A stretch of 35,168 bases of DNA, taken from positions 1 through 35,168 of the forward strand of contig JBHJHA010000030.1 in the NCBI GenBank assembly GCA_050331235.1. Reading direction: 5' to 3'. A model generated the notes under the pieces. It did no database searches. It saw only the letters and a list, made by a program, of their open reading frames with translations, and was not told where the DNA came from. This DNA comes from Leptolyngbyaceae cyanobacterium (GTDB taxonomy: Bacteria > Cyanobacteriota > Cyanobacteriia > Phormidesmidales > Phormidesmidaceae). The position numbers and the translations under genes are program-made. Below are positions 1 through 35,168 of this stretch, piece after piece; the first letter of the stretch is position 1, and every line of letters begins with the position of its first letter.

Positions 1-21
1 GTCTTTCCCATCTTTTTTTTT

Positions 22-1131
22 GTGTGGCTCCTTATCCCCATAATTTACCTTTCCCCAACCCGGGGGGGGGCCCCCCGGGTTTATGCCGCCACTAAATTTT
101 TGATTTACACTGCGGCTTCAGGGGTGCTATTTCTAGGGGGATTTTTAGGCATTATTTGGCTCAGCGGTGCGAGCAGTTTTGATTATGACGCGACCCTAGC
201 CCAATCAATCCCGCTGCTAGAGCAGAGCGTCTTGCTAGGGGCCATCTTGGTGGGCTTCGGTATCAAGGTACCGCTATTCCCATTCCATACCTGGTTGCCC
301 GATGCCCATGTGGAGGCCTCAACCCCCGTGTCGGTGCTATTAGCGGGGGTGCTTTTGAAGCTTGGCACTTACGGCATGATCCGCTTTGGGCTACAGCTAC
401 TGACGGATGCTTGGGAACTGTTTGCGCCATGGCTAGCCGCGTGGGCTGTTGTAAGCGTGCTCTACGGTTCACTCGCGGCGATCGCCCAGACTGATATGAA
501 GAAGATGGTGGCTTACAGTTCCATTGGCCATATGGGCTATGTGCTGCTGGCGGCAGCAGCAGCCACACCTTTAGCAGTTTTGGGTACGGTCATGCAAATG
601 GTGAGCCATGGCTTGATTTCTGGCCTGCTGTTTTTGTTGGTCGGCATTGTTTATAAAAAAACGGGAACCCGGAATCTGACAGTGCTGCGGGGGTTGCTAA
701 ACCCGGAGCGGGGGCTCCCCATTGTGGGGAGCCTGATGATCATTGGCGTCATGGCCAGTGCAGGTATGCCCGGCATGGTGGGCTTTATCTCAGAGTTTGT
801 CGTCTTCCGCGGCAGCTTTTTGGCGTTCCCTGTGCCTACGCTCCTATGTATGGTGGGCTCAGGTCTCACCGCCGTATACTTTTTGCTGTTGGTGAATCGC
901 GCTTTTTTTGGTCGCTTAGCCGTGTCTTTCCCCAGCAATAGAGTCGAAGCGGATGTCATCTTGCCGCCAGTTGATTGGCGCGATCGCATTCCTGCCATGG
1001 TCTTGGCGCTCATCATCGTGGCCTTGGGACTACAGCCTAGCTGGCTATCCCGCTGGAGCGAAGCCAGCATGTTGGAATGGCACTCGCCTGCCGTCCAAAT
1101 TGCCCAGGAAATATCTGACACGTCTCATTAG
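22..1131 (+). CDS. ndhD4: NADH dehydrogenase subunit 4 (NuoM-like) of the NDH-1 CO2-uptake complex, 5'-truncated or low quality at window edge
   Basis: Hydrophobic NuoM motifs FGIKVPLFPFHTWLPDAHVEA, LLKLGTYG, DMKKMVAYSSIGHMG and GLLNPERGLP; lies directly upstream of cupB. The true start is probably outside the window. Confidence 0.88.
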   Translation: MWLLIPIIYLSPTRGGAPRVYAATKFLIYTAASGVLFLGGFLGIIWLSGASSFDYDATLAQSIPLLEQSVLLGAILVGFGIKVPLFPFHTWLPDAHVEASTPVSVLLAGVLLKLGTYGMIRFGLQLLTDAWELFAPWLAAWAVVSVLYGSLAAIAQTDMKKMVAYSSIGHMGYVLLAAAAATPLAVLGTVMQMVSHGLISGLLFLLVGIVYKKTGTRNLTVLRGLLNPERGLPIVGSLMIIGVMASAGMPGMVGFISEFVVFRGSFLAFPVPTLLCMVGSGLTAVYFLLLVNRAFFGRLAVSFPSNRVEADVILPPVDWRDRIPAMVLALIIVALGLQPSWLSRWSEASMLEWHSPAVQIAQEISDTSH

Positions 1132-1167
1132 AGCTGCCTCCATCGTCCTCGCACCGTTAGAAACCCC

Positions 1168-2313
1168 ATGACCAACACTCTGCCCTCGACTCCGAGTACT
1201 AAGCACCCGCTGCAGCCCTTTATTGAGCGGCTGCTACAGGCCGAAGCCCTGCTCCCTGATACCGAAACCAACCTTCTCGAAGTGGTCGGTATCCTCAAGA
1301 GCTATGGGATCGTTTTAGATGCCTATGCGGTCAACCTCAAGTACATCGCTAATCACCAGTTTTTGCTACTCTTTCCTTTTTTTAAGTATTTCAACGGTGA
1401 GATCACTTTCCAAAAGCTGCTCAGGCACTGGTGGCACGATCGCATCAACTACGAATATGCGGAATATTGCATGCGATCGATGCTGTGGCACGGCGGCGGA
1501 GGCCTAGATGCCTATCTCGATACGGCAGAGTTTAAGGAGGTCTGTGAGCAAGCCATTCAAGCCCGGCTGAAGGGCAACATTCTGATGCAGGGGCTTCATC
1601 GGTTGTTTCCCGAATTCCTGCCTGAACAGGTACGGCAGTCAGCGTACTACAGCGGCTTAGGACAGTTTTGGACGGTGATGAGCGAGATCTTTCTCACGCT
1701 GTCTGATCTCTATGATCAAGACCGTATCGCTTCGATTCCGGAAGTCGTTGCCCACGTCAAAGATGGACTAGTCGCGGCAGCGAGTCTACCGATTATCTAC
1801 AGCGTGGAGATCAAGGGCGATCGCTATGACTTGCTGCCCGAATCAGCCGGCCTGACCTTTTTGATGGATACGGCTGTCCCCTATGTGGAAGCCATTTTCT
1901 TTCGCGGTACGCCTTTCCTCGGTACCGTCTCCTACAATGCTCAGGTCCAGCAAATTTCGCCAAAACAGTCGCGATTTGCCTATGGAGCGCTTTATGCCGA
2001 TCCTGTCCCAGTGGGGGGCGCGGGAATTCCGCCAACCTTGCTAATGCAGGACATGCGCCACTTTTTGCCTGACTATTTAGTCCAATACTATCGTCAGGGA
2101 TTGCGTGGCGATGATGACGTGCGGGTTCAAATTACCCAAAGCTTCCAAAAATCAATGTTTTGCGTGACCTCAGCTGCCCTGCAGGGACTTCTTCCCCATG
2201 CTGCTGGTACCACTAATGTGGAAGAACAGGCTGCCAACCAAGCCTTTTTGTCGTCCTGGATGGATCGCCTCATGTCGTCACGGCTCGCTATTGTCAATTT
2301 GCCGAACCCGTAG
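1168..2313 (+). CDS. cupB: CO2 hydration protein CupB/ChpX
   Basis: WWHDRINYEYAEYCMRSMLWHGGGGLD, PFLGTVSYNAQ, YGALYADP and GIPPTLLMQDM motifs; 381 aa fits CupB better than the longer CupA. Confidence 0.92.
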   Translation: MTNTLPSTPSTKHPLQPFIERLLQAEALLPDTETNLLEVVGILKSYGIVLDAYAVNLKYIANHQFLLLFPFFKYFNGEITFQKLLRHWWHDRINYEYAEYCMRSMLWHGGGGLDAYLDTAEFKEVCEQAIQARLKGNILMQGLHRLFPEFLPEQVRQSAYYSGLGQFWTVMSEIFLTLSDLYDQDRIASIPEVVAHVKDGLVAAASLPIIYSVEIKGDRYDLLPESAGLTFLMDTAVPYVEAIFFRGTPFLGTVSYNAQVQQISPKQSRFAYGALYADPVPVGGAGIPPTLLMQDMRHFLPDYLVQYYRQGLRGDDDVRVQITQSFQKSMFCVTSAALQGLLPHAAGTTNVEEQAANQAFLSSWMDRLMSSRLAIVNLPNP

Positions 2314-2464
2314 TGTTTCACAGGCACCCAGGTTTATAGCGGATTTCTGAAAGGGTTGAAGAGGGGAATTAGCCAAGCCGATCACAGCACCTATGAACTA
2401 GCCAGTCCTAGAGCTGACGTTTGCAGAGGCATTCAACCTTTTAGCAGGGGCTGTGCTAGAGCGA

Positions 2465-4162
2465 TTAGTAAATTTGACTTGGCTGTTTCTCAATTTCGTG
2501 GCTTTGACTCGCCAACTGAGAGACCGATTTTTTGAGCGCTTGCAAACGATCTGAAAGGCGATTTTCGCGAGGCAATTGTTGAAAAACCTTTAGACAGCCT
2601 AACCGTCTTTCGACTTGGCCTTGAGCGCCAACAATAAAGACCGTCCTTTGCTTGGCTAGCGCGTCTTTGATCATAGTTTCGATCGCCAGCAGAGCCGTGA
2701 TGCCCAGTCGAGGCACATTGGCCAAATCCAAGATGAGGATCTCATAGTTTTCCACAATCAACATTTGACGCGAAATCGCTTTAGCAGCCCCAAAACTCAT
2801 TGGGCCACTGAGATGAAACATCAGAACGCTGCCTTTAGCGGCATCGAGCAATGACTGTTCCTCATAGCTCAGCCATTCTTCATTGTCTGGTTTGGTCACC
2901 ACTTTCATCTGCTGCACCTGGATATCCGTTAGGGATTTGATCGTGAGCAAGTTGGCTACAAAGACACCAACGGCGACCGCTGTGATCAGATCGACAAATA
3001 CCGTCAAGCCCAGCACCAAATACATGACGCCCGCCCCCTTGGTTGAGAGGCGATGGGCCCGCCGCAAAAAGCCCCAATCGATAATGTCGATCCCCACTTT
3101 GATTAAGATGCCAGCCAACACCGCATTGGGAATCGGGTCAGTGAGGACGCCTGCCTTCCAAACGATGATGGCCAAGAGCAGCGCATGAACCATGCCTGAA
3201 ATCGGCGTGCGCCCTCCAGTTTGGACATTGATTACCGTCCGCATCGTCGCACCGGCCCCAGGGAGTCCCCACACCAGCCCCGAGAGCATATTGCCGAGCC
3301 CTTGGCCGATCAACTCGCGATCAGAGTCGTGTTGAGTGCGCGTGATGTTGTCCGCAACTAGAGACGTAAGCAGTGAATCTAGCGCCCCGAGGGTGCCTAA
3401 CATGATGGAATAAACCAGCATATCTCTAAGGTTAGCGAGCTCCCAATAGGGTAGATGAAGGGTCGGTAACCCAGAGGGGATCTCGCCAATGTGCGGCACC
3501 TCATGGTTAGGAAATCCCCAAACTGATAGAGCTGTCCCGACTACTAAGGCAATGAGCGGAGCTGGGATAACGCGATTGACCCGAGCAGGGGCTGCAAACA
3601 CAATTAGCAATGTGAGTAGACCGAGGGTGGCCGCTACCGGATCGATACTGCTAAAAGCAGCCGGAATTTCTTTAAGGGAATTGACAACGCCTGCAGTGCC
3701 TGCATGGCCAACGAGTGGGCCAATTTGCAAGATAATAATGATCACGCCCACCCCAGACATAAATCCGGAGATGACGGTATAGGGGATCAGAGTAATGTAT
3801 TTGCCTAGCCGCAAGAGACCTAGCAAAATCTGAAATAGACCGCCCATGATGACGACGGTAAAGGCCATTGCTAAACCAGTTTCTGGATTACGACCGGCCA
3901 AGGATGTAAAGGTTGATGCCATGACCACGGTCATCGGACCCGTGGGGCCGGAAATCTGGGAAGGCGTTCCGCCTAGCATGGCTGCGACAAAGCCAACGCA
4001 AATGGCACCGTACAGGCCGGCACTAGGCCCTGCCCCGGAGGCGACCCCAAATGCCAGGGCCAGGGGGAGAGCAACGATCGCAGCGGTGACGCCGCCAAAA
4101 AAGTCGCCGCGTAGATTGTCAAACCGCAGACCATGGACTAAGCGCGTTGTCGTGGTTGACAT
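2465..4162 (-). CDS. bicA: SulP/SLC26 bicarbonate transporter BicA with STAS domain
   Basis: LRGDFFGGVTAAIVALPLALAFGVASG, SGPTGPMTVV and GAGATMRTVIN; C-terminal STAS (HLSGPMSFGAAKAI); adjacent to cupB. Confidence 0.88.
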   Translation of the reverse strand: MSTTTTRLVHGLRFDNLRGDFFGGVTAAIVALPLALAFGVASGAGPSAGLYGAICVGFVAAMLGGTPSQISGPTGPMTVVMASTFTSLAGRNPETGLAMAFTVVIMGGLFQILLGLLRLGKYITLIPYTVISGFMSGVGVIIIILQIGPLVGHAGTAGVVNSLKEIPAAFSSIDPVAATLGLLTLLIVFAAPARVNRVIPAPLIALVVGTALSVWGFPNHEVPHIGEIPSGLPTLHLPYWELANLRDMLVYSIMLGTLGALDSLLTSLVADNITRTQHDSDRELIGQGLGNMLSGLVWGLPGAGATMRTVINVQTGGRTPISGMVHALLLAIIVWKAGVLTDPIPNAVLAGILIKVGIDIIDWGFLRRAHRLSTKGAGVMYLVLGLTVFVDLITAVAVGVFVANLLTIKSLTDIQVQQMKVVTKPDNEEWLSYEEQSLLDAAKGSVLMFHLSGPMSFGAAKAISRQMLIVENYEILILDLANVPRLGITALLAIETMIKDALAKQRTVFIVGAQGQVERRLGCLKVFQQLPRENRLSDRLQALKKSVSQLASQSHEIEKQPSQIY

Positions 4163-5066
4163 AGGTGACTTTTAACTCCAGTAACGTTGATGGGTTGAAA
4201 GTAAACCGAAAAATCGACAGTGATCGGACTAAATAGACGCTGGTAATATTGGAGGGCTGAAAATTTGAATAGTATGGTCGAGCCCTTGACGCTTGGAGTG
4301 ACGTTGACAGTTGGGCGAACTGTGAGGATGGGGGCGACTGCTCCCGGCCCTAGAGCCGCGATCGCAATTGCAACTGGGACAGGGGCCATCACATCTCAGC
4401 CTTGCTCCCACGAGATAGTCCCAATAGACCACCATACCCAGATTGACACAGGTCTGGAAGCCGATTGAGAGGGTGGGAGGGTGTTAGGGCAAGTGTCGCC
4501 ATGATGTTTTTTCTGAGGCTACGCCTCGGTCAATCTTCGAAGCAGGACATTAACCGATACCTAATATGACTGCATCAAGCAATCCAGAAGTTGCCGCAGT
4601 TTTGCCCTTGCGATCAACGTTTTGTGGCGAATGATTGTATGAAGTTAGGTACGCAAACCGACCGCACTGCCGTCGAGATCGCGACATTAACTAGATAGCA
4701 TCTCAAATCAAGTTCGCAGAAGAGTTTGTATGAAGAGAAAGATCCCTAGGCACCAAACACCATCCCTGTAAACTTCAGTGTTTCACCTTAGTCGGAAGCT
4801 CGTGATGCTGCAACCTTCCTGTTAACGGATGGCGATATTGATGATTTTTGTGACAGAAGCCGCAACATTAGTACGGCCAAATGAAACTGACTGTAATAAA
4901 TTGCCTGCTGGGGCAGTCTGTCGGGCTTTGCAGAAGCTGCTGTCTCCCGTGTTGTAGCGTGAAATCTGACAGTGTCTTAGGCAAACGCTAGTCACCGTAG
5001 GAGCACCGGCAGCAGCTTAGTCAAAGCACAGGATTAAGGATCTTTGCCCCAATTGGATTGATATGA

Positions 5067-5351
5067 TTAGGTCTCTACGGTGACGCCACGCCAAAACGCA
5101 ACGTAGCCCTTGATATTGCTAGCCGCAGCTTTGGGATCTCGATAGACCCAAGCGGCATCAGCATTCGTTTGTCCGTTGACCTCGAGGGTGTAATAGGAGG
5201 CGGTGCCTTTCCACGGGCAAAATGTAGTTTTCTCGCTGGGCTGAAAGTAATCCATCTTGACGGAGTCGGGCGGAAAATATTGATTGCCTTCAACGACTTC
5301 GCAGCGATCGCTGTCAGCTAATACGACTCCATTCCAAACTGCTTTAGGCAT
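5067..5351 (-). CDS. DUF427 family protein
   Basis: MPKAVWNGVVLA...VEGNQYFPPDSV...CPWKGTASYY...AAWVY; start placed at ATG 5351. Confidence 0.9.
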   Translation of the reverse strand: MPKAVWNGVVLADSDRCEVVEGNQYFPPDSVKMDYFQPSEKTTFCPWKGTASYYTLEVNGQTNADAAWVYRDPKAAASNIKGYVAFWRGVTVET

Positions 5352-5620
5352 GTGGTCGTCACTCCACTGTATTAACGCCTTCAGCATAAAGCCTGACGTT
5401 AAAAAACGGGCACCTAATTCTCGACAAACGCTATCGGTGGATAACGCTAAGCCCAGCATTCTGTGCCCGCCTATTAGACAATCAGCCAGCTTACTGATTG
5501 ATTCCAGTCAACCCTTATTTTGACTAATATTTAGCCTCGCAAGCAAGGGGATGTGATGAGCCTTCACAGAATCGTAGTGTACGATTGACCGCAAGCCCAC
5601 TTTGTTGTGAGTTGCGTACC

Positions 5621-7594
5621 ATGAGTGCAATTTCTCCTCAAGTCCTCAGTCAGTTAGACCGGCGTGATCAAGCTGGGATCGCTCAGCAGCAGGACTATCA
5701 GCAAGTCCAATCGATTCCTGAAATTTGGCCCTTAGCAGCTGAACGCTATGGAACTCAGCTAGCAATGGATGATCCCCACCACGAGCCCAGTACTCAACTC
5801 ACCTATCAAGCACTGTGGGCCGCCATTCAACGCTTCGCTGCTGGACTGCAGGCACTCGGTATGTCCCCACAGACTCGGGTAGCCTTATTTGCCGACAATA
5901 GTCACCGCTGGTTCATTGCCGACCAGGGCATTATGGCCGCTGGCGGTATCGATGCCGTGCGCAGTGCCCAAGCCGAGACTGAAGAACTGCGTTACATCGC
6001 TGAGCACAGCGACAGCGCTGTCTTAGTCGTGGAAAATCTCAAACTGTGGCACCGGCTAAGCGATCGCTGCCAAGATTTACCTCTGCAGTTCGGGGTTTTG
6101 CTCTCAGATGAGCCGGTTCCTGACCATACTCCTTTCAAAATGATCAACTATGGTCAGCTCCTAGATATTGGCCAGCAAAATTCTTGGCAGCCGGTGGCCG
6201 CCGAATTGGATAGTTTGGCGACTCTGATCTACACTTCCGGAACAACCGGTAAGCCCAAAGGCGTGATGATTACCCATGCCAATTTACTCCATCAAGTTAC
6301 GACTCTAGGGGCCGTTGTTCAGCCGCAACCGGGCGATCGCGTCCTGGGGTTATTACCGACCTGGCACACCTTTGGTCGCACGGCGGAATATTTCTTGTAC
6401 TCCCAAGGCTGCACGCAGACTTACACCAGCATTCGCCATGTCAAAGCTGACTTCAAAGCCAGCAAGCCTCAATATATGGTGGGCGTACCCAGAATCTGGG
6501 AGTCGATTTACGAAGGTGCGCAAAAACAGTTTCGGGAGCAGCCGTCCAGCAAGCAAAAGCTGGTAAATACCTTGCTCTGGTGCAGTCAAAAGTACGTCCA
6601 AAATCGTCGCACGGCCAATGGCCTCAGTTTGGATCATCTCCATGCTTCCCCCCTCCGACGCCTGGGCTCACGGGTGTTGCAGGGGGTGGCTTGGCCCTTT
6701 CACCAATTGGGCGAAAAGCTGGTCTACAGCAAGGTGCGCGAAGCAACTGGTGGTCAGGTAAAACAGTTGATCAGCGGTGGCGGTTCCTTGGCCCGCCATA
6801 TTGATTTGTTTTTTGAAATTATTGATGTACCGATTTTGGTCGGCTATGGATTGACCGAAACGTCGCCCGTGGTCTCGGCTCGGCGGATTTGGCATAACCT
6901 GCGCGGAGCCTCGGGGCAGCCCATTCCCCAGACGGAGTTTAAGATTGTCGATCCGGAGACTAAATCGCCACTGCCTCTGGAGCACAAAGGCCTCGTCTTA
7001 GTACGAGGACCGCAAATTATGGCGGGATACTATAAAAATCCAGAGGCGACGCAAAAGGCGATTGATGCCGATGGCTGGTTTGACACAGGCGATCTGGGAT
7101 ATCTCACCCCCGATAACAACATCGTGCTAACGGGCCGGGCCAAAGACACAATCGTGCTCACCAATGGAGAAAATATCGAACCTCAGCCCATTGAGGACGT
7201 TTGTGTTCAGAGTCCCTACATTGACCAGATGATGCTGGTAGGGCAGGACCAGCGATCGCTCGGGGCCCTGATCGTCCCCAATTTGGATGCGCTACAGCAA
7301 TGGGCGGGATCGCAGTCGCTGTTCCTCGCAGTGCCTAGCCAAGGTGAGGAAAACGTCAAAGGTTGGCCCGCCATCACCTTAGAAGACGATCGCATTCAAA
7401 AGCTCTACCGAGAAGAACTCAATCGCCGCGTCAAAGACCGACCGGGTTACCGAGCCGATGACCGTATCGGCCCCTTCCGCCTAATTGACACGCCCTTCTC
7501 CATTGAAGGGGGCACCCTCACCCAAACCCTAAAAATTAAGCGGCCCGTAGTGACCGCTCGCTATCGCGATATGATTGACGGGATGTTTGCCTAG
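5621..7594 (+). CDS. aas: AMP-dependent long-chain acyl-ACP/CoA synthetase
   Basis: LIYTSGTTGKPKGVM, GYGLTETSP, WFDTGDLG and GRAKDTIVLTNGENIEP; followed by YlqD as in other cyanobacteria. Confidence 0.9.
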   Translation: MSAISPQVLSQLDRRDQAGIAQQQDYQQVQSIPEIWPLAAERYGTQLAMDDPHHEPSTQLTYQALWAAIQRFAAGLQALGMSPQTRVALFADNSHRWFIADQGIMAAGGIDAVRSAQAETEELRYIAEHSDSAVLVVENLKLWHRLSDRCQDLPLQFGVLLSDEPVPDHTPFKMINYGQLLDIGQQNSWQPVAAELDSLATLIYTSGTTGKPKGVMITHANLLHQVTTLGAVVQPQPGDRVLGLLPTWHTFGRTAEYFLYSQGCTQTYTSIRHVKADFKASKPQYMVGVPRIWESIYEGAQKQFREQPSSKQKLVNTLLWCSQKYVQNRRTANGLSLDHLHASPLRRLGSRVLQGVAWPFHQLGEKLVYSKVREATGGQVKQLISGGGSLARHIDLFFEIIDVPILVGYGLTETSPVVSARRIWHNLRGASGQPIPQTEFKIVDPETKSPLPLEHKGLVLVRGPQIMAGYYKNPEATQKAIDADGWFDTGDLGYLTPDNNIVLTGRAKDTIVLTNGENIEPQPIEDVCVQSPYIDQMMLVGQDQRSLGALIVPNLDALQQWAGSQSLFLAVPSQGEENVKGWPAITLEDDRIQKLYREELNRRVKDRPGYRADDRIGPFRLIDTPFSIEGGTLTQTLKIKRPVVTARYRDMIDGMFA

Positions 7595-7718
7595 ACGCCC
7601 GTCTGCACGTAAATTTCTGCCGAAGTTTAATGGACAGCGCTTGCGTTTAGCTCCATCCTCTGCCAGCGTTTTGGTAGTGCATTTTTGAGTCCCCGACAAC
7701 TAGCCAGAGTGTATAGAC

Positions 7719-8156
7719 GTGTCTCAACTACAGCTTAAACGCAACATTACAATCAAAGCGATCGTGACTCCTCTATGGAAAGAGGAAGCTCAAAAACAAC
7801 TACAAAATCAAATTAATCAAGTTGACAGCCGCCTGCAGCAGCTTGAAATGCAGGGCCAGCGAGTGGTTTCAGAGGTTCAAAAGCAAAATGCTAACCCCGA
7901 TGACCCAGCGGTCAAGCAGCAGATTTCCTCAGTGCAAAATAAGCTCAACCAAGACAAAAGCAAGCTCCTGCAACAAAAGAATCAGTTTTTGCAGCAGCTC
8001 CAAACGGTGCAAACCTTAGAACTGGACAAAGAAGTCAACCAGGGGCAAGTGGAGAGCTTCTTTACCGTGAGTCAGGGCGATAACCTGGTTAAAAAAATGC
8101 AGATTGAAATTTTGCTGCGTGACGGCGTCATCGAAGATATTCGCGGCGAACTGTAG
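7719..8156 (+). CDS. YlqD family protein
   Basis: LKRNITIKAIVTPLWKEE, central coiled coil, and C-terminal QGQVESFF...GDNLVKKMQIEILLRDGVIEDIRG. Confidence 0.88.
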   Translation: MSQLQLKRNITIKAIVTPLWKEEAQKQLQNQINQVDSRLQQLEMQGQRVVSEVQKQNANPDDPAVKQQISSVQNKLNQDKSKLLQQKNQFLQQLQTVQTLELDKEVNQGQVESFFTVSQGDNLVKKMQIEILLRDGVIEDIRGEL

Positions 8157-8191
8157 GCGATCGCGCCTACCCCAGATTCATCACGTATCCT

Positions 8192-8229
8192 AAACCCCTG
8201 ATGTTTTCGATTTGAGGCATGAGGGGTTT
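8192..8229 (+). terminator. Probable intrinsic terminator hairpin after aas-ylqD
   Basis: AAACCCCT (8192-8199) is complementary to AGGGGTTT (8222-8229), with further inner pairing. Confidence 0.55.
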
Positions 8230-8578
8230 GGTCTATCAATAGGGACAGCCAGAATTTCTATACGCCGTGTTTACCCCTTGGGCAACGGCGTCAATGGATG
8301 TCTTCGGATGAACTAGCCCATGGACAACTGGATATAAATGAGCGAGGGTTGGTATGGAAAAGTCTCAGGCCTCGAGAATTCCCCCGGTGGGGCCAGACAG
8401 TGAAACGGCGTGGCCTTGGATAATTGGCAAACTTAGATAGAGTGTTAGGGATTGCAGCTCTCTAGTGAAGTTAGGACCGTGATCGGAGGCAATTTATTTA
8501 TGCGGATACGTTGATCGGGGCACACTGGATAACAAGCTGCGTCAAGCTGAACTGAAATGGGTCACTATTGTTAACTAG

Positions 8579-10045
8579 ATGGTTAATCGGGTTTTACTAA
8601 TTGCATTCATCGCGATCTCGACTGGTGGAGAGGCCAGTGCGATCGCCCGTGAACCCGTGCGAACAGTTTCGGAGCAGCCGGCACTCACCTCAGAAACCCT
8701 GATTAGTCAGGCAAGCGGCTCTGACTCAGATGCATCAGCCCCTTCACCGGCTATTCAGGCCCTACAAAATCGCTTGACAGAGCTGGGCTATTACGAAGGG
8801 CCGATTGATGGCGTATTTAGCCAAGAGACGCGAGGTGCCCTTGCCAGCTTTCAGCAAGAACAAGGGTTAGTCGGCACTGGTATCCTTGATCCCCTGACGC
8901 AGCAGCGGTTGTCTAATCCCGATGCTCCCCCGCCAGATGAGGCCGAGGCCCCAGCAGAGTCTGATGACGCCGAAGCCGAGTCGCCTTTTTCCGATTTGCC
9001 CCCGGTTTCTGAAGGTGGAGAAGTTGACGTCCCGGGTGTAGGCGGAGAGGCTGAAGCTGATAGTGCCAGTGAAGAGGCGGAGGCCGCGACAGGGGATGAG
9101 CCCGAATCTAGCACTGACCCCGAAGCAGCGACCGCTGAAGCCCCCAGTGGCGATCCTGACTCTGCACCAGATGGCGCAGGGGATGAGTCGGCAGCCACCA
9201 CAGAGAGCCGCGGCATTGGTCGGCTGTTGATTTTAGGGGTACTGCTCTTAATCTTAGGGGCAATGGCCACGGGCATTTTGCTGTGGCTGTCGAAAAAAAG
9301 GCGGCAACCAGATTCTCTCATCAGCGAAGATGAGACAGATGCCGAAGATCCCTCATCTGTCGCCGCGCAGGATGCTGAAATTGCCGATTTAGTGTCATCG
9401 GTGCGGTGTTCCTCGTCTCAGCCACCACCGCCACCTCGGGCACAGACAGCAACCCACAATGGTCAACAGACTCCCGCTTCTAGTACACCGACGACATCGC
9501 TGGATGTTCACCACCAGTCTTTAGCTATCAATAATCCGACAGAAGCGAGAGTCGCCAGAGTCAATATCATTGACGAGCTGATTCAAGATTTACAGAAGCC
9601 AGACACCGATATTCGCCACAAGGCCATTTGGGAACTGGGCCAGCGCGGCAATTCAGCAGCGGTACAGCCGTTGGTTAATTTGCTGGCAGAAGCGGACTCC
9701 CAGGAACAGAGCTTGGTGCTGGCCGCCTTAGCAGAAATTAGCAGCCAAACTTTGAAACCGATGAATCGCGCCGTGGCGATCGCCCTACAAAATGAAAATG
9801 CGGAAGTCCGTAAGAACGCGATTCGAGATTTGGCCCGGATTTATGATTCGCTCAATCAAGCTGGGCGCATGCTAGGCCATGCGTCGATGGATGAAGATGC
9901 CGACGTGCGGCAGACGGCGAACTGGGCGCTAGATCAGCTCAACAAAACCCGACTGAGTGCTACGGATACGGCAAGTTTGTTGCAAGATAGTAAAGCTAGA
10001 GACCAGCTCACCGATGATGGGTCGTCTGCTCACCCAGCTAACTAG
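8579..10045 (+). CDS. Membrane protein: signal peptide, PG_binding_1 domain, acidic linker, TM helix, C-terminal HEAT repeats
   Basis: LQNRLTELGYYEGPIDGVF...TRGALASFQQEQGL..TGILDPLT (PG-binding); TM helix LLILGVLLLILGAMATGILLWL followed by KKRR; HEAT-like RHKAIWELGQRG and VRKNAIRDL. Confidence 0.82.
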   Translation: MVNRVLLIAFIAISTGGEASAIAREPVRTVSEQPALTSETLISQASGSDSDASAPSPAIQALQNRLTELGYYEGPIDGVFSQETRGALASFQQEQGLVGTGILDPLTQQRLSNPDAPPPDEAEAPAESDDAEAESPFSDLPPVSEGGEVDVPGVGGEAEADSASEEAEAATGDEPESSTDPEAATAEAPSGDPDSAPDGAGDESAATTESRGIGRLLILGVLLLILGAMATGILLWLSKKRRQPDSLISEDETDAEDPSSVAAQDAEIADLVSSVRCSSSQPPPPPRAQTATHNGQQTPASSTPTTSLDVHHQSLAINNPTEARVARVNIIDELIQDLQKPDTDIRHKAIWELGQRGNSAAVQPLVNLLAEADSQEQSLVLAALAEISSQTLKPMNRAVAIALQNENAEVRKNAIRDLARIYDSLNQAGRMLGHASMDEDADVRQTANWALDQLNKTRLSATDTASLLQDSKARDQLTDDGSSAHPAN

Positions 10046-10099
10046 CCTCTCTTGATGAGGTTGAAGCGCTGCTGGCGATCGCCCATCAGACCGATTGCC

Positions 10100-11194
10100 A
10101 TGTCTGCATCTGAGAAATACCGGATATTGATGATTTCCACCGCCGTAGCTCCTTTGGGATCGGGGCTAGGGGGCGGCGTTGAGCTGTTTGTCAAAAACGC
10201 TGTGCAGGGGCTGAAGCAGCGGGGGCATGAGTTGACTGTGGTGGCTCCCCAGGATTCTGTCTTACCAAGCGACGATCGCCTAGTGCCAATGACGGGCAAC
10301 TTACAGTTCACCGCTCATACGAGTCAACGGAATAGCCCGGTGTCGCAGCCGGAACCGTCGGCATTGGCCAACATGATGCGCTATGCCTATGAAGTGCAGA
10401 CCGATTACGACATCATTTTGCATTTTTGCTATGACTGGCTGCCGTTTTATCTAACGCCATTCTTTACTACTCCCATCGCTCACTATGTATCAATGGGCTC
10501 TCTGACTGACGCGATAGATCACGCGATCGCGACCGTGGCTAAAGATTTTCCGGGCACGGTGGGCGTCTGTACTCAAACCCAGGCGGCTACGCTGCCCCAG
10601 CCAGCCAGTTACCGCTCCATTGGCAGTGCTGTTGACTTGAGTCTGTATGATTACTGCCCCACGCCAAAGCCGGAACTGGGGTGGATGGGACGCATTTCAC
10701 CGGAGAAGGGACTCGAAGATGCGATCGCCGCCGCCCAAACCGCTCAAATACCGCTCAAAATTTTAGGGAAGTTAGAAGACTCGGCCTATTGGCAGCAATT
10801 GCAGGCAGCCTATCCCAATGCTCCCATCGACTATTTGGGGTTCCTCGATACGCAGGGATTACAAACGGCTATTCGGACCTGTCGCGCATTGCTAGTGACC
10901 CCCAAGTGGGTCGAGGCCTTTGGCAATGTTGTCATTGAGGCGCTGGCCTGTGGGGTACCGGTGATTGCCTATGAGCGGGGTGGCCCAGCGGAAATTGTGC
11001 GGCCAGGGAAAACCGGCTGGCTGGTAGAACCCGATAGCGTCACTGGGCTAGTCGCGGCGATCGCCAGAATTGATGCCCTTGATCGGTATGCCTGTCGCCA
11101 GCAGGCTGAGGCGGAGTATGCCATCGAAGCCTTGGCCCAGCGCTACGAACAGTGGTTTGCCGATATCCTGGCAAGCCAGGGTAAGCGGTGTTAA
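10100..11194 (+). CDS. Glycosyltransferase family 4
   Basis: PLGSGLGGGVE, GRISPEKGLE and EAFGNVVIEALACGVPVIAY..GGPAE motifs. Confidence 0.92.
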   Translation: MSASEKYRILMISTAVAPLGSGLGGGVELFVKNAVQGLKQRGHELTVVAPQDSVLPSDDRLVPMTGNLQFTAHTSQRNSPVSQPEPSALANMMRYAYEVQTDYDIILHFCYDWLPFYLTPFFTTPIAHYVSMGSLTDAIDHAIATVAKDFPGTVGVCTQTQAATLPQPASYRSIGSAVDLSLYDYCPTPKPELGWMGRISPEKGLEDAIAAAQTAQIPLKILGKLEDSAYWQQLQAAYPNAPIDYLGFLDTQGLQTAIRTCRALLVTPKWVEAFGNVVIEALACGVPVIAYERGGPAEIVRPGKTGWLVEPDSVTGLVAAIARIDALDRYACRQQAEAEYAIEALAQRYEQWFADILASQGKRC

Positions 11195-11195
11195 C

Positions 11196-12233
11196 TCAAG
11201 CAAGCCCTTGCCAAGCATCGACAATCTGGTTTCCAGATATCGTCATCTTGGCAAACGCCCGGTTGATCGTGACTTCATCCATCGTGTCGTAGGCCTGTCG
11301 ACTAATTGTTTTGAGTGCGCCGCACATGCCCAAGGCCGCCAGGGAATCTCCCGGAAACTCGGACACAATTTCATGGTCGATATTGCGGGGCACAATCACG
11401 ACGCGGCTGCCCACTAGGGCAAGGTTGAAGGGAATATCGTGGATTTGTAGCCAGTCGATAGCGGCAAACATCTCGTCCACAGGTGTTTGTAAAGAATACG
11501 CGATCGCTGGTATGGCATAGTCCTTCAGCAAGGGGACTCCTTGATAGTCCACCGCTGGAGCGCTCTCAATCGGCAATGGCTGCCGCTGATAAACCGCCTG
11601 AAAGTGAATGTGATTGACTGAGGCCCCAGCATGTAAGGCATTGAAGAACACAATCGTGTCGCTCAACTCACCCAGTAGCGCTACCATATCGGCGAAAAAC
11701 GCTACCGACAGCCGCTGGGGCCAATGGGGCAGCCTTACCCCATTGGCAGATTTTTCCGTTGGAATCCAGAGAAAATGGCCGGCTTTTTCGAGGGGGGCGG
11801 CGTTGTAGTAAGCGTGCCAAACAAAATTGGGTAGCGCCACCTGTAGCAATGGCTCACGATCGCACAGGCTCAAAGGATGATCGGGATTCATACAGTGAAA
11901 GCGGCAGTGATCCGGTGCCGCTGAAATATCGGGCTGACGTCCCAAAGGGCGGTTGCTACCCCCTGGTCGTAATGCTCGATACCCGTTGAGCTGACAAAAG
12001 TAAGGTCCCACCGACTTTTCCACTACCTCTCCGGGGACTTCGCTGTCTTGGGTAAGATTGCGGGCGTAGTATTCGGGCTGCCCGGTCTGGAGCCGAATGC
12101 CGTAGAGAATACGATCGCCTTGATGCCAGCGTCCAGCAGGGTCTGCGGCACCGGCGGTAAACTCGGACAAAATCTTGTTATCCGCGATCGCGGCTTGCCA
12201 GGCTTGATAAAGACGAGTCGCTAGGGGCGTCAT
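11196..12233 (-). CDS. HIT/GalT-type nucleotide-sugar phosphorylase, VTC2/GDPGP1-like (DUF4922-like)
   Basis: FFNALHAGASVNHIHFQAVY contains HxHxQ; also QLNGYR, PLEKAGHFLWIP, PQRL, LPIESAP and IPFNL blocks. Confidence 0.72.
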   Translation of the reverse strand: MTPLATRLYQAWQAAIADNKILSEFTAGAADPAGRWHQGDRILYGIRLQTGQPEYYARNLTQDSEVPGEVVEKSVGPYFCQLNGYRALRPGGSNRPLGRQPDISAAPDHCRFHCMNPDHPLSLCDREPLLQVALPNFVWHAYYNAAPLEKAGHFLWIPTEKSANGVRLPHWPQRLSVAFFADMVALLGELSDTIVFFNALHAGASVNHIHFQAVYQRQPLPIESAPAVDYQGVPLLKDYAIPAIAYSLQTPVDEMFAAIDWLQIHDIPFNLALVGSRVVIVPRNIDHEIVSEFPGDSLAALGMCGALKTISRQAYDTMDEVTINRAFAKMTISGNQIVDAWQGLA

Positions 12234-12407
12234 AAACGGGTGGGAAATCACAAACGCATCGAGATTAGCCTATTACGATTTCCTGCCAATCAAACTATTC
12301 GCGTTTGCGGGAGGGAGGCGAAGTGCTAACGGATGGACTAGCATTGAGAGACTGATCAGAATTTTGTGTAAGCGGTCTAGAATCCCGATAACCCAGGAGA
12401 CCGCATC

Positions 12408-13658
12408 ATGCCTCAGAAAAAGCAAGAGCTGAATCGTGCCGATGAACTGCTGGATGAGATGCTCTCAGACGGCCAGAGTCCAGAAGAGATTCTGGGCGAA
12501 TCTGGCTTACTGAAACAGCTCACCAAGCGTCTGGTGGAGCGTGCTTTAGCCGGAGAACTCAACCATCATCTCAACGATACCGACGGCACTGACAGCCGGA
12601 ATAGTCGCAACGGCCACTCATCAAAGACCGTCCAGTCGGAGCAGGGAGAGTTGGAGTTAGCCATTCCCCGTGATTCTCCGAAGGAGAGGCTTCGCCAACG
12701 TCAAGGCACCTTTGAGCCCGTGTTGGTTCCCAAGCACCAACGACGACTGAGCGGTTTGGACGAGAAGATTCTGGCGCTGTACGCACGGGGGATGAGCACC
12801 CGTGATATCGCGCTGCAGCTTGAAGAACTCTACGGCGCACATATCTCACCCGCCATCATCAGCGAGGTGACTGACACCGTCAGTGAGGACGTCAAAGCGT
12901 GGCAGTGCCGTCCTTTGGAAGAACTCTATCCCATCACCTATCTGGATGCCCTCTACGTCAATATCGAAGTCGCCGGACGGGTGAGCAAACGCGCGGTCTA
13001 TGTGGTGCTGGGCATCAACCGTGAGGGCAACAAAGATCTGCTCGGTCTCTGGATTGGCGAGGTCGAGACCGAAGGGGCTAAATTCTGGCTCAAAGTCCTC
13101 ACAGACCTCAAAAATCGGGGTCTGAAAGATATCCTGATTGCTTGTTGTGATGGTCTCAAAGGCTTTCCCCAGGCCATTGAGGCGGTTTATCCCCAGACTC
13201 AAGTGCAGCTTTGCATCGTGCATCTAATCCGCAATTCCCTGCGCTATATCCCTTGGAAAGACAGCAAGGCCGTGACCGCTGACCTGAAGCCCATCTATCG
13301 AGCCGCCACCTTGGAAGAAGCCGAAACCGCGTTAGAGGAGTTTGCCGCCCAGTGGGATGAGCACTATCCTGCGGTGAGCCAAATTTGGCTCCGTCACTGG
13401 GAAAACATCATCCCGATCTTCGACTATCCGATGGAAATCCGCCGCGTCATCTACACCACCAACGCGATTGAGTCCGTCAACCGTTCCTTGCGCAAGGTGA
13501 TTAAAACTAAGGCCGTGTTCCCCGATGAGGATTCAGTTTTCAAGCTAATGTATCTGGCGATGAACAACATCTCAAAACGGTGGAATCGACCCATTAAAAA
13601 TTGGCGGGCTGCTCTGTCACACTTTGCTATTCTGTTCCCAGAACGCTTCAAACTTTGA
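12408..13658 (+). CDS. IS256 family DDE transposase carrying an 8-aa in-frame insertion
   Basis: RNSRNGH, LYARGMSTRDI, YLDAL, CCDGLKGF, QLCIVHLIRNS and IYTTNAIESVN motifs. Confidence 0.95.
   Translation: MPQKKQELNRADELLDEMLSDGQSPEEILGESGLLKQLTKRLVERALAGELNHHLNDTDGTDSRNSRNGHSSKTVQSEQGELELAIPRDSPKERLRQRQGTFEPVLVPKHQRRLSGLDEKILALYARGMSTRDIALQLEELYGAHISPAIISEVTDTVSEDVKAWQCRPLEELYPITYLDALYVNIEVAGRVSKRAVYVVLGINREGNKDLLGLWIGEVETEGAKFWLKVLTDLKNRGLKDILIACCDGLKGFPQAIEAVYPQTQVQLCIVHLIRNSLRYIPWKDSKAVTADLKPIYRAATLEEAETALEEFAAQWDEHYPAVSQIWLRHWENIIPIFDYPMEIRRVIYTTNAIESVNRSLRKVIKTKAVFPDEDSVFKLMYLAMNNISKRWNRPIKNWRAALSHFAILFPERFKL
12675..12698. repeat. 24-bp short dispersed repeat (SDR)-like insertion TCTCCGAAGGAGAGGCTTCGCCAA
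   Basis: Two mini-hairpins (TCTCC-GAA-GGAGA and GGC-TTC-GCC); removing it restores the IS256-type IPRDRQGTFEP. Confidence 0.72.
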
Positions 13659-13709
13659 ACTAAACTCTGCTTACACAAAAATCAGAACACTCTCGCATTG
13701 AACGGGGAA

Positions 13710-13737
13710 CAGCCACCCCGATTGCTCAAGGTGGCTG
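13710..13737 (-). terminator. Hairpin, probable terminator of the 13762-14316 gene
   Basis: Perfect 8-bp stem CAGCCACC/GGTGGCTG about 25 bp after the stop codon; only a weak U tract. Confidence 0.5.
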
Positions 13738-13761
13738 AAAGCGGCAATTACAATTCTAGAT

Positions 13762-14316
13762 CTAGCTGACTGCGCTACCGACAGCACCTTTTACAGCGGC
13801 GATCGCTTGCTCAAGGCTGCCAACCAACCCCATATCTGGCTCGGTACCGGCCATTTCCCGAGTCCCGACAAAATAGAGAATGCCTTTCAAGACTTCTTGA
13901 TGGGCTCGATTTTCGAAATTGACTTTATTCAGCGGCTCGACTGCATCCTGGAGCTGGTCACTCAAGCTTTGTGCCACTTTATGAATGACTAATCCAGCCA
14001 TGGCTTGCTGATGCTTGAGTAGCTCCAGCTCAAAAAATTTGTCATACAGGCTCAATTCAGACCCGTCCATCATTTGACCAATTTTCTCCGCGTACTGCTT
14101 GGTCAGTTCACGGGAGTCTGTGGTTGTGCCAAGTTTTGACAAGATGTTTTCGATGGTTGCTAGGTTGTCGCGATCGCTCTTGACCATGCCTTCTAAGCGC
14201 TCACGAATCGTACCGTCGTTCGTCGCGACCATGAGCTTTTCTTCGCTCTCTAGCACCAACTTTTGAAACAGCTTCATATCCGCTAGCTTAGTTTCCAAGG
14301 TTGTCATGTCAGCCAT
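13762..14316 (-). CDS. Helical protein resembling the N-terminal domain of cyanobacterial hemerythrin/'DNA nickase' proteins
   Basis: KLADMK, MMDGSELSLYDKFFELELLKHQQAMAGLVIHK and PLNKVNFENRAHQE..KG blocks; stops before any hemerythrin (HHE) domain. Confidence 0.7.
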   Translation of the reverse strand: MADMTTLETKLADMKLFQKLVLESEEKLMVATNDGTIRERLEGMVKSDRDNLATIENILSKLGTTTDSRELTKQYAEKIGQMMDGSELSLYDKFFELELLKHQQAMAGLVIHKVAQSLSDQLQDAVEPLNKVNFENRAHQEVLKGILYFVGTREMAGTEPDMGLVGSLEQAIAAVKGAVGSAVS

Positions 14317-14604
14317 TGTGGATTGCTCCCAGTTACAGTTTTGATGCCGTGAACGAATCGCTGAGCGATCGCTCACCTCTTTAATGGTTTCGTGCACTCC
14401 GGCAAGTCCCCACTTTCTTTCGAGGGATTCCAGCCGTTCAAATCTGTATCAATGTACTTAGATTGCCGAAATCGATTGCCGAAATCAATTCCTGGCCGAC
14501 TGGTTAGCTTAGCCGGCGTAGGCACAACGCTGCCCCTGCGCTAGAGACATGACTGGTACCCGTACCGTACAGATGAGGTCACTGCTAGTCGCATAGGCCG
14601 ACTC

Positions 14605-15090
14605 CTAGCGCAGTTCCACCATGCGAGCGTCGGCATCGGGATAGTAGACCGCTAAGCCGTAATCATCGACATCGGCGACCAGCCAAGGATGTGTCAAAAA
14701 AGTTTTGAGCTGATAACTTTGCCCCGGCAAAAGCCGCTGATAAAATTTCCGCTCTCCCACATAATCTAGCCAGTACAGCTTGCGAATTTCAGCGGTGCAA
14801 TTGATAAAGGTAATGAGCGTGGGCTGGTCGCTATACATTGACCTTGCCCCGGTCTTACCTTCCACTGGGTGTCTTTGGGAAGTTCGCTGGCGGCTAGGTC
14901 TGTTGGACTTATGGGCACTCGCAGTGACTTGGGCGATCGCCGTTTCCACGCAGTCCGCCGGAATTTTGGCAGCGGCGGCGGCGGCCACTAAATCATTAGC
15001 AGACATGGCTGCTGCCTGCTCCCTCTCAACAGACAGTCGTGCGGCAATTGCCAGCACAGTCTCAATCTGATCGTTAGGAATTTGAGTCAT
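14605..15090 (-). CDS. VHL beta-domain-containing protein with helical N-terminus
   Basis: ITFINCT...LYWLDYVGERKFYQRLLPGQSYQLKTFLTHPWLV matches the VHL beta-sandwich pattern. Confidence 0.75.
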   Translation of the reverse strand: MTQIPNDQIETVLAIAARLSVEREQAAAMSANDLVAAAAAAKIPADCVETAIAQVTASAHKSNRPSRQRTSQRHPVEGKTGARSMYSDQPTLITFINCTAEIRKLYWLDYVGERKFYQRLLPGQSYQLKTFLTHPWLVADVDDYGLAVYYPDADARMVELR

Positions 15091-15400
15091 GTTCTCACAT
15101 ACAGTTTAGCTAGGACGCGACCAATCGTAGATTGCCCCATCCGCGTAGGAAGATGGAGCGCCAGATTAGCCCAGTTGGTAAATGCTTGGGCGCCTTCTTA
15201 CCAGAGCTATGAGGTTCAGCGGTCTTTTTGGGTGGCAAGATTAAATACAGTAACGAAGGGAAAAATCCCGAACAGAGTGCGATCCATGTACTTTGCGCGA
15301 TCCCAGCTCTGTAGCGCGATAGGAAGTCCCACCATTCGCTGCAACATTTGTCAGGATAGATCTGTGCCTGCCGTTCTCTTTGCCTGCCCAGGTCCATCCG

Positions 15401-16444
15401 ATGCCCAGATCAGCCCACACCCGCCGCCACTTTCTTTATGTTGGAGCCGCAGCGGCAACTAGCATCTTGAGTGCCGCATGTCGACGTCAGCTCGACAGTG
15501 CCTCCCCATCCCCGCCTCTGCCGACTGCCCCCACCTCAGTCGTCGAGGCTCCGGTGGAGGCGAGTGCAGTTTCCCAAGTAGAAGAATCCGCGATCGCTCT
15601 GCCCACACGAGTACTCGGAAGATCACAGTTGACTGTGCCGCTGCTGGGATTGGGCGGGTCGGCGTCGCCCCTTTCGCGGGCAGGGGCTGAGGCTGAGGCG
15701 ATCGCCTTGATTGAACAAGCTTATGCGGGTGGCATTCGTTATTTTGACACCGCTGCTAACTACGGCCCCAGTGAAGAGCGCCTGGGTCAGGTTTTACCCG
15801 CTGTGCGCTCAGAGGTCTTGATCGGTACCAAAACCAGCCGCCGCGATCGCGATAGTGCCTGGCGCGAATTGGAGCGATCGCTCCAGCGACTACAAACCGA
15901 CTACATTGATCTGTGGCAGTTTCATGCCATCACCTATGACTGGGATATCGATACGCTACTGGACGAACAGCAAGGCGCGATTAAAGCCGCCACTGAAGCC
16001 AAAGAACAAGGTATTATCCGCGCCGTAGGCGTCACTGGCCACAACAATCCTGATATTTTTGTCAAAGCGCTGAACCGTTATCCCTTTGATACGGCCCTCA
16101 TTCCCATCAACGCGGCGGATCGCCACACCTCTAAGCCGTTTATTGACCACGTGTTACCCGTTGCCCAGCAGCACAATACTGGCATCATTGGCATGAAGGT
16201 GCCCGCCTATGGCCGCTTGTTAAAACCGGGAATTCTTGCGGGGATGGCTGAGGCACTCGGTTATGCACTGTCCCAGCCTCAGGTTCACTGTTGCATCATC
16301 GCGGCAGACACGCCGGAACAGTTGGCCGAAAATCTAGAGGCTGCCCGCGCGTTTCAACCATTCGCTAACGACCAGTTAGTCGTAATCGAGCAGCGCACGG
16401 CTCAAGTCTGGGAAGAGTCCAGTTTCTTTCGCAATTGGTCTTGA
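15401..16444 (+). CDS. Aldo/keto reductase with twin-arginine signal peptide
   Basis: TRRHFL and LSAAC in the N-terminus; GIRYFDTAANYGPSEERLG, LERSLQRLQTDYIDLWQFH and GIIGMK. Confidence 0.9.
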   Translation: MPRSAHTRRHFLYVGAAAATSILSAACRRQLDSASPSPPLPTAPTSVVEAPVEASAVSQVEESAIALPTRVLGRSQLTVPLLGLGGSASPLSRAGAEAEAIALIEQAYAGGIRYFDTAANYGPSEERLGQVLPAVRSEVLIGTKTSRRDRDSAWRELERSLQRLQTDYIDLWQFHAITYDWDIDTLLDEQQGAIKAATEAKEQGIIRAVGVTGHNNPDIFVKALNRYPFDTALIPINAADRHTSKPFIDHVLPVAQQHNTGIIGMKVPAYGRLLKPGILAGMAEALGYALSQPQVHCCIIAADTPEQLAENLEAARAFQPFANDQLVVIEQRTAQVWEESSFFRNWS

Positions 16445-16603
16445 GCTGTCGCCGCGATCTACTCCTCAATGTAGTTCCTGGCTTGAATGACCGGTGCTTG
16501 AATTCGCGGCGACAGCTCAATTGTTTTGCGATGAAAATAGTGGGCAAAAAGGGGCGAGGACCTGCAGCAGGCAATCAATCCGAAAATGTGCCGGAATCCC
16601 GTC

Positions 16604-16655
16604 GTCAAGTACTACTTGACGATCAGTTTACCCGATCTGTAAAGTGCTACTTGAC
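16604..16655 (+). promoter_or_regulatory. Two palindromic operators overlapping a sigma70-like promoter
   Basis: GTCAAGT-ACT-ACTTGAC (16604-16620, perfect) and GTAAAGT-GCT-ACTTGAC (16639-16655); -35 TTGACG at 16616 and -10-like TAAAGT at 16640, 18-bp spacer. Confidence 0.7.
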
Positions 16656-16672
16656 ATTGGCTGGGCAAGGCG

Positions 16673-17338
16673 ATGAAAAATCGTTTGAAAGAGTGTCGGA
16701 AAGTGCGCCAGTGGTCGCAGGCTGATTTAGCTCGGGCTTTAGGGGTGAGTCGTCAGGCTGTGAATGGTTTTGAGTCTGGCAAGTTTGACCCCAGCTTGGA
16801 AATGGCTTTCAAGCTTTCTCATCTGCTTGATGTGGCGATCGAAGACCTATTTATTTACGAGGCGAAGAATACGATGCAAACGGTTCTTGAACGAGTGAAA
16901 AAGTTTTTGGGCTTGGAATTTGGCTTTGAGCGATTCACCGAGCAAGCGATTCAGGCGATAAACTACGCTCGGCATGAGGCCGCTCGTACTCAAAGTGAGC
17001 AGGTTGAGCCTGGCCATTTGCTTACAGGTCTTCTTGCTGAACCCACAACGAGCTCGGCTCAGCTAATGCGCGATAGCGGCGCAACGCTGGAGATTGCCGT
17101 TCCCTCTGCGGCGTTTGAGTCCTCAAAAGAAATCAGGTTTTCATCTCAAACTAAGTTTGTTTTAGAGATGGCGTTGCAGGTTGTGCGCCTGCGGCGTCAG
17201 CAGCACATCGATACTGAACATCTCCTGTGGGGGCTGATGAGCCTGCTCGAGACAAACCAAACAACCCTGAAGGAACAATTTCAAAGCTACGCGATAGATG
17301 CCGACATCTTGCGCCAGCGACTGACCCAGGTAATATAA
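16673..17338 (+). CDS. XRE-family HTH regulator fused to a Clp N-terminal domain
   Basis: MKNRLKECR...WSQADLARALGVSRQAVNGFESGKFDPSLEMAFKL (HTH); FERFTEQAIQAI...A..EA, VEPGHLLTGL and IDTEHLLWGL (two Clp-N repeats). Confidence 0.9.
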   Translation: MKNRLKECRKVRQWSQADLARALGVSRQAVNGFESGKFDPSLEMAFKLSHLLDVAIEDLFIYEAKNTMQTVLERVKKFLGLEFGFERFTEQAIQAINYARHEAARTQSEQVEPGHLLTGLLAEPTTSSAQLMRDSGATLEIAVPSAAFESSKEIRFSSQTKFVLEMALQVVRLRRQQHIDTEHLLWGLMSLLETNQTTLKEQFQSYAIDADILRQRLTQVI

Positions 17339-17562
17339 GCGTGACCTTCGAATCTGCTGCCAATTAGCGCAATTCAAGGCTAGCTCTGGGAGGCCAAAGA
17401 ACTATCCGGGAAAGTCGCTGTCCCGTCCCCGATTGGCATCGCGCTGGTTATTCCTACCGCTGTAGAGGCTGGCCGCCCATGTCAATGGCGAAAGTCGCGA
17501 TCGCAATATGGCAGCACAAGCCACGAACTGGTGCTCTTTACTGAGAGAGAGGCTTCAAAGAA

Positions 17563-18774
17563 TTAATCATTGTTGTCATCATCAAAGAACCGAATAATTC
17601 CTAGCACCCCAAGCACAGGGTTGATGATGCTACTGGCTGCTGTCCCCACCAAATCGAGTAGGTCGGCGGCTTCAGCAACCCCAGAGCGCGACACAATGAC
17701 GATGTCATTTTCCTGGAGCGGAGGGTTATTGTCAGGATTGATACCCGCTGCTAAATCCACACTAATATTGCGATTTTCGACCGTACCGTTAGGGTTAACG
17801 CGAATCAACGTCACTTCACCAGTTTGTGCACGCGGATCGGTAAAGCCGCCAGCGGCTAAGATTGCCTGATTGAGGGTAGAGTTTGGCTGAATTTCTACCC
17901 GACCTGGCGCATCAATTTCGCCGACGACATCGACGCCAATAAAGTCAGGGGAAAAGCTAGCCGATGCTAGCGTCCGAACTTCTTCGGGAGTGAGCGCAGT
18001 CGCCGTAGGGATAAAAATGCTGTCACCATCTCTCAATAAGGCATTTTGCGATTGGTCCCCTTCGACCAAGAGCTTGTAGAAATTGATGGGAATGATCTGT
18101 GTGGTGCCGTCAGGGTTGGGCCTGATGAGCTCAATGTTGCGAATATCTGCCAGCTGCGTGATGCCGCCTGCCGTTTGAATCGCCTGGGCAACTGTCCGGA
18201 GCTCAGCAACAGACACTTCTGTGGAGTTTGTAACCTCTTGTGATGTGGTGTAAGCACCAGGACGATCCACTTCGCCCGCGATCGCAATTCTGACTGGGCG
18301 CGGCGCGGATAATGACAGCGTCACAATCGGATCAAAAATGAACGCCTCGTATTGACTGGAGACAGCGGCAGCGGCTTCTTCCAAACTGAGACCGGCCACA
18401 TAGACGCTCCCAATCCACGGCAAACTGATCGTCCCGTCGACTAGGACCCGGTAAATGTTGTCAGAAACTAGGCGGTTACCGCTCTCATCATTGGTAAGCT
18501 CTGGCACGTTGAAGACGTCGAAGCGCACGTCATCCCCCGGCCCCAAAATGTAGCGAGGCACATTAGTCGACGGGTTTAGAACGCGACGATCAACCGGAGC
18601 TAGGGGACGATCACGCACATTGCTAGGGGCCTCTAGCGGGGCAAACTCATCGGGATCTGTCACCACAGGCGCCGTCTGGGCAACCGCCGGTCCCATATAA
18701 ACCAGTACCAGTTGACTAATCAAAAGGCTCGAAACTGGCAACCTTAGCCGCGTTAAAACATCATCAAGCGTCAT
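17563..18774 (-). CDS. Polysaccharide export protein (Wza/KpsD-like, SLBB domains)
   Basis: YILGPGDDV, DGTISLPWIG, GEVDRPGAY, AIQTAGGITQLAD, LRDGDSIFIP and LNQAILAAGGF. Confidence 0.9.
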   Translation of the reverse strand: MTLDDVLTRLRLPVSSLLISQLVLVYMGPAVAQTAPVVTDPDEFAPLEAPSNVRDRPLAPVDRRVLNPSTNVPRYILGPGDDVRFDVFNVPELTNDESGNRLVSDNIYRVLVDGTISLPWIGSVYVAGLSLEEAAAAVSSQYEAFIFDPIVTLSLSAPRPVRIAIAGEVDRPGAYTTSQEVTNSTEVSVAELRTVAQAIQTAGGITQLADIRNIELIRPNPDGTTQIIPINFYKLLVEGDQSQNALLRDGDSIFIPTATALTPEEVRTLASASFSPDFIGVDVVGEIDAPGRVEIQPNSTLNQAILAAGGFTDPRAQTGEVTLIRVNPNGTVENRNISVDLAAGINPDNNPPLQENDIVIVSRSGVAEAADLLDLVGTAASSIINPVLGVLGIIRFFDDDNND

Positions 18775-19343
18775 ATCAGCACTCCAGATAGCACACAACT
18801 AAATTAGAGATAAGGAAGTATTATGGCAGGCTCCAGCTACCCAATTGTCAGCTGGAAGGCCGGTGCCTGGTTGCCCTGTGAGTTCCTTAAGGGGGCAATC
18901 AATTTCTCTAGAGTCAGGTGGTGAGTCTTGTCTGTGTGGCAAACTCTCATCCCGTAAAGTTACCCAATCGCCTAACATCAGTCTTTAACTTTGGCCAGTC
19001 CCGCAGCATATTGGTCTCGCTTTACCTTGACCGTACATTACCTTGACCGTACATTTTTAAGTAGGGTTCCCAGCAGTTTTACTGGAACCAACAGAAAGAC
19101 ACTCACGGATGCTCCCCAGGTGCCATTACTCGCTCGACCAGACACCCTCTGTCGGAGGCCGGAGATCGCCCCCCATCACGCTATCGAGAAGGCCCTCTGG
19201 TCAACTACTACCGCTAAGGCGATTCATAGAATCTTTACAGTCGATTCACGGAAAATACGGAGTTGCTTGTGCCAGGCGCGCCACGCGCCTAATCGCTGTG
19301 AAGCTTCAGCTGGTTTGCCTGACCAGCACCGTCTAGCACCAGA

Positions 19344-20123
19344 TTAAAATTGTCGACGGGCAAAAATCAGCACTGTAATACTCAACAGCAACCCCGTGTA
19401 GACGATTCCATAGAGTAAGTGGCTCGTCAATTCAACCGAGCTCGGCAATAGTGCGAAACCGTATATCGCCTCATTTCGAAAATTGAGTCGCTCTAAGTCT
19501 GGCAAAAATAGGTAAATGCCGTTCGCCGCTTTCTGTAATCCGGCATTTTCGCTCAGTTTGCCCAGGGCCACAATATCCTGACTTAGATGACCCATGAGGT
19601 AAATGCCTAGCGTCAGCAGGGTCGCCAGTAGGGGACTCGTAAAGACGCTAAACAGCAGCGCCGCAGCGGCAATCAGAGTCATCTCCAACAGCATAAAGAG
19701 GACAGCGATCGCCAGGCTCCAGCCATTGAATGGAATTTGGTTAAGGGCCAGCACGACCACATAAATAATGGTCAAAAGCCCCAACAAAACTGCTAACACC
19801 GCTGTCAGGCCAAAATGCTTGCCTAGAACAAACTCTAAGCGACTGATCGGCTTGGCAATGAGCACCAGTACCGTGCGTTTTTCAATCTCTTTGCTGATGA
19901 GGCTAGTCCCCACAAAAACTGTGACTAGCAGCCCTAGCAAATGCATGCCTGCCAACCCGAGATCGAGGGTGATTTTGTCTTGGGTGCTAGCGGCAACGCT
20001 GGGCAGCAAGGCTGCCGCGGCAAACAACAGCACCGCGTAGACGGCCACCAGATATAAAATGCGATCGCGAATGACCTCCTTGAACACATTTGTTGCCACA
20101 ACCCACACACGCGAGAAACTCAT
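19344..20123 (-). CDS. ABC-2 type transporter permease
   Basis: NVFKEVIRDRILY and EIEKRTVLVLIAKPISRLEFVLGKHFG; about six TM helices; ends FARRQF. Confidence 0.88.
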   Translation of the reverse strand: MSFSRVWVVATNVFKEVIRDRILYLVAVYAVLLFAAAALLPSVAASTQDKITLDLGLAGMHLLGLLVTVFVGTSLISKEIEKRTVLVLIAKPISRLEFVLGKHFGLTAVLAVLLGLLTIIYVVVLALNQIPFNGWSLAIAVLFMLLEMTLIAAAALLFSVFTSPLLATLLTLGIYLMGHLSQDIVALGKLSENAGLQKAANGIYLFLPDLERLNFRNEAIYGFALLPSSVELTSHLLYGIVYTGLLLSITVLIFARRQF

Positions 20124-20187
20124 AAAGGCTCAACCACTCGTCTCCAGACCGATAATATCGCCTCGACTCGGGACCAGCGCGACCAGG

Positions 20188-21297
20188 TTAGGACGGCTCA
20201 AACCCTTGATCAAACAGTTCACATTGACCGTGGTGCCGCAACAGATGATCGCATAACACTAATGCCACCATCGCTTCGACCATGGGTACAGCCCGGGGCA
20301 AGACACAGGGGTCATGGCGACCCCGGGCCGCTAAGACAGTTTCCTCACCGGCATTGGTCACCGTCTTCTGCTCTTTGCGGATAGTCGCGGTGGGTTTGAA
20401 GGCGGCGCGAATGACGATATTTTCACCATTGCTGATGCCCCCCTGGGTGCCCCCGGAGCGGTTGGTGCGGGTGCGCCAGTTGCCAGCCTCGTCGGTGTAA
20501 AACTCATCGTTGTGCTCACTGCCGGTTAGCAGCGTCCCGGCAAAGCCAGACCCAAGTTCAAAGCCTTTGCTTGCCGGCAGTGACATCACCCCCTTGGCCA
20601 AGTCCGCCTCCAACTTGTCAAAGACGGGAGCCCCGAGGCCTTTGGGAACGCTGCGGGCCACGCATTCCACGACGCCGCCAATGGAGTCTCCCTGGTCACG
20701 CACCGCCTCAACCCGCTCAATCATGTGTTCTGCGGCTTCAGCATCAGGACATCGCACGATGTTGCTTTCAACCTGCTCTAAAGTCACCGTGTTGGGGTCG
20801 ATGACGCTTTCGATGTCTTGAATGCGCTTGGCGTAGCCGATGATTTCCCCCCCAGCGTACTGCTGCAAAATCTTTTTGGCGATCGCCCCCGCTGCCACTC
20901 GACCAATCGTTTCCCGTGCTGATGAGCGGCCGCCCCCCTGATAGTTGCGAAAGCCGTATTTGCTGTCGTAGGTCGCATCGGCGTGGGAGGGACGATAGGT
21001 CGTCGCCATCTCGCTATAGTCTTGGGGGCGCGGATCTTTGTTGCGGACAAAAATTGCAATGGGGGTGCCCAACGTTTTGCCCTGAAAGACTCCGGACACA
21101 ATTTCGCAGCGATCGGCTTCCTTGCGCGGAGTCGTGATTTTGCTTTGCCCAGGCCGTCGTCGATCAAGCTCCACCTGGATCTCTGCGGCCGTAAGGGCAA
21201 TTTGTGGCGGACAACCATCCACCACGACTCCCACTGCACCGCCGTGGGATTCGCCAAAGGTAGTGATGCGAAATAGGTGACCAAATGTATTGCCCAT
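20188..21297 (-). CDS. aroC: Chorismate synthase
   Basis: [33 protein letters not shown] and RHDPCV.PRAVP signatures. Confidence 0.98.
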
Positions 21298-21472
21298 AAA
21301 GCTTGAATCGTCTGTTGAAGAATATAGTTTGCCAGCCGAGCGGCGATCGCCTCTAGGGCAACCGGCTACAAACCATTATCGTATTACAGACTCAGAGGCG
21401 TTTGGGATGGGCGCACGGCTATCGAGCTGCCCATCACGGTCAACCCACAGCCACCCCACAGCGGCCAGGCAG

Positions 21473-22300
21473 TCAACTGAGTGACTGGCGCCACCGTTTG
21501 AACGCTAGGTATCGATGTAGCACGCATTGTTCCCACTGAGGTCGGTGCTTGCGGTAGTAGTACCGCTGGCTACGCCGATACTCCGCAGCCATCTTTGCGG
21601 CTGTTTTCCCTACTGAGTAGCCCCCAATGTGAATCAACGACACCTCAGGGGTGTAGAGGATTTGCCAACCCGCTGCTCGAAAGCGCTGGCAAAGGTCGGA
21701 CTCCTCGAAATACATAAAAAAGGTTTCGTCAAACCCGCCAACTTGCTCAAAGTGCGATCGCCGCATAAACATCGCCGCTCCGACTACGATATCCACTTGG
21801 CGATCGCGGCTGTACTTTTTTGCTAGCTGGGGACGGTTTTGCGGCTTACGATACTTTTGCACTAACTGCAGCGTTCGCCATTCGCCCCACAGCCCGATTT
21901 CATAGGCCGTTGAGAGCTGAAAGCTGCCATCTGGATTTAACAGTCGCGGCCCGACGATGCCAACATTGCGGGCCGACAGGAGCTTTTGCCTCAGCATTGG
22001 CAGAATATTGCTTTGGAGCAGCGTGTCTGAGTTCAACAAAAACAGGTACTCTCCCTGAGCCGCCCGCACCCCAATATTGTTTGCCGCACCAAAGCCTACA
22101 TTCTGGGTCTGCTGAATGAGGCGGACGCGGGGATATGTTTGCGCAATCAGCTCAGGGCTGCCATCCTGTGAAGCATTATCCACCACAATGACCTCCACCC
22201 TGAGCGGGTCGAAATGCTGAAATACCGAGGCCAGACAGTCTAGGATGACCCCACTGCCGTTGTAGTTCACCACGATGATTGACACCTGCACAGGGCTCAT
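21473..22300 (-). CDS. Glycosyltransferase family 2 (WbbL-like)
   Basis: SIIVVNYN, VVDNASQDGS, NVGFGAANN, LLNSD and GGFDETFFMYFEESDLC. Confidence 0.92.
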   Translation of the reverse strand: MSPVQVSIIVVNYNGSGVILDCLASVFQHFDPLRVEVIVVDNASQDGSPELIAQTYPRVRLIQQTQNVGFGAANNIGVRAAQGEYLFLLNSDTLLQSNILPMLRQKLLSARNVGIVGPRLLNPDGSFQLSTAYEIGLWGEWRTLQLVQKYRKPQNRPQLAKKYSRDRQVDIVVGAAMFMRRSHFEQVGGFDETFFMYFEESDLCQRFRAAGWQILYTPEVSLIHIGGYSVGKTAAKMAAEYRRSQRYYYRKHRPQWEQCVLHRYLAFKRWRQSLS

Positions 22301-22303
22301 CGC

Positions 22304-23332
22304 TCAGACCTTTTCTGCATGGGTGGGCATCAGTTTTTTATTGAGGCGGCGGATGTCAAAAATGAATTTGTTGAGCCAGAGTCTCAAGGTAATTCCTTGG
22401 GAGCCATAGCCTTTTTGGTAGCTGCGCAGGCCGAGCTTAAGGATTGACCAGCCAAAGTCAAAATGGGTTTCAGAAAATGGATTGCGGCGATCGCTGATTG
22501 GCGGGGAATAAAATCGCTGAAAAAATGCTTGGCTGAGGGCGCGGTGGATTCGGTAGCTCTGTAACGTTAATCGGCCTTTCTTTTTAAGCCACAGCAAAAT
22601 CTCAATGCGAATGGTGCCGGCCTGTTTTTCGGCCCCGACTACATTGTGATCATGCTGACGATATTGCCCCAAGGGTTGACGCACGTGAGCGATCTTTCCC
22701 TGGTGTGCTGCCGCCAGAGCTAACCAGTGATCGTGGTACCAATCGCCCGAGCGCTCTTGGAGCGGAAAGGGAAGCGCCGCTGCCAATAGCTGCCGCGAAA
22801 CCATGGCTGAGCAGCCCGTCACCGTATTCCGCAGCAGCAACAGTTCCGCATCTAACTTTTCGGGTTGGCGCTTTTCGTATGCCCATACAGACGGATGTTG
22901 AACAGTACCGGCAGCGTCAATCAGGGTCAAATCAGAATGGATGAGGAGCGCCTTTTGCTGTGTGATCGCGCTGAGCAGACAGCTCAGTTTGTGCGGGTAC
23001 CAGACATCGTCTTGGTCGGAAAACGCGATGTAGGTCATGTGCTCATCGGCCTGAAAGTAGCGCAGGCCATACTCAAAATTGTGGTAAGAGCCCAGGTTAT
23101 GGGGCTGGATATGAACTGTGAAGCGGCGATCGCCGGCCACCGCCTCCGTAATGCTCGCCTGAATCTCCGGCTTAGAACCATCATCAGCGATCAGACAGTG
23201 CCAATGTTGGAAATCTTGCTGCTGAATCGAGCGAATTTGAGCGAGGAAATGGTCGACGTTGGGGTTATAAGTCGTTAAGACAATGCCAATCTGCACTTTT
23301 GGCTGGCTCGTGCTCAGGGCCATCACACGCAT
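22304..23332 (-). CDS. Glycosyltransferase family 2 (rhamnosyltransferase-like)
   Basis: LTTYN, ADDGS, FSDQDDVW..KL, HSD, NTVTGCS, HDHWLAL and YRQHDHNVVG. Confidence 0.9.
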   Translation of the reverse strand: MRVMALSTSQPKVQIGIVLTTYNPNVDHFLAQIRSIQQQDFQHWHCLIADDGSKPEIQASITEAVAGDRRFTVHIQPHNLGSYHNFEYGLRYFQADEHMTYIAFSDQDDVWYPHKLSCLLSAITQQKALLIHSDLTLIDAAGTVQHPSVWAYEKRQPEKLDAELLLLRNTVTGCSAMVSRQLLAAALPFPLQERSGDWYHDHWLALAAAHQGKIAHVRQPLGQYRQHDHNVVGAEKQAGTIRIEILLWLKKKGRLTLQSYRIHRALSQAFFQRFYSPPISDRRNPFSETHFDFGWSILKLGLRSYQKGYGSQGITLRLWLNKFIFDIRRLNKKLMPTHAEKV

Positions 23333-23387
23333 CGACTCTTCAGCAGCAGGATACCTTACCTTGGGATAAACCGCGTACAGGGATCAC

Positions 23388-24302
23388 TTAACGCACCAGC
23401 AAAATTGATTTGATAGGACGTTCGATGGGCTGCCCCGCCGCATCTAGACGCCCAAACACCGTATTCCCTTCGAAGTATAAGCCGCTGGAGCTGCCGCCAT
23501 CTAAATTGAGCGCTTGCGTCACCTCGAGGTCAGTAAGTACATCGGCGACCTCTGACAGCGTCAGCCCGCTTGGCTGCTCGACATCTGGAAGTTGGCTGGC
23601 CATCACCAAAATAACAGTGCCATCAGCTTTCAGACCCACAGCTGAGCGAGCATTGCGACTCTGACTCCCGATCGCATCGCGCACCACCTCTCCCGCTGCA
23701 TTATCGGCTAAAAAGCCCTCTGCATAGCCCGTCATGCTCGGCAGCAGTTGCGGCCCAGCTCCCACGGCCTCGCTCAGCTCACAGCCTTGGGGGACAGCGG
23801 CCTCGCGGACTGTGATGTCATAGCGCGAGCTGCCCTCGCAGTCGTAGATGCGAAACTCTGAACGGTTGAGAATCAGGGGCAGGAAGGCCTGCAGCTGCGG
23901 GTTCCCCATCAGGCGCGGATTTTGTCGCGGATCGGCCACAACCTCACCGGCCATTGCGACGAAGGAAGTTGTGAGGCCATTTTGCGGGTCAAAGAAACCT
24001 GCATTAATGGCAGCGATCGCTGATGTCTCCTGGGCCAGTGTCGGCAAGGTGGCGAGGGCCCCTTTGCTGACGACATGCACTTGCTGCGGAGCATCAGGCG
24101 GCACCGTTACAACATGGATCTGACTAGTCGGCCGCTCCACCACTTGGTACGTGACCTGGGGCGGGGGTTTGGTCGGGGCAGTCGTGTCCGCTGGCTGAAC
24201 GGTGACCGCCTCAGGGGCTGGAGCCGCAGGCCGCAGCACGGTACAGCTCGTGAACAACGCACCAATGCCTAAGATGAGAATGTCCGCTCTGAACAAGGGC
24301 AA
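23388..24302 (-). CDS. Phosphodiester glycosidase (NAGPA/DUF2233) family lipoprotein
   Basis: AINAGFF, GAGPQL, ARSAVG and ALNLDGGSSS; lipobox-like FTSC. Confidence 0.85.
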   Translation of the reverse strand: MPLFRADILILGIGALFTSCTVLRPAAPAPEAVTVQPADTTAPTKPPPQVTYQVVERPTSQIHVVTVPPDAPQQVHVVSKGALATLPTLAQETSAIAAINAGFFDPQNGLTTSFVAMAGEVVADPRQNPRLMGNPQLQAFLPLILNRSEFRIYDCEGSSRYDITVREAAVPQGCELSEAVGAGPQLLPSMTGYAEGFLADNAAGEVVRDAIGSQSRNARSAVGLKADGTVILVMASQLPDVEQPSGLTLSEVADVLTDLEVTQALNLDGGSSSGLYFEGNTVFGRLDAAGQPIERPIKSILLVR

Positions 24303-24339
24303 TGGCCTCTTCCCATTCGCTAATTGTCCCCATTATCGG

Positions 24340-24723
24340 CTAAGGACAGGAGCATATCGCACCTTCGTACTGGGCCCGCAGCGATCGCTGCCATAGACAC
24401 AGCAGCCGCTGTTCTAGCCGAGGGTCTAGCTCCGTCATAAAGATGCCCTCATCCTGATCGGGGCTCTCGGATAGCCATAGCCCCGACAACGTAATCTCAA
24501 ACCAATCACCATCGCAGCGAGTCAGCTGTAAGGCGCGCAGCTTTTCTCCCACGTGGGGACCGATAAATGCGGCCGCAAGGGGAATGCTCGCCTCGATGGG
24601 CTGCACCATAATCGGACGCTGTGCGCGGGCTGATGTGCAGACGCGATCGCTTAACAACAAACTCAGCGGTTCGGGGCAATACTCGAGGCAAAGCCCAGTC
24701 TCTGTATAGGTTGCTTTCAACAT
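24340..24723 (-). CDS. alr0857 family protein
   Basis: MLKATYTETGLCLE start, CDGDWFEITLSGLWL, EGIFMTEL and E..L..LWQ, recognised from the cyanobacterial alr0857 family. Confidence 0.75.
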   Translation of the reverse strand: MLKATYTETGLCLEYCPEPLSLLLSDRVCTSARAQRPIMVQPIEASIPLAAAFIGPHVGEKLRALQLTRCDGDWFEITLSGLWLSESPDQDEGIFMTELDPRLEQRLLCLWQRSLRAQYEGAICSCP

Positions 24724-25511
24724 GGAGACACCCAAAGAAAAAAACAAAAACCAAACGCAAAAGTCTCTCAAGGGCGCTGCCTGTAGCCGATTTTGGCTCA
24801 CGCAGACGCGGCTCTGGTAATAAAACGGGTGCTAATGGCAAGTACTACGCCAGTGATCCGTCGGTCACATTAACCAACTGCTGGTTTAGTCCTCCGTCCA
24901 ATTCGGCCAACTCAGTAGTCCCACCTAACTGCCCATGACCTTCTGAGTCGCCAGAGAGGGGTTAGGGGGGGCGATCGCGCGGTTGCAAATCTCGCTTCGC
25001 CCGCCTGGCCGCTGCTTAGAATATCTAGCGCGATGCCAAGGAGTGAGTGTGTCCCTTGGCCAACTACATCAGCAGTTGGTCGTAAGGTTAAAGAGAGTTA
25101 ACCGTGGCGCAGCAACCATCCAGAAGCACATTGGTGTCGATACCAAAGCCTCAGCACGATGGCCCCAATCCCTGGAGTCTTGCCGAGCCCCTTGCCCACG
25201 AGGCGATCGCGCATCATAGGTCGCAAATCATCGAGCCCCAAGGTCAGCGGCGTTAAATACCTGAGAGAGCCATTGCCGGCTGCAATCACTCCATCCATCA
25301 GGCATCCGGTGGCGTCAACGCCAATGTTGCGAATTGGGATGCAGATGATTTGAATGAACTGATTCAGCATGGGTAGGTCTCCATACGCAGCATTTTTTAA
25401 AAATGCCTTAGACAGTCTCGTACTTGGGTCAATACTACACTCGTAATACAAAAGTGTCCAGCCAATTGCCCAAGAGTTTTGAGGCCCTGAAGCACGAACT
25501 GACCAACTACC

Positions 25512-26369
25512 CTAGCGACGATTGGGCGGCCTCTGGGACGGCGGCGGTGAGGCTTCGCCATTTTCTCCACCTGTGGGGGTATTCATTAAATCGACCAAGC
25601 CCTCCGATAGAAACTTGGGATCCATAAACAAAACTTTGGAATTGTTACTTTCACCCAGCTTTTGATTGGCTTCTACATATTGCTGGGCAATCAGGAATTT
25701 TAAAATTTCCTGCGCATCCGGCCGATCTTTGAGGGCTTGTGACAACAGTTGAATCGACTGCACGGTTCCCTGGGCGCGCTTGACCGAGGCTTGTTGGTCG
25801 CCCTCGGCCTCCAACACCGTGGCGCGACGCTTCAACTCAGCGGCCTGCTGCTGCTGCATCGACTCCAACACAGACTGAGGGGGATCAATACTCTGCACCT
25901 CAACCCGCGTTACTTTAACGCCCCATGGGGCTGTGGCTTCGTCCAACTGATCTAACAAGGCTTGGTTCAGACTATCCCGCGACGAAAAGGTGTCTTCAAA
26001 GGGCATTTTGCCGATTTCCGATCGCAGGGTCGTGACCACCAACTCTCGAATCGCAGCCTGGATATTTTCAATCTCGTAATAGGTGCGTTCAAGGTCTAAG
26101 ATCCGCCAATAGACCACGGCATCTACCTCTAGCGCCACGTTATCGCGGGTAATCGCCGATTGAGGCGGTACGTCGAGGAGCCGTTCGCGAATGCTCTCTT
26201 CTAGAACGATGGTATCTAAAAACGGGACAATGAAGTTGAGACCAGGGCGAAGCTTGCGATGATAGCGCCCGAGCCGCTCAACCAAAGCCTGGTTACCTTG
26301 ATTGACGATGCGTACTGAGCCCACCGTGTAACCAATTACAATCAGCGCCAAAATCGTAAAAATCGCCAT
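25512..26369 (-). CDS. SPFH/band 7 (stomatin/QmcA-like) membrane protein
   Basis: LVERLGRY..L.PGLNFIVPFLD, PPQSAITRDNV, TTLRSEIG and WGVKVTRVE. Confidence 0.93.
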   Translation of the reverse strand: MAIFTILALIVIGYTVGSVRIVNQGNQALVERLGRYHRKLRPGLNFIVPFLDTIVLEESIRERLLDVPPQSAITRDNVALEVDAVVYWRILDLERTYYEIENIQAAIRELVVTTLRSEIGKMPFEDTFSSRDSLNQALLDQLDEATAPWGVKVTRVEVQSIDPPQSVLESMQQQQAAELKRRATVLEAEGDQQASVKRAQGTVQSIQLLSQALKDRPDAQEILKFLIAQQYVEANQKLGESNNSKVLFMDPKFLSEGLVDLMNTPTGGENGEASPPPSQRPPNRR

Positions 26370-26691
26370 TGCACGCTCCTTGTGAGGCGTACTGAGTCAT
26401 CGTAAGTCTAATCCCTTTCACCCAAATCGAACGGTCCAACAGTTGTCTTGCTCCGTTCGAGGTGGGCGAGCCTACGACCTTATTCGGACGCCGACTGCGA
26501 TGGGAAGCCAACAGACTACCCCGAGAACATGACGTGAAAGGTAGTTCCCTTGTTCTATCTTCACCCACAGTCAATAATTTTGGCAATGTTTGCCCGTCGC
26601 TTCGAGTTTCGCCATCAAGCGGACCTGATCAACGGCAATGCTGGGCCGGGCAGTCTTCAGCAACCAGGCCCACCGCAGCGCAAATCGCAGC

Positions 26692-27003
26692 CTAAACGCC
26701 GGATTGAAATAGCGCGATGAGGGTGCCGATGCCCACGGCAATCATCAGTCCAGCGGGAAAGAAGCGTCGGGTTTTGAGCAATCGAACACAAAACACGATG
26801 ACCAGTAGCAGGGTGACCGCGATCGCCAGTACCCCACCCCAAGTCTGTGCCTGCAAAATCGCAATCCCTGCAACGATTAATAAGACGCCTGTGGCGATAC
26901 CCGATATCATCGATGCCTTGCTGCCCGCCTGCTGGTAGCCAATTACCCCACCCACAATCGACAGCACAGCGTAAATCAAGGTCATGATGGCGGCAGGCGA
27001 CAT
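26692..27003 (-). CDS. TMEM14 family membrane protein
   Basis: YAVLSIVGGVIGY..AGSKASMISG and RLLKTRRFFPAGLM. Confidence 0.9.
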   Translation of the reverse strand: MSPAAIMTLIYAVLSIVGGVIGYQQAGSKASMISGIATGVLLIVAGIAILQAQTWGGVLAIAVTLLLVIVFCVRLLKTRRFFPAGLMIAVGIGTLIALFQSGV

Positions 27004-27068
27004 GGTGATTTTCCTCAGAACTGGGTTTAGCTTATTAGCTTAGTGGACGATGACAGTTCCTCAATATC

Positions 27069-28537
27069 TCATCGGGCAGATTCATGCTGCCGGCTGAGTC
27101 GTAACCGCTCATAGTGCCGTAGCCGCTGCTGCTGGCTGAGTAGAGCCGTCGTCTGACCATAGATGCGCAGCAGGTCGGCGACAGTTTGTTCGGCGGTTTC
27201 GCAGGCCCCTTCCATGTAGCCTTGATAGGCCCGTGAGCAATGCTCTCCAGCAAAAAGTACGCGTCCCGCTGTCGCCCTTCCCACCCGTAAAATGCTGACC
27301 ACTGCCCCACTCCATAGCAGGAGTAAGCACCCTGGCTCAGCGGATCGCTAAGCCAATTGCTCTGCAAAACGGCAGGCGTCGTACGAGCCTGGCTAATTGT
27401 GGGAAAGAGCTGTTCTAGATTGGTGTGTAAGGTGTGGGCGATCGCCGCTGGTGCCGCCTGGGCGATCGCCTGGCCTGCCGCCAGGATAGGTCACCAACAG
27501 AGCCCCCGTTGCAGCCAACACGCTATCGCTCGCCTCCCAACAGTGATGAACCGGTAAATCGGTATAAACCAAACCATTCCACCCTTGGTCGCGCCAAACC
27601 GGGTGATGATAGGCCGAAAACATCTTGACGGGAGTGCTGTAGCAGAGCTGATCGATGGCTTGTCGCTGCCGAAGGGGAAGCTCAATGTTCAAGGGTAAAT
27701 GACGTAACACGCTGAACGGCAACGTCAGCACGACAGCCGAATAAAGGCGATCGCCTACGGTATTACCCTGTTTCAACGTGACCCGGTACTGGCCATCTGG
27801 CTGCGCAGTCACCGCCTCCAACTGGGTAGAGAGCTGCACCTGCGATCGCACGTGCGTATAGAGGGCCATAGGCAGTTGCTGATTCCCTCCTCGTAGGTAG
27901 TACCGCTCATCACTCTGGCCAAACCAGGACTCACAATCCCCCCGATTGGCAAAATAGCTCAGCAAGTTTAGACTCGATTGCGCAGCGGCCTCCATGCCGT
28001 ACTTAATGGTGTAAGCCGTGGTCGCCGCCTGATACAGCGCCTCAGACACGCCCCCTCGGGCAAGATAGTCGGAGATGGATAACATATCCAGGGTCGCGAT
28101 CGCCGGCGTCACCGCCCCGGTTTGCATAAATTGCTGGACGGCTTGCCAGTCTCGGTGCCGGGCGCGCAAAAAAGTCGTAAACTCTGCTAGCAGTGCTGCC
28201 CCATCCCCCCGTCGCTGCCGAAACCAAAATAGATCACTGCCTGCGGTTGGCCCCTGCTGCCATAGATCCACAATGGGGAGTCCTAAGCTTTGCGCCAAGC
28301 TCAGACAGGCTACATGGTCAGAGTCAAATGCTTCGCCTCCTAGCTCAGCCGCCAGGCCAGACTCCAACGCGTTGACGATACTGTGAATTCTGCCGCCCGG
28401 GCGAGGTCGCGCTTCCACCACATCCGCGGTGAGGCCAAATTGCTTTAATCTGAAGGCAACGACCAACTGAAGGCAACGACCAAGCCAGCTAAGCCAGCGC
28501 CCACTATCAGCGTATTTGCCGAATTATGCGCTTTCAT
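27069..28537 (-). pseudogene. Flavin monoamine/amino-acid oxidase, broken by three frameshifts
   Basis: Start MKAHNSANTLIVGAGLAGL; EAR.RPGGRI, AELGG, GGNQQL, W..DP...GAYS and LFAGEH...QGYMEGA lie in different frames. Lesions: 17-bp duplication at 28450-28483, plus frameshifts near 27475 and 27270. Confidence 0.88.
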
Positions 28538-28785
28538 ACAAAGTCGCTTAATAAAGTAAATCCCAGCGATAAACCCTGTAATCTTTTGATTGATTAAAAC
28601 CGAGTACGGAAACCCTTAGCCAGACAAGCTGCGGAGTTTTGCTCTACCGAAAAGACAGGCCTGTCAATGATTATCGGTGCTAATGATGATCAGCGCTGGT
28701 ACTGTCATCAAGGCGCTGGTGCCGGGCCCACATAGGCTGAAAACCGTCCTCTACTGTCACAACCATTGGGAGTATCCAGAGACCT

Positions 28786-30070
28786 ATGAACTCTCTCGGA
28801 CGTCATATTCTTGTTGAGTTTCACGGCTGCTCGAGTGAAATTTTGAACGATGTCCCCCGCATCGAGTCCAGCATGTTAAAGGCGGCGAAGGAGGCCGGAG
28901 CCACCATCATTAGCTCTGTCTTCCATCATTTCTCACCATTTGGTGTTTCAGGTGTCGTCGTTATCCAAGAGAGTCACTTAGCGATTCATACTTGGCCGGA
29001 ATATCGATATGCCGCCGTCGATCTGTTTACCTGTGGGTATTCGGTTAACCCGTGGACTTCTTACGAGATTCTCAAATCAGAGTTTGAGGCTCACCATGGT
29101 TCCGCTGTTGAAATTAATCGCGGCCAGCTAGATTTGCTGGAGCGCTCTGATATTGACCTCGGGGAATTGCGCGATGCCGCCACGCAGAAGCTCACAACGC
29201 CACGCTTTAGCCGTAGCGTTTGGTTCACTGACCGCAACGAAAATATTGCCCTGTCGATTCGCCATAAAGGCGATCGCATCTTCCATGAGCAGTCCCCCTT
29301 TCAGACGGTTGAGATTTTTGACACCTTTGAATACGGCAAGATGCTCACCGTCGACAAAATGGTGATGTGCTCCGAAAAGGATGAAAAGGCTTATCACGAA
29401 ATGATCATCCATGTGCCGATGTTGGTACAGCCACCAATCAAAAACGTCTTGGTCATCGGGGGGGGGGGTTGGCGGTAGCGTCCGCGAAATTATTAAGCAT
29501 GATTCGGTCGAGTCAGACACCATGGTCGAAATCGACGAAGCCGTGGTCAGGGCCTCTCGCGAATATTTGCCAACCTTGTCATCGGCCCTAGATGATCCAA
29601 AACTCAATCTCATCATTGATGACGGCATTGAGTTTGTCCGACGGGCACCGGCAGATGCCTATGATTTCATCGTGGTTGATTCCTCCGATCCAGTCGGACC
29701 GTCTGAGGGACTGTTTAGCCATTCGTTTTATCGAGACATTTATCGATGTTTGCGCCCCTCTGGCATCATGACCGCCCAGAGCGAGTCGCCGCGATTTAAC
29801 CAGCGCGCCTTTGTGGATTTGAACCGCTGCCTCAAAGATATTTTTGGCCCTCCCTCTGTCCACTGCTATCTCGCCTTTATTCCGACTTACCCTACCGGCA
29901 TGTGGGGCTTCTCTTTCTGCGCTAAGGGGCAAGTCCATCCAGTGCAGGATCTACCGCGCGATCGCGCAGCCCAATTTGCCGACGCCCATCAATTGCAGTA
30001 CTACAATGCCGGCATTCACCAAGCCGCATTTTGCCTGCCCACCTTCATTCAAACCTTGCTCAATGAGTAG
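28786..30070 (+). CDS. speD-speE: SAM decarboxylase-spermidine synthase fusion (SpeD-SpeE) with a frameshift at the G11 tract 29458-29468
   Basis: [33 protein letters not shown] and DLFTCG (SpeD, ESH processing site) run in frame into SPFQ, YHEMIIH and VLVIGGG (SpeE). The rest ([20 protein letters not shown]) continues in another frame. Confidence 0.88.
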
Positions 30071-31133
30071 CCGCACCGACATCATCCGCAATTTTGATCC
30101 CAGTGGTGTCGGCCTGGAAAATGGCAACTTTTGTGGCTTGCCGTTTGATTGGGACACCGCCAATGTCATCCTCCTCGGGGTGCCGTGGGAAGTCACCGTG
30201 TCCTACCACGCGGGTACGGCAGCAGGGCCTGCCGCCATGCTCAAAGCCTCCCCGCAACTGGATCTGTACGATCTGGACTTTCCCGATGGTTGGCAACAGG
30301 GCATCTACATGCGCCCGCCCCCTGAGTGGATTCTTGAGTTGAATGATCAGCTGCGTCCCCTCGCCGCCCAAATTATCACCGCCACTGAAAGCGGAGTTGA
30401 TTTGACCGCCGACCTGCAGTTGTCGGCGCAACTGACCCAGATCAACCAAGCCTGTGAGCGGGTCAACCAGTGGCTTTACAACAGCGCCACGGCGGCCCTT
30501 GCGGCGGGCAAGTGGGTCGGGACCATCGGGGGTGATCACAGCATCCCCCTAGGACTAATCCGCGGGTTGGCGACCATTCACGAAAAGTTTGGCATTCTCC
30601 ACATTGATGCCCACGCAGATCTGCGCCAAGCTTACCAGGGCTTCCCTTATTCCCACGCTTCGATTATGCATCGGGTGCTGGACATTCCCCAGATGGTCAG
30701 ACTGGTACAGGTTGGGATTCGCGATATCTCCCATGGTGAAGTAGCCACGATTCAGCAATCCCAAGGCCGCATCCAAGCCCATTACGATGCCCAACTGAAG
30801 GCGCAACGATTTGAAGGCGCTTCGTGGAAACAGCTCTGTCAACAAATCATCGAGCCTTTACCTGACAAGGTTTACATCAGTTTTGATGTGGATGGTCTGG
30901 ACCCCAAGCTGTGTCCCCATACGGGCACTCCAGTCCCAGGGGGATTGGAACTCGATGAAGCTTTTTATCTGATTCGAGAAATTGTCAATAGCGATCGCCA
31001 ACTAATTGGCTTTGATGTGTCTGAAGTGGGCGATCGCGATTGGGATGGCAACGTTGCTGCCCGCATTGTTTACAAGCTCTGCAATTTGATGGGGCGTTCC
31101 CACCACCGCCATCGGCAACAGCCCAGACAATAA
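30063..31133 (+). CDS. speB: Agmatinase / ureohydrolase
   Basis: GGDHS, HIDAHADLR, SHAS and SFDVDGLDP....TGTPVPGG; ATG overlaps the end of speE. Confidence 0.9.
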   Translation: MSSRTDIIRNFDPSGVGLENGNFCGLPFDWDTANVILLGVPWEVTVSYHAGTAAGPAAMLKASPQLDLYDLDFPDGWQQGIYMRPPPEWILELNDQLRPLAAQIITATESGVDLTADLQLSAQLTQINQACERVNQWLYNSATAALAAGKWVGTIGGDHSIPLGLIRGLATIHEKFGILHIDAHADLRQAYQGFPYSHASIMHRVLDIPQMVRLVQVGIRDISHGEVATIQQSQGRIQAHYDAQLKAQRFEGASWKQLCQQIIEPLPDKVYISFDVDGLDPKLCPHTGTPVPGGLELDEAFYLIREIVNSDRQLIGFDVSEVGDRDWDGNVAARIVYKLCNLMGRSHHRHRQQPRQ

Positions 31134-32417
31134 TTAGAACCTTTCCGATTCGACCCTTATCCTTTGCGCTGACTGTGATGGCGCTTCAGCATTGGATTGA
31201 TGGGCATTCGATTTAGACAGCTCCCGGGGAATCTGTAGCCGAAACGTTGATCCTTGACCGAGCTCGCTGTCTACTGTGATCAATCCATCCATCATCGTGA
31301 CTAGCGAGTGGGAAATGGCTAACCCTAAACCAGTTCCCCCATACTTCCGCTGAATCGTTTGATCGCCCTGCCGAAAGGGCTGAAAAATCGTTGCTTGCTG
31401 TGCTTGACTGATCCCGATGCCAGTATCTTTCACCACAATTTCAATACTATTCTTGGCGACTGTAGAAACTGCCAGGGAGACAAATCCCGTATCCGTAAAC
31501 TTGATGGCATTCGACAGCAAGTTCAACAGTATCTGCTTCAACCTTTGGCGATCGCTGTACACGATATTGCTGTGAAGGCAGACTGAAGAACGGATTTCAA
31601 GATTTTTCTCATCGGCTAAGAACTGTAGCTCTACCAAAAGCTCTTTTATCAAAACAGCTAAATCAAAAAAATGTGGCGATAGCTCTAAGCGATTGGCGTC
31701 TAGGGTTGACATATCCAGAATGTCGTTGACCAGATCCAGCAAATTTTCACCGTTGGTATACACGCAGTTGACCATCTTTAACTGATAGTCGTTGAGTGAT
31801 CCTTTAGTTTGATTTTTGAGGATCTGTGAGAATCCCATGATTGAGTTTAGAGGAGTTCTCAGTTCATGACTCACCGTCGCCAAAAATTCAGACTTGTAAT
31901 GATTAGCTTCCTGAAGCCGGATATTCTGCCGCTCAATCTGCTTTCGCTGGCTTTCAAGCTCTTCGTTTTGCTGCTTGAGCAGATGGTTAGTTTGTCTCAA
32001 TTGCTCCTGTGCGGCTCTGACTCGCTGTTCTGCTCGATAAGCATTCATCGCATGGCGAATCAGCCGATTTAAACTATCGGGTGAGAGCTTCGACTTGGCT
32101 AAATAGTCCGATGCACCCGCTTTCATCAACTCTACTGCCGTTTGCTCGTCACCTTGACCGGTCAGGACGATAATAGGCAATGTATTTCCAGACAGGCGTA
32201 ACTCTTTGACCAAAGTCAGACCATCTGTATCTGGTAGCCGAAAGTCAAGAAAGACACAGTCGAAGCTCTCACGTGACAGATAACTCTTAGCCTGATAGGC
32301 AGTTCCAACTTCAACGATGTTGACTTGAAAAATAGTTTTAGAAAGATGACGGCAAATTGCCATCCGGTCCACAAGATCATCGTCGATAACTAAAATATTT
32401 AAGCCTCTATTTCTCAT
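31134..32417 (-). CDS. Hybrid receiver-histidine kinase (REC-HisKA-HATPase, no sensor domain)
   Basis: ILVIDDD, FLDFRLPDTDG, KSEFLATVSHELRTPL, NLLSNAIKFT, DTGIGI and GGTGLGL. Confidence 0.93.
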   Translation of the reverse strand: MRNRGLNILVIDDDLVDRMAICRHLSKTIFQVNIVEVGTAYQAKSYLSRESFDCVFLDFRLPDTDGLTLVKELRLSGNTLPIIVLTGQGDEQTAVELMKAGASDYLAKSKLSPDSLNRLIRHAMNAYRAEQRVRAAQEQLRQTNHLLKQQNEELESQRKQIERQNIRLQEANHYKSEFLATVSHELRTPLNSIMGFSQILKNQTKGSLNDYQLKMVNCVYTNGENLLDLVNDILDMSTLDANRLELSPHFFDLAVLIKELLVELQFLADEKNLEIRSSVCLHSNIVYSDRQRLKQILLNLLSNAIKFTDTGFVSLAVSTVAKNSIEIVVKDTGIGISQAQQATIFQPFRQGDQTIQRKYGGTGLGLAISHSLVTMMDGLITVDSELGQGSTFRLQIPRELSKSNAHQSNAEAPSQSAQRIRVESERF

Positions 32418-33373
32418 CGCCTTTAGCGAGCTGGATAAATGTTTAAAAAATTAAGTTTTGCAGGGAAAATCATGCGGCAGACAGATGGTTGATTGACTAT
32501 CAAGTTTGTCTGCCTGACAAAAAGATGTCTAAAGATTAAAAGGGAATCTCAGCTATAGCAAACGGCTTTGGACTTTATGAACGCTTTTTTATGAACGCTT
32601 TGCTGTTGCCTCAGCTTTTGACTTTTCTAAAAGCAGGTACTTCTTATGAACCTAGCATTAACATACATGACTATACTGGCTGCAATCTCGACGGCTCAAC
32701 CTGAGCCATGACTGCTTCACTCGTACTTTTTGGTCAGACCTCACTATGTCTCATTACCCTTAATTTTATTGAAGGATTTTCGGTGCGTCTTCGTTCTTAG
32801 GGAAGAGCTCGTTTATCGTATTGCCGATGACACTTGTAGATGAAAATAAGGCCTGAGTAATACAAGCGATTCACCAGAGGCTGGGAGCTTTCACCTGACA
32901 TCAAATTTCCTTGTCAGATTGTGCGCCGATATTTCCTGTCTTGTTTTTCATCTGCTGCACCGAGATACTGCCCAGGCGCTTGTCCTAATAACTCACTCCG
33001 CTGAGCTTGGTTGCAGCCTGGTTTATACATTATTGGCTGAGAGATTGGCTGAGAGCCCCGAACTTGTCAGCGATTCTCAGTTCATTCCCCATGACCAACG
33101 CTGTTAATTGACGGCTCCAAGGCAAGAGGATCTGTTGGTGATTTTTTCGCGGCACAATTTAATTTGATATTTTTTGAGGGTGTCGTGAACCATTGACAAT
33201 CCCTCCAGAGGATGGAGCTGCGGTTTTGCAGCCTCTACCCACAGATGTATGCGAAATTGCCTCAATTGATGAATAGTATGGTTACTCTAACAACCCAATG
33301 TCTTGTAGGCTGGTCATCGTTTTTAGTGCTGGCGACCGAGCATTGATCTGGAATTCATCCTGGGAAAATCACA

Positions 33374-34090
33374 ATGTCTGCTATTCGGATTGTCTTAGTC
33401 GAGGACCATAACCTGACGCGCATGGGGATCAAGGTCGCATTTAGCGAACAACCCGAGATGGAGCTCGTCGGAGAAGCGTCTAGCGGACAAGTCGGCCTTT
33501 CACTGATGAGCACCCATCAGCCTGATGTTGCCGTTGTGGATATTGGTCTGCCCGACATCGACGGGATTGAAGTTGTCAGGCGGTTTCGAGAGCAGCAGCT
33601 AGAGCATGATGGGGCGAGACAGACGAAGGTTTTGATGCTGACGATGCATGATAGTGAAGATGCGGTCATGGCAGCATTTGCGGCTGGCGCTGACTCCTAC
33701 TGTATGAAGCAAACTGAGCTGACTGAGTTGATGATTGCAGTGAGGGAAACTCATCTGGGTAATTCCTGGATTGACCCGGCGATCGCTAATATTGTGCTGC
33801 GTCAAATGCGTCAAAGCCCGGTTGCTGTCGGTGGGGTAGAGCCCACCGTTTCGATTAATGCCTTGGAGCCTGAATACACTCAAGTAATAGAAAGTTATCC
33901 CCTCACTGAACGGGAGCTGGAAATTTTAGAGCTTATCGTGCGCGGCTGTAGCAATGCTGAAATTGCTGAGCAGTCATATATTACGGTTGGCACGGTCAAG
34001 ACCCACGTTCGGAATATTCTCAACAAGTTGGGGGTGGACGATCGCACCAAAGCAGCTGTTCGAGCTTTGAGGGCTGGACTGGTCAGCTAG
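33374..34090 (+). CDS. NarL/LuxR family response regulator
   Basis: IVLVEDH, VDIGLPDIDG, LTERELEIL and TVKTHVRNILNKL.VDDRT.AAV.ALRAGL. Confidence 0.95.
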   Translation: MSAIRIVLVEDHNLTRMGIKVAFSEQPEMELVGEASSGQVGLSLMSTHQPDVAVVDIGLPDIDGIEVVRRFREQQLEHDGARQTKVLMLTMHDSEDAVMAAFAAGADSYCMKQTELTELMIAVRETHLGNSWIDPAIANIVLRQMRQSPVAVGGVEPTVSINALEPEYTQVIESYPLTERELEILELIVRGCSNAEIAEQSYITVGTVKTHVRNILNKLGVDDRTKAAVRALRAGLVS

Positions 34091-34154
34091 TCAAGGCTCT
34101 TTCTGGCTTTGGGCGTGGCTGCACTATCTCTCGCGATCGAGCGCTGTACCGCGT

Positions 34155-35168
34155 CTAGAGAGAGGCGTGATCAGTTCCTAGCAGCTCAATAATCGTCTGT
34201 AGCAGTACATTAATATCGACCGGCTTGGCAACGTGGCGCTGAAAACCGTGGGCCAGGGTTTTTTGTTGATCTTCGGTGCGGGTGTAGGCCGTAAGCGCGA
34301 TCGCCGGAACTTGCCCACCGCTACTTTTTGACAGCGATCGCACCTGTTTGATCAGGCTGTAGCCGTCAAAGGTTGGCATGCCGAGGTCGCTAATCAAAAT
34401 GTGGGGCTTAAACTCCAATAGCTGGGTCAACGCCGCTTTCGCCGAATCGGTTACACAGATCTCTGCCTCATATTCACTGAGCAACGTCTGCAACAGCATT
34501 CGGCAGTCGGGGTCATCATCAACCGCCAGAATGCGCACCCCAGCTAGGCTGGCGACCGGCTTAGCTGCGATCGCGTCTTCCTCCAGTGCTTGAGACTGTG
34601 TTGCCAACGGCAGCATCACCGTAAAGGTGGCGCCCTGGTTAATTCCGGCACTGTCAGCCACCACCGTACCGCCATGGGCCTCAGTCAGATAGCGCACAAT
34701 CGCTAACCCTACACCTAAACCACCATGCTGGCGGGTAATGGAAATATCTTCCTGACGGAAGGACTCAAAAATATGGGGTAGAAAACTTTTTTGAATGCCT
34801 TTACCCGTATCCGCAATTACAATTTGCGCGTGGCGGTCGGTTTGCGTTAGCTGCGCAGTCACCTGCCCATTTACCGGGGTGAACTTGATGGCATTGGAGA
34901 GTAAATTCCAAACAATCTGCTGCAGGCGACCCGCATCTCCTAGCATTAAATCGACTGGTTGAAAATCCGACTTAATGACGATGGACTTGGCGGCTGCCGC
35001 TGTTTTGACCGTTTCGATAGCGGCTGTTATCACAGCGCTCAAGTTAACTGGAGCGTAGCCCAGTTCTAGCTTCAACCGGAGAAACTTCGACACATCTAGC
35101 AAATCAAAAACAAGCTGGGACTCAAGCTTGGCATTGCGCTCAATCAATTCTAATGCCTGCAAACTCTT
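34155..35168 (-). CDS. Hybrid histidine kinase with C-terminal receiver (5' part outside window)
   Basis: RLQQIVWNLLSNAIKFTP, DTGKGI, GGLGVGL, ILAVDDD, SDLGMP..DGY and HVAKP. Confidence 0.92.
   Translation of the reverse strand, partial: KSLQALELIERNAKLESQLVFDLLDVSKFLRLKLELGYAPVNLSAVITAAIETVKTAAAAKSIVIKSDFQPVDLMLGDAGRLQQIVWNLLSNAIKFTPVNGQVTAQLTQTDRHAQIVIADTGKGIQKSFLPHIFESFRQEDISITRQHGGLGVGLAIVRYLTEAHGGTVVADSAGINQGATFTVMLPLATQSQALEEDAIAAKPVASLAGVRILAVDDDPDCRMLLQTLLSEYEAEICVTDSAKAALTQLLEFKPHILISDLGMPTFDGYSLIKQVRSLSKSSGGQVPAIALTAYTRTEDQQKTLAHGFQRHVAKPVDINVLLQTIIELLGTDHASL

Follow-up and report, generated by a model that had tools for sequence, protein, structure and literature searches.

The window, that is, the whole stretch of 35,168 nucleotides analysed, contains a complete insertion sequence (IS) of the IS256 family (positions 12348–13694), with an intact reading frame, inverted repeats of 26 bp and a target duplication of 7 bp. 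The left repeat, delimited by sequence comparison, lies at 12348–12373 on the plus strand and the right one at 13669–13694 on the minus strand, with four mismatches relative to the left; the two copies of the duplication are found on the plus strand at 12341–12347 and 13695–13701. The plus-strand frame at 12408–13658 encodes an IS256-family (Mutator) transposase of 416 amino acids, which matches Pfam PF00872 with an E value of 1e-115. Within its N-terminal DNA-binding domain, after the second strand, the 24 nt at 12675–12698 (plus strand) form an SDR5-like micro-element, read in frame as SPKERLRQ (residues 90–97): the protein reads IPRD-SPKERLRQ-RQGTFEP. The insert is bordered, on the plus strand, by a left target half, GTGAT (12670–12674; family consensus CGAT), and a right one, CGT (12699–12701; family consensus CG), both defined by comparison with an empty copy and with the sites of the family. 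The window site, GTGAT^CGT, where the caret marks the bond used, departs from HIP1 at two bases and fits the family consensus poorly.

The source genome (4.80 Mb, 52.6% GC, 6511 HIP1 sites) holds two further long copies of the IS. One, on contig C26, is 88% identical to the window copy and carries the identical 24 nt; the other, on contig C116, is 82% identical and empty, corresponding to the window copy minus exactly 24 nt, with the junction GTGAT^CGC. The boundaries of the insert are unambiguous, no sliding being possible, and no target bases are duplicated. Of the best 120 homologous transposases, 5 contain the eight residues, 113 lack them and 2 could not be parsed. The host element resembles ISCth4 (available parts of PMC7780238; PDB 6XG8), with its DDE transposase of the Mutator type, terminal inverted repeats and target duplication (7 bp), and differs from it by the eight extra residues in the N-terminal DNA-binding domain (ISCth4 residues 56–108): the alignment shows an eight-residue gap between D92 and R93, by our own count. 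As an empty copy resides in the same genome and only 5 of 120 homologues are filled, the insert is derived, and 12675–12698 is confirmed as a true 24-nt insertion into an intact IS256 element. An assembly artefact is ruled out by the presence of the insert in five genomes, a chance match or a divergent protein loop by the empty sites and by the unrelated sequence contexts described below. The earlier note, which had described an in-frame insert of 24 bp, free of target duplication, and had called for empty sites among other copies of the IS, is borne out on these points; its caveat, that close IS256 homologues might all feature a similar eight-residue segment, is contradicted by the homologues themselves.

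The same note had proposed a search of the genome for the 24-mer and its variants, and dispersal within this genome is not observed: allowing up to five mismatches, only the two IS256 copies are found, and a structural scan of this genome revealed no element beyond them, the element being silent or absent elsewhere in it. More IS256 ends were observed at contig breaks (ends of C14, C67, C41 and C13), and further IS256 copies are likely to have been collapsed in this assembly. Among contigs derived from reads of a run that may be the source sample, one over the insert has a depth of 111.7, against 18.9 for the window variant; this difference is given no weight here, as depth is not equivalent to copy number. 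The starts of contigs C22, C24, C41, C45, C55 and C73 share a repeat, present in six copies, in which HIP1-like halves enclose 25 nt; this 25-mer (5–6 copies) was considered as a candidate insertion and rejected, being part of the longer repeat at contig ends.

The element is composed of two hairpins and a terminal dinucleotide. Hairpin B (12675–12687, plus strand) features a 5-bp stem and a 3-nt loop, and covariation shows that its sequence varies among family members while pairing is kept. Hairpin A (12688–12696) has a 3-bp stem, and its minus strand holds the DNA mini-hairpin GCGAAGC. The terminal AA (12697–12698, plus strand), for which pairing with the left target half is predicted, is invariant in the alignment, but fixed by the search patterns. 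Taken alone, the 24-mer folds no better than its shuffled versions (z = -0.86, 42 of 200 shuffles folding as well): the two hairpins claimed in the earlier note are therefore upheld by covariation across the family, and not by the folding of the single sequence. When the first 13 nt are left free, 84% of the stem pairs in 61 distinct heads are Watson-Crick, as compared to 61% after shuffling (maximum 68% in 1000), the set drawing on all 76 sites, with none dropped. A structure alignment shows double changes at four of the five stem pairs; its percentages are inflated, because its rows were chosen by hand, namely the window along with 57 of the 76 sites, 12 rows of the sister family and 3 with odd flanks, near-duplicates and non-pairing rows being excluded.

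The loop of the tail hairpin reads GNA on the minus strand at 113 of the 125 family sites listed and at 48 of 76 in a second set. GCGNAGC is described, in the available part of PMC13037366, as an unusually stable, nuclease-resistant DNA mini-hairpin, whose RNA counterparts are much weaker. The confinement of this triloop to one strand points to single-stranded DNA. For a copy located in a perfect HIP1, DNA folding parameters predict a three-way junction whose closing stem is formed by the target halves, while RNA parameters give no such junction. The closing stem is weak (70% paired, with one pair mostly unpaired) and shows only one compensatory change, at its G-C pair, in the structure alignment, and 2 among the 125 sites listed; as it covaries so little, the three-way junction has the standing of a prediction. 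A search of Rfam with the element gave no match at E values up to 1. In two genomes (G497 and G455), one loop varies freely within the genome, while the stems and the remainder are fixed, a pattern for which loop-specific mutagenesis or module exchange might account.

On sequence grounds, the 24-mer is a member of a family of micro-elements spread across the cyanobacteria. Contrary to the possibility, raised in the earlier note, that it occurs nowhere else, an exact scan of metagenomes returned four matches, two in an IS1 transposase, one in a HicB-like gene and one in an unassigned gene, and thus in three contexts unrelated to one another; the junction is GCGAT^CGC in three of the four and GCAAT^CGT in the other. 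This supports the view that a mobile micro-element invaded another mobile element. Within 401 genomes of the phylum, 26 matches were found in 13 genomes, and none with the reversed control. A looser pattern, run on 401 genomes of the class, gave up to 73, 50 and 44 matches in single genomes, chance matches included, with 0–1 in the controls. One genome (G497) contains 29 copies of a single head variant (control 0), indicating amplification within the genome; by manual comparison, 27 of the 29 are in the list of elements flanked by CGAT and CG. A pattern scan of GTDB, in which flanks were left free, identified at least 123 loci; among the matches listed, 78 of the 80 titled records are cyanobacterial and 2 are unnamed bacteria. 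By title reading, 33 of these 80 are from Chamaesiphon and 13 from Nostocales; outside Nostocaceae the titled matches include, besides Chamaesiphon, Phormidesmis, Leptolyngbya, Spirulina and Oscillatoria. Of 101 structured matches, in a sample weighted to non-Nostoc genomes, 89 are 24 nt long and 8 are 21 nt long. A scan of viral sequences with a loose pattern yielded 120 matches, mostly due to chance and only 10 with any hairpin, and no convincing element among them.

The 125 distinct sites listed define the target: 86 are CGAT^CG, 96 fit the looser G-W-W^C and 22 are full HIP1. Where the left half is CGAT, CG follows at 86 of the 91 family sites listed, as compared to 18306 of 63895 occurrences in the source genome. 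Sites titled Chamaesiphon are TCGAT^CGA in 9 of 33 cases and HIP1 in 1 of 33. The main octamer of Chamaesiphon is TCGATCGA, and the DmtC methyltransferase has the hexamer CGATCG as its site (both from the available part of PMC4390886). As the outer bases of the Chamaesiphon sites match the octamer of that genus, the preferred target is the hexamer. The degenerate HIP1 target proposed in the earlier note accordingly stands as far as the GAT^CG bond is concerned, the flanks it expected from a genome search having been found at the family sites; the target itself is CGAT^CG, or the looser G-W-W^C, and not the HIP1 octamer. A sister family, in which the outer pair of the tail stem is inverted (CGC/GCG), is present in 64 of 251 genomes (control 0); its targets are looser: 5 of 32 are CGAT^CG, and in all 32 one or both of the two bases preceding the cut are T. 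Elements also appear to cluster, 3–5 lying within a few kb (L462–L469, L184, L185), and the accessory islands concerned carry toxin-antitoxin, XisI, HNH and TPR genes. Others are nested in further elements, in longer repeats or in hairpin loops (L444, L134, L074, L088, L103, L442), using non-HIP1 junctions such as GGGTA^CGC.

Of the published SDR families, SDR5 is described in the available parts of three sources (PMC4390886, PMC13756078, PMC5861425) as 21 nt long, inserted between nucleotides 3 and 4 of HIP1 and limited to Nostocaceae; for SDR-like repeats in general, the available part of PMC5861425 reports none outside that family. The 24-nt element uses the same bond on the opposite strand (GCGAT^CGC), and the reversed orientation is found at the window's own site in another IS copy (G004:C114). 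In addition, a 21-nt element located in a perfect HIP1 on the Nostoc punctiforme plasmid pNPUN03 has the same last 11 nt as the window element, which marks the 24-mer as an SDR5-like variant; we infer that this 21-nt element is SDR5. The comparison suggested by the earlier note thus holds for the bond and, if the 21-nt element is SDR5, for the tail, while the two differ in length (24 nt, with a 5-bp first stem, against 21 nt), in strictness (only 22 of the 125 sites listed are full HIP1) and in range (the 24-nt family is common outside Nostocaceae, with 13 of the 80 titled records listed from Nostocales): because of these three differences the element is filed as a variant of SDR5, and not as a member. 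In the 2008 study of SDRs by Elhai et al., SDR5 was reportedly found only within HIP1 octamers, and SDR4, SDR5 and SDR6 reportedly share a secondary structure supported by compensatory changes. The 24-nt family has a compensated double hairpin of its own. The 24-mer may be SDR4 or SDR6, perhaps already listed in the original SDR paper. A literature search, with most subscription journals outside its scope, returned no report of such elements outside Nostocaceae.

The history of the element within the IS lineage may be followed in 11 copies of the IS clade that show the site, found in 173 genomes of the family: 6 are filled, 4 empty and 1 is filled in reverse. The latter (G004:C114, locus L405) contains a different, 25-nt variant, reversed, in a perfect HIP1 at the same site, where it breaks the frame. 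In two 87%-identical copies from the same genome, G004 (one of them C84, L005), an element of the sister CGC-tail family lies 261 nt downstream, at CCCAT^CGT; these second-site carriers are identical for only 10 nt to the left and 36 nt to the right. At least three entries into this IS lineage have taken place: those of the window variant, of the reversed 25-nt variant and of the downstream sister. A CGC-tail element in similar flanks was also seen in another family (L441).

A single clade of filled copies is rejected (p-AU 1.06e-6 on 11 rows; 0% of bootstrap trees). Filled and empty states are separated by very little in some pairs: G003 (filled) and G004:C84 (empty) are 99% identical, with 16 other differences in about 1350 positions, have private bases in common as close as 4 nt to the junction, and each carries an element missing from the other; at the protein level, the filled P0004 and P0005 each differ by one residue from the empty P0029. 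The insert, in turn, is unchanged across IS copies that have diverged by 12–15%: the eight inserted codons are identical over four copies, in which 159 of the other 408 codons are invariant, with a longest run of 6. In 15 of 15 pairs, a difference between the carriers is met, on one side or both, within 1–7 nt of the junction. Either the insert was thus acquired after its carriers had diverged, or it is under special constraint. Filled copies that do not form a clade, filled and empty alleles 99% identical, an unchanged insert and an independent entry in reverse make it likely that the element moves between IS copies, and not solely as a passenger of the IS. Spread with the IS, as foreseen in the earlier note, agrees with the filled copies in five genomes, but is a partial account, filled copies being dispersed across the IS tree.

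A single entry into the IS lineage, followed by spread and loss through homologous recombination and gene conversion between IS copies, with no site-specific transfer, would account for part of these data. The IS copies are in fact mosaic: over the 5' part, G009 matches G010 at 91% identity and G827 at 75%, whereas further 3' its identity to G010 falls to 84% and, near the site, that to G827 reaches 91%. The two filled copies of the source genome share about 24 nt to the left of the insert and 6 nt to the right, and the filled copies G003 and G009 lack target duplications. Mosaicism and the two missing duplications indicate that ordinary recombination is real, and weaken the arguments based on trees. 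Single entry is therefore a rival to be taken seriously, but appears rather unlikely in view of the private bases shared by G003 and G004:C84 so close to the junction, of the short identity between the second-site carriers, and of the reversed variant, showing that fresh insertion does happen at this site.

Repeated entry at a precise bond, with no duplication, by an element of conserved structure that amplifies within genomes, is directly documented by the copies described. As to how this comes about, the reading that we favour, by a modest measure, is that the 24 nt constitute a mobile micro-element, non-coding and of the SDR5 kind, occupying one exact bond of a CGATCG-like site, which likely moves as folded single-stranded DNA and is joined there by a candidate, probably host-encoded, activity. 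Existing copies would act as donors, in a copy-and-paste fashion, and the active strand would be the one bearing the GNA triloop; no intermediate was seen among the contigs covered. After insertion, the target halves would pair with the terminal AA and close the three-way junction, and the G-W-W^C rule of target choice would follow from this pairing; nicking and joining would be the work of the candidate host activity at CGATCG. An empty, diverged IS would receive the element from a filled one, together with little of the DNA around it. Its length of 24 nt and the Asp-Arg junction may let the transposase tolerate the insert, in which case the element would also travel with the transposing IS.

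Such a route resembles that of the IS200/IS605 (IS608, ISDra2) and REP/RAYT systems, which use hairpins of single-stranded DNA and a target set by few bases beside the cut (available parts of PMC6006769 and PMC3116915). The 24-nt element differs from them in its total length of 24 nt, in requiring bases on both sides of the cut and in having neither an adjoining transposase gene nor an association with Y1 or RAYT. IS608 likewise inserts without target duplication; in contrast to it, the 24-nt element shows no apparent replication-strand bias, being distributed 52:52 on 20 chromosomes, with dnaA taken as origin and approximate chromosome lengths (13 of 33 genomes were excluded, 8 as fragmented and 5 for having no matches). 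RAYT (NF047646) exceeds the cut-off in 15 of 31 element-rich and in 18 of 35 element-free genomes, and Y1_Tnp is found in 3 of 5 and 5 of 5, respectively, draft genomes being liable to miss unassembled IS genes: neither is associated with the element. No gene family is linked to it across 277 loci. A master locus beside a mobiliser was also considered and discarded, the clusters of elements inspected holding toxin-antitoxin genes, TPR genes and tRNA arrays, and no mobiliser. The lack of a link to Y1 enzymes, of a co-travelling gene family and of apparent bias relative to dnaA argues against a plain route of the IS608 type. The restriction of named matches to cyanobacteria fits a host function, and is no proof of it.

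Movement through an RNA copy, by reverse transcription or reverse splicing, is the route that Elhai et al. reportedly favoured for SDRs in 2008. The strong variability of loops among otherwise identical copies, as expected from error-prone copying, the sister elements found in tRNA genes and the good folding of the plus strand as RNA (-8 to -10 kcal/mol) would all suit it. The conserved loop, though, is GNA on one strand, a motif of DNA mini-hairpins; RNA parameters give a plus-strand fold unlike the covarying one, there is no orientation bias relative to genes, and Rfam holds no match: we regard the RNA route as improbable. Least credible is a filled state ancestral to the IS clade, with empty copies due to repeated precise excision and the insert held unchanged by selection on its DNA sequence: it would suit the absence of the consensus C at -4 from 4 of the 6 filled sites, as if a synonymous base had drifted after one old insertion, and precise excision would yield near-identical filled and empty pairs, but it requires many losses, 25 of the 30 closest proteins being empty, and we know of no reason to select all 24 bases, loops included, while family loops vary freely.

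Movement as folded single-stranded DNA, as favoured here, may be part of something broader, which we put forward as a possibility, doubtful as it stands: cyanobacteria may host, class-wide, DNA elements of 21–25 nt, moving as single-stranded mini-dumbbells, choosing their target by pairing (G-W-W^C), inserted by a common host activity at CGATCG, and homing between diverged transposon copies with less than 10 nt of co-conversion. If so, they would rank as the smallest mobile elements based on DNA, would parasitise other mobile elements and would report directly on the machinery acting on HIP1. The locus bears on how SDRs move and on what acts on HIP1. It offers natural filled and empty alleles, 99% identical, and two insertion sites in one IS; along with the target rule CGAT^CG, taken as narrower than HIP1, and the strand-specific DNA hairpin signal, these define a simple mobility assay, by which DNA and RNA routes may be separated.

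Effects on host genes were evaluated from the context of the insertions. The insert is open in all six frames. Among 188 evaluable sites (68 with short flanks were set aside), 105 lie in ORFs of at least 130 codons, as compared to 773 of 1130 control CGATCG sites, with no bias of orientation relative to the host gene (48 sense, 57 antisense). The frame reading Ala-Ile-Ala is depleted (23 of 105, against 361 of 773 controls), while the Asp-Arg frame, used in the window, is enriched (55 of 105, against 288 of 773); these frame counts are non-independent events, because ORFs were called naively and TPR genes recur. In the IS, the frame is still open in 5 of the 6 filled copies, whose differences are mostly synonymous; this suggests that the eight residues are tolerated, and we infer that the transposase containing them is still active, but an intact empty copy could act in trans. 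The pLDDT is 43.5 for the single-sequence structure model, and below 50 over residues 86–114 for the alignment-based one, so that the models give no information on tolerance.

Members of the family add peptides of 7–8 residues to several proteins: TPR proteins, MurB, RibD and toxin-antitoxin genes. Such in-frame elements in housekeeping genes were observed for MurB (L181) and RibD (L139), each at three loci. The T-loop of tRNA genes is another place of insertion for CGC-tail sister elements (L453:1501–1524, L454 at three sites, L455, L457, L459, L460): genes for Cys, Leu, Gly and Ser tRNAs are interrupted in sense, at GGTT^CGA or GTA^C, and Phe genes in antisense. In the 12 loci run, ARAGORN calls the interrupted tRNAs, at 9 sites, only after the 24 nt are removed; L462 (the same as G034:C61) repeats L460. 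The available text of PMC8421152 contains no mention of insertions in tRNA genes. Through added peptides and interrupted tRNA genes, these elements contribute to sequence change in cyanobacteria in a small way that has been overlooked.

Elsewhere in the window, at 28786–31133, a SAM decarboxylase runs on, as a fusion, into the beginning of a spermidine synthase domain (230 aa), and is followed by a 219-aa ORF and by a gene of the arginase family; the spermidine synthase looks split.
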